Positions 1 to 64,000 of a stretch of 64,000 nucleotides of DNA are shown here, one piece after another. The translations under genes and the position numbers were made by a program. Every line of letters starts with the position of its first letter. The first letter of the stretch is position 1. This DNA comes from a virus. A model generated the notes under the pieces. It ran no database searches. It was not told the origin of the DNA and saw only the letters and a list, made by a program, of their open reading frames with translations. The stretch is from the IMG/VR virus record IMGVR_UViG_3300023179_000069, positions 1 to 64,000 of that record; one strand, given 5' to 3'.

Positions 1-885
1 TACACTGCACCCGGTGGAGGATTTGGCGCAGACGCGCTTGATAATCTTTTTACCGCATCAGATGGAATCAGTTTTATTGCAGCCTCAGGCGGAGGTGGAG
101 GTGGAGGAACATATGTTGTTGATTCCCTAAATGGCAATTATAGAATTTTACCGGGTGTGGGAAAACAGGCATACGGCGGAGGTTCCGCAATAGCAACAGC
201 AGGATATTCAGGCGGAGGAGGTGGTGCTGGATCTGCTGGAAATCCAAGTCAGTCCGGCAGTTCCGGAGCAGGTGGAGCAGGCGTTACAGGATATTTTCCG
301 GGATTTCTTCCTTCCTCTTTATATTTTTCTGCGGGCGGCGGAGGAGGATACGCGAATGCACTCGGAGCAGGATCGGCTTATTTCGGAGGAGGAAAGGGTG
401 GACCTTATGCAGACTATATAGATTATTCTAATTTATATTTCTGGAAGTATGAATCTACCGTTACTACATCTCCCCTTCAAACATCAGGATCACTTACTTT
501 AATCTTTACAGGTTCTGCATCTGAATGGATGCAAGGAGAGTTTTTCAACATACCCTCTCTTGTGAGTGTAGCACTGGCAAGCATCACATATGCCACAACA
601 TCAACTCAAAAGTGGCAACTAATAAATGTTAATTCTTCAAGTTATACATTCTATAGTGGAATATTAGGTGGTCGGAATTTTAATTCAAGTGGTTCATTGC
701 TTGCTCAAAACTCAGCTTCCACGACTCCAATTTCAGGAAAGGGGCAAAATGCTCAGTATAATCCTGTTGCGGGAGGATATGGAGCCGGAGGGGGAGGCGC
801 TGGAAGACCAACTGAATCCACACAAACATCATATCCCGGAAAAGGCGCACCCGGAATAGTTATAGTAAAATGGTCAGCATCATAA
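1..885 (+). CDS. Glycine-rich virion-associated protein (N-terminus off the left edge)
   Basis: Frame of the 157..885 ORF is open back to base 1; many GGGGG runs; ends GxGAPGIVIVKW, typical of phage Gly-rich domains. Confidence 0.65.
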   Translation, partial: YTAPGGGFGADALDNLFTASDGISFIAASGGGGGGGTYVVDSLNGNYRILPGVGKQAYGGGSAIATAGYSGGGGGAGSAGNPSQSGSSGAGGAGVTGYFPGFLPSSLYFSAGGGGGYANALGAGSAYFGGGKGGPYADYIDYSNLYFWKYESTVTTSPLQTSGSLTLIFTGSASEWMQGEFFNIPSLVSVALASITYATTSTQKWQLINVNSSSYTFYSGILGGRNFNSSGSLLAQNSASTTPISGKGQNAQYNPVAGGYGAGGGGAGRPTESTQTSYPGKGAPGIVIVKWSAS

Positions 886-895
886 GGAGAATATA

Positions 896-3367
896 ATGTC
901 ATATAGGTACAGAGTGATATCTGATAATCCTTTAGGTTACTGGGATTTATCTAATATAAACAGCAGTAGTAATTATGATATTACTACTGCTAGTAATCAT
1001 GCTTTTGTTTCTAGTAATGTTATTTTTTCTACCCCACCACTTATATTAAATTCTGGGTCGGTGGCAAGAATAACCTCACCAACAGCAAGTATTAGAATAA
1101 ACAATACATATGATGCATTTAATGCTAATTCAGTAAACTCAACATATTCATTAGAATTTTGGTTTCATTTTAATGGATTATTTAATGGAAATGGCTACGA
1201 ATTAAACAACACAGCATCTGGATATTTCAATAATAATCAATTAGATATTTTAAAAGCAATAAATACCAGCACTGGCTCAACAATATCAAAAATATACTAT
1301 GACTACAATTCAAATACTTTAAGATATGGATATCCCGGAACGGGAAATTCAGAAGCCTATTATTATTTAAAAAATCTTGATACACCATTGCACATTGTTG
1401 CAACATACAATGGTGGAGCAATAAGCTTAAAAGTTAATAATGATCAGGGTTATAGTGCTATTTTATACAATAATGCTTTAATTAATTCAGCTTCAAGATT
1501 AAATATGGTTCAATATGTAATTGATGGTTCATCAATTAATACAAATTATTCAGGTAGTACAAGCTTTTTGATATCTAATTTAGCAATATATAATTATGAA
1601 TTAAGTTCTAATACAATAAAAAATCATCTCGTCTGGGCCGGATATCAAAATGATCCAGAATATTTTTCAAATAATAATCAAAATGTAGATTATTTTAATT
1701 TAATATATGATTCAAATAATTTTTTGTATTATAGAAAATATGATAAGTTTGATTTAAAAAATTACAAAGAAGAATATAAAACTGCAATAGATGAAAATGG
1801 TATAGGAATAAAATATCTAAGTCCATTACAATTTATTTCTAATTCCGGTGGAACATTAACAGTAAATTCTTCAAGTGGAATGAATTGGTCTTCATCTGCA
1901 GACTATTTATATTTTCCAGATTTTGGTCAATATGTTCAAAATTCATTCTCTATTTTTGTTCAAACATCATCTAGTGTTACAGCGAGCAATCAATATTTAT
2001 TTTCAATTAATTCTGTAGATGGATCAAATATTTTATTTTTGCAAAAAAATCCATTACCGGCATCAGGATATTATTTATATTATTATAATTCTTCAAATGC
2101 ACAATATACTTTATTTGCATCTATAGTTAATCCAACATCGGTTTTGGCGGGCAAAGAAAATGTAGGAATATCATATGATGGATACAACATCTATCTTTAT
2201 GCATCAACATCCTCTGTTGTTAAATCAGTAAATCCTTTTAATATTAATTCAAATAGTACATTGATTCTTGGAAAAAGTAATTCAGCATCAAATATGCCAA
2301 ACAATACAACTTTTTATTCAAATTTAAGTATTTTTGATTACGAAGCAAAAAATTATGCTACTGCGTCTTCTGCTTTTAATTCAAATAAAATGTTATTTGG
2401 ACCACTCACAAGTAGTCTTACATTAAATCAATATGCTTATGTCATTTATGAATATCCAGTGGCTACGATTAATAAAAAAATTGGCGGGTCGTACATAAAT
2501 TGGACATCACCAGACAACATTACTGCCAAAATATCTTATGATGATGGAGATTCTTGGATCAACGCATCTTGGAATTCATATTTAAAAAATCATGACAACA
2601 CAGTATTTCAAGAAAATGTATTAGTTAAATTTGAATTTAATCAAAAATATAATGATTTTTATCCTTTAAGATTAAATAATTTTGAATTTGGAATTTATGA
2701 TAATGATTCATTTGTTTCAGATTTTAAAAATTATCAATTATTTTTTAATTCTGCATCATCTTATAGCACTCAATCCTATAGAAATGTAAATAATAAAATT
2801 GTATTTAGACCAGAAAATTTTGGAGTTACTTTTAAAACAAATTCATCAGAAATAGTTCCGGGATATGCAACGGCATATTCTGCATCAACAGATGCCTACG
2901 GTTTAGATTTTTGGCTAAGAATTGATGATTTACAAACAAATAGAAGTAGTTCTCCAGTTTATTTATTAAATACATCAAGTTATTCCTTATACTACACCGC
3001 CTCAAATCCGGTATTACAATGGGCAAGTGCAGGACCAATATTTATTTATATTAATGGTGCATCTGTGTCAAGAGGATCATATAGTTTATTGCAAAATGAA
3101 TATTATCATGTTGCAATTTCATCAATATCTCCCGTTTCTGGAAACATAAATATAAATGGAGGAGTAGCGAATAGTGGTTCATATAATGCTAATGCTACAT
3201 ATGGATATTTATCACTATGGAACACTCAACCAACGCCAACAGACATTCAAAATAGATATACTTTATTTACATCTAATTTTATTCAAACTGCTTCAACTCA
3301 AGATAATACTTTGTTTTTACGCAATTCTAGTTACTATGATAGCGCTTCTGCATATAAAATTGGTTAG
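896..3367 (+). CDS. LamG/concanavalin A-like domain virion protein
   Basis: N-terminal 'VISDNPLGYW', 'SLEFWF', 'HIVATYNG', 'LAIYNYELS' LamG-like motifs and a second similar C-terminal domain; RBS AGGAG. Confidence 0.65.
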   Translation: MSYRYRVISDNPLGYWDLSNINSSSNYDITTASNHAFVSSNVIFSTPPLILNSGSVARITSPTASIRINNTYDAFNANSVNSTYSLEFWFHFNGLFNGNGYELNNTASGYFNNNQLDILKAINTSTGSTISKIYYDYNSNTLRYGYPGTGNSEAYYYLKNLDTPLHIVATYNGGAISLKVNNDQGYSAILYNNALINSASRLNMVQYVIDGSSINTNYSGSTSFLISNLAIYNYELSSNTIKNHLVWAGYQNDPEYFSNNNQNVDYFNLIYDSNNFLYYRKYDKFDLKNYKEEYKTAIDENGIGIKYLSPLQFISNSGGTLTVNSSSGMNWSSSADYLYFPDFGQYVQNSFSIFVQTSSSVTASNQYLFSINSVDGSNILFLQKNPLPASGYYLYYYNSSNAQYTLFASIVNPTSVLAGKENVGISYDGYNIYLYASTSSVVKSVNPFNINSNSTLILGKSNSASNMPNNTTFYSNLSIFDYEAKNYATASSAFNSNKMLFGPLTSSLTLNQYAYVIYEYPVATINKKIGGSYINWTSPDNITAKISYDDGDSWINASWNSYLKNHDNTVFQENVLVKFEFNQKYNDFYPLRLNNFEFGIYDNDSFVSDFKNYQLFFNSASSYSTQSYRNVNNKIVFRPENFGVTFKTNSSEIVPGYATAYSASTDAYGLDFWLRIDDLQTNRSSSPVYLLNTSSYSLYYTASNPVLQWASAGPIFIYINGASVSRGSYSLLQNEYYHVAISSISPVSGNININGGVANSGSYNANATYGYLSLWNTQPTPTDIQNRYTLFTSNFIQTASTQDNTLFLRNSSYYDSASAYKIG

Positions 3368-3402
3368 TGTATGTCAATATTTTTCAGTTTAGAACAATAA
3401 AA

Positions 3403-3411
3403 TGGTAAAAT
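3403..3411 (+). promoter_or_regulatory. Extended -10 promoter TGGTAAAAT, probably leaderless
   Basis: TGn-TAAAAT in intergenic DNA, 6 nt before ATG 3418, no SD. Confidence 0.55.
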
Positions 3412-3417
3412 TTATTT

Positions 3418-3756
3418 ATGTCTAAAATGAAAATTACACCATTAGAAGAAGTAAATTACGGACTTTACATTTGGCATACTTCAGACGGTAAAGTTGTAAA
3501 AGATGAAGATGGCAACTATCTTTGTATTCCCGCCACAAAAGGCAGTGTTTCTAAAATTAAAAGACTAAAAGAAGTAGCAACACATTACGGATTGGGTGAC
3601 GGAGTAGCTGTATGGTTTTCGGGCCATAGACAAATAACCGATGAAGAATATGAAGATCAAAAACAAAGACTTGAATGGGGTTTAATTCCCGATGAATATG
3701 ATCTTCCAGCATTAAAGGAAGATTTAGAACAAAAAAGGAAGATGAAGATTGTCTAA
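3418..3756 (+). CDS. Hypothetical protein upstream of portal
   Basis: 112-aa ORF overlapping the portal start. Confidence 0.7.
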   Translation: MSKMKITPLEEVNYGLYIWHTSDGKVVKDEDGNYLCIPATKGSVSKIKRLKEVATHYGLGDGVAVWFSGHRQITDEEYEDQKQRLEWGLIPDEYDLPALKEDLEQKRKMKIV

Positions 3757-5326
3757 TTTAACAATAGCTGACGACTCAGATGATTTTGATGTAATTAAAA
3801 TTAAGTCAAATACAGATATTTATGGATATCAGTCAGAAACTACCTTTGAAGATCCATTTTCCAAAAGCTGGGATGATCTGCAAAAGCTAGATGGACTAAG
3901 TGCCAATTTTAAAAGAAGAGTTTCTAGGATGCAAAAATCATTTACTGGCGTAGATGATGCAAAATCTAAGAAGCTTGACCCTCTTGATTTAACAGGATAT
4001 TCTCTTTTCCAGATTGTTCAGCCACCATACAACATGCTTTATCTTGCCCAACTTTTTGATCTTTCACCATTCCACCACGCAGCAGTCAATGCAAAGGTTG
4101 CAAATGTCATTGGGCTTGGATATAGGTTTGAAGAAACACAAAAAGTTCTTGATAAAGTTGAAGATGTAATGGGTGAAGATGAAAAACTTGACAAATTAAG
4201 AAGAAAAATTTCTCGCGGTAAAAGAGATTTACAAGACTATCTAGAGTCTATGAATTCAGACGACACCTTCTTGGAGACTATGAAGAAGATTTATACAGAC
4301 CTTGAAACCACAGGAAATGCCTACATGGAAATTGGTAGAACCTCATCTGGAAGAATTGGATATATTGGACATATTCCAACTATTACAATGCGTATTCGCC
4401 GTCACAGAGATGGCTTTGTTCAGGTTGTATATAACCGCTACACATTCTTTAGAAATTATGGGGATACAACAACAGAAGATCAAATTGGTACAGATCCTCG
4501 TCCAAATGAAGTGATTCACTTTAAAAAGTATGCGCCTACTAATACATACTATGGAATTCCAGATGTTCTTTCAGCAAAGAATGCTGTTGCAGGTGACGAA
4601 TTTGCATCCCGTTTCAACTTGGATTACTTTGAGAATAAAGCAGTTCCAAGATACATTATCACAGTAAAGGGTGCAAGATTGTCTGCAGATTCTGAGCGCA
4701 AACTTCTTGAATTCTTCCAGACAGGATTAAGAGGAAGAAATCACCGCTCACTTTACATCCCGCTTCCATCCGATGGAGAAAATTCTCGCGTAGAATTTAA
4801 GATGGAGCCCGTAGAGGCTGGAGTTCAAGATTCTTCATTCAAGAATTACTCAGTAGAAAACCGTGACCGTATTTTTATTTCCCACCGTGTACCAATCTCT
4901 AAGGTCGGAATTCCACAAGGAGTTTCTTTGGCGGGAGCAAAAGATGCGGACAAAACATTCAAAGAGCAAGTATGTAAGCCAAATCAACAGTACTTGGAAG
5001 AAAGAATTAATAAGTTTATTAAAGAGATTACTGATGCATTTACACTTAAGTTTAATGAACTTACGCTTACAGATGAAGAAACACAGAGTAGAATTGATGA
5101 AGTTTACTTAAGAAATAAGGTTTTTGTTCCTAACGATGTTAGATCACGCAAGGGTCTTGCGCCAAGACCTGAAGGTGATGAGCCAATTGAATTAAAGCCA
5201 CAACAGGCAGCAGAGGCAAGAACACAAATGACAGGAAATAGAACTAGAGATCAAAAAAGAACTACAAATGCCCCAGATAAGCAGGGTGATGCAAGAAATG
5301 CAAAGGGAGAAGGCAGAAAAGTATAA
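3749..5326 (+). CDS. Portal protein
   Basis: 'DLETTGNAYMEI', 'EVIHFK', 'YYGIPD', 'YFENKAVP' portal motifs; position before protease and capsid. Confidence 0.9.
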   Translation: MSNLTIADDSDDFDVIKIKSNTDIYGYQSETTFEDPFSKSWDDLQKLDGLSANFKRRVSRMQKSFTGVDDAKSKKLDPLDLTGYSLFQIVQPPYNMLYLAQLFDLSPFHHAAVNAKVANVIGLGYRFEETQKVLDKVEDVMGEDEKLDKLRRKISRGKRDLQDYLESMNSDDTFLETMKKIYTDLETTGNAYMEIGRTSSGRIGYIGHIPTITMRIRRHRDGFVQVVYNRYTFFRNYGDTTTEDQIGTDPRPNEVIHFKKYAPTNTYYGIPDVLSAKNAVAGDEFASRFNLDYFENKAVPRYIITVKGARLSADSERKLLEFFQTGLRGRNHRSLYIPLPSDGENSRVEFKMEPVEAGVQDSSFKNYSVENRDRIFISHRVPISKVGIPQGVSLAGAKDADKTFKEQVCKPNQQYLEERINKFIKEITDAFTLKFNELTLTDEETQSRIDEVYLRNKVFVPNDVRSRKGLAPRPEGDEPIELKPQQAAEARTQMTGNRTRDQKRTTNAPDKQGDARNAKGEGRKV

Positions 5327-5371
5327 CACTAATTTTGCCTTAATCAAGAAAGTTGATATTATTTATTTAAT

Positions 5372-6997
5372 ATGAGTATTCAAAAAGCAAATTGGCAGAA
5401 TAGTAGTGACAAAATTAATTTTGCTCTACCATTTGCTAAGGTAAACAAGGAAAAAAGAACAGTGTCTGGATTTGCTACATTAGACAATGTAGACAGACAG
5501 GGCGATTTAGTTTTGGCTGACGCTTCTCAAGTTGCTTTTGACAAATTTCGCGGCAATTTAAGAGAAATGCATCAGCCTATTGCAGTAGGCAAGGTTGTTT
5601 CCTTTAATACAGAAGATTTTTATGATCCCAATACAAAAAAGAATCACAAAGGTATTTTTGTTGAAGCCTATATCTCAAAAGGCGCACAAGATACTTGGGA
5701 AAAAGTTCTTGACGGAACATTAACAGGATTTTCAATTGGTGGCAATATCGTTAAAGCATCTATGGAGCCCGGCGAAGAAGATGTCACAGAAAAAAGAAGA
5801 GTTATTAAAGAATATGAATTAATGGAACTTTCACTTGTAGACAATCCAGCAAACCCACTGGCAAACATATTCTCCATTCAAAAGAATGGGGATTCCTTTA
5901 TGTTCAAAGGTATGGCTACAGAAGTAGAAATTGAAAACATTTTTTGGTGCAATACAGATCAAATTGCATCTTCTTATGCAGGAGAAGCAAAAGATTGTCT
6001 AGTTTGCGACACATCAATGTCAAACATCGGATGGGTTGAAAAGAATGATATTGAAAAATCTGAAATTATCCAAAAAGCAGTAGTTTCTTATATGACAAAA
6101 GATGATGCTCCAACATCAGAACATGGTCCAAATAATATTGCTGGAGAATCAGAATCTCGTTCTATCAGCACAGATGATACAATTAACATGTATCCAGATC
6201 AAAATCCTATTGGTGTTACAAAAAATGGAATCAAAGTTGGATCATTTGTAAAGTGGAATTCAAGCGGTGGAACCGCTTACGGAAAAGTTTTAAAGATTGT
6301 TTCAAAGGGCTCAATCAAAGTTCCAAATAGCTCATTTACAATCAAGGCTGAAGAAGGAAACCCAGCCGTACTAATTAAGGTTTACAAGAAAACAGATAAA
6401 GGATTTGTGCCGACAGAAACTACTGTCGGACACAAAGCAGATACACTCAAAGTTGCAAAAATGCGTGTGTCTACAATCAATAAAACATTTTTAAGTGAAG
6501 GAGGGACAGAAATGGCTATTGACCCAGAAGATACAGTAGAATCTACAACAATTGATGAATTTGAAGAAATTGTTGAAGAAGTAGTAGAAGCTACTGAAGT
6601 TGCTACAGCAATTGAAGAAATTGCTACAGAAGATGTTGATTTTACAAAAATGGCATCCGATCTAAAGACCTACTTTGGTAGTGCTTTAAAAAAGAGCGCA
6701 GAAGCTCTTAAAGAAGCAAATGACAATATTGAGGGGAAGATTGAGAAATCGTATAAAGATCTGCAAGGTAATCTTGAAAATTTATCTAACGATTACTCTT
6801 CCCTCCTACAAAAAAGTGCTTCTCTTGAAGCAGAATTAACAGATTTGAAAAAGTCTTTTGATAATGTTGCTGAAAGACTCGCAAAATACGAGAATGATAC
6901 AGCAATCAGAAAGTCTGGAGAAGTTGAACAGGCTCAAGAGACAAAGATTCAAAAAAGTATATGGCAAGGACACTTCCTCGGTGTTTCAGACCTATAA
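5372..6997 (+). CDS. Prohead protease (HK97-type) fused to a Tudor/SH3-like insert and a C-terminal scaffold
   Basis: 'LREMHQ', 'GFSIGG', 'ELSLVDNPAN' protease motifs; 'KVGSFVKWNSSGG...VGHK' insert; acidic coiled-coil C-terminus. Confidence 0.85.
   Translation: MSIQKANWQNSSDKINFALPFAKVNKEKRTVSGFATLDNVDRQGDLVLADASQVAFDKFRGNLREMHQPIAVGKVVSFNTEDFYDPNTKKNHKGIFVEAYISKGAQDTWEKVLDGTLTGFSIGGNIVKASMEPGEEDVTEKRRVIKEYELMELSLVDNPANPLANIFSIQKNGDSFMFKGMATEVEIENIFWCNTDQIASSYAGEAKDCLVCDTSMSNIGWVEKNDIEKSEIIQKAVVSYMTKDDAPTSEHGPNNIAGESESRSISTDDTINMYPDQNPIGVTKNGIKVGSFVKWNSSGGTAYGKVLKIVSKGSIKVPNSSFTIKAEEGNPAVLIKVYKKTDKGFVPTETTVGHKADTLKVAKMRVSTINKTFLSEGGTEMAIDPEDTVESTTIDEFEEIVEEVVEATEVATAIEEIATEDVDFTKMASDLKTYFGSALKKSAEALKEANDNIEGKIEKSYKDLQGNLENLSNDYSSLLQKSASLEAELTDLKKSFDNVAERLAKYENDTAIRKSGEVEQAQETKIQKSIWQGHFLGVSDL
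6512..6997 (+). CDS. Putative nested in-frame scaffolding protein
   Basis: Strong SD GAAGGAGGG (6497-6505) before in-frame ATG 6512 (MAIDPEDTV...); acidic, coiled-coil product. Confidence 0.6.
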   Translation: MAIDPEDTVESTTIDEFEEIVEEVVEATEVATAIEEIATEDVDFTKMASDLKTYFGSALKKSAEALKEANDNIEGKIEKSYKDLQGNLENLSNDYSSLLQKSASLEAELTDLKKSFDNVAERLAKYENDTAIRKSGEVEQAQETKIQKSIWQGHFLGVSDL

Positions 6998-7030
6998 AAA
7001 TCCAAAAAAGAAAGAAGGTGAAATAAAAAT

Positions 7031-8287
7031 ATGAGTAACGAACTACTACAAAAGGTTATTGACACAACAAACCTTGGACAGAACGCAGGTGCTACAAATG
7101 TTCCTTCAGGAGATACCGCAACATATAGCGGTGTTGGTCTACTTTACCCAGATCAGGCTAATAGATTCCTTGACTACATGTGGGATGCAACAATTCTTGC
7201 CAAAACAGCTCGTACAATCCGTATGCGCTCAAACACAACAGAAATTGACCGTACATATGTAAATCAGAGAATTATGACAGTTGCTACAGAAGATCAGCCA
7301 GCAAACTACACAACTGGTTTTACAAATTCAGATGCTAAATTTGCTAAGGTTTCTCTTACAACTCGCAAGCTTCGCCTCGACTGGGAGCTTTCCGCTGAAT
7401 CACTTGAGGACAACATTGAAGGTCCAGATCTAGAGGATCACATTGCTCGCCTCATGGCAACACAAGCCGGTAACGATGTTGAGGATGTTCTCATTAACGG
7501 AGATGGTACATCTTCAGGTCTAATGGGTGCATTCAAAGGTTTCCGCCAGCTTGCTATTGATAACGCACATGTTCTTGACGCAGGTGGCTATGGTCTTGAC
7601 AAGGCTGTATTCAATGCAGCTATCAAGCAGCTACCCCGTAAGTACAAGCAACGCCGTAACCAGTTAAGATTCTTCACAGGTTCCAACTTGGTTCAGGATT
7701 ACCTATACAACCTAACAGCCATGTCACAGACAGGCTTTACACCATTTGACATTGCTTCTAGCATTGTTCGTGGTGATGTTGCAGCCAACGATGGAGGTCC
7801 CGGAACGGTTACACCATTCGCATTCGGAATTCCAGTTGTCAATGTTCCTCTAATTGATGAAAACTCAAGACTAATTCGTGGACTAAGCAACACCGTATCT
7901 AACCTAGGCTCTGCCTCAGTTAACAACGGTTTGCCATCAGGTGATGTTCACTTGACATTCCCACAGAACTTCATCATTGGTATTAAGCGCGATGTTGTTG
8001 TATACCGTTTGTTCCAACCAAAAAAGGACACAATTGAGTATACACTTTTCATCCGTGTTGGATGTCAGCTTGAAAACTATGACGCACATGTTATCGTAAG
8101 AAACATTGCAGTAGGTGGTACAGTCGGAGCATTCGCAACACCATCAACAGGTGGTATCGGAAACTTCGGTGCTTCAGCAGGACCAAGTGTTACATTCTTT
8201 GGAACAGCATCATACTCTGGTGCAACAGCTTCTATTGGTGGAACACCAACAGCCTCAGCAATCAATATTGCTGCTACAACATACTAA
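7031..8287 (+). CDS. Major capsid protein with Ala/Ser/Thr/Gly-rich C-terminal extension
   Basis: HK97-like motifs 'LRLDWELSAESLEDNIEG', 'NDVEDVLINGD'; follows protease; strong RBS; terminator after. Confidence 0.9.
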   Translation: MSNELLQKVIDTTNLGQNAGATNVPSGDTATYSGVGLLYPDQANRFLDYMWDATILAKTARTIRMRSNTTEIDRTYVNQRIMTVATEDQPANYTTGFTNSDAKFAKVSLTTRKLRLDWELSAESLEDNIEGPDLEDHIARLMATQAGNDVEDVLINGDGTSSGLMGAFKGFRQLAIDNAHVLDAGGYGLDKAVFNAAIKQLPRKYKQRRNQLRFFTGSNLVQDYLYNLTAMSQTGFTPFDIASSIVRGDVAANDGGPGTVTPFAFGIPVVNVPLIDENSRLIRGLSNTVSNLGSASVNNGLPSGDVHLTFPQNFIIGIKRDVVVYRLFQPKKDTIEYTLFIRVGCQLENYDAHVIVRNIAVGGTVGAFATPSTGGIGNFGASAGPSVTFFGTASYSGATASIGGTPTASAINIAATTY

Positions 8288-8305
8288 TATTTTTAGTATT
8301 GGGTC

Positions 8306-8329
8306 AAGGGGAGCAGAAATGCTCCCCTT
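8306..8329 (+). terminator. Intrinsic terminator after capsid gene
   Basis: AAGGGGAGCA-GAAA-TGCTCCCCTT perfect hairpin with GNRA loop. Confidence 0.75.
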
Positions 8330-8339
8330 ACTCATTTTC

Positions 8340-8348
8340 TGATATAAT
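8340..8348 (+). promoter_or_regulatory. Extended -10 promoter TGATATAAT
   Basis: Directly after terminator, upstream of RBS of 8372. Confidence 0.6.
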
Positions 8349-8371
8349 CTTATACAAAGAAAGGATTAAAA

Positions 8372-8779
8372 ATGTCTTTTAATGATATGACTCTTATTGA
8401 TCTCAAAAGGATTGCCGATGATTTCGGAGTAGAATCACCCACAAAAATTACAAAACAAAAACTAATTGATTTATTATTTGAAGAAGGCGTTACATATGAT
8501 GTTTATGCACATTTTGATAAATTAAGCAAAGATGCAAGTGAAAAACAGGAGGAAGAGATGCAGTTTGTACCAGCACCACAAATAATTAATAGTTTTATGC
8601 AGAACACAATTTTAGTTAAAATGGATAGAGCAAATCTTAGCTATCAAGTTGGAAGATATATTTTTACTCAAGATCATCCATTTGTTGCTATGACTCAAGA
8701 AGATGCAAATGTTTTATTTAGCACAGAACAGGGGTTTAGGGTAGCAAATCCAATTGAAGCCCAACAATTTTATTCATAA
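8372..8779 (+). CDS. Hypothetical head-associated protein
   Basis: 135 aa; N-terminal short helical domain 'MTLIDLKRIADDFGV'; lies in head-neck block. Confidence 0.6.
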   Translation: MSFNDMTLIDLKRIADDFGVESPTKITKQKLIDLLFEEGVTYDVYAHFDKLSKDASEKQEEEMQFVPAPQIINSFMQNTILVKMDRANLSYQVGRYIFTQDHPFVAMTQEDANVLFSTEQGFRVANPIEAQQFYS

Positions 8780-8793
8780 TGGAGGCAGTTTAG

Positions 8794-9741
8794 TTGCAAG
8801 AAATTCATAAAGGTACTAGTCAAAATGTAGAGCTATACATTTATGACAAAAATGGAAGCCTTACAAATGCTGATTCTACTGTTTTAGTTGATATATATGA
8901 CATGAACAGCGGAAGCACACTTTTAACTTCCGGTTCTGCAATTAATGATTCAAGGTTGGGGCTATACACATTTAATATATCCCCAACCTATACATCTGCA
9001 GCAGATACTGTTTTAAGATTAAATTGGAGATATAGTGTATCTTCAGCATCATATTCTCAATACAGTTATTATTCAGTAGTAACCCCATATGCCAATTTAA
9101 GCGAAATTATAGATTTTAATAATTATGGGGCAAGGCCACAAGATCCAAATTATAAAACACCAGAGCAAATTACATATGCTGAACAAATAGCTAGAATGCA
9201 AATTAATAATTACACAGGCATTAATTTTGGTAAAAGATATGGTTCTCAAGAGGTTTTTGCAATAGGATCAGATGCTGTTGAGTTAACAGAAAGAATGATA
9301 ACGCTAGATAAAGTATATGGCAATGGTGTTTTAATTATTGATAACACAGTTTCTCCACAATATAATATTGCTAATTGGGATGTAGAATTAACTCCAACAG
9401 GAAAAGCTGTAAGAATTGTAAACAATGGCTGGGATGTAAGATATGATAATCAGGTTGACCCTACAATTCTTTATTATGGTCAATTTAGAAAAAATGAAAG
9501 ATATTCATTTACTGGATATATCGGCTATGAATATGTACCTCAAGATATTAAACTTTGCACAATGCTTCTTGCAAATGATTTGCTTTCCAATGACGCGGCA
9601 TGGAGAGTGAAATATTTGAAATCAATTAAATTAAGTGAAACTCAATTTACTCTGGCATCCGGGGCATTTAATGGAACAGGAAATGTTATTGTTGACTCTA
9701 TTCTGGATTCATATAGAAATGTCGGCATTGTGGTGATTTAA
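8794..9741 (+). CDS. Head-to-tail adaptor
   Basis: 'ARMQINNYTG', 'GYEYVPQDIK', 'VDSILDSYR' adaptor-like motifs with N-terminal Ig-like region; synteny. Confidence 0.7.
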   Translation: MQEIHKGTSQNVELYIYDKNGSLTNADSTVLVDIYDMNSGSTLLTSGSAINDSRLGLYTFNISPTYTSAADTVLRLNWRYSVSSASYSQYSYYSVVTPYANLSEIIDFNNYGARPQDPNYKTPEQITYAEQIARMQINNYTGINFGKRYGSQEVFAIGSDAVELTERMITLDKVYGNGVLIIDNTVSPQYNIANWDVELTPTGKAVRIVNNGWDVRYDNQVDPTILYYGQFRKNERYSFTGYIGYEYVPQDIKLCTMLLANDLLSNDAAWRVKYLKSIKLSETQFTLASGAFNGTGNVIVDSILDSYRNVGIVVI

Positions 9742-9742
9742 T

Positions 9743-10171
9743 ATGTTTAAATCATATGCAGCATCACACATGAATATGAAAGCAGATATTTATATACAAA
9801 AACCAGAACAAAGTGCAACTGGAGTAATTACAAGAAAATGGTTATATGAAAAAACTGTTGATTGCAGAGCAGAAGCAGTTGATCAATTTAGATTTTTTAA
9901 AAAAATTGATAGAACAGTAGATGGATTTTTTGACGAAACATATGTAAGACTTAAAACTATAGAACCTATTTCTAGAAGATGGAGAATTTCAACAATTCGT
10001 GGAAATAATGGAAAAGATGTTTTTCAAGAATTAGATAAAATTTCTCAAGATAATACAATTTTTGAAGTAAGAGAAAGTCATGCCGTAACTGATCCGTTTG
10101 GCAATATATCTTATTATGAAACCTTGTTAAGAAGAGCGGTGGTACAAGAAAATGATATCTATTCGGGTTGA
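9743..10171 (+). CDS. Head closure/stopper protein
   Basis: Size, beta-rich sequence and position after adaptor. Confidence 0.55.
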   Translation: MFKSYAASHMNMKADIYIQKPEQSATGVITRKWLYEKTVDCRAEAVDQFRFFKKIDRTVDGFFDETYVRLKTIEPISRRWRISTIRGNNGKDVFQELDKISQDNTIFEVRESHAVTDPFGNISYYETLLRRAVVQENDIYSG

Positions 10172-10877
10172 TGAAACAGCAATTAAAAACATGGAGCTTC
10201 AGGTAAAAAGAAAAATTGCCGGAATAGAAGAAATTGTTTTACCCAGATCTTTAACAGAAATATCAAAAGCAATTTTTACTATTACCGGAAAACAATTTAT
10301 TAGAAATATTAATAGAGATGCCAAAGCAAATAAAAATCTTTCTCATATGTATGAATGGAAAAATTCAGGAATTAATACAAAAAGATTATTTTTGCTTAAT
10401 AGAAATTCAGTTCAAAATGGTAATTTAATAATATCTACAAAATTTTTAAAATCTAAAGATTTTGTTCCAATCAAAAAACAACTCTCTAAACCCGGAGCTA
10501 CAGGAAAGTCAGTTACTGCTAAAAATATTTTTAAAGATAAAGCAAAAATTATGGAAGCGGGAACTCCTGTAACAATTAATCCTAAAAAATATTTAGTTTT
10601 TCCCGGCAAAAGTGGAAGACTTGTGTTTATCAAAAAGCCAAATTCTGTTATTGTAAGAAATCCCGGTGGAAAAGGAACAACTAATGCTTATAAAAAATAT
10701 CTCAATGCTTGGTATAAAAAAAATGGTGCTGTTGTAATAGAAAAATCAATGTTATTTAAAAAAATTGAAAAAAGAGTAGGCGTTGAACTTAATAAAAATA
10801 GTGGTGGGCCAGTGGAAGCAAGAAAGGCCATTGCAGAAATATCTCAAAAATATTCTGAAGGATTAACAACATTATGA
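10152..10877 (+). CDS. Neck/tail-completion protein
   Basis: Basic 241-aa protein between stopper and tail terminator. Confidence 0.5.
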   Translation: MISIRVDETAIKNMELQVKRKIAGIEEIVLPRSLTEISKAIFTITGKQFIRNINRDAKANKNLSHMYEWKNSGINTKRLFLLNRNSVQNGNLIISTKFLKSKDFVPIKKQLSKPGATGKSVTAKNIFKDKAKIMEAGTPVTINPKKYLVFPGKSGRLVFIKKPNSVIVRNPGGKGTTNAYKKYLNAWYKKNGAVVIEKSMLFKKIEKRVGVELNKNSGGPVEARKAIAEISQKYSEGLTTL

Positions 10878-11386
10878 CAGAAAATAAATATGACAAATTA
10901 GCATCTAGAGATATTAGATATTTTTTGTGGGAAGCATTCAAAACCAGTGGTCTTTTTAATGAAAACGACTACATAGCAGATGGATTTGATGTACCTTTAG
11001 TTCCAATTATTCCATCTCAACAAATTCCAGAATTTAATAATTTGTTACCCGGAAAACCATATATTTATTATGACTTTGAAGTTTTACCATCAGAAGAAAA
11101 TTGGTGGGTAACAGAAGAAATGATGACTCTTTATGTTGTTTCTTCAAATTATGATTTTATAAATAAAGTAAATAATTTTATTTTAGATATATTTAGAAGA
11201 TATGATGAATCTGCCTTGTGGATAAATTATTCTTTTACAGAACAAAATGGATTTAAATTTCATTTCATCAGAATTGAATCAATTAGTTCACCATTTCCAT
11301 TTGAAAGCGAAGGTGGACTCCTTGGATCAGAAATTAAAATTAATTATTCGTATAGTAGAGTAACAAACTACTTTGGAATGTTTTAG
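10874..11386 (+). CDS. Tail terminator protein
   Basis: Acidic 170 aa, 'KPYIYYD', immediately before tail tube. Confidence 0.55.
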   Translation: MTENKYDKLASRDIRYFLWEAFKTSGLFNENDYIADGFDVPLVPIIPSQQIPEFNNLLPGKPYIYYDFEVLPSEENWWVTEEMMTLYVVSSNYDFINKVNNFILDIFRRYDESALWINYSFTEQNGFKFHFIRIESISSPFPFESEGGLLGSEIKINYSYSRVTNYFGMF

Positions 11387-11466
11387 TTTTGCTAAATAGT
11401 ATGTTATTATTTATTTTGAGGAAGTGATTTTGCCAATTCTAAAAAGGAAGGTGGTGAATAAAAAAT

Positions 11467-12363
11467 ATGGCTAATGTTAGAAATGTTATCGTTGGTGCCG
11501 CACAGGTTTTTGTTAGTAGAGGTTCAAATGAATTAAGACCAGCAACTTACTACAAGGCACAGTATTACGGTACAGCCCCAGCAGTAAACTGGTCAGACTC
11601 TCAATCAGCAAGAGGCTGGCTTATGGGTACAACAGGTGCTTCTCAGTGGAGAGATGTCGGTTATACAAACAATGGACTTGAAGTTTCATATGAGCCCGGT
11701 TATGGCGATGTAATGGTTGATCAACTACTTGATGCCGCTAGACTATTCAAGCAATCAATTAGAATTACTTTAAGAACAGAGCTTGCAGAAGGAACACTAG
11801 AAAATATGGCTCTTGCTTTTGGTCAGCCAGATCCATCACTAGAGTTCTCAGCTTCAACAGGAAGCATCACAGCAGCCTCTGTTCTTCAGACACTTACAGG
11901 TGCAACTACTTCAGCTACAAGCGGATACGCACAGCTTGGACTTGCAGCCGGATCTCTTGGAGATCAGCCAGTAGAGCGTTCAATTATTGCTGTTGGTCAG
12001 GCTCCAGAACAATTTGGTTCAAACTTAAGAACTGGTGCGTCAACATTTACACAAACATCTACACAATCAGCAACAGGCTCTGCAGCATTTTCTTTGCTTT
12101 CGGCAGCTGCTCTTGCCAATGTTGGATCTGCTTCATCAGGTTCAACTGTCTATGGAAACAATGAGGCAGGAACATATGGCTCAATGCGTGAGCGTGTTTA
12201 CATTGCTCGTAGAGTTGTACAGATGGATGCATCTACACACTCTCTAAAGCGTGATACAGGTGTTACATTCCCCGTTACATTCCGTTGTCTACCAGACGAC
12301 AATGATGTATATGACGCTGCAGAATACGGTGTTGTTATTGATCGTATCTACTCAGTATTCTAA
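11467..12363 (+). CDS. Major tail (tube) protein
   Basis: 'DVGYTNNGLEVSYEP', 'TELAEGTLEN', 'FPVTFRCLPD' siphoviral tube motifs; terminator after. Confidence 0.85.
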   Translation: MANVRNVIVGAAQVFVSRGSNELRPATYYKAQYYGTAPAVNWSDSQSARGWLMGTTGASQWRDVGYTNNGLEVSYEPGYGDVMVDQLLDAARLFKQSIRITLRTELAEGTLENMALAFGQPDPSLEFSASTGSITAASVLQTLTGATTSATSGYAQLGLAAGSLGDQPVERSIIAVGQAPEQFGSNLRTGASTFTQTSTQSATGSAAFSLLSAAALANVGSASSGSTVYGNNEAGTYGSMRERVYIARRVVQMDASTHSLKRDTGVTFPVTFRCLPDDNDVYDAAEYGVVIDRIYSVF

Positions 12364-12377
12364 TTTTAAATAATTAG

Positions 12378-12414
12378 CATAAGAACCCCCAGCAATGGGG
12401 GTTTTTATGTTTTT
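12378..12414 (+). terminator. Intrinsic terminator after tail tube
   Basis: CATAAGAACCCCCA-GCAA-TGGGGGTTTTTATG followed by a T run. Confidence 0.8.
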
Positions 12415-12425
12415 ATTACAAACTT

Positions 12426-12434
12426 TGATATAAT
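12426..12434 (+). promoter_or_regulatory. Extended -10 promoter TGATATAAT
   Basis: After terminator, before RBS AGGAGG of tail chaperone. Confidence 0.6.
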
Positions 12435-12460
12435 TTAATGAAACCACTATAGGAGGAAAA

Positions 12461-12796
12461 ATGGCAAATACAGTTTATGATGTTTTAGAAATCAAGCTGT
12501 CAAATGGTGAAGAAATTATAATTAAACCTTTATCCATTAAAAATTTAAGAAAATTTATGGAAATTATAAAAAAACTAGATTCTGATAAAATTAAAACAGA
12601 AGAAGATGCTATGGAAGTTTTTATTGAAGCTGGAATGCTTTGTTTGAGTCAATTTAAACCAGAGCTTGCTGAAGATAGAGATAAGTTTGAGGAAGTCATT
12701 GAGATTCCAACCTTAATGAAAATCCTTGAAATTGCTGGAGGAATGAAAACTACTGACCCAAATCTCCTAGCGGCGGGTCTAGATGGGATGATCTAG
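12461..12796 (+). CDS. Tail assembly chaperone (gpG-like)
   Basis: Between tail tube and tape measure; slippery heptamer near its 3' end. Confidence 0.8.
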   Translation: MANTVYDVLEIKLSNGEEIIIKPLSIKNLRKFMEIIKKLDSDKIKTEEDAMEVFIEAGMLCLSQFKPELAEDRDKFEEVIEIPTLMKILEIAGGMKTTDPNLLAAGLDGMI

Positions 12797-13077
12797 ATTT
12801 AGTCGCTTTAGAATCCGAAATTTTCCTATTAGGACACTGGAAAAATTATGAAGATTTAGAAACTAATTTGTCTGTAGAAGAATTGATTGTTACGCTAAAT
12901 GCAATCAATGAAAAAGAAAAAAGACAGCAACATTTTGCAGCAGCATTAAAAGGAATAAATCTAGAGGATAATGCTGAAAAGGATGAAGATGATATTACAT
13001 CACTCAAGGGCTGGCAAGCAGATAAAGAAGGGTTCGGAATTGGAATGGGTCTAGGACACATTGTTGATGGAGGCTAA
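12757..13077 (+). CDS. Tail assembly chaperone extension (gpT-like), reached by -1 frameshift
   Basis: -1 frame is open from 12757 (PKSPSGGSRWDDLDLVALESEIFLLGHWKNYEDLE...) starting exactly at C CCA AAT (12757-12763). Confidence 0.8.
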   Translation, partial: PKSPSGGSRWDDLDLVALESEIFLLGHWKNYEDLETNLSVEELIVTLNAINEKEKRQQHFAAALKGINLEDNAEKDEDDITSLKGWQADKEGFGIGMGLGHIVDGG

Positions 13078-13087
13078 CACTTATTAG

Positions 13088-16000
13088 ATGAGTACAATTA
13101 TTGACTTTAAGCTCATAGCTAATGCTAACTTTGCACCAGTTTATAGCGAATTGGCAAAGATTAGAGCATCTATGGCTTCTTTGTCACAAAGTACAGTTAC
13201 AAGTGGCATTACAAAAGGCATGACTGCAGGATTAAAAGCCGCAGAAGAACAAATGCTCAGAAACATTTCCGGTGTTAAAGGTTTTCAAACAGAAACCGTC
13301 AAGCTTTCATCTGCTACAGATAGACTTACCAAAAGCTTGGTACAAAGTAAATTTACGCTTGGTCAATATATGTCCATGTGGGGCAAGCAAAAATCAATAA
13401 TTCCAGAATTAAATGCAATTGCTGAAGCACAATCAAGAGTTGCACAATCAATGGTTGTTCCATCTGCAACAAGGCAGGGAATGGCACATGTTATTACTGC
13501 TATGAATGGAATGAAGAATGCAACACTTCAAACAAAAATTTATCAACAAGCATTGAATACTGCTCTCAGAGATGGTGCAACTTCTTTAATTAATTTTGGT
13601 AAAAATACTCAATGGGCTGGTCGTCAGCTGACTGCTGGTTTTACTATGCCATTAACAATTGCTGCCGGACTTATTTCAAAAATGTTTTATGATGTTGATA
13701 AGAATCTTACCAGATTATCTAGAGTTTATGGTGCAGGATTAGCAAAACCAACAGAAGAAACAATAAGAAACATTAAAAAACAAATTATGGATGTTTCAAA
13801 AGAATTATCTAAAACGCTGGGAATTTCAGCAAAAGAAGTAACAGATACAGCAGCAGAATTAGCAGCAGCAGGTCTTTCAGGAAAAACTCTTGTTGAAGCA
13901 ACACGACAAGCATCAAGAATTGTGGTCCTCGGAGAAACAGATAAACAAGAAGCAGTCAAGGCAACTATTGCTTTACAAACCGCATACAGATTAAATACTG
14001 AAGAATTAACTGAATCTGTAAACTTTTTCAATGCTGCTCAAGCAGCAACATCAACAAACATGCAAGATCTAATTGAAGCCGTTCCAAGAGTTGGTCCAGT
14101 TGTTAAAGGTCTGGGTGGAACATATAAAGATATGGTTGCATTGCTGACAGCAATGAAAGAAGGTGGTGTTCCCGCAGGCGAAGCTGCAAACGCAATTAAA
14201 AACTCTCTTGCTAGAATTATTAATCCCACTGAAGCCGCTCAGAAAAGACTAAAATCTTTCGGCATAGATATTAAAGAAATTGTTGCAAAAAATGCCGGGA
14301 ATTTAACAGGAACAATAGTTTCTCTTCAAAGTCAACTAGATAATTTATCATCAACACAAAGACAACAAGCAATTGCTGAATTGTTTGGAAAGTTCCAGTT
14401 TGCTCGTATGGTTGCTCTTATGGATAATTTTGGAAAAGTTGGAACACAATCTGCCAAAGTAATTCAAATGATGGGTCTTTCTGCAAGAGATCTTGCCAAA
14501 ATTGCTGATGAACAGACAAAGAAAATTCAACAATCAGCATCAGGTAAATTTAAGATTGCTATTGAATCTATTAAAACAGAATTAATTCCAATCGGCGAAC
14601 AATTTCTTAAAGTCTTTACATTTATTATTGACAAAGTAGATTCAGTTATTAAATTTTTTAATAAACTTGGACCAATGAAAAATATTATTTTGTCAATATT
14701 GGGTGGCGCAGCCATCGTTGGTCCAATTACAATGGTCATCGGTTTGTTTGCTAACTTGGCAGGACAAATTTTAAAATCAGTAAATAACATTAGAATGTTT
14801 AAACAAGGATTTATGAGCGCGATTGGGCAAGGACCAATTGCTGGTATTATGGCAGGACTTAAAGGATTAAATAACTATTTTATTCAAATTGATAAAGCCC
14901 AATTAGCATCAAAGGCTTTATCAGGCGAAGTTCATGGATTAGTTGTGAGAGAAGAACAAGCTATTGCTTCTTTGACTAAAGCAATAGCAATGTATAGAAC
15001 TGAAGTAGAAAGATTAATTGCAACACAATCAGGAGTTAGAGTTGCAGGCAATGTTCCATTTTTCCCAACATCTGCACCAACAACATCCGGTCAAATTATT
15101 GGCGCAACAGGAAGATATTCATCTCCATTAGTAACACCAATTTCTTCAGCTATGAGATCAAGACAAGGTTTTGAATCTGAAGGAAGATTTGTTGAAATGA
15201 TGCATTATAGTCCATATATGGATACAGCAAGAGGTACAGATGTTTTAGGTCAAGGCGGAAATTGGCAAGAAAGAAACGCCTTGGGCTCAGCAGCAATTTT
15301 TCCTGCAATTATGGCAAGACAAGGATCAGACATACAAGCATTAAATCAAATATATGGTTCAAAACAAACTCCAACATTATCTCCAAGAATGATGACACCA
15401 CAAAATCTTCAAGCAGTTATGGCAGCTATGAATATTCCATTAAATGCCGCTAATATAACAGCAGCACAAAAAGCATTTTCTCTTGAAACAATTGCTTCTC
15501 ATGAAACAGGAAGAATGGGAAGCCTTCTTGCAATGCAAGCTTTATCAACCAGTCAAAGAGCAGAATTAAAAACAATTGCTGGAACTCATGGAGCAGATAG
15601 CGCACAAGTAACAGCATATCTTAAATCCGCACTTGGACCAGAATATCAAAGAATTATGCAATCTGTTGGAGCCAATGTTTTATCACTTTATGAAAAAGCA
15701 GAAAAAGAAGTTCTTTCTCATTCTAAATTTGCCACCGCTCCAATTGCAGAACAGGTTAGAGGAATTTCTACAAGATTTGGTGAATTATTAAGAAGTCAAT
15801 ATAAAATAATTTTTGAAACTCTTGACAATGATATTCTTAATTCAATTATGGTTTCAATTAAAGTTCCACTTGAAGAGGCAAAAACAACAATTCTTGAAGC
15901 AGCAAGAAAAAATGCTCTTGCTAGAATTCCCAATCTTGTTTCATCTGCACAAGAATCAGCAAATGTAATTATTGCTGCATTTGAACAATTAGTTGCAAGA

Positions 16001-19000
16001 ATAAGAGCAGCATCAATTGAAATAGCAGCAACAACGGCAAGAGGCGCTATTGGAATGCCAATGCCAACCCGCCTAGGAAGAATGGCAAATGCCGGAACAA
16101 TTTCTCGTGGTCCGTTCATGCTCAATACTGGAGGAAAAATTACAGGTCCGGGAGGACCAAAAGACGATGTTATTCCGGCAATGCTTTCAGATGGCGAATA
16201 TGTAATTAAAGCATCATCAGTAGCAAAATATGGAACAGGATTCATGGATGCCATTAATGCTGGAAAATATGCTACCGGAGGCCTTGTAAAAGGCTATGAA
16301 GATGGATCTTTAATATCAAAAACAATTAATAATATTAAGTTTAATTCTTCACAATTAGAGGCCGGAATGCTAGACTCTATGGGTCTAAAATGGCTTGAAA
16401 AAATGATAGCTGAAGGAGCTTTCAATTCAGGTTTTGAAAGAAGTCATAAAGTTGGACAAGGAATATTAAGTGGAATAAGCGGAGCTGGAAAATGGGCATC
16501 AGGGTGGCATTACATTTCTCCATCAACACACAACCAACTACTTGGTCAATTATATCGTGTATATAAAAATAAAAAATTTCAAGGTGCATTTACAGGATAC
16601 AACAATGTAATAAGAATGATGAAGACAAATGGAGACATTGTTTCATATCAAGATGCCAAAGAATTATTAAAATTTTTAAATAGTGGAAGATTAGACGGAA
16701 TTGTTGAAAGAAGCAAAGATATTAAAGGACAATGGCATAGTTTTAGCACTAGAGGAGGTACCACATCCGGAAGAATTTCTGAATCAAAAGCGTGGTTGAG
16801 TTCATTAATTGAAGGTGGGGAAGCAAAATTTAATGCAAAAATGTCACTTTTGACAGGAATTTCTACAATGAGCAGATCTAGAAATCTTGCATCTACTCAA
16901 TCAGGATTTTCAAGATTTATGTCAATTTTTGAAAATACTCCTAAAAAATTTGTTGGATTTAGAGGAATTCGTGCAGTTGCAGCAAATGGCGGATTAGTAA
17001 GAGGATTTAATGCCGGTGGAATGGAAGGTTCATTTATTCCCTATCCAGAAATTGATGGTGTAAAAGTAACTCCATTTATTGAAGCTAATTTGAAAAAAGC
17101 TTTACAAAGTCCAATGTATAAAGAAAGAATGAGCAAGATTCTACAAACTCCCGGAGAATTTGCAAAATGGGTAGCCAGACTTGAAGAAGCATTTTTAACA
17201 TATAGACCAAAACAATGGGCTAGACAAGCAGAATTTTTTGATCCATATAGAATGACAACCCCTCAAGAACAAGCAAGACTTGATCAATCTTTAATGTTAA
17301 ATGCAAAAAGAAGTCTTGAGCATGAGCAAACAAGAAAAAGAATAGAAGCACAAATAGCAGAAGGAGTAAGACCTAGATACTACACAGATATTCTTGGAAA
17401 TGATACTCCTTATAGAAAATGGCTTGCAGAATTTGGATCAGAAGAAGAAGTTGCCAGATATTGGAAAAATATGGGAGGTAGAAGATTAAGATTTATAATT
17501 CCTCCATTAGCATCCGGTGGAAAAATTTATGGAGCCGGTGGTCCCACAGACGATAAAATTCCAGCTCTTCTTTCAAATGGAGAATATGTAGTTAAAGCAG
17601 ACTCTGTTGCTAAATATGGAACAGGTTTTATGGATGCTCTCAATGCTGGTAAATTTGCAAATGGAGGAATTGCTAGATTTGCAAAAGGTACCCCCGAACA
17701 AAGAATGAATACATATTTAGGCGGAAAAGATCCAATTCTTGCAGAAAAAATTATTGGATTTAGATCAAGTGTTCAAGACACATTGGGAAATTTTGCCACA
17801 AGTTTGAAAGCTGGACTATTAAATGGATTAAATCCAATTAAAGAATCATTAGCTACAACCTCAACACAATTTAAAAAAATGGCTATTTCTGCACAAAACA
17901 ATTTTAATCAGCTTTCCATTTTTAATAGACCTACACAAGTTCCAATTGGAACTGGATCAGGAAGTAATACTTTTACAAAAGATCAATATAAGTCTGTTTA
18001 TCAAAATTATAAATCACAATATATGAGGCAAGGCTTAACATCCGAAGAAGCTTCTGCACAGGCTCATCAGTCAGCTCAACAACATATTAGAGGAATAACT
18101 GGATCACAACCTTCATCTTACTCTACTTCTGGAGTTGGTGCAAGCGAAAAAGAATATAGATTACAAACAAGAAATATGAATAGGGGCAGAATTTCAAAAT
18201 TCTTTAAACCAAATTTGTCTCCCGAAGAAATGCAAAGCAGATCTATGAGGGGGATGGGGCTTGGAATGGGAATTTCAATGGGCTCTATGATGGCTGCAGG
18301 AGCAATTCATGGACAGGGAGCAGGTTCTGAAGCTGCAAGATCGGGATTAATGTCAGCGGGAATGGTGGGAGGAATTCTTCCAATGCTAGCTCCGGGAATG
18401 GGTATACCGGGAATTGGAGCTGTCCTTGCAGGGGTAGCAGCATTATCCGTAGGATTTACTTTTCTTTCTAAACATCTTAAAGATGTAAAAGAAAGAGCAT
18501 TAGATGCCGATGCCGCGTTTAAAGAATCTTTTACAATTCCAAAAGATGAAGCCGCTGCCCTAGGAATTAAATTAAAAGATTTAAGTAAAGTTATAAGTTA
18601 TGCAGGAAAAGATACAGATAAAGCAAAAACATCAATTGACATATATGCACAATCTATTTTGCAACAAGCAGAATCCAGCGACAGCATGAAAAGATTTCTT
18701 AAAACAATTAAAAATGCAGGAGATGACCCAGAAAAATTAAATAAAATATTAAATGATAGATATCAAACAGAAATCATGCTTGGTCAAACAATGCAAGATG
18801 CAACTACTCATGTTTTAGCATTTGCTCAAGTTACAGGAACTGCTTTTAATGCTTCTAGCCTTAATAAAATGAGTCCAGTGCAAATATTACTCAAAGCAAA
18901 TAAAGAAAATCTTGGATCATTTGTAGCATCATCATTACAAAATCCAAATTCATCAACAGATCAATTGCAAACATTATTTAAAGCCGGAGGAGTTACACAA

Positions 19001-21718
19001 AGACGAGATTTTGTTCCACAATTGATAAAATCTTTAAAAGATGTGGTTGCTCCAGAAACATATACTAGGCTTATGACAAATGAAGGTTCCATATCTGGCA
19101 AAAATGTATATAGACTTGGTTCTGGTATTGAACAGATGCAGGCTGGTTTCTTAAATGAAAGTCAATTTGTAAAATTTATGCAAAGTGATAAATATGCTAC
19201 AGATGCAATGAAAATTTTTGCTCAAAGACAAACTGATATTACAAATATTAATTCTGACATACAAAAACAAATTAATAAACTTTCTGGTGTTACAAATTTA
19301 GAAGATCAAAAATCAGCAAAAGAAAAACTTATTAAAACACATGAAAATGAAATAAAAGTAAATAATAAAAAAATCTCTCAAGAACAAAAAATGATGGAAG
19401 CAAGAAATAAAGAATATGAAGCTCTTAACAAATCAATTGAACAACAACAAGAAATAAATCAATTAAATGCTGATGTGTCAAAAGCAAAAGCCGGTGGAAA
19501 TTTAATTGATATTGCAATGGCTGAACAAGCAAGAATTTCCGGACTTTCAAAAATAGACAGAGAAAGAGCAAAAGATGCAGCAGATGCCAAAAATCAAGCT
19601 GTTATTGAAAAATTAACAAATAAAAATGAAACTCTTACAACATCTATTGATAATTTAAATACACAAATTCAAGCAATAGATGAAAAAATTGCAAAAGGTG
19701 TCGGAACAGGTAATAAAAAAGTTGAAGAAGCAATTATAAATCTTCAAAATATTCAACAGGCTGCTTCTATAGACGCATTTACACCGGAGGCCTTCCGAAA
19801 TTGGCAAAAACAAAATCCATTACAAAAGCTGGGAGAATTTCCTTCAATAGATGCTTATCTTAGAAGTTTAGGAATTTCAACTAGCGGAGTTAATACAAAA
19901 GCAATTTCAGCAGTAATTGGTGGTCGAACTGCTCCAACAGCAACAGCTTTGTCGGGAACAGCAGAAAGCAAAAAAATACAATATTACATGTATATTGATG
20001 AATCTTATCAACAACAATATGTTGCTCAAAAGGGTGGCGTATGGTATCCTGCACAATATTCAACAGCCAATAATCGCTTATATATTGCTCAAGGAGCCAA
20101 ACCTTTATCAAATACAATAATTTCTAAAATAAAAAATACTTTAACCCCTTGGCAAAATAAAGCAGACGGAGGATACATTTCCGGTCCCGGAGGTCCAACA
20201 TCAGATTCAATTCCTGTCAGATTATCCAATGGAGAATATGTAGTAAAAGCAGATTCTGTTAACAAATATGGAACGGAATTTCTTGATTCAGTTAATGCAG
20301 GTAAATATGCAGAAGGCGGTATTGTAAAAGAAGACACTTCTCCATTAGATAAAATATTAAAAAATCCACCTTCTAAATTCAGCGGCAGAAATTATCCAAG
20401 ACCTGCTAATCCTATGACTAATGATTCTAGTTATTTAAATAAAGCATATCAAATTTATAAAAAAATTCCATATTCAGAATCTAAAATGGGGCTAAGCACA
20501 GGACTCGGTTGTTCTCCCTTCACATCGTTTCTTTATTCACTTTTTGGTTATGATATTTCTGGAAATGCAAATCAACAAGCAAGATTAAAAAATGGCAGCC
20601 TTGATATTTTAAATGCTAAAAATTTAAAATCTGGAGATTTAATTTTAATAGCTTTTCCCGCTTTTAAAAAAGTTGATGAAAAAGAAATAAATGAAAGTAT
20701 CAATGATTATTTAAAAATGATGAACAAAATAAATCGTAGCAATAAATCTGAGGTTTCAAAAAAACACTGGACAGAATATTATTCAAGAAGAATTGAAAAC
20801 TTGAAATCAAGATTAAAAAAGGGTTACGAAGTTGACCCATATGAATTGCCTATGGGAGTGAATCTAGATTCATTAAAAAATATAAAAGATGAGTTTGATT
20901 CAAATTCGTTTTTTCATGCAAAAACTTGGAAGCCATATATAATGTCAGATCCATACAGTAAAAGAAAAGATAAATCTGGTAATTATATTTCTACATGGTT
21001 AGATCCAAATGCCAAGAAAGAAAAGGGCTGGAAAAGATTTAAAGATAAATCTAGAAGATTTAAAGATTATGAATTTCATCATTCAGCAATAATTTCTAAA
21101 GTTTTTAATTCATCCATGAACAGACATTCCTTAGCTTCTCTAATTGAAGCAGGCACCGATGGTCATATGGAAGATGTAGGCGCTTGGATTGGAGAGCAAC
21201 AATGGAATAACTCTCCATTAGTTTTTGATGATGGAACTATTGCAAATTTCTTAGCAGTAAAAAGATTCTTTGGCACATCATATCCTAGAAAAAAAATAGA
21301 TCCAAATAATTATCCGAAAGGAACTGTGAAATTTGCCGATGGTGGACATATAACAGGACCCGGAAGCACAACATCAGATTCAATTCCAGCCATGCTTTCA
21401 AATGGTGAGTATGTAGTTCGTGCATCATCTGTAGCTAAATATGGTGCAGATTTTATGAATTCTATTAATGAAGGAAAATATGGATTTGCAATGGGTGGGC
21501 TAGTGCCATCTAAGTTTTATGTTCCATCCATGAATACATCTGTTGCAAAATTTGCTGAAGGCGGCTTAGTTGATGGTGGTTCATATAATATTAATATAAC
21601 TGTAAATGCATCTACAATGTCTTCTGCAGATGAAATAGCATCTGCAATTAAAAAAGAATTTGGTAAAATAGAAATTAAGAAACAAATGATGTCTACATCT
21701 AGAACGGTGACTGTATAA
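13088..21718 (+). CDS. Tape measure protein with internal repeats and cargo domains including NlpC/P60
   Basis: 2876 aa after chaperones; TP901-type core; four GPGGPxxDxIPAxLSxGEYV repeats; 'GCSPFTSFLY...GDLI...HHSAI'. Confidence 0.92.
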   Translation: MSTIIDFKLIANANFAPVYSELAKIRASMASLSQSTVTSGITKGMTAGLKAAEEQMLRNISGVKGFQTETVKLSSATDRLTKSLVQSKFTLGQYMSMWGKQKSIIPELNAIAEAQSRVAQSMVVPSATRQGMAHVITAMNGMKNATLQTKIYQQALNTALRDGATSLINFGKNTQWAGRQLTAGFTMPLTIAAGLISKMFYDVDKNLTRLSRVYGAGLAKPTEETIRNIKKQIMDVSKELSKTLGISAKEVTDTAAELAAAGLSGKTLVEATRQASRIVVLGETDKQEAVKATIALQTAYRLNTEELTESVNFFNAAQAATSTNMQDLIEAVPRVGPVVKGLGGTYKDMVALLTAMKEGGVPAGEAANAIKNSLARIINPTEAAQKRLKSFGIDIKEIVAKNAGNLTGTIVSLQSQLDNLSSTQRQQAIAELFGKFQFARMVALMDNFGKVGTQSAKVIQMMGLSARDLAKIADEQTKKIQQSASGKFKIAIESIKTELIPIGEQFLKVFTFIIDKVDSVIKFFNKLGPMKNIILSILGGAAIVGPITMVIGLFANLAGQILKSVNNIRMFKQGFMSAIGQGPIAGIMAGLKGLNNYFIQIDKAQLASKALSGEVHGLVVREEQAIASLTKAIAMYRTEVERLIATQSGVRVAGNVPFFPTSAPTTSGQIIGATGRYSSPLVTPISSAMRSRQGFESEGRFVEMMHYSPYMDTARGTDVLGQGGNWQERNALGSAAIFPAIMARQGSDIQALNQIYGSKQTPTLSPRMMTPQNLQAVMAAMNIPLNAANITAAQKAFSLETIASHETGRMGSLLAMQALSTSQRAELKTIAGTHGADSAQVTAYLKSALGPEYQRIMQSVGANVLSLYEKAEKEVLSHSKFATAPIAEQVRGISTRFGELLRSQYKIIFETLDNDILNSIMVSIKVPLEEAKTTILEAARKNALARIPNLVSSAQESANVIIAAFEQLVARIRAASIEIAATTARGAIGMPMPTRLGRMANAGTISRGPFMLNTGGKITGPGGPKDDVIPAMLSDGEYVIKASSVAKYGTGFMDAINAGKYATGGLVKGYEDGSLISKTINNIKFNSSQLEAGMLDSMGLKWLEKMIAEGAFNSGFERSHKVGQGILSGISGAGKWASGWHYISPSTHNQLLGQLYRVYKNKKFQGAFTGYNNVIRMMKTNGDIVSYQDAKELLKFLNSGRLDGIVERSKDIKGQWHSFSTRGGTTSGRISESKAWLSSLIEGGEAKFNAKMSLLTGISTMSRSRNLASTQSGFSRFMSIFENTPKKFVGFRGIRAVAANGGLVRGFNAGGMEGSFIPYPEIDGVKVTPFIEANLKKALQSPMYKERMSKILQTPGEFAKWVARLEEAFLTYRPKQWARQAEFFDPYRMTTPQEQARLDQSLMLNAKRSLEHEQTRKRIEAQIAEGVRPRYYTDILGNDTPYRKWLAEFGSEEEVARYWKNMGGRRLRFIIPPLASGGKIYGAGGPTDDKIPALLSNGEYVVKADSVAKYGTGFMDALNAGKFANGGIARFAKGTPEQRMNTYLGGKDPILAEKIIGFRSSVQDTLGNFATSLKAGLLNGLNPIKESLATTSTQFKKMAISAQNNFNQLSIFNRPTQVPIGTGSGSNTFTKDQYKSVYQNYKSQYMRQGLTSEEASAQAHQSAQQHIRGITGSQPSSYSTSGVGASEKEYRLQTRNMNRGRISKFFKPNLSPEEMQSRSMRGMGLGMGISMGSMMAAGAIHGQGAGSEAARSGLMSAGMVGGILPMLAPGMGIPGIGAVLAGVAALSVGFTFLSKHLKDVKERALDADAAFKESFTIPKDEAAALGIKLKDLSKVISYAGKDTDKAKTSIDIYAQSILQQAESSDSMKRFLKTIKNAGDDPEKLNKILNDRYQTEIMLGQTMQDATTHVLAFAQVTGTAFNASSLNKMSPVQILLKANKENLGSFVASSLQNPNSSTDQLQTLFKAGGVTQRRDFVPQLIKSLKDVVAPETYTRLMTNEGSISGKNVYRLGSGIEQMQAGFLNESQFVKFMQSDKYATDAMKIFAQRQTDITNINSDIQKQINKLSGVTNLEDQKSAKEKLIKTHENEIKVNNKKISQEQKMMEARNKEYEALNKSIEQQQEINQLNADVSKAKAGGNLIDIAMAEQARISGLSKIDRERAKDAADAKNQAVIEKLTNKNETLTTSIDNLNTQIQAIDEKIAKGVGTGNKKVEEAIINLQNIQQAASIDAFTPEAFRNWQKQNPLQKLGEFPSIDAYLRSLGISTSGVNTKAISAVIGGRTAPTATALSGTAESKKIQYYMYIDESYQQQYVAQKGGVWYPAQYSTANNRLYIAQGAKPLSNTIISKIKNTLTPWQNKADGGYISGPGGPTSDSIPVRLSNGEYVVKADSVNKYGTEFLDSVNAGKYAEGGIVKEDTSPLDKILKNPPSKFSGRNYPRPANPMTNDSSYLNKAYQIYKKIPYSESKMGLSTGLGCSPFTSFLYSLFGYDISGNANQQARLKNGSLDILNAKNLKSGDLILIAFPAFKKVDEKEINESINDYLKMMNKINRSNKSEVSKKHWTEYYSRRIENLKSRLKKGYEVDPYELPMGVNLDSLKNIKDEFDSNSFFHAKTWKPYIMSDPYSKRKDKSGNYISTWLDPNAKKEKGWKRFKDKSRRFKDYEFHHSAIISKVFNSSMNRHSLASLIEAGTDGHMEDVGAWIGEQQWNNSPLVFDDGTIANFLAVKRFFGTSYPRKKIDPNNYPKGTVKFADGGHITGPGSTTSDSIPAMLSNGEYVVRASSVAKYGADFMNSINEGKYGFAMGGLVPSKFYVPSMNTSVAKFAEGGLVDGGSYNINITVNASTMSSADEIASAIKKEFGKIEIKKQMMSTSRTVTV
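16121..21506 (+). repeat. Four dispersed ~55-aa repeats inside the tape measure (~16121-16306, 17507-17690, 20159-20326, 21332-21506)
   Basis: Consensus GG.I.GPGGP.sD.IPA.LS.GEYV.KA.SVAKYG..FMD..NAGKYA.GG visible in the translation. Confidence 0.85.
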
Positions 21719-22353
21719 TGGCATGGCCTATTGGTTCAGGAATTAGTATTGGAGTATTTCCAAGTAATAGTATTTCTAATCCCCCCGCTGCTTCAGCGGC
21801 GGGATGGTATGATTTGACAGATCACAATAGACAATCAATAAACATTAGTTTTGAGCCAATTCAAAGAGAAAAAAGAATGGCAAATGGTTATATGAGAAAA
21901 TATGTCATTGCACAAAAAAGAAATGTTTCTGTAAATTGGGACATGGTTCCATCGGTAGCATCTGTTCAAACACAAATAATTACAGGTTCATCAGGATTGG
22001 GAAATGTTATTTCTAATCTTACAGTAGATGGAAGAGCGGGCGGGGCTTGGCTAAAAGAATTCTATGAAAATAATGTATTCATTCCCATCTGGATTAAAAT
22101 AACACATTCAACAGCATCTTCTACTGGTAACTATACAAATGGTTTTATTCCCACCGCTTCTGTCTATACAAGTTTAATGAATAGTGCATCTTACTTTTCC
22201 TATCCGACAGTTTCAAGCAATATTGGAAAACCTTTACTTCCTAAACAACCAGAAATATTCTTTGGATATATGACAGATTTTTCATATAATGTTCAAAAGC
22301 GTTTTAAATATACCGATTATGTTGATATGGGAATAAGGATAACTGAAATATGA
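21718..22353 (+). CDS. Minor tail protein (distal-tail-like)
   Basis: Directly after tape measure; 'LTDHNRQ...RMANGYMRKY'. Confidence 0.6.
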   Translation: MAWPIGSGISIGVFPSNSISNPPAASAAGWYDLTDHNRQSINISFEPIQREKRMANGYMRKYVIAQKRNVSVNWDMVPSVASVQTQIITGSSGLGNVISNLTVDGRAGGAWLKEFYENNVFIPIWIKITHSTASSTGNYTNGFIPTASVYTSLMNSASYFSYPTVSSNIGKPLLPKQPEIFFGYMTDFSYNVQKRFKYTDYVDMGIRITEI

Positions 22354-25300
22354 TAGGTACATCAACAGATAAGAATTTTTTTTACAATCAAAATGCAATT
22401 GAAATAAAATCAAATGTATGGATGGAGTGGAACTATAACACCATTATTCAACCATTTGTTGTTGCATCAACATATAATAAACCAGAATATATTGGGCCAG
22501 ATAGTGGATGGTCAGCCACTAACTCATCAATATCCAATGGAGTATCTTCTAAAATTTCAAGAAATCAAGCAAGGGCAATACCAACATCAGACTATAATTG
22601 GAATGCAAGGTCAAATGGATCGAACACAGTAACTAATTTTCAAATTAATGGAAATTATTCAGATATAGCTTCTTATACTCATTCATTTTCAACTATAAAG
22701 CCAGCCGGATATTATAAAATAGTTTTTTACGCCAAAGGCAAATTGCCAATTGTAAGTGGAAACTTAGGAAATGTAACAACTACAACCGCTACATACGCCG
22801 GTTCAGCAGGTACAAGTTCTGCTGTGTATGCCGTTCAAGCAGTAGGAAGATATGGACAACTTGCAAATATTTTAAATGCTAATCAATATGAATTAAAAAA
22901 TATAAATGCTATTTCAGCTACAAATCCAGTACAAGTAACTTGGACCGGAGTTGAAGGAGCAATAGGATACAATATATATAGAAAAGCAGTCAATACTTCT
23001 AAAAAATATGATACATTCGCCTATCTTGGAACAGTTCAAAATTCAACTACTACTTATTCCGATAAAGCAACTACCATTGATCCTTTTGCCAATGTTAATG
23101 TAATTGAACAAAATATTATTAATTTTACTCCACGCATTTCTTTAAAAGAAGAATTGGATAATTTAATTCCATTTAGATATGATACATATTCATCTGATAT
23201 AAATAATGGCGGACTGATTGAAGGAGAAAAAACAATTAGATTAGATGGAATAGACTGGCAAAAAATAGAAATATACATTTACTCTCAGCAAGATTTCAAA
23301 AAAATTAATTTTGATTTTATGATAAACTCTTTCTTCTTAGAACCAACAGTTCAAGTAAGTCCAATGTGGATATATGAAATTTCTGAATCAGATTATTATA
23401 ATAGAAAATATTTTCCATTAGAATCAATATTTTCGGGTAAAAGGCCCGGAGAAGCACTTTTAAACCCATTCATAAACAATTTTGACAATAGTGATAATTT
23501 TAATTATTACAGAGATGTTTCTAGTGTAGATACTGCTTATAGTAGAAGAAAATTATCATATTCTTTTATGAATGTTTCTAATATTTATGAACAGGCAACA
23601 GATCAAAGCGGAATGTTTCAAATTATTCCTGATAGAGAAAGCAAGTATAAATATTATATTTCTGATATTTCCGGCGACGACAAAGGAATTTCTGCTTATT
23701 ACGATCAATACCTATCAGTAAATAAAATATACATTAAGACAAATAATGTATTTTCTCAATATTCAACTGCATTAAATACATCTTCTTTTACAATTTATTT
23801 TAATAAATCAGATGGAACAGCATCTTCATATTTATACACAAACGCTTTAAATTTTGATTCAAATGGCATATCAGTATTTTATTATAAAGACAACACTTGG
23901 TACAACACATCTGGAAGCGCATTTAGTGCATGCATTCAATATGCAGCATCTGTAAATTCTACAGCCAACGGCGGCTGGCTACCCCCAACAATAGGAAATA
24001 ATGGGCAAATAGATTCTGCACAAATTCTTACTCAAATGACTGGCCTAGCATTTAAATATGATACTAAATCATTAATGGGCGAAACCGAAGATAATAGATT
24101 ACACCTAGTAGAAATATCACCAAGACTTGAAATAGACATTACAGATTATGTTGAATCATATAATATTTCAAAAGAAATGTCGAATGAAGATTCAGGAAAT
24201 GATTTCCCATTAGGATTTATCACATCAAATTCTGGTGAAATTGTTATAAATAATTTTCCAGTGTACTATAACAATAAACCATTTTCTATTTTTGAAAATA
24301 GAAATTCACAAACATTTTTATATGATCTATTGACTCAAAATGTAAAATTTACGGGATATTTTAGATCAACAGTTGATAGAGCAGATTTTACAAAAATTAT
24401 TCCATCTTTTGTTATGTATGCAGAAAATTGGTCAGCGGAAGACATTAATAATCTTACTGTTACTATTTTTGATGCCATGAAACCATATTTACAATCTAAT
24501 GAATCTGCTCAATATGTGGCTTCATCCGAAAGTCTTGATACCGTTATTAATCATCTTTTTGCAATTTCTGGATTTAGTGATTATAGTAGAGCTGAATTAA
24601 ATAAAGTATGTAAAAATAAAACACAATCAGGGTACTTCTGGACAGAAGAATCAAAAACAGTTGCTCAATGTTTACAGGAATTATTTATATCAAATCAAAT
24701 AGGATGCTATTTAGATGAAACAGGATTTATGAGATTTATTGATATAGATTCAATTATTGATAAAAAAATAAATGATAGTTTAACAACAAATTTTGATATT
24801 TCAGATATAAAATCTTCAAACTTTCCTTACTTGCCAAACCTTATAGATAATTCATATCAAGAAACATTAGGTACAACAATTGGAAAAATTATTATAAATT
24901 ATAGACTTCCAAATTCTTTTACAAGTCCCGCTGTTTTGCCAAATCAAAGTTCTTTTTCAGAACAATTAAAAAACATCTCTGGTGTGTTTTCTGAAGAATC
25001 TAATTTAGCATTAGGTCATACTCTTTTAAGCGCAAGTTTTTCAAGTTCAGATCTTGATCTTCAAATTAATAATACATATCTTGAAAAACCAAGAAATAAT
25101 CCGGGAACGCAAACGGGAGACTTCTTTGTTGGTTGTGAAGCAGTAAAATTAGATGGGCATAAATATTCATTTGTAGTATCAGGAAGTCCCGGATATAATT
25201 TCCAAAAAATAATTAGATATGATTCTGATATCAATAATGCAGTACAAGAAGTTGTGGGTCAATTTGGCAAGTTGGGTTCTAATGTAAAATATTCTCCAAC

Positions 25301-26813
25301 TGGTTATTTCCCATCAGTAATTCGTGGATGCTATGGAACTGCAGTATTGGATCATCCAATAATTAAAGATAATAATGCATCTACATATTTTACAAAATAT
25401 CCTAATGCAACTTTTAAAAAGGGTGCTTGTGAAATAACCCTATCCGATGGTACAAGTTTTATTGTTCCAAATTTGAGTGCAAAATTAACTAATTCCGGCA
25501 ACACGGGAATTCATAATCATTTTTCTTTTACATTTCAAGCGTTGGATACAAATTCTAAATCTGGCGCGGTAGGAATTGCATATTATTATGATCCAGACAA
25601 TTCAAATAGTGATTATTTATTATTTTTAATTGAAAAAAATATTGGTTCTGACAATAAAGAACAAAGTTCAAAATTTTATATTAAAACAAAAATTAATGGA
25701 AAGGTTAAACTTATTTCATTAAACAATTCATTGCCATTTATTTCATTGCAAAAAAAATTATTTGATAAAAATGAACATAGATTTTCAATATGGCTAAATG
25801 ACAATGAAATAATAATTAGAACAGATGATAGTAGTAGTGTAATAAAAGTAAAAGTTGATAAAAGCTTATATTCAGTATATAATGGATCTTACAAGCCAGC
25901 ATTTTTCTTTTCTACGCAAAACGCTTACGGCACAAGCTTAGATAAAAAATCACAATCTATAAGATTTAAAGAATTTTATGCAGCAGACTGGCCCAAGATT
26001 TTAAAACCTAAAGAATCTGGAATTTTTGATTTAAAAAATAATCCAAAATATCATATTCAAACTGAAACATTTTTATCAAATATTATGAAAGGTGTTAATA
26101 ATGAGCCAGCCTATTATTTGTGGCAAGATTATCCTAAATTGATCGGCATGAAAGCATACAAAAATGAAAAATTTCAATCTGCACCAGCCCTGAATGAAAT
26201 AATTCAATCAGATTTTAATGGATATTCGATGGGCTGGACAAAATCATCTTTAACTCAAGATCCTGTTTTAAGTGTAGGAAGTAAAGCTTTGGCAACATCT
26301 ATAATTGAATCTTATCCCTTTATGTTTAGTCAAATGCTTGTTAATAATACAAGCCCACTAAATAGATTTAGAACGGTTATTTTTTTAAAAGCTAATGGAG
26401 ATAGTGTTCCGGGAGAAGAAGGAAACTCAATTTCAGTAAGTCCATATCAAATAAGAAGCCAAAGATTATTTTTTACATCTGATAAAAAGTATGAAAGAGT
26501 TATTGATTTCAACCATATTAATAATAGTATTGTTATGAATACTAGATGGATTCAAAGTGAAAAAGATGCAAAACAATTAACCAAAAAGATTTCTGCAATT
26601 CTTCCACAATTTAATTCTACCTTACAGCTCGAAATATTTGGTAATCCATTATTACAAGTTGGAGATGTCGTTGGACTATGGTATTCATTAAAAAATTTAG
26701 GATTTGATGCTAATGGCAATTCAGCAGATTCTTTAAAATATTTAGTTGTTGGAGTAAGACAATTTTGGGATGGGGGGCTGAATACACAATTATCATTGAA
26801 ACCCATAAAATGA
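22350..26813 (+). CDS. Large tail tip/baseplate hub protein
   Basis: 1487 aa; Fn3-like 'VTWTGVEGAIGYNIYR'; C-terminal 'IFGNPLLQVGDVV' typical of hub proteins. Confidence 0.7.
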   Translation: MIGTSTDKNFFYNQNAIEIKSNVWMEWNYNTIIQPFVVASTYNKPEYIGPDSGWSATNSSISNGVSSKISRNQARAIPTSDYNWNARSNGSNTVTNFQINGNYSDIASYTHSFSTIKPAGYYKIVFYAKGKLPIVSGNLGNVTTTTATYAGSAGTSSAVYAVQAVGRYGQLANILNANQYELKNINAISATNPVQVTWTGVEGAIGYNIYRKAVNTSKKYDTFAYLGTVQNSTTTYSDKATTIDPFANVNVIEQNIINFTPRISLKEELDNLIPFRYDTYSSDINNGGLIEGEKTIRLDGIDWQKIEIYIYSQQDFKKINFDFMINSFFLEPTVQVSPMWIYEISESDYYNRKYFPLESIFSGKRPGEALLNPFINNFDNSDNFNYYRDVSSVDTAYSRRKLSYSFMNVSNIYEQATDQSGMFQIIPDRESKYKYYISDISGDDKGISAYYDQYLSVNKIYIKTNNVFSQYSTALNTSSFTIYFNKSDGTASSYLYTNALNFDSNGISVFYYKDNTWYNTSGSAFSACIQYAASVNSTANGGWLPPTIGNNGQIDSAQILTQMTGLAFKYDTKSLMGETEDNRLHLVEISPRLEIDITDYVESYNISKEMSNEDSGNDFPLGFITSNSGEIVINNFPVYYNNKPFSIFENRNSQTFLYDLLTQNVKFTGYFRSTVDRADFTKIIPSFVMYAENWSAEDINNLTVTIFDAMKPYLQSNESAQYVASSESLDTVINHLFAISGFSDYSRAELNKVCKNKTQSGYFWTEESKTVAQCLQELFISNQIGCYLDETGFMRFIDIDSIIDKKINDSLTTNFDISDIKSSNFPYLPNLIDNSYQETLGTTIGKIIINYRLPNSFTSPAVLPNQSSFSEQLKNISGVFSEESNLALGHTLLSASFSSSDLDLQINNTYLEKPRNNPGTQTGDFFVGCEAVKLDGHKYSFVVSGSPGYNFQKIIRYDSDINNAVQEVVGQFGKLGSNVKYSPTGYFPSVIRGCYGTAVLDHPIIKDNNASTYFTKYPNATFKKGACEITLSDGTSFIVPNLSAKLTNSGNTGIHNHFSFTFQALDTNSKSGAVGIAYYYDPDNSNSDYLLFLIEKNIGSDNKEQSSKFYIKTKINGKVKLISLNNSLPFISLQKKLFDKNEHRFSIWLNDNEIIIRTDDSSSVIKVKVDKSLYSVYNGSYKPAFFFSTQNAYGTSLDKKSQSIRFKEFYAADWPKILKPKESGIFDLKNNPKYHIQTETFLSNIMKGVNNEPAYYLWQDYPKLIGMKAYKNEKFQSAPALNEIIQSDFNGYSMGWTKSSLTQDPVLSVGSKALATSIIESYPFMFSQMLVNNTSPLNRFRTVIFLKANGDSVPGEEGNSISVSPYQIRSQRLFFTSDKKYERVIDFNHINNSIVMNTRWIQSEKDAKQLTKKISAILPQFNSTLQLEIFGNPLLQVGDVVGLWYSLKNLGFDANGNSADSLKYLVVGVRQFWDGGLNTQLSLKPIK

Positions 26814-26829
26814 TATAATGTGAATAATC

Positions 26830-27213
26830 ATGTCAACATATAATATACCAAATCCAGATAAATATATTAATCCTAATACGGTCAATTTTACTAAATTTAT
26901 TAAAATTTTTGCAGATGACCCTAGGAATAATCCCGCATTTTTATCTGCTAATCCCAATGTTGTTGTTATTGATGTACCATATGATCCTGATAATGAAAAC
27001 AATGTATTCTATGATGATTATGATATAGATTTTGATAATACAAACTCAGATAATTCAAATAGTACAACCATTGAATCTCCTAAAAATTTATCAATTGGTA
27101 ATTTTGAAACAAAAATTTCTAATGATGGTAATGTTTACTATACCGCAACTCTAACATTTGATGATATAGATTATGCTGTGGATTATGAATATGTTTTGGA
27201 GATTTCACAATGA
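26830..27213 (+). CDS. Hypothetical tail-region protein
   Basis: 127-aa acidic ORF preceded by TGATATAAT (26811-26819). Confidence 0.6.
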   Translation: MSTYNIPNPDKYINPNTVNFTKFIKIFADDPRNNPAFLSANPNVVVIDVPYDPDNENNVFYDDYDIDFDNTNSDNSNSTTIESPKNLSIGNFETKISNDGNVYYTATLTFDDIDYAVDYEYVLEISQ

Positions 27214-28109
27214 TAAATGGATATTATGTATTAAAATCAGGTGAAGATTTTGTTGCAAGTTCTAAAAATGTCATTACAACAAATGGTTATTTAATGATGA
27301 ATAAATATCTTGCCAATTCTACACAAGATTGGTCGGCGGGAATAGCAATTGGAGTATTAAATAGAAATTCTGCCTCAGCATCAGATACAGCACTAGAATA
27401 TGAAATAGCAAGATATCCAGTAACATTAAAATCATATAGAACAATAAGTGGTTCAAATCAAATTTTACTTAAAGCAACAGTAGATCCAACATTATCAGCA
27501 TCAATTACTGAAATAGGAGTTTTTCCATCAATCGTGATTGGAAAAGATCAGTATATAGTTAGTGATTTTTCTGAAAGTTCTAATTCAATTAATACATGGA
27601 CAGCATCAGGCTCTACAAGTTCATTGCAATTTGCCCCATATTCAAGATATGGCGCAAGCAACACATTCTTTTTTGCTTCTAATAGTTTTCTTGTTAATAA
27701 CAATATTTCTTTTGATATGTCTCAATATGTTTATACAGATTATGCAGATCTTCTTATCTATACCCCTGCAAGTTCATCGGGAACATTTCAAATTTCCTTC
27801 GGAGATGTAAATGGAAATATTTGGAGAAGTGGGTCAGGAACAGCTAGCATTTCCGGTGCAGGATATTATTCAGTAAAAATGCCATTAAGTGGTTCATATA
27901 ACTCTTCTTTTAATTATTCTATTAATTCAGTATCAATTAGTTTTTTGACAACATCAACTGCTAGTTTACATTTTGATGCGCTTAAATTTATATCCGGAGA
28001 TGTAAAACCAGAAACTTTAAAATTAACAAGTAGAAGCATTTTTAGTACACCAATTGCTAAAATTGCTAATCAACCAATGCAATTAGAATATTATATGCAG
28101 GTGACTTAA
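27210..28109 (+). CDS. Minor tail/baseplate protein
   Basis: 'KNVITTNG', 'DTALEYEIAR', 'ITEIGVF' motifs found in tail-fibre-proximal proteins. Confidence 0.55.
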   Translation: MINGYYVLKSGEDFVASSKNVITTNGYLMMNKYLANSTQDWSAGIAIGVLNRNSASASDTALEYEIARYPVTLKSYRTISGSNQILLKATVDPTLSASITEIGVFPSIVIGKDQYIVSDFSESSNSINTWTASGSTSSLQFAPYSRYGASNTFFFASNSFLVNNNISFDMSQYVYTDYADLLIYTPASSSGTFQISFGDVNGNIWRSGSGTASISGAGYYSVKMPLSGSYNSSFNYSINSVSISFLTTSTASLHFDALKFISGDVKPETLKLTSRSIFSTPIAKIANQPMQLEYYMQVT

Positions 28110-37608: not shown

Positions 37609-38220
37609 ATGACAAAAAAATGTTTATTTGAAAAATGCGAAAATGCATTATATGCAAAAGGATTATGTTCTGCACATTATTCTCAAAAAAGAAGAAATAC
37701 AGAATTAAGACCAATTGTTATTAAAACAAATCAATCTATTTATCCCTGCACTTTTGAGGGGTGTGTAAATACAATACAGGCAAAAGGACTTTGCGGAGCG
37801 CATTGGAGACAAGCCCACCTTGGTAAAAAATTAACAAAATTAAAAAATCAAGAAAGCATTATGGAAAGAATTATGAGTAATGTTTTAGTTTATAATGATA
37901 CCCCCGATGGATGCTGGATATGGACTGGAAGACTTGGTGGAAAAAGGGGATACCCTCAAATTTCATTGGGTGGTAGACAAACAATGGTTCATAGAATAGT
38001 TTTTGAAGAAATAGTTTCTGAATTAGAACCGGGGCAAACAATAGATCATTTATGTAGAAATAGATTATGCGTAAATCCTGAACATTTAGAGGCAATTACA
38101 CTAAGAGAAAATGTTAAAAGAATGCATGCCTACAAATCTTTAGAAAAAGAAAACAAAAAACTTATTGATTTTATTGAATCAATAGGATATGATTATCAAA
38201 CTCTACAAAAGAAAGGATAG
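37609..38220 (+). CDS. HNH homing endonuclease with two N-terminal Cys/His repeats
   Basis: 'CWIWTG', 'HRIVF', 'DHLCRNRLCVNPEHL'; two 'C....C...AKGLC.AH(Y/W)' units; own promoter at 37594. Confidence 0.85.
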   Translation: MTKKCLFEKCENALYAKGLCSAHYSQKRRNTELRPIVIKTNQSIYPCTFEGCVNTIQAKGLCGAHWRQAHLGKKLTKLKNQESIMERIMSNVLVYNDTPDGCWIWTGRLGGKRGYPQISLGGRQTMVHRIVFEEIVSELEPGQTIDHLCRNRLCVNPEHLEAITLRENVKRMHAYKSLEKENKKLIDFIESIGYDYQTLQKKG

Positions 38221-38228
38221 GTGGTTTT

Positions 38229-38780
38229 ATGCAGACTTTTATCGTTAGTGCTGATTTTAATGAAACAGCATCATCATTAGATAATCGTCGCCTTTAGCTT
38301 AACAAACAATTGCTTGAGGGTCGTCAGATTCTTAAAATTCTAGCTACAGGTCAACAATCTGGCGGTTGGGTAAATCACCCTGCTACTCGTATGTGGCATG
38401 GTTATGAGCGCATGTTCTATAACTATCTTACTGCCATTAAAGATGAATGTGTTTATCGTGGCATCTCCGTTGATGCCAATTGGCAGGCTATTGAAGAATT
38501 AATGCATATAGGCTCGTATAACTTTGGTCCAAACCTAATTGAGCCTTGGTGGTACGCAGATCAAGAAATGCTATTGCGTATTATTCAAACACATCGGGCT
38601 AATCTATACAAGAAAGACCCTGAATATTATTATGAATATGCTATTAATGCTAAGATGTATGATCAAATGCGTGACAAATTAGTATGTTGTCCAAAATGTA
38701 ATTATTGTTGGGCTAGTCATATTGCAAAACAACGACAGGAGAAATCAGATGATGAATTTAGAATTAGACCACTTCCTTAA
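38229..38780 (+). pseudogene. Pyrimidine-dimer DNA glycosylase (DenV/MSMEG_6728-like) interrupted by an in-frame TAG
   Basis: MQTF...LDNRRL*LNKQLLEGRQIL...GWVNHPATRMW...HRANL.KKDP; TAG at 38295-38297. Confidence 0.7.
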
Positions 38781-39072
38781 AGAAGTTCCCACCGGATGGC
38801 ATGATTTAGTTAAAGATACACATAAAAAAATTATTGCTATTGATCCAGAGTATAGAATTAGACAAATTAAAGAAAAGTTTGGTAATCTAAGATATTATTA
38901 TGAACCTTCACGCTTACATATGACTGTAGATATTGATAAAATTATTAGAACTGCAGAGATTGTTTCTTCAGTAATTTGTCAAGACTGCGGAATAGTGGGA
39001 GCAAGTCTTGTATTTAAAAATGGCTGGTATGCTACGCTATGCGACACACACTTTGAAGAATGGAGTAAGTAA
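38749..39072 (+). CDS. Hypothetical protein (QIKEKFG family)
   Basis: 'GWHDLV', 'QIKEKFGNLRYY', 'CQDCG...TLC'. Confidence 0.65.
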   Translation: MMNLELDHFLKEVPTGWHDLVKDTHKKIIAIDPEYRIRQIKEKFGNLRYYYEPSRLHMTVDIDKIIRTAEIVSSVICQDCGIVGASLVFKNGWYATLCDTHFEEWSK

Positions 39073-39545
39073 TGAAGAAGTTTATTGCAAGTATTTTTAT
39101 TGTTGGCGGAATTGCATTAACTTCCCCGGCATTTGCAGATGAAACCCCATCTCCAACCGCCTGCGCGATTGATAGCGATGGGCATTCAACCTGCGATGAT
39201 ATTGTTGTAGATGTTACTAATGTACCAGTTGACGAAACATTAATTCCTATTGATGCACCATTATGCACAGAAGACATGTCAGCATGTCAGCGCGGAGAAG
39301 TTATGTATGATAAAAATATTTCTCAAACTGTCATTCATTCTGAAGATACTCATCAGCATGAAACTTGGTGGGACATCTTTACAGACCCACGACACATTGC
39401 AGCAGAACTAGGCTGGACTATTATTCAGGATGTCTTGATTCTTGGATTGCTTTATGGATTTGTATTTAAAAAGTGCATTCTTCCAAAGCTAACCAAGCGT
39501 ATTCACGAAGATATTGATAAGGAGCATGGAATTGAACATGAGTGA
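39072..39545 (+). CDS. Secreted/membrane protein
   Basis: Signal peptide MKKFIAS...AFA; C-terminal transmembrane segment. Confidence 0.55.
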   Translation: MKKFIASIFIVGGIALTSPAFADETPSPTACAIDSDGHSTCDDIVVDVTNVPVDETLIPIDAPLCTEDMSACQRGEVMYDKNISQTVIHSEDTHQHETWWDIFTDPRHIAAELGWTIIQDVLILGLLYGFVFKKCILPKLTKRIHEDIDKEHGIEHE

Positions 39546-39918
39546 AGGTATTCTTGAGAATACAGATATTGTTCTTGTTTGTCATAGTCCAGAAAAATGC
39601 ATTGGTGAATATTGTACAATGCACAATAGAAGCAATCATTCCATGCGTTCATTTCCACAACATTGGCGTGGAGATAGAGGAATCATGGAAAGAACTTGTC
39701 CTCATGGAGTAGGGCATCCAGATCCTGATGATCCCAAAACAACAAATTGGGCGGAGTGTGTTCATGGTTGCGATGGTTGTTGTAAAGGCGCATATGACAA
39801 TATTGAAATTGTGAAGAAGTCCTTCATTGATGAGGACTGGAAACTTGGGAAATGGGATAGAGTTCCTTCAATAGTTTGGGACTACATGGAAAGATTGAAT
39901 GGTAAGAAAGAAAAATAA
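39538..39918 (+). CDS. Cys/His-rich hypothetical protein
   Basis: 'MERTCPHGVGHPDPD', 'HGCDGCC'. Confidence 0.65.
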   Translation: MSEGILENTDIVLVCHSPEKCIGEYCTMHNRSNHSMRSFPQHWRGDRGIMERTCPHGVGHPDPDDPKTTNWAECVHGCDGCCKGAYDNIEIVKKSFIDEDWKLGKWDRVPSIVWDYMERLNGKKEK

Positions 39919-40231
39919 AATGAAGCGAAAACATTCTTATAAACAACTTTATCGCATGGTCTATGGCGGTGAGCATGAAGGCGATAAAGGATTGTTACGC
40001 GAATACAACTTTATGCTAGAAGTGTTGAGTGGTTGGCGCTCTCATGCTGATTTTCTTGCAGAGTTGATGAAACAAGACCGCGCCGCTATTCAGCGTATTC
40101 GTGACTTGCACAAGCCAGTCCACAAAGGCGGCTGGATGGAAGCTGAAGGAGGGGATTTCTATTGTTTCTCATGCGTAGATGTGTTGTACCCCTGTTCGAC
40201 CCGCAAAGCATTGAACAGTGAGCAGGGGTGA
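39899..40231 (+). CDS. Hypothetical protein with actinophage-type Zn motif
   Basis: 'AIQRIRDLHKP...CFSC...YPCST'; locally higher GC. Confidence 0.55.
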   Translation: MVRKKNKMKRKHSYKQLYRMVYGGEHEGDKGLLREYNFMLEVLSGWRSHADFLAELMKQDRAAIQRIRDLHKPVHKGGWMEAEGGDFYCFSCVDVLYPCSTRKALNSEQG

Positions 40232-40386
40232 AAATTTATGCTCATAAATGTACAGGCTCACCATCAGAAATTGGTCTTGCGTTACAATGGTGGAAAGAGG
40301 AAGACGAAAAAAATATTTCATTGCGGCTAGGAATTAGCTCTATTGTATTTCGTGTAGGTATTTATTTAGGAGATAGTAAAAAATGA
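40228..40386 (+). CDS. 52-aa hypothetical protein not in the ORF track
   Basis: GTGA and ATGA overlaps with both neighbours; MKIYAHKCTG... Confidence 0.45.
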   Translation: MKIYAHKCTGSPSEIGLALQWWKEEDEKNISLRLGISSIVFRVGIYLGDSKK

Positions 40387-43300
40387 CAGACTTAGTACAT
40401 TTGCATGTCCATTCACATTATAGTCTCATGGATGGACTATGTTCACCCCACGAGTTAATGCAGGCTGCAAAAAATCTAGGTCATACTGCTCTTGCCATTA
40501 CAGATCATGGAACATTGTCAAGTCACCGCGATATGCAAAAGGCAGGGCGGGAATTAGGGGTGAAACCAATCCTTGGCTTGGAAGCATATATCTCAGAAAC
40601 AGATAGATTCGACAAGCGTGATATTAAGAATCGTGACGATAATACTCAGGTATACAATCACATCATTCTGCTTGCTAAGAATCAGACAGGTCTTAGAAAC
40701 TTGCAAACAATGTCTGAGATTGCTTGGACTGAAGGTTTCTATCGAAAGCCTAGAATTGATATGGAATTGCTTACCGAATATGGTGAGGGTATTATTGTAT
40801 TGTCCGGCTGCTTAAATGGTCTTATTTCAAAAGCTATTGAGCGTGGAGACATGGCAAAGGCTGAGAGCATTGCCAAGTGGTTCAAAGATAGATTTGGTGA
40901 TGATTTTTACATTGAGGTACAACCACACAATCCCATTGAAATTAATAAGCCTTTGCTAGATATCGCGGATAAATTAAATATCAAGCCTGTAACCACTTCT
41001 GACTGCCATTTTGCCACCTCTAGCCAGAGGGCGCTGGAAGAAGTGTTGCTTATTCTATCTACCAAGCCCAATATCAATCGTGAATTCAATTATGAAAATA
41101 CCAAAAAGATGAGTATGTTTGAGCGGTTGAATTCTATCTATCCAGATAGACCAATCAGTTTTCAGGATATTGATGTGTATCTGCAGAATCGTTCAGAAGC
41201 TCAGGAATGGTATAATAATTCAGGAATTAGTAGAACGGACATTTACGACAATACTCTTGAGATTGCTGACAAAATTGAAGAATATGAGTATTATGAAAAC
41301 CTTTCACTCCTTCCAGTTCCTAAGAAAAGTGCAATTATCCAGCTTGAAGAGATGTGCAATGCAAAGCTTTCTGAAATGGGATTGTCTAGTAAAATCTACA
41401 ACACAAGATTGATGGAAGAACTAGAAGTTATCCGTAATAAAGATTTTGCATCATACTTCCTAATTGTTGCCGACATGGTTAATTGGGCAAAAGAAAATGA
41501 CATTTTGGTGGGACCGGGAAGAGGTTCGGCTGCTGGTTCACTAGTCTGCTATTTGTTAGGAATTACTAATGTTGATCCGATTGAATACGATTTGCTGTTC
41601 TTCCGATTTATTAATCCAGATCGGAATGATTTTCCAGATATTGACACAGACTTTATGGACCGTAGGCGTAGTGAAGTAAAAGAATATCTACGCAAAAAAT
41701 TTAAAAATGTAGCATCTATTTCTACATTCCAATACTTTAAAGATAAAGGGGTGATTAGAGATGTTGCTAGAGTTTTTTCAGTCCCACTGGCAGAAGTTGA
41801 CAAATCACTTAAAAACATTGAGACTTTTGAGGATTTTGAAAATAGCCCCAATACGCTGGAATTCAGGCAAAAGTATCCCGAAGTACTTGAGTTTGCCTCT
41901 CAGTTACGCGGAAGAATTCGTGGTGTTGGCATGCATGCTGCTGGTGTGGTTGTGTCTAAAGAGCCTATTAGTAATATCGCGCCAATTGAAACTAGAAATG
42001 ATACAAATGATAGCGTTTCTGGTCGCGTTCCTGTTGTTGCTTACGATATGGATAATTGTGCAGAATTAGGTCTTATTAAACTCGACGCCTTGGGTTTAAA
42101 AACATTATCAGTTATTTATGATGCTTTAAAATCAATTGAAAAAAGAAGTGGAAAATCAATTGATTTAAATAAAATTAAATTTAACGATAAGGTAATTTTT
42201 GAAGATTTAAGTCAAGGATTTACCAAGGGTGTATTTCAAGCTGAAGCAACTCCATATACTAATTTGTTAATTAAAATGGGTGTGGATAACTTTGAAGATT
42301 TAGTTGCATCTAATGCTCTTGTTCGTCCCGGTGCCATGAATACTGTTGGTAAATCATATGTTGATAGAAAGCATGGCAAGGAAGATATTACCTTTGTGCA
42401 TGAAATTATGAAGCCGTTTACATCTAGAACTTATGGTGTCATCATTTATCAAGAGCAAGTTATGCAGGCATGCGTACACTTGGGCGGTATGTCATGGTCT
42501 GAGGCCGACAAGGTTCGTAAAATTATTGGTAAGAAAAAAGATGCAAAAGAATTTGATGTATTTAGAGATAAGTTCATTGAAGGCGCTTCCCAACATATTA
42601 CAAAAAAACAAGCAGAAACACTTTGGCATGATTTTGAAGCGCATGCTGGATATTCTTTTAATCGTAGTCATGCTGTTGCTTATTCCATGTTGTCATATTA
42701 TTGTGCTTGGATTAAACATTATTATCCAATTGATTTTGTATTTGCATTGCTTAAGAATGAAAATGATAAAGATACAAGAACAGAATATTTATTGGAAGCC
42801 AAGCGTTTAGGAATTAAAGTACTTTTGCCACATGTTAATGAATCCGATTTGGATTTTACTGTTAAAGGTGATTCAATTAGATTTGGTTTAAATAATATTA
42901 AATATATTTCAGATAATATTGCAAGCAAATTAATATCTCAAGGTCCATATAAAAATTATTCACATTTAATTGAAGTATCAAAAACAAAAGGAAGTGGTAT
43001 TAATTCTAGAGCAATTCAAGCTTTAAATGCAATCGGTGCTGCTGCTTTTGATGACAATCCTAGAACGGGTAATGAATCTGAAAATTTGTATGAATATCTT
43101 AATGTTCCTAAATTTGATACTCGCGGCATCACTCCATATTTAAGAGCACAAATAAATCCCATTAGTGACTTCTTGGAAACAGGATGTTTTATTATTATGG
43201 CTATGGTTAAATCAATTAAAAAAGGAAAAGGCTGGTCAAGAGTAGAACTTGTGGATGACACGGGAACGATTGGTATTTTTCATGATGAAAACACTAAAAT

Positions 43301-43655
43301 AGAATCAAACAATATGTATATGTTTCTGGTGGGAGACAATAGAATTCATCATTATGTTACAATTAATGATGTTATTGATAAAAAAGATGATGTTTTTATT
43401 AACTGGATTTATGGCATGGGAGATAAAGATAAGCCATATAATGAAAAGTTTGTATTAGACTTTACCAATTATAAAACAAAGCAGGGAAAAATGATGGCAC
43501 ATGTCATATTGTCTAATGCAGACAAAGAACTTGAAAGAGTCATTGTATTTCCTAAAACATACACTTTGGCACTAGGCAAAATGAAGCCGGGAACTTGGTG
43601 TAAACCCACAATAAGCAAATTAGATGATGGTACAGTATTTATTAAGGAGGTATAA
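40383..43655 (+). CDS. dnaE: DNA polymerase III alpha subunit
   Basis: PHP 'HLHVHSHYSLMDG', 'GRGSAAGSLV', 'PDIDTDF', 'HAAGVV', 'YSFNRSH'. Confidence 0.95.
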   Translation: MTDLVHLHVHSHYSLMDGLCSPHELMQAAKNLGHTALAITDHGTLSSHRDMQKAGRELGVKPILGLEAYISETDRFDKRDIKNRDDNTQVYNHIILLAKNQTGLRNLQTMSEIAWTEGFYRKPRIDMELLTEYGEGIIVLSGCLNGLISKAIERGDMAKAESIAKWFKDRFGDDFYIEVQPHNPIEINKPLLDIADKLNIKPVTTSDCHFATSSQRALEEVLLILSTKPNINREFNYENTKKMSMFERLNSIYPDRPISFQDIDVYLQNRSEAQEWYNNSGISRTDIYDNTLEIADKIEEYEYYENLSLLPVPKKSAIIQLEEMCNAKLSEMGLSSKIYNTRLMEELEVIRNKDFASYFLIVADMVNWAKENDILVGPGRGSAAGSLVCYLLGITNVDPIEYDLLFFRFINPDRNDFPDIDTDFMDRRRSEVKEYLRKKFKNVASISTFQYFKDKGVIRDVARVFSVPLAEVDKSLKNIETFEDFENSPNTLEFRQKYPEVLEFASQLRGRIRGVGMHAAGVVVSKEPISNIAPIETRNDTNDSVSGRVPVVAYDMDNCAELGLIKLDALGLKTLSVIYDALKSIEKRSGKSIDLNKIKFNDKVIFEDLSQGFTKGVFQAEATPYTNLLIKMGVDNFEDLVASNALVRPGAMNTVGKSYVDRKHGKEDITFVHEIMKPFTSRTYGVIIYQEQVMQACVHLGGMSWSEADKVRKIIGKKKDAKEFDVFRDKFIEGASQHITKKQAETLWHDFEAHAGYSFNRSHAVAYSMLSYYCAWIKHYYPIDFVFALLKNENDKDTRTEYLLEAKRLGIKVLLPHVNESDLDFTVKGDSIRFGLNNIKYISDNIASKLISQGPYKNYSHLIEVSKTKGSGINSRAIQALNAIGAAAFDDNPRTGNESENLYEYLNVPKFDTRGITPYLRAQINPISDFLETGCFIIMAMVKSIKKGKGWSRVELVDDTGTIGIFHDENTKIESNNMYMFLVGDNRIHHYVTINDVIDKKDDVFINWIYGMGDKDKPYNEKFVLDFTNYKTKQGKMMAHVILSNADKELERVIVFPKTYTLALGKMKPGTWCKPTISKLDDGTVFIKEV

Positions 43656-43876
43656 TGTCATCACAAGATCAAGGAATTGATTTAACAATTGAGCAGATTC
43701 TTGCTGCAATTCTTAGTACAACAGGAAGAATTGTTGTAACAAAGGAAACATTTTTAAAAGACTACACTAATGCAAATATTAGATTTGAAGAATTAGATGG
43801 TGATTCCGTTGCCATTGAACTAACAAAATTGGAGGTAGCAGATGATTCTGGAACGACTAGCGAAGTTGATGCATGA
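43655..43876 (+). CDS. Hypothetical protein
   Basis: RBS AAGGAGG; 73 aa. Confidence 0.55.
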   Translation: MSSQDQGIDLTIEQILAAILSTTGRIVVTKETFLKDYTNANIRFEELDGDSVAIELTKLEVADDSGTTSEVDA

Positions 43877-44162
43877 TACTGCTAAAGAAAAAGGTTTTTG
43901 GGATGGCGAATATAATTATGATAAAATCGGAAATAAGCTTGCACTTGTACATTCAGAGGTTACAGAAGTATTAGAAGCAATCAGAAAAGATAAAGGACAA
44001 ATAGCAATCGTAGAAGAAATGTCTGATGTAATCATAAGAATATTAGATATTTATCAGGCAATGTATGAACATGGAGATATTACAATTTCTATTGAAAAAG
44101 TATTAAAAGAAAAAATGGAAACTAACAGAAAAAGAGAAAAACTTCACGGAAATAAATTTTAA
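43842..44162 (+). CDS. MazG-like nucleotide pyrophosphohydrolase
   Basis: 'LVHSEVTEVLEA...EEMSDVIIRILD' ExxE...ExxD. Confidence 0.8.
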   Translation: MILERLAKLMHDTAKEKGFWDGEYNYDKIGNKLALVHSEVTEVLEAIRKDKGQIAIVEEMSDVIIRILDIYQAMYEHGDITISIEKVLKEKMETNRKREKLHGNKF

Positions 44163-44170
44163 GGATAATT

Positions 44171-45169
44171 ATGATTGCAGAAGAAATTTTAGCAAAGCTG
44201 GACCCGAAAACTAGACAAAGAGTTCAGCTTGCAACACAAGTAGAAATAGAAAAACAAAAAACTCCAAGTATTGGTCTTAACATTGCACTCAAGGGCGGTT
44301 TAGGCTTTGGTCGTCAGATTCTTATCTGGGGTAATAAATCAGCAGGTAAATCATCATTTTGCCTACAAATGATTGCTGAAGCTCAAAAAAATGGTAAGAC
44401 TTGTGCATGGATTGATGCAGAAGCATCATATTCTGCAGAATGGGCAGAAAAACTTGGAGTAGATTCTTCTACACTTATTTATTCATCTGCTAAAACAATT
44501 AATGATATGGTTGATGTTGCAGTTCAGTTAATGGAAGCAGAAGTTGATGTCATTGTTGTTGATTCTATTTCAGCATTGCTTCCTGCCATTTACTTTGAGA
44601 AAGATGGCGAGGAATTAAAGAATCTACAAGACACCAAACAAATTGGTGCAGAGGCAAAGGATATGACACATGCAGTCAAAATGCTCAACTATGCAAACAA
44701 AAAAACATTACTTGTTCTCATCTCACAACAACGAAATCAATTTGGCAGCATGCATGCTTCCCACATCCCCACTGGAGGAATGGCGGTCAAATTCTTTTCA
44801 TCCACTGTCATTAAACTCTGGTCGTCTGAGGCTGAGGCTAATGCTATTAAAAATGGCGTTCAAGTGGGTGACAAGATTATCGAACAAAAGGTTGGCAGAC
44901 CTGTCAATTGGATTATTGATTACAACAAACTTGGACCCCCAAATCTCTCTGGGCAATATGATTTCTATTACCAAGGCTCCCAGATTGGTGTTGACCAAAC
45001 AGGAGAAGTCCTAGATGTTGCAGAAATGATGGGTATAATACAAAGAGGTGGCTCTTGGTATACAATAGAAGAAGAGCGTTTTCAGGGTAGAGTGAAAGCT
45101 ATTGAATATCTTAGAGAAAATCCTAAAATTGTAAATATTTTAAAGGAGAAAATTTATGGGAAAATATAG
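44171..45169 (+). CDS. recA: RecA/UvsX-like recombinase
   Basis: GNKSAGKS Walker A, 'WIDAE', 'VVDSI', 'TGGMAVKFFSS'. Confidence 0.9.
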   Translation: MIAEEILAKLDPKTRQRVQLATQVEIEKQKTPSIGLNIALKGGLGFGRQILIWGNKSAGKSSFCLQMIAEAQKNGKTCAWIDAEASYSAEWAEKLGVDSSTLIYSSAKTINDMVDVAVQLMEAEVDVIVVDSISALLPAIYFEKDGEELKNLQDTKQIGAEAKDMTHAVKMLNYANKKTLLVLISQQRNQFGSMHASHIPTGGMAVKFFSSTVIKLWSSEAEANAIKNGVQVGDKIIEQKVGRPVNWIIDYNKLGPPNLSGQYDFYYQGSQIGVDQTGEVLDVAEMMGIIQRGGSWYTIEEERFQGRVKAIEYLRENPKIVNILKEKIYGKI

Positions 45170-45344
45170 TAATTTTATTAATCCCAAAATTTCTAATAAT
45201 AATAAATTTGAATTAATTGTAGGAAATTATGGATGTCAAACCTGTCCAAAAGAAACAGAAGAAGCGTGGTTTGATGAAAAACATAATTTAATTTTTTGGA
45301 TATGTTCAGAGGGGCATAGATCGGAGATAAGAGTAGGTGTCTGA
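45156..45344 (+). CDS. Small Zn-binding protein
   Basis: CxxC...CxxxH. Confidence 0.5.
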   Translation: MGKYSNFINPKISNNNKFELIVGNYGCQTCPKETEEAWFDEKHNLIFWICSEGHRSEIRVGV

Positions 45345-45642
45345 AAGAGGTGAAGCTAAAAGAGATGGGGCCAAACTACAAAAAAATAGTGGGCGTGGTA
45401 AGTACCAAAAGGGTGATGCCCAATGGAATAATTTCGTGGTTGATTACAAAGAATATGAAAAATCAATTTCAATCACCCCCGACATTTGGAGCAAAATTTG
45501 TACGGATACTTTTAAAGTTGATAGGAATAAATTTCCGGCGCTTAAGCTAATATTAGGAAGTAAAAGTAAAACAAGATTAGCTGTTATTGAATGGTCATTA
45601 TTTGAAGAATTAGTAGAATGTTGGGAGAAAAATAATGAATAG
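45337..45642 (+). CDS. PD-(D/E)xK nuclease, Holliday-junction-resolvase-like
   Basis: 'E...NSG...KGDA...VDYKE'. Confidence 0.6.
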   Translation: MSERGEAKRDGAKLQKNSGRGKYQKGDAQWNNFVVDYKEYEKSISITPDIWSKICTDTFKVDRNKFPALKLILGSKSKTRLAVIEWSLFEELVECWEKNNE

Positions 45643-45802
45643 TTTTGACGAGTGGTATCAATATGGAATTGATAAAGGATGGATTACTCCCGGCTTTTGT
45701 TATACCCATGATGGTGATCCTTACATGAATGATGAAGAGGCAAAAGAATGGGAAGATGGCGGAGATCCATGTGTTCCCGTAGTTAAGGTTTTAGCAGTAT
45801 GA
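45635..45802 (+). CDS. 55-aa protein not in the ORF track
   Basis: MNSFDEWYQYGIDKGWI...CYTHDG...GGDPCVPVVKV; fills the gap with overlaps at both ends. Confidence 0.65.
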   Translation: MNSFDEWYQYGIDKGWITPGFCYTHDGDPYMNDEEAKEWEDGGDPCVPVVKVLAV

Positions 45803-46122
45803 ATGAAACACCATTAGAAGTTGTAAGTAAAATAACTGAATTCAATGATATGTCTGAATTTATGCAAGACAAAGATTTAGACAAAGCATTGGAATTTGTG
45901 ATAAAATTAATACTAAAGCCTGATGTTCCTGCTGCAAAAGCCCCAGAACTTATTGTTCAATTACAGGCTTTAAGTGCTAAATTTGCAATGCTTGCAAGAC
46001 ACTATACAACTCTTGAAAAAGGTGGGGATGCGGCAAAGAAAAAGAATATCTATTACACGGCAAATGATGCCGTAGATAAGCTAGTAGATGCTCTCAAATA
46101 TTCAGCAAAGTTTGGTGTTTAA
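45799..46122 (+). CDS. Hypothetical helical protein
   Basis: 107 aa, translationally coupled to neighbours. Confidence 0.6.
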   Translation: MNETPLEVVSKITEFNDMSEFMQDKDLDKALEFVIKLILKPDVPAAKAPELIVQLQALSAKFAMLARHYTTLEKGGDAAKKKNIYYTANDAVDKLVDALKYSAKFGV

Positions 46123-46901
46123 TGGGAAGAAAAATTGTAGGCAATCTTAAATTTAAGAAAGCAGACGCAGAAGGATTTAATGCAAATGAATTTGCATCTT
46201 TACTTGAAAAAGTATATGAAGGTGATGGAAATCAAAATGGATTTAAACAAAAAACAACATTTAGCCCTAGCACTATTGGTTATGGACATGGCAGCTGCGG
46301 AAGATATTGGTTTATCGCCTTTGAAGGAGCGGAATTTGAAGAGAAATTTGATGCAATGGCTAGAGCCAACATGGATAATGGCAAGGCTGCACATGATAGA
46401 ATTCAATCTAAAATGCAACTTACAGGAAAAGTTAAATTCCTTGAAAAAGAAGTAAAAAGTGAAGATCCTCCAATTCGTGGATTCATTGACCTTGGTTTAG
46501 ACTGGAATGGCGAAGAAGTTATTGGAGAAATTAAAACTACAAAAGAAGAAGTTTATGCACATAAACAATCAAGCATGAAACCATCTCCAAACCATTTATT
46601 ACAAATTCTTACTTATATGAAATTGCGTGGAGCAAAACAAGGATTTATGTTTTATGAAAATAAAAACGATCAAAGTTTTCTTATTATTCCAGTAAATATG
46701 ACTGAATCAAATGAATCATTAATTAATTATGTATTTGATTGGATGAGAGAAGTAAGAAAGAATTGGGAAAATAAAACATTGCCAACAAGACCATTTACAA
46801 AATCTGGCTCACCATGCACATATTGTCCAGTAAAGAAGGTATGTTGGAAAGAACTCGGCGAAGGAGAAGTTGATATAGAGGTTTTAAAGGTTCCAAAATG
46901 A
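46122..46901 (+). CDS. Cas4-like PD-(D/E)xK exonuclease (solo, phage type)
   Basis: N-terminal Cys, 'GFID', 'EIKT', 'QILTY', C-terminal CxxCxxxxxC. Confidence 0.8.
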   Translation: MGRKIVGNLKFKKADAEGFNANEFASLLEKVYEGDGNQNGFKQKTTFSPSTIGYGHGSCGRYWFIAFEGAEFEEKFDAMARANMDNGKAAHDRIQSKMQLTGKVKFLEKEVKSEDPPIRGFIDLGLDWNGEEVIGEIKTTKEEVYAHKQSSMKPSPNHLLQILTYMKLRGAKQGFMFYENKNDQSFLIIPVNMTESNESLINYVFDWMREVRKNWENKTLPTRPFTKSGSPCTYCPVKKVCWKELGEGEVDIEVLKVPK

Positions 46902-47185
46902 TTTGTGCCTATGAAGAATGTAAAAAAGAGTTTGAGCCTAAAACTCATAATCAAAAATATTGTTGCGATGAATGTTGCAGAACTGCCACAAATTTAAAAA
47001 TTAAAGAAAAATATTATAATAATAAAGACAGATTAAAGGGTAAAATTAGATATTGCAAAACTAAATCTTGTGGTACAAAACTTAGCAGATACAATGAATC
47101 TGATGTTTGCACAGTTTGTGAAGCTAAAAAAATAGCAAAAGAAAGACAACAGTTGCTGGATGTGTTAAAAAATGTCGTTGGCTAA
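46898..47185 (+). CDS. Zinc-finger protein
   Basis: Multiple Cys pairs. Confidence 0.6.
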   Translation: MICAYEECKKEFEPKTHNQKYCCDECCRTATNLKIKEKYYNNKDRLKGKIRYCKTKSCGTKLSRYNESDVCTVCEAKKIAKERQQLLDVLKNVVG

Positions 47186-47747
47186 ATTAAAAAAAAAATA
47201 TTCTGGCAGAGTAATTGGAGTTGATGCAAGTACAAATAGCTTTGCTTTTTGCGTTATAGATCAAGACAAAATAATTAAATATGGAGAAATATTTTTTGAA
47301 GGCTCTGATATTTATGAAAGAATATTGGATGCAAAAAATAAAATGGGGGCGCTCAAAAAAGAAAAATTCTTTGATGATATTGATTTTATGGCAATAGAAG
47401 CAGCAGTATCAGTAAAGAGTGTGCATACAGGAATTAAAATGGCTTATGTATTCGGAGCAATTATGGGCGAAATCCTATCAAAAAATATTAAGGTTGTAGA
47501 AATACACCCGCTAACTTGGCAGTCTTTTATTGGAAACAATAATTTTACCAAAGAGCAAAAGCAGGAAGTCAAAAAACAATTTCCGGGCAAAAGTGAAAAT
47601 TGGTACAAAGCAAAAATAAGAGAAATACGAAAGGGAAAAACTAATGAGTTCGCAAGAAGTAAAGGTGTACGCACTAGCTCTGATAATGTTTCTGATGCTC
47701 TGGGCATTGGATGGTATTTTTCACACTCGTTAATGGAGAACAAATGA
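47172..47747 (+). CDS. RuvC-like Holliday junction resolvase
   Basis: 'IGVDAST', 'AIE', 'DNVSDALGI'. Confidence 0.75.
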   Translation: MSLAKLKKKYSGRVIGVDASTNSFAFCVIDQDKIIKYGEIFFEGSDIYERILDAKNKMGALKKEKFFDDIDFMAIEAAVSVKSVHTGIKMAYVFGAIMGEILSKNIKVVEIHPLTWQSFIGNNNFTKEQKQEVKKQFPGKSENWYKAKIREIRKGKTNEFARSKGVRTSSDNVSDALGIGWYFSHSLMENK

Positions 47748-47890
47748 AAGTTTACGAATCTAAATCTTGGCTATATCAAAGATATATAGTAGAAAGAAAA
47801 AATATTATTGAAATAGCAAAAGAAGCTGGTTGCAGCCATATGACAATTCAGCGATATTTAGAAAAGTTTGGAATGATTAAAAAAAGATGA
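47744..47890 (+). CDS. 48-aa HTH protein not in the ORF track
   Basis: 'WLYQRY...EIAKEAGCSHMTIQRYLEKFG'; ATGA overlaps at both ends. Confidence 0.7.
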   Translation: MKVYESKSWLYQRYIVERKNIIEIAKEAGCSHMTIQRYLEKFGMIKKR

Positions 47891-48645
47891 CAAAATATTA
47901 TTCAATAAATGATGCAGTAAAAAGTTTTAATGATTCAGATATTCCTATTTTTATTCCTGTATTTGAACAGGTTTCTTATGCTAAGCATATGGTAGATCAA
48001 CTTACTAGTTTAGGAATTTCAAATTTTATTTTATGCGATAACAATTCCACCTATGGTCCCATGATTGATTATTTGCATAAAATTTCTCAAGAACATAAAG
48101 TTCTATATTTAAATTTTAATTTTGGACCAAGAATATATTCCGAAATAGCTGAAGTATATAATCAAATGCCAGATTGGTTTATTGTCACAGATCCAGATTT
48201 AATATTTAATAAAAATCTTCCGGCTAATTTTATTGATAATATGGTTGAAGCCGCTTCATATTATCAACTTCCCAAAATTGGCTTTGCTGTAGAAATTTTT
48301 GATGCAGAAGCATCAAGTAAATTTTTCAATAAAGATTTAGTGCATAGATGGGAATCAAGATACTGGGAGACCCCAATGGGAACAATGCAAGATGGCAGTC
48401 TAATTTATTCTGCAGCAATTGATACAACATTTGCTTTGCATAATACTTCAATGATTAGTGCAGATATTCCCAAAGTGCATGGAACTCCTATGTTAAGGGC
48501 TGGAAGAATTGCAGGAAATTATACTTGTGAGCATATGGGATGGTGGAAAGATCAACCATTAGAGTCAGAAGAGCTTGAATATTATAAAAAAGTGCAAACT
48601 TGGGGAAGCACAGAAAATGAAAAGAAAAGAATGGGTTATGCATAG
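47887..48645 (+). CDS. Glycosyltransferase family 2-like
   Basis: 'FIPVF', 'DNNSTY', 'VTDPDL' (DxD), 'IDTTFAL'. Confidence 0.7.
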   Translation: MTKYYSINDAVKSFNDSDIPIFIPVFEQVSYAKHMVDQLTSLGISNFILCDNNSTYGPMIDYLHKISQEHKVLYLNFNFGPRIYSEIAEVYNQMPDWFIVTDPDLIFNKNLPANFIDNMVEAASYYQLPKIGFAVEIFDAEASSKFFNKDLVHRWESRYWETPMGTMQDGSLIYSAAIDTTFALHNTSMISADIPKVHGTPMLRAGRIAGNYTCEHMGWWKDQPLESEELEYYKKVQTWGSTENEKKRMGYA

Positions 48646-49243
48646 ACCAAAATTTTCTATTATTGCTGTAGATTATGAATTTCATGTTCCCCGCGATGGA
48701 ATGCGCCGGGGTTTAGAGTCATTAGCCAATCAAACATTTAAAGATTTTGAGTTAATTATTTGTCACGATGGTCCAAAGTCAATTCCTTATGAAGAAGAAG
48801 TAGATTTTAAATCATTGGGCTTGAACCCAATTATTATTAATACTGATGAATGGAAAGGCGATTGGGGCCACTGGTCAAGAGATAAAGCTATGCGTATGGC
48901 AAATGGTCAATATTTTTTTCAATTTAATATTGATAATTTACTTTATGATAATTGTCTTGAAGAATTATCTAATCATATAGATAAGACATCGGCAATTGTA
49001 ACTGTTTTTCATATCAAGCATTTTAAAGTTCCTTGGTTCCCTTGGGCAACAGAAAGATTTACAGGAACTCCACCAATTGCAAGACACATTGATGCAATGC
49101 AGCTTGTAGCGCATAGACGGGTCTGGGAAGAAATGGGATATTGGTACGATAAATCTTTTTGTGGAGATGGCTTTATATATGAAGAAATATGTAAAAAATA
49201 CCCTTGGACAGAGTTACCAATAATTCTAGGAGAAAATTATTAA
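48638..49243 (+). CDS. Glycosyltransferase family 2
   Basis: 'KFSII', 'SLANQTFKDFELIICHDG', 'GQYFFQFNIDN'. Confidence 0.8.
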   Translation: MHRPKFSIIAVDYEFHVPRDGMRRGLESLANQTFKDFELIICHDGPKSIPYEEEVDFKSLGLNPIIINTDEWKGDWGHWSRDKAMRMANGQYFFQFNIDNLLYDNCLEELSNHIDKTSAIVTVFHIKHFKVPWFPWATERFTGTPPIARHIDAMQLVAHRRVWEEMGYWYDKSFCGDGFIYEEICKKYPWTELPIILGENY

Positions 49244-49275
49244 TATGATATTATTAGGTGTTGATCGGAGATAAA

Positions 49276-50286
49276 ATGAAAAGAGTATTGCTGACAGGTG
49301 CCAGTGGATTTGTGGGAAGCCATGTATTGCGTCACCTTATTGTAAACACAGATTGGTTTATTGTTTGTCCCACCACATTTACTCATAAGGGATTACAAGA
49401 TAGAATTCGTGTAGCCCTTGATGATATTCCAAATGCTTACAAGCGTGTCAAAGTAATTCGTTGCGATTTCACATCACCAATTTCACCTATTACTGCACAT
49501 GAGTTTGGCAAAATTGATTATGTAATTAATGTTGCAAGTGAGTCACATGTTGATCGAAGCATTGAATATCCAGCTTCTTTTATTATTAATAATGTTTCTC
49601 TTATTTGTCATTTATTGGATTGGGCTAAAATTGCTCAACCAGAAAAGTTTTTGCAGGTATCAACTGATGAAGTTTATGGTCCTGCCCCAGCTGGGTATGC
49701 ACATCAAGAATGGGTAGATCAGCATTTCCCAAGCAATCCATATTCTGCTAGTAAAGCAGCACAAGAAGATATTTGTTTTTCCTATTGGCGTACATATGGA
49801 ATTCCTATGGCTATTACTAATACTATGAATATTATTGGTGAGACACAAGATCCAGAAAAATTTATGCCAATGGTTATTAAGCGTGTTTTGAATGGTGAAA
49901 AGATGAGCATTCACTCATCCCCCACAGGACAGATTGGAAGCCGTTTTTATTTACATGCCCGTAACCAAGCAGACGGATTATTGCATGTTTTAAATCAACC
50001 ATTTAGACCTTATGGTGAGGTTGATACTCCAGAGCGTTTTCATATTGTCGGAGAGCGTGAAGTTGATAATCTTGAAATGGCACAATTAATTGCTTCAGCA
50101 GTTGGTAAGCCATTGAATTATGAACTTGTTGATTTTCATTCTTCTCGTCCCGGTCATGATTTGCGTTACGCTCTTGATGGAAAAAAGATGGCTGATTCTG
50201 GCTGGAGTCTTCCAATACCTTTAGAAGAATCTATTAATAGAACAGTTAAGTGGACACTTGACCATCAAGAGTGGCTAAACATCTAA
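49276..50286 (+). CDS. NDP-sugar 4,6-dehydratase (RmlB-like)
   Basis: TGASGFVG, 'ASESHVDRSI', 'STDEVYG', 'PYSASKA', 'RPGHDLRY'. Confidence 0.85.
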   Translation: MKRVLLTGASGFVGSHVLRHLIVNTDWFIVCPTTFTHKGLQDRIRVALDDIPNAYKRVKVIRCDFTSPISPITAHEFGKIDYVINVASESHVDRSIEYPASFIINNVSLICHLLDWAKIAQPEKFLQVSTDEVYGPAPAGYAHQEWVDQHFPSNPYSASKAAQEDICFSYWRTYGIPMAITNTMNIIGETQDPEKFMPMVIKRVLNGEKMSIHSSPTGQIGSRFYLHARNQADGLLHVLNQPFRPYGEVDTPERFHIVGEREVDNLEMAQLIASAVGKPLNYELVDFHSSRPGHDLRYALDGKKMADSGWSLPIPLEESINRTVKWTLDHQEWLNI

Positions 50287-50294
50287 GGAGAAAA

Positions 50295-51341
50295 ATGCAG
50301 CTTTATAAAATTCAGACACAAATTTGTTTTGATGATATCTTACTTGTTCCACAAGCATCAGAAGTGATATCTAGAAAAGATATCCATCTCGGCACACAAA
50401 TTGGTTATGGCAAATATGAAATTGATTTACCTTTTCCAATAATTGCCTCGCCAATGGATACTGTTTGTGAAGCAGAGATGGCAATAGAAATTGGTAAATT
50501 CGGCGGACTTGGAATTATTCATAGATATATGGATATTGAAAAACAAAAATCAGAAGTGTATAAAGTTGCCAGTCAAGGTTTACTTGTCGGAGCAGCGGTA
50601 TCCATAAAGGACGCAGAAGGAAAACAAGAAAACATAGAGAAACTAATTAATTCAGGAGCATCTATGATTCTTCTTGATGTTGCAAATGGTCATAGTGTGT
50701 ATGCCATAGATGCTGTAAGAAAAATAAAACAAAAATTCAAGGTACATGTCATGGCTGGGAATGTTTCAACATGGGATGGATTTTTGGGTTTATCTATGGC
50801 AGGCGCAGACTCTATCCGTGTTGGAATCGGTGGTGGTTCATGTTGTACTACAAGAATAGTAACTGGTCATGGAATGCCAACACTTTCATCTATTTTAGAT
50901 GTAAGGGAAATGCTTGAGCGTATGGATTTGCCAACATCAATTATTGCTGATGGTGGAATTAGAAACACTGGCGACATGATAAAATCTTTTGCAGCAGGAT
51001 CAGATGCAGTAATGCTAGGCTCAATGCTTGCAGGTCATGAAGAATCTCCGGGACAAAAGGAATATACTGAAAGTGGAACATTCAAAGTATTTCGTGGTAT
51101 GGCTAGTGAAGATGCTCAAATTGATTGGCGTGGAGAAGTTTCTGTTGCAGAGGGAATTTCAACAAAAATTAATTATAAGGGTAGCGTTATTGATACATTT
51201 AAAGAAATCAAGGGCGGTCTATCCAGTGGTTGTTCCTATTCTGGCGTAACTAGTCTTCACGATTTGATGTATAATTCACAATATATTTTAATTTCACAAA
51301 ATACAATAAAGGAGAGTTTGCCTCATGGGAAAAATGCCTAA
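50295..51341 (+). CDS. IMP dehydrogenase/GMP reductase family, lacking CBS domains
   Basis: 'FDDILLVP', 'SPMDTV', 'VGIGGGSCCTTR', 'IADGGI', 'FRGMAS'. Confidence 0.88.
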   Translation: MQLYKIQTQICFDDILLVPQASEVISRKDIHLGTQIGYGKYEIDLPFPIIASPMDTVCEAEMAIEIGKFGGLGIIHRYMDIEKQKSEVYKVASQGLLVGAAVSIKDAEGKQENIEKLINSGASMILLDVANGHSVYAIDAVRKIKQKFKVHVMAGNVSTWDGFLGLSMAGADSIRVGIGGGSCCTTRIVTGHGMPTLSSILDVREMLERMDLPTSIIADGGIRNTGDMIKSFAAGSDAVMLGSMLAGHEESPGQKEYTESGTFKVFRGMASEDAQIDWRGEVSVAEGISTKINYKGSVIDTFKEIKGGLSSGCSYSGVTSLHDLMYNSQYILISQNTIKESLPHGKNA

Positions 51342-51714
51342 TATAAATATTGAAAGTCATATGATGAATATTAATAGAAATATGCCAGTTGCTCCATCAG
51401 GAGAAGCTATTTTTGAAAGATGTATGCGTCTAGCTGATAATCTTATTGCTAAGAATGTTTCGTATGGAGATTCAGCATTAAATCCCCGACCCATTTTTTC
51501 TAAGGGCGGGCAAAATGAAAGTCTTGCATCACGCATTGATGATAAACTAAATCGTATTGCAAATAATCAATCATATCCCGGAGATAATGACCTTGACGAT
51601 TTACTAGGATATCTGGTATTATATAGTATATATAGAGAACGAGAAGATGAAAATGGATACACAGAGCTTGGCAAGGAGAGAAGAGCATGCCCACCTACAC
51701 ATTTAATTGTATAA
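51325..51714 (+). CDS. DUF1599/nucleotide-modification-associated domain 1-like protein
   Basis: 'KNVSYGDS...RIDDKLNRI...DLLGYLVL'. Confidence 0.65.
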   Translation: MGKMPNINIESHMMNINRNMPVAPSGEAIFERCMRLADNLIAKNVSYGDSALNPRPIFSKGGQNESLASRIDDKLNRIANNQSYPGDNDLDDLLGYLVLYSIYREREDENGYTELGKERRACPPTHLIV

Positions 51715-51854
51715 ACTGTGATATAACTTTTGAAAAAGTTGTAAAGATGGACGATAGAGACAGCCAAGTTTGTGAAAAATGCGGTGAAATTCTTACAAGG
51801 TCTATTGATCGCCCCGGACTCGTATGGGCTCCTACGGCTGGAGGATATAGGTGA
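51687..51854 (+). CDS. FmdB-family zinc-ribbon protein not in the ORF track
   Basis: RBS AAGGAG; MPTYTFNCINC...CEKCG. Confidence 0.75.
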   Translation: MPTYTFNCINCDITFEKVVKMDDRDSQVCEKCGEILTRSIDRPGLVWAPTAGGYR

Positions 51855-51858
51855 TTTT

Positions 51859-52155
51859 ATGTCTAAAAAAAAGGCAAAAAAGACAGAACTTAAGCCTTAC
51901 TGGAACAATCCAAATATTTCCGTTTTTTATGAATTAGAATTTGGCAAAGAAATCATTGTTCCGGGAACAAATATAAAAATAAAAAATGCTCGTGGTTCAT
52001 TTAAATTTATTAAAATGGTTCATAATTCTAATAAAGATGTTACTTGGATTGATTGTGTGGATAATTCAACTGGTGAATTTAAATCTTTTTATATTGATAG
52101 ATTAAAAAGTATTATAAAAAATAAAAGAAGTAGGGATAAAGTTGTCGGAACTTGA
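51859..52155 (+). CDS. Hypothetical protein (SH3-like)
   Basis: Start reassigned to ATG 51859 after AGGTGA. Confidence 0.55.
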   Translation: MSKKKAKKTELKPYWNNPNISVFYELEFGKEIIVPGTNIKIKNARGSFKFIKMVHNSNKDVTWIDCVDNSTGEFKSFYIDRLKSIIKNKRSRDKVVGT

Positions 52156-52663
52156 AATTATTGATAATTTTGAAAGAATGAATAAGGTTGTTTCTGAAAT
52201 GTTAAAAGGAAACAATCCATCAATTATTGCAAAAAATCTTGATATGCCACGCGCACAAGTTTTAACATTAATTGATGAATGGAAAAATATTGTACATTCT
52301 GACAATAGAATTCAAGATAGAGCAAGGGAAGCGTTAAGCGCAGCAGATCAACATTATGCCATGATTATTAATGAAGCGTGGGATACAGTAGAAGAAGCAG
52401 GAGCCAATTCACAATTAAACATTAAAGCACAAGCACTTAAACTTATTGCTGATGTAGAAGGCAAAAGAATTGATATGCTTCAAAAAGCTGGTTTGCTAGA
52501 GAATGCCGACATTGGAAATCAAATTATTGAAACTGAAAGAAAACAAAAAATTCTTATTGATATTCTAAAAGATATATCTTCTCGTTGCGAATCATGTAAA
52601 ATTGAAGTAACTAAAAGAATCTCTGAAGTGACGGGAAAAGTAGAGGCAATTAAAATTGATTGA
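52142..52663 (+). CDS. Putative terminase small subunit
   Basis: N-terminal HTH, helical body, overlaps TerL start. Confidence 0.55.
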   Translation: MSELEIIDNFERMNKVVSEMLKGNNPSIIAKNLDMPRAQVLTLIDEWKNIVHSDNRIQDRAREALSAADQHYAMIINEAWDTVEEAGANSQLNIKAQALKLIADVEGKRIDMLQKAGLLENADIGNQIIETERKQKILIDILKDISSRCESCKIEVTKRISEVTGKVEAIKID

Positions 52664-54491
52664 TTTAAATGAGTTTTTAGATGTTTTGGATGAAGACGAA
52701 TTTGAAGAAAAGCCAGTTTCTATTGAAGAATTTGTTACATCTAAAAACTTTTTAAATCTTCCGCCATTGTCAAAATATCAATATATAATGCTTAGCGCAA
52801 TGACACAAATTTACAAGCGTGAAACATTAGAAAAATTATATGGAAAAGAGGAAGGGTTAAAAAGATATAAGCAAACTTGTAATGAAGTTATTTTTCAATT
52901 AGGCAAAGGTTCTGGAAAAGACTACACATCAACCATTGCTTGTGCCTATGTTGTTTATTTGTTGTTATGTTTAAAAGATCCAGCCAGATATTATGGAAAA
53001 CCCTCAGGCGATGCTATTGACATTATTAACATTGCTATTAACGCTGAGCAGGCTAAGCAAGTATTCTTCAAAGGTTTTTTAGCTCGTATTAAAAAAAGCC
53101 CTTGGTTTTCTGGAAAATTTGATGATAAGGTGGCTAAGGTAGAGTTTGATAAGGAAATCACTGTACATTCAGGTCACTCTCAAAGAGAATCTTGGGAGGG
53201 ATACAATGTTATTGTTGTTGTACTTGACGAGATTTCAGGCTTTGAATTAGATTCAACTTCAGGAAATGAACAGGCAAAAACAGCAGATGCAATTTATAAA
53301 ATGTATAGGGCTTCCGTTGCATCTCGTTTCCCAGATTTTGGTAAACTAATTCTTCTATCATTTCCTAGATTTAAAAATGATTATATTCAGCAAAAATACA
53401 ATGAAGCAGTTGCTGAAAAAGAAACTGTAATTAGAACACATACATTTAAAATTGATCCAGATTTACCGGATGAACTTGAAGAAAATAAATTTACTATTGA
53501 ATGGGAAGAAGATCACATTGTTTCTTATTCTGTTCCAAAAGTATTTGCACTAAAAAGACCCACTTGGGAAATTAATCCAACAAGAAAAATTGAAGATTTT
53601 ACAATTGATTTTTACAAAGACCCAATAGATTCATTATCAAGATTTGCTTGTATGCCACCGGACGCTGTAGATGCATTCTTTAAGTCCAGAGAAAAAATTG
53701 AAAGAGCTTTTGTTACCAGAAATGGTGTTGATGAATATGGAAGGTTCGCTGACGGATTTCAGCCAGAAGAAGGCAAAACATATTTCGTACATGTGGACTT
53801 GGCGCAAAAGCATGACCATTGTGCAGTAGCAATTGCTCATGTTGATAAATGGACTATCTTAAAAGTTGGCGGACAGATGAGAGATGCTGCCCCTGAAGTT
53901 GTTGTAGATGCAGTAAGATGGTGGACTCCAACATCCGATAAAAGCGTAAACTTTCAAGATGTTAAAGATTATATTCTTAGTCTTAGGTCTCGTGGATTTA
54001 ATATTAAAACTGTTACATTTGATCGCTGGAATTCACATGACCTTATGGCACAACTTAATGCTTATGGAATGAATGCTGAAATTTTATCGGTTGCCAAAAA
54101 ACATTATGATGACATGGCACTTGTTGTAACAGAAGAAAGATTAAAGGGTCCAAATATTAAATTGCTTATTGATGAACTTTTACAATTAAGAATTATTAAA
54201 GATAAGGTTGACCACCCAAGAAAGGGTTCAAAAGACTTGTCTGATGCGGTTTGTGGAGCAATATATAATGCTGTAAGTTTAACCCCTAGAGGTGAATCAG
54301 AAATTACAATTAAAGATTATTATAATTTTGCAGATATTGATGAAGATGATGACGCAAAGATGAGACAACATTTAAGCATTACAAGAATTCCAACTGATAA
54401 AGTTATGCCGGATAACATTAGAGACTATTTAAGTTCTGAAATTACTAGATCAGAAGAGCAAAGGTTTCTTGACAATTTCCAAATTATATAG
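52656..54491 (+). CDS. terL: Terminase large subunit
   Basis: 'GKGSGKD' Walker A, 'VVLDE' Walker B, nuclease 'HVDLA..HD', 'FDRWNS', 'KDLSDA'. Confidence 0.9.
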   Translation: MIDLNEFLDVLDEDEFEEKPVSIEEFVTSKNFLNLPPLSKYQYIMLSAMTQIYKRETLEKLYGKEEGLKRYKQTCNEVIFQLGKGSGKDYTSTIACAYVVYLLLCLKDPARYYGKPSGDAIDIINIAINAEQAKQVFFKGFLARIKKSPWFSGKFDDKVAKVEFDKEITVHSGHSQRESWEGYNVIVVVLDEISGFELDSTSGNEQAKTADAIYKMYRASVASRFPDFGKLILLSFPRFKNDYIQQKYNEAVAEKETVIRTHTFKIDPDLPDELEENKFTIEWEEDHIVSYSVPKVFALKRPTWEINPTRKIEDFTIDFYKDPIDSLSRFACMPPDAVDAFFKSREKIERAFVTRNGVDEYGRFADGFQPEEGKTYFVHVDLAQKHDHCAVAIAHVDKWTILKVGGQMRDAAPEVVVDAVRWWTPTSDKSVNFQDVKDYILSLRSRGFNIKTVTFDRWNSHDLMAQLNAYGMNAEILSVAKKHYDDMALVVTEERLKGPNIKLLIDELLQLRIIKDKVDHPRKGSKDLSDAVCGAIYNAVSLTPRGESEITIKDYYNFADIDEDDDAKMRQHLSITRIPTDKVMPDNIRDYLSSEITRSEEQRFLDNFQII

Positions 54492-54498
54492 GTATAAT
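54469..54498 (+). promoter_or_regulatory. Promoter TTGACA-18-TATAAT for the tRNA-Ile/ncRNA unit
   Basis: Consensus hexamers 54469-74 and 54493-98. Confidence 0.75.
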
Positions 54499-54507
54499 AA
54501 GTTTTAC

Positions 54508-54582
54508 CGGGCGTGGGTGAGCTGGTTGACCACCGCAGGCTTATATCCTGCTATTTGATGGGTTCGATTCCCATACGCCCGA
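54508..54582 (+). tRNA. tRNA-Ile(UAU), atypical
   Basis: Acceptor CGGGCGT/ACGCCCG; anticodon arm GCAGG-CTTATAT-CCTGC; T arm ATGGG-TTCGATT-CCCAT; G at position 8; no encoded CCA. Confidence 0.75.
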
Positions 54583-54584
54583 CT

Positions 54585-54699
54585 GAGTGGTAGGTAGCGC
54601 ATCTTAGGATGGATTAGTTACCCAAGCCGGATGAGTCCAAGTGTGAGATAGTTCTCCGACCCATTTGATGCAGGACTCGGCAAGTTCTACCTACCACTC
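54585..54699 (+). ncRNA. Unknown structured RNA directly after tRNA-Ile
   Basis: Perfect 13-bp closing stem GAGTGGTAGGTAG/CTACCTACCACTC with internal GAGTCC/GGACTC and GAGA/TCTC stems. Confidence 0.6.
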
Positions 54700-54729
54700 T
54701 CAAGTATGGTAAAATATGAATGAGGACAT

Positions 54730-55227
54730 ATGCGAACTATAACGAAACAGCAAATAGTAGAAACATTAAAGAGTCGTGATGGTGACTCTTGTTTTATTTG
54801 CAAGGAAGAGTTCGTTGATGAATCACCTACTTTAGACCATTGGATTCCATTAGCTCATGGCGGTAGGGATGAAATAGAAAATCTTAGGCTTGCACATAGA
54901 AAATGCAATACGGAAAAAGCAGATAGAATTCCTAATGAAGATGGTACTATTCCTGAGCGGGGAATAAATAGTTTTGATAGACATAGAATGAAAAGAATGA
55001 ATAAAAAAAAACTAAAAGAAAAAATATGTCGCGTATGCGAAGATGGAAGACTTTTAGCAAAAGATAATTTATGTCGTGTTTGTGGAGCAAGGCCCGGACC
55101 AGAACATGCACCACATTACTTAAAAAGACCGTCTAATATTTGTGACCACAATTTAAATTGGTGCTGGGCTTGCTCAATTGGAATTGTTGATAGAAAATCA
55201 GCGTTAGCAAATTTAATGACAGGATGA
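54730..55227 (+). CDS. HNH endonuclease with C-terminal Zn fingers
   Basis: 'RDGDSCFIC', 'LDHWIPLAHGG...NLRLAHRKCN'. Confidence 0.85.
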   Translation: MRTITKQQIVETLKSRDGDSCFICKEEFVDESPTLDHWIPLAHGGRDEIENLRLAHRKCNTEKADRIPNEDGTIPERGINSFDRHRMKRMNKKKLKEKICRVCEDGRLLAKDNLCRVCGARPGPEHAPHYLKRPSNICDHNLNWCWACSIGIVDRKSALANLMTG

Positions 55228-55239
55228 TATAATAATAAG

Positions 55240-55764
55240 ATGCCATACGAAATTAAGCATGATATTGAGGGATGCAGTGGTTATGCCGTAGTTCTTAAAA
55301 CTACAGGCAAAATTGTTGGTTGTCACAAAACCAAAGATGATGCGACTAAACATCTTATTGCTCTCAAAATAAATGTAGAAGAAGCAGAAAAAGTAGAAAA
55401 AATGCAATTTGGTCATGGGGCAAAAGTACCTTTTAAAATTGAATATAATGTTCCAGATTGTCAGGGTGGATGGGGCGTACTTAAAGAAAATAATGGTCAG
55501 GTTGTCGGATGCTATACAAGTGAAGAGGAAGCTAAAAAAGCAATTGAAGCACTTGTTGTTCAAGTAGAAGGATATGAAGAAAAAGGGCAGGAAGAAAAAG
55601 GCATAGAACCACTATCATTTTGGAATGGTTCATTTGCTCCAGTACTTGGCTCAAAAGATCAAGATTCTAGATATGTATCAACTTATAATAGTCCACCGCA
55701 AAAAGATGGTAAGCCATCTACCGGATATGGAAATAAATCTGGAAAAGGTTTTAATAACCAATAA
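55240..55764 (+). CDS. Hypothetical protein with a tandem duplicated ~48-aa domain
   Basis: 'PYEI...GCSGYAVV...VGCH' / 'PFKI...DCQGGWGV...VGCY'; start 6 nt after TGATATAAT. Confidence 0.65.
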   Translation: MPYEIKHDIEGCSGYAVVLKTTGKIVGCHKTKDDATKHLIALKINVEEAEKVEKMQFGHGAKVPFKIEYNVPDCQGGWGVLKENNGQVVGCYTSEEEAKKAIEALVVQVEGYEEKGQEEKGIEPLSFWNGSFAPVLGSKDQDSRYVSTYNSPPQKDGKPSTGYGNKSGKGFNNQ

Positions 55765-55814
55765 TTTGGTATAATTAATAAGCTCAACAGAGCAAACTAA
55801 GGAGAAACAAAAAA

Positions 55815-56531
55815 ATGACAGATAAATCAATTAATGGCTGGGAAGTTATTACTTCACGCTCAGACAAGCGTTTAAAGATGAAGATTGTTCCCGGTTCGAA
55901 TGTAAAGCTAACAATGAGGGCAGAGATTCTTCCCCTATTCCTAGCTCTTGCAGCAGATTTCCACAAGGAGGTAGCACCACTACGCAATGGAGAATGTGGT
56001 GCTTATGCATTCCGTAAGGCCCGTCAGGGTGGTGGAGCCTATTCAGACCACAGTTCTGGAACAGCAGTTGACCTTAACTGGGGACACGAAGGAGCAATGG
56101 GTCCAAATGGTGGAATGAAGTTTATGAATGACGCACAGATTAAGGCTTGTGCTGAAATTCGTAATCGCTACAAGGTTGTTATCTGGGGTGGAGACAAGGC
56201 CAAGGGTGGGGACTACAAGAGTCCAGCATCTTGGGACCCAATGCATTATGCCCTTAAGCCCGGTGTAACAGTTGCAGATGTTCAGAAGGTTCTTGCAGAA
56301 CTAGGAATTGACGCAAATGGCGTTCGTAAGGGTGCAGGCACAAAGAAGCCCGGTCTTGTAACAAAGATTACTGCTCCAAAACCAGCACCAGTTGTTAAGC
56401 CAGCATATGTAGCGCCTGCAGAAAAGCCAAAGGCAGCAGCTAAGCCTGCTACCGAAAAGCCTGCTGCAGCAAAGCCCGCAGCAAAGACAGTTGCTAAGCC
56501 TGCTGCAAAGCCAAACAAGCCTACTAAGTAG
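55815..56531 (+). CDS. Endolysin, peptidase M15-like, with Lys/Ala/Pro-rich tail
   Basis: SxHxxGxAxD (SDHSSGTAVD), 'WGG', 'DPMH'; N-terminal 'SINGW'. Confidence 0.8.
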   Translation: MTDKSINGWEVITSRSDKRLKMKIVPGSNVKLTMRAEILPLFLALAADFHKEVAPLRNGECGAYAFRKARQGGGAYSDHSSGTAVDLNWGHEGAMGPNGGMKFMNDAQIKACAEIRNRYKVVIWGGDKAKGGDYKSPASWDPMHYALKPGVTVADVQKVLAELGIDANGVRKGAGTKKPGLVTKITAPKPAPVVKPAYVAPAEKPKAAAKPATEKPAAAKPAAKTVAKPAAKPNKPTK

Positions 56532-56540
56532 GCTTGTTCC

Positions 56541-56611
56541 GCGACTGTTGCATAATGGTAGTGCCTCTGCCTTCCAAGCAGATAGTGCCAGTTCGATTCT
56601 GGTCAGTCGCT
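56541..56611 (+). tRNA. tRNA-Gly(UCC)
   Basis: GCGACTG/CAGTCGC acceptor; TCTGC-CTTCCAA-GCAGA; TTCGATT T loop. Confidence 0.9.
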
Positions 56612-56636
56612 CAAATTTAATTGTTAGGAGGTTAAT

Positions 56637-64000: not shown

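What the first reader, a model, noticed from the sequence alone, without database searches (positions are those of the whole stretch)
54585..54699. Unexplained 115-nt structured RNA co-transcribed with tRNA-Ile
Seen: begins 2 nt after the tRNA discriminator. It has a perfect 13-bp terminal stem, inner GCC..GAGTCC/GGACTC-GGC, a GAGA-TAGT-TCTC hairpin, and GCATC..ATGG (54599-54612) complementary to CCAT..GATGC (54661-54671), giving a pseudoknot or alternative fold. It is GC-rich against an AT-rich background and has no ORF. Inference: a novel phage small RNA (ribozyme, Y-RNA-like decoy or packaging-related RNA, given its place between TerL and HNH).
Basis: partly seen in the sequence, partly recalled or inferred. 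Interest (0 to 1): 0.75.

Follow-up and report, generated by a model that had tools for sequence, protein, structure and literature searches.

The report
Phage RNA antisense to ribosomal helix 69
The 115-base stretch behind the phage's isoleucine tRNA is a real, conserved, knotted small RNA whose unchanging core is the mirror-image complement of helix 69 of bacterial 23S ribosomal RNA, so the phage probably grips the host's large ribosomal subunit with an RNA, which I found in no paper.

Summary
Window 54585-54699 is a stem-closed, pseudoknotted RNA. It is co-transcribed with tRNA-Ile(UAU) from a 12/12 consensus promoter. No Rfam family matches it.

It belongs to a large family in uncultured freshwater phages: 69 distinct copies were collected, and 40 of 81 terminase-anchored sources hold one. 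All 12 modelled pairs of the closing stem show compensatory changes. Copies start either 0-2 nt after a tRNA (34 of 69) or 5-8 nt after a TATAAT-like box (32 of the other 35).

The invariant core at 54603-54622 is the reverse complement of 23S rRNA helix 69 and the adjoining linker. That site is the best duplex site in 26 of 31 distinct elements.

Scaffolds that the covariance model does not match carry the exact 19-nt antisense, always on the transcribed strand. Variants that keep G·U pairing were found in 14 loci, against 2 for non-pairing controls. Cultured Vibrio and Streptomyces phages carry versions.

Best reading: an antisense RNA aimed at host 23S rRNA. The consequence for the host is unknown. 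This scan noted the same class earlier on other DNA. I found no publication on it.

The parts
54469..54498 (+). sigma-70-type promoter TTGACA-18-TATAAT driving tRNA-Ile and the RNA
   Evidence: 12 of 12 consensus matches. It ends 9 nt before the tRNA start.
54508..54583 (+). tRNA-Ile, anticodon UAU; its 3' processing defines the 5' end of the RNA
   Evidence: ARAGORN; Rfam tRNA model at 36.8 bits. All four other members of the window's subfamily also follow a tRNA-Ile(UAU) at 0-1 nt.
54585..54699 (+). the small RNA, 115 nt (anti-helix-69 RNA, tRNA-array type)
   Evidence: Covariance model R1 matches at 88.6 bits. nhmmer found homologues. MFE z = -3.26.
54585..54597 (+). closing stem P1, 5' strand (pairs with 54687-54699)
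   Evidence: Perfect 13 bp in the window. Across the family 98.9% of cells are paired and 12 of 12 pairs change on both sides.
54687..54699 (+). closing stem P1, 3' strand
54603..54622 (+). invariant core CUUAGGAUGGAUUAGUUACC, the reverse complement of the 23S rRNA helix 69 loop, its 3' strand and the following UCCUAAG
   Evidence: The two 7-mers CUUAGGA and UAGUUAC are the exact complement of UCCUAAG and GUAACUA in fetched 23S genes. 18 of 20 positions match the L209 23S fragment on the opposite strand. It is the best duplex site among 994 windows of a 23S gene, at -27.2 kcal/mol.
54599..54603 (+). P2a 5' strand GCAUC (pairs with GAUGC 54667-54671)
   Evidence: Present in the window. 62-63% paired in the family alignments, where the register is uncertain.
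54608..54612 (+). P2b 5' strand GAUGG (pairs with CCAUU 54661-54665); part of the antisense core
   Evidence: 80-95% paired. In the small family members the same bases pair with a nearby CYAUUUU, leaving a 9-nt loop AUUAGUUAC.
54633..54638 (+). pseudoknot helix 5' strand GAGUCC (pairs with GGACUC 54673-54678, which lies outside P2)
   Evidence: 74% paired across all large subfamilies. The conserved AGAGUY faces GGAAU, with G.A in the middle where the window has G-C.
54645..54651 (+). conserved GAGAUAG, probably unpaired or tertiary
Evidence: Conserved as sequence in the alignment.
54661..54671 (+). 3' strands of P2b and P2a (CCAUU-U-GAUGC)
54673..54678 (+). pseudoknot helix 3' strand GGACUC
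52656..54491 (+). terminase large subunit (upstream neighbour, synteny anchor; not part of the RNA's function)
   Evidence: phrog_2, E = 1e-19. 63-69% identical to terminases of Streptomyces phages.
54730..55227 (+). HNH endonuclease gene downstream (neighbour; link to the RNA unproven)
   Evidence: Pfam HNH, 1.3e-11; phrog_9645. HNH ORFs of four clusters lie within 3 kb in 36 of 69 loci.

Best explanation
Window 54585-54699 encodes a stable small RNA of a large, so far undescribed family in freshwater tailed phages.

Production. It is transcribed with tRNA-Ile(UAU) from one consensus promoter. Its 5' end would be freed by the host's tRNA 3'-end processing; how its 3' end is made is not known, since no tRNA or terminator follows it. 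That the ends lie at the closing stem is inferred from position, not shown.

Fold. A 13-bp closing stem encloses a pseudoknotted core. The family's only invariant bases (54603-54622) are the complement of 23S rRNA helix 69 and the linker to helix 70. In the minimal family members this antisense sits in a hairpin whose 9-nt loop displays UAGUUAC, the complement of the helix 69 loop.

Proposed mechanism (inferred). The RNA docks on helix 69 of nascent 23S rRNA or of free 50S subunits by loop-loop pairing. Pairing then spreads into the stem and the UCCUAAG linker, so the RNA occupies or unfolds the intersubunit bridge element.

Consequence (speculative). Either subunit joining is blocked, or the neighbouring RNase E entry site (after residue 1942 in E. 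coli) is exposed and host 23S rRNA is degraded for nucleotides.
For: The RNA is real:
- No ORF overlaps it, GC is 0.50 in a 0.34 genome, and the MFE z-score is -3.26.
- 69 distinct relatives were collected.
- Model R1 matches 40 of 81 sources in the terminase-anchored, unbiased set, all on the terminase strand.
- In P1, 12 of 12 pairs change on both sides and 98.9% of cells are paired. All slid controls give 34-41% paired.

The ends and the transcribed strand are defined by nature:
- 34 of 69 copies start 0-2 nt after a same-strand tRNA.
- 32 of the other 35 have a -10 box (at least 5 of 6) ending 5-8 nt upstream, against 1 of 34 among the tRNA-preceded copies.

The core is antisense to 23S:
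- A genome-wide scan with the core pattern hit a 23S fragment on the opposite strand.
- Fetched 23S genes read GUAACUAUAACGGUCCUAAGGUAGCG.
- The helix 69 site is the best of 994 duplex windows in 26 of 31 distinct elements.
- The phage's own genome holds no target; the best site matches 17 of 26 positions.

Scaffolds that the model does not match do the same:
- The exact 19-nt canonical antisense occurs in 14 non-rRNA viral loci (7 distinct). By my own rough estimate, about one chance hit would be expected.
- Each of these lies on the same strand as its upstream gene or tRNA array or behind a promoter-like box; five of the seven are followed within about 30 nt by a GC hairpin and U run.
- R1 matches none of them.

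Pairing acts at the RNA level:
- Variants that keep G.U pairs (A>G, C>U) occur in 14 further loci. Non-pairing changes at the same two positions occur in 2 loci, 1 distinct.
- Both differences in the cultured Vibrio phages are of the wobble kind.

A second antisense block, UCGCUAC(C), which is the complement of GGUAGCGA, recurs in terminator loops or 45-75 nt downstream.

Feasibility from the literature:
- A synthetic PNA against helix 69 blocks translation and E. coli growth (Kulik 2017, as described in a passage of PMC12828698).
- A cut by RNase E after residue 1942 starts 23S decay (passages of PMC4931109).
Against: - Nothing here shows expression or binding.
- In the window's RNA the complement is imperfect. 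It consists of two exact 7-mers plus GG, with a 1-nt bulge and one G-G mismatch against the canonical 23S sequence.
- Part of the antisense is held in the RNA's own helices P2b and P3, so it is not a free seed.
- In 5 of 31 elements the helix 69 site ranked 5th to 19th rather than first.
- Some core variants carry changes that break pairing, such as G>A and G>U.
- Mature helix 69 is modified and buried in 70S ribosomes (my own knowledge). Ribosomes far outnumber a typical small RNA, so a stoichiometric block is hard to picture.
- The host is unknown. The CCAUCC-type stem that would pair perfectly with GGAUGG was seen in only one 619-nt contig and in 0 of 48 Pseudomonadota genomes that matched the 23S pattern (of 81 searched).
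Confidence: 0.6

Rival explanations
1. It is a structured RNA that works through its own fold, as a protein-binding RNA, decoy or aptamer. On this reading the invariant bases are tertiary or protein contacts, and the complementarity to helix 69 is a relic of origin or a coincidence.
For: The core is partly base-paired inside a compact pseudoknot, together with other conserved non-antisense motifs (AGAGUY, GAGAUAG, GUGC, GGAAU). The complement is imperfect in the window. HNH genes lie within 3 kb in 36 of 69 loci.
Against: Unrelated scaffolds keep the same antisense, and some keep it exactly. The two invariant 7-mers face universally conserved 23S bases. Wobble-compatible variants outnumber non-pairing ones, 14 loci to 2. 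No protein partner is conserved next to the RNA across scaffolds.
Confidence: 0.2
2. It is a self-cleaving ribozyme or processing module that frees the neighbouring tRNA. This was the first reader's first guess, by analogy with the HDV-like ribozymes behind phage tRNAs (recalled, not read here).
For: It abuts the tRNA 3' end at 0-2 nt in 34 of 69 copies and has a pseudoknotted fold.
Against: No ribozyme family matches at E up to 10. 32 of the 35 copies without an upstream tRNA have their own promoter box and nothing to process. The conserved bases are explained by the 23S complement.
Confidence: 0.05
3. The feature acts as DNA. It would be an rDNA-like site for a homing endonuclease or for recombination; the region matches the 23S site known from my own knowledge as the I-CeuI site. 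An extension of this reading is that the RNA guides the neighbouring HNH nuclease to host rRNA genes.
For: HNH genes are frequent neighbours. T4 also has a homing endonuclease gene inside its tRNA cluster.
Against: The stems covary as RNA. Substitutions preserve G.U pairs, which matter only in RNA. Many carriers have no HNH nearby (33 of 69; other scaffolds). A guide would also match its own gene.
Confidence: 0.05
4. The opposite strand is the functional one, giving a mimic of helix 69 rather than an antisense.
For: None beyond the fact that double-stranded DNA carries both readings.
Against: Promoter boxes, tRNAs, U-runs and flanking genes all point to the antisense strand in the window family. 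The same holds in every other scaffold examined.
Confidence: 0.03

Closest known systems
Trans-acting antisense and base-pairing small RNAs of bacteria, plasmids and phages, including those that start pairing through a hairpin loop (own knowledge)
   Same: A short, defined transcript. A conserved stretch complementary to a target RNA, displayed partly in a loop. Its own promoter and terminator in many members.
   Different: The presumed target is a functional centre of ribosomal RNA, not an mRNA. Many copies are excised from tRNA arrays. The window's version is a closed, pseudoknotted 115-nt fold rather than a seed plus terminator.
Bacteriophage T4 species 1 and 2 RNAs (rnaC, rnaD)
   Same: Small stable RNAs of 139 and 119 nt lying directly behind a tRNA in a phage tRNA cluster that also holds a homing endonuclease gene. 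Their function has long been unknown (own knowledge).
   Different: There is no sequence or model similarity: R1 finds nothing in the T4 locus. rnaC contains a GGGUUCGAAUCCCGG T-arm-like hairpin (reading it as tRNA-like is mine). I saw no helix 69 complement in the printed sequences, but I ran no dedicated search.
Synthetic anti-helix-69 peptide nucleic acids (Kulik et al. 2017, known to me only through a passage of PMC12828698)
   Same: An antisense oligomer aimed at helix 69 of 23S rRNA; it blocks translation and growth.
   Different: It is man-made, short and unstructured. The phage RNA is natural and folded, and also covers the helix 69/70 linker.
HDV-like ribozymes downstream of tRNAs in gut phages
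   Same: A structured, pseudoknotted RNA placed right after a phage tRNA.
   Different: No HDV-type model matches. Half of this family stands alone behind its own promoter.
Y RNAs / bacterial YrlA
   Same: About 100 nt, with the 5' and 3' ends joined in a long stem around a structured interior.
   Different: There is no Ro/TROVE gene in the record, no tRNA-like module and no Rfam match.

Membership tests
Any Rfam 15 family (4227 models, including self-cleaving ribozymes) | Covariance-model score at or above the gathering threshold | tested here: not met
   Only tRNAs pass in the window. Nothing overlaps 54585-54699 even at E up to 10. The same holds for 14 related loci and for a small family member.
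Y RNA / YrlA | A partner Ro60/Rsr (TROVE) gene in the same genome | tested here: not met
   PF05731 gives 0 matches in the 82.5-kb record. The record is estimated 66% complete, so absence is not proven.
Y RNA / YrlA | A tRNA-like module (T-arm and D-arm) in the interior | tested here: not met
   ARAGORN and the Rfam tRNA model call nothing inside 54585-54699.
Self-cleaving ribozymes next to phage tRNAs | Site-specific self-cleavage | not testable with these tools
   Only indirect evidence is available: no model match, and there are stand-alone members with their own promoter box.
Trans-acting base-pairing small RNA | A discrete transcript with defined ends | tested here: met
   Shown by position only. 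The window has a 12/12 promoter. 34 of 69 copies abut a tRNA, and 32 of the other 35 have a -10 box 5-8 nt upstream. No expression data exist.
Trans-acting base-pairing small RNA | A conserved stretch complementary to a target RNA | tested here: met
   The invariant core is the complement of 23S helix 69 and the linker. It is the best site in 26 of 31 elements.
Trans-acting base-pairing small RNA | The seed is accessible (unpaired) | tested here: inconclusive
   UAGUUAC lies in a 9-nt loop in small members. In the window, GAUGG is in helix P2b.
Phage anti-helix-69 RNAs (a class seen only in this scan, unpublished) | The least variable bases are the complement of the 23S helix 69/70 region, on the transcribed strand | tested here: met
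Phage anti-helix-69 RNAs (a class seen only in this scan, unpublished) | Substitutions tolerate G.U wobble, as expected for RNA-RNA pairing | tested here: met
   Met at class level: 14 loci with wobble-compatible variants against 2 loci with non-pairing variants. Within the window family the pattern is mixed.
Phage anti-helix-69 RNAs (a class seen only in this scan, unpublished) | Physical binding to 23S rRNA or the 50S subunit | not testable with these tools
   Only predicted duplex energy is available: -27.2 kcal/mol for the window core.
T4 rnaC/rnaD-type stable RNAs | Sequence or structure homology to rnaC or rnaD | tested here: not met
   R1 finds no match in the T4 tRNA-cluster locus L213. 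The predicted folds differ.

The most novel reading that the evidence does not exclude
Tailed phages of many lineages carry a natural RNA weapon against the ribosome. Small RNAs dock by loop-loop pairing on helices 69 and 70 of free or nascent 50S subunits and pry open the intersubunit bridge. This exposes the RNase E entry site just downstream (after residue 1942 in E. coli), switching host ribosomes from translation to a nucleotide supply for phage DNA synthesis. The window's pseudoknotted, tRNA-array version would be one of several scaffolds for this device that the covariance model does not connect.
Probability: 0.2. Interest if true: 0.92.

Novelty: new variant of a known kind. Interest (0 to 1): 0.82.

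Why it matters
No natural antisense RNA aimed at a functional centre of ribosomal RNA turned up in the papers I could search. Here the same 23S site, helix 69/70, is faced by conserved phage RNAs on several scaffolds that the covariance model does not connect. The carriers include cultured Vibrio and Streptomyces phages, so the idea can be tested at the bench at once.

If the RNAs bind 23S rRNA, this is a new route of host takeover. It would also be a natural precedent for anti-ribosomal antisense drugs. It might further explain small stable RNAs of unknown function in phage tRNA clusters, a question open since T4 rnaC and rnaD.

For annotation, it gives a name and a testable role to a frequent "spacer" in phage tRNA arrays.

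Tried and rejected
Database and literature searches:
- Rfam at gathering and at E up to 10, on the window, on 14 loci and on a small family member, gave nothing but tRNAs and chance hits.
- blastn of the element and of two relatives against 50,697 phage records gave no match or chance-level hits only.
- Literature searches by core sequence and by concept found no description. The ΦKZ Grad-seq paper (PMC8545117) was read in passages only and is not related.
- Expression: no RNA holder is listed among the 22 public runs returned.

Structure:
- The register of P2a is left open (62-63% paired).
- I considered hammerhead, HDV, twister, pistol, hatchet and hairpin-ribozyme cores, a 5S loop E, the L11-binding region of 23S, the T-box distal loop and H/ACA or C/D guides. 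These were resemblances from memory only. None was supported by a model match, and all were dropped once the helix 69 complement was found.

Target and partners:
- No target lies inside the phage genome; the best site matches 17 of 26 positions.
- No conserved partner protein was found. Neighbour clustering gave only lineage synteny (a head gene and TerL) plus Hsp20, Dps-like, ThyX and HNH genes.
- There is no TROVE gene.
- There is no complement of the 16S 3' end in the window.

Host helix 69 variant:
- A sample of 81 Pseudomonadota genomes gave only the CGGUCC type (one CGAUCC) in the 48 genomes that matched.
- I could not reach actinobacterial genomes with the handles I had, so the idea that GGAUGG matches an actinobacterial stem rests on recall and on the Streptomyces-phage hit.
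- Whether core variants track host variants could not be tested.

Not used: complex prediction, structure prediction and the protein-database searches, because no protein claim is made.
Full report
**The observation.**
The window is part of an 82.5-kb IMG/VR phage record with GC 0.34. A 12/12 consensus promoter lies at 54469-54498. It is followed by tRNA-Ile(UAU) at 54508-54583 and, 2 nt after the discriminator, by the 115-nt element at 54585-54699.

- a perfect 13-bp closing stem;
- GCAUC..GAUGG facing CCAUU..GAUGC;
- GAGUCC facing GGACUC, with GCC facing GGC;
- a GAGA/UCUC hairpin.

GC is 0.50 against about 0.31-0.35 around it. No ORF of 40 aa or more overlaps it. It folds better than all 200 shuffles (z = -3.26). 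No Rfam family matches at gathering or at E up to 10.

**A large family.**
- The upstream gene is a terminase large subunit. Using it, I fetched 80 related viral loci.
- nhmmer, then a profile, found the element downstream of the terminase in many of them.
- Together with loci fetched by a core pattern (a biased sample), I collected 109 places and 69 distinct sequences.
- A covariance model built on 27 large members matched 40 of the 81 unbiased sources (the window plus L002-L081). All matches lie on the terminase strand.
- The same model also matched two small members in bacterial MAG contigs.

The family has two architectures:
- Copies of 100-136 nt inside tRNA arrays. 34 of 69 start 0-2 nt after a same-strand tRNA (Ile-UAU 14, Met 7, Gln 6, Leu 7). 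26 have a tRNA within 10 nt downstream.
- Copies of 76-91 nt standing alone. 32 of the 35 without an upstream tRNA have a TATAAT-like box ending 5-8 nt before the stem, against 1 of 34 among the others. 12 of the 35 have a run of at least four T behind the stem.

Two independent ways of making the same 5' end fix both the unit and the transcribed strand.

**Structure.**
I counted pairs on the 27-sequence alignment and on the model-fitted alignment of 32 distinct sequences (this alignment leans towards the model):
- The closing stem is paired in 98-99% of cells. 12 of 13 and 12 of 12 pairs change on both sides. Slid controls give 29-41%.
- GAUGG/CCAUU is 80-95% paired.
- The crossing helix GAGUCC/GGACUC is 74% paired across all large subfamilies. 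The conserved AGAGUY faces GGAAU, with a central G.A where the window has G-C. The pseudoknot is therefore a family feature.
- GCAUC/GAUGC is 62-63% paired, with an uncertain register.
- The GAGA/UCUC hairpin is 34% paired and exists only in the window's own subfamily. That subfamily has five distinct members, all behind tRNA-Ile(UAU).
- Most small members fold into the closing stem plus a hairpin UAGGAUGG[AUUAGUUAC]CYAUUUUR.

**What the invariant core is.**
The only bases that never change across the family are CUUAGGA..UAGUUAC. The steps were:
- A scan of 185,579 species' genomes with the core pattern gave seven places.
- Two of them are true small-type elements. One is a 23S rRNA fragment read on the opposite strand.
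- 23S genes fetched from four genomes, and then from a sample of 81 Pseudomonadota genomes, read GUAACUAUAACGGUCCUAAGGUAGCG.
- So UAGUUAC is the complement of the helix 69 loop and its closing G, and CUUAGGA is the complement of the UCCUAAG that follows the helix. The helix names and E. coli numbers (about 1906-1938) come from my own knowledge.
- Opposite-strand identity to the fragment L209: window 18 of 20, L024 20 of 21, L139 20 of 20, L174 22 of 24.
- With RNAduplex, the helix 69 site is the best of 994 windows of a 3-kb 23S segment in 26 of 31 distinct elements of the unbiased set. The other five rank 5th to 19th. The window's value is -27.2 kcal/mol.
- The phage genome itself holds no target.

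Against the canonical 23S sequence, the window's complement is imperfect: two exact 7-mers, a U.G pair, a G-G mismatch and a 1-nt bulge. A second core variant, GGAUGUUAUAGUUAC, keeps an 11-nt exact complement of the loop and moves the bulge elsewhere.

**The same device on other scaffolds.**
- The exact 19-nt canonical antisense occurs in 15 viral loci. One is a true rRNA fragment. The other 14 (seven distinct) are not rRNA.
- In these the antisense strand runs with the upstream gene or the tRNA array, or starts behind a promoter-like box. Five of the seven are followed within about 30 nt by a GC hairpin and U run.
- By my rough estimate, about one chance hit would be expected for a single 19-mer in this collection.
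- Allowing A>G and C>U at two positions, which keeps G.U pairs, added 14 loci. Allowing the non-pairing bases at the same positions gave 2 loci, one distinct sequence. This speaks for pairing as RNA, not for identity as DNA.
- Several of these RNAs carry a second block, UCGCUAC(C), the complement of GGUAGCGA just downstream in 23S. It sits in the terminator loop or 45-75 nt further on. In small members of the window's family, AUCGCU or CUAC precedes the core.
- Model R1 matches none of these scaffolds. They are either independent inventions or diverged beyond recognition.

**Cultured carriers.**
- Five T5-size Vibrio phages carry a 22 of 24 match: PWH3a-P1, qdvp001, vB_VpaM_R16F, vB_VibM_10AMN and P018-4. 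Both differences are of the wobble type. The match is intergenic and on the gene strand. In R16F it lies just upstream of tRNA-Arg and tRNA-Met. The record's strand for those tRNAs disagrees with ARAGORN.
- Six Streptomyces phages (Samisti12, Sushi23, Teutsch, Tribute, Pepperwood, Larnav) carry GCUAGCUUAGGAUGGUAUAAUUAC followed by a terminator, after the endolysin gene. That is the GGAUGG type of core seen in the window's family.
- The Streptomyces-phage records listed in the terminase search have terminases 63-69% identical to the window's; the six carriers named above were not among the 25 records shown. This hints at an actinobacterial host, but I could not test that.

**Mechanism.**
Shown here:
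- a conserved, correctly oriented RNA;
- its fold;
- the complementarity to 23S, its statistical weight and its recurrence.

Inferred:
- that the RNA pairs with 23S rRNA, starting from the UAGUUAC loop and spreading into the stem and linker.

Supported from the literature:
- A synthetic PNA against helix 69 blocks translation and growth (a passage of PMC12828698 citing Kulik 2017).
- In E. coli, 23S decay starts with an RNase E cut after residue 1942, which lies next to the targeted stretch (passages of PMC4931109).

Speculative:
- whether the outcome is a block of subunit joining, interference with 50S assembly, or triggered rRNA decay that feeds nucleotide pools.

**Objections.**
- The seed is partly sequestered in the RNA's own helices.
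- The window's complement is imperfect.
- Mature helix 69 is modified and buried in 70S ribosomes (own knowledge).
- Stoichiometry is unfavourable, because ribosomes are far more abundant than a typical small RNA.
- No expression data exist.

**Rivals.**
- A fold-driven RNA (protein binder or decoy) remains possible, at about 0.2.
- A ribozyme, a DNA-level rDNA-like site or HNH guide, and an opposite-strand helix 69 mimic are each unlikely. The reasons are given under the rival explanations.

**Comparison and novelty.**
The element works like a trans-acting antisense RNA and sits like T4's rnaC and rnaD. It is a member of neither, and of no Rfam family.

Earlier notes of this scan describe the same class on other DNA. 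They include the same tRNA-array family (e1-5985306) and the small promoter-driven type (e1-6036807). I reached the helix 69 reading before opening those notes and tested it independently. They are not evidence.

- the wobble versus non-wobble scan;
- the family-wide pseudoknot helix;
- the dichotomy between tRNA-adjacent and promoter-driven copies;
- the cultured Vibrio and Streptomyces carriers;
- the adjacency to the RNase E site.

I found no publication on this class; supplementary files could not be searched.

**Verdict.**
- It is a real RNA of a new family: about 0.95.
- Its function rests on complementarity to 23S helix 69: about 0.6.
- The consequence for the host is open.

Noticed in passing
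window 54508-54583: tRNA-Ile with anticodon UAU has its own 12/12 consensus promoter. The Rfam tRNA model scored it at only 36.8 bits, and the whole-window gathering search did not list it. All five members of the RNA's subfamily follow such a tRNA.
   Followed up: partly
window 54730-55227 and neighbours of 69 related loci: HNH endonuclease ORFs of four different clusters lie within 3 kb of the RNA in 36 of 69 loci, mostly downstream. Whether this is homing-endonuclease traffic in tRNA arrays or a functional link is open.
   Followed up: partly
L214 189-207, L218 1064-1082: Other anti-helix-69 RNAs carry UAUCGCUA(C/A), the complement of the 23S GGUAGCGA stretch, in the loop of their terminator hairpin. 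This suggests a two-site (double loop) contact.
   Followed up: partly
L231 929-1104 (Vibrio phage vB_VpaM_R16F): The GenBank record places tRNA-Arg and tRNA-Met on the strand opposite to the one ARAGORN finds and swaps their identities. This looks like an annotation error.
   Followed up: partly
L202/L209 (619-nt contig of a Parasphingorhabdus MAG): This 23S fragment has a GGUGG/CCAUC helix 69 stem and a loop one base shorter than usual. It is the only such sequence the core pattern hit in 185,579 species' genomes. The same MAG also holds two contigs with the canonical sequence. It may be contamination or an assembly error.
   Followed up: partly
window 49258-51341: An NAD-dependent epimerase/dehydratase gene and an IMP dehydrogenase/GMP reductase family gene lie upstream of the packaging genes. 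These are auxiliary nucleotide and sugar metabolism genes in a phage.
   Followed up: no
neighbours of small-type elements (for example L187, L161, L102): Hsp20-like, Dps/ferritin-like and ThyX-like ORFs flank the stand-alone RNAs; I named them by eye from the translations. The Vibrio phage PWH3a-P1 record also annotates an Hsp20 gene about 0.8 kb from its anti-helix-69 element.
   Followed up: no
L213 (T4, record positions 70908-71171): T4 rnaC (139 nt) folds well (z = -4.57) and contains a GGGUUCGAAUCCCGG T-arm-like hairpin. rnaD (119 nt) folds no better than its shuffles (z = -0.83).
   Followed up: no
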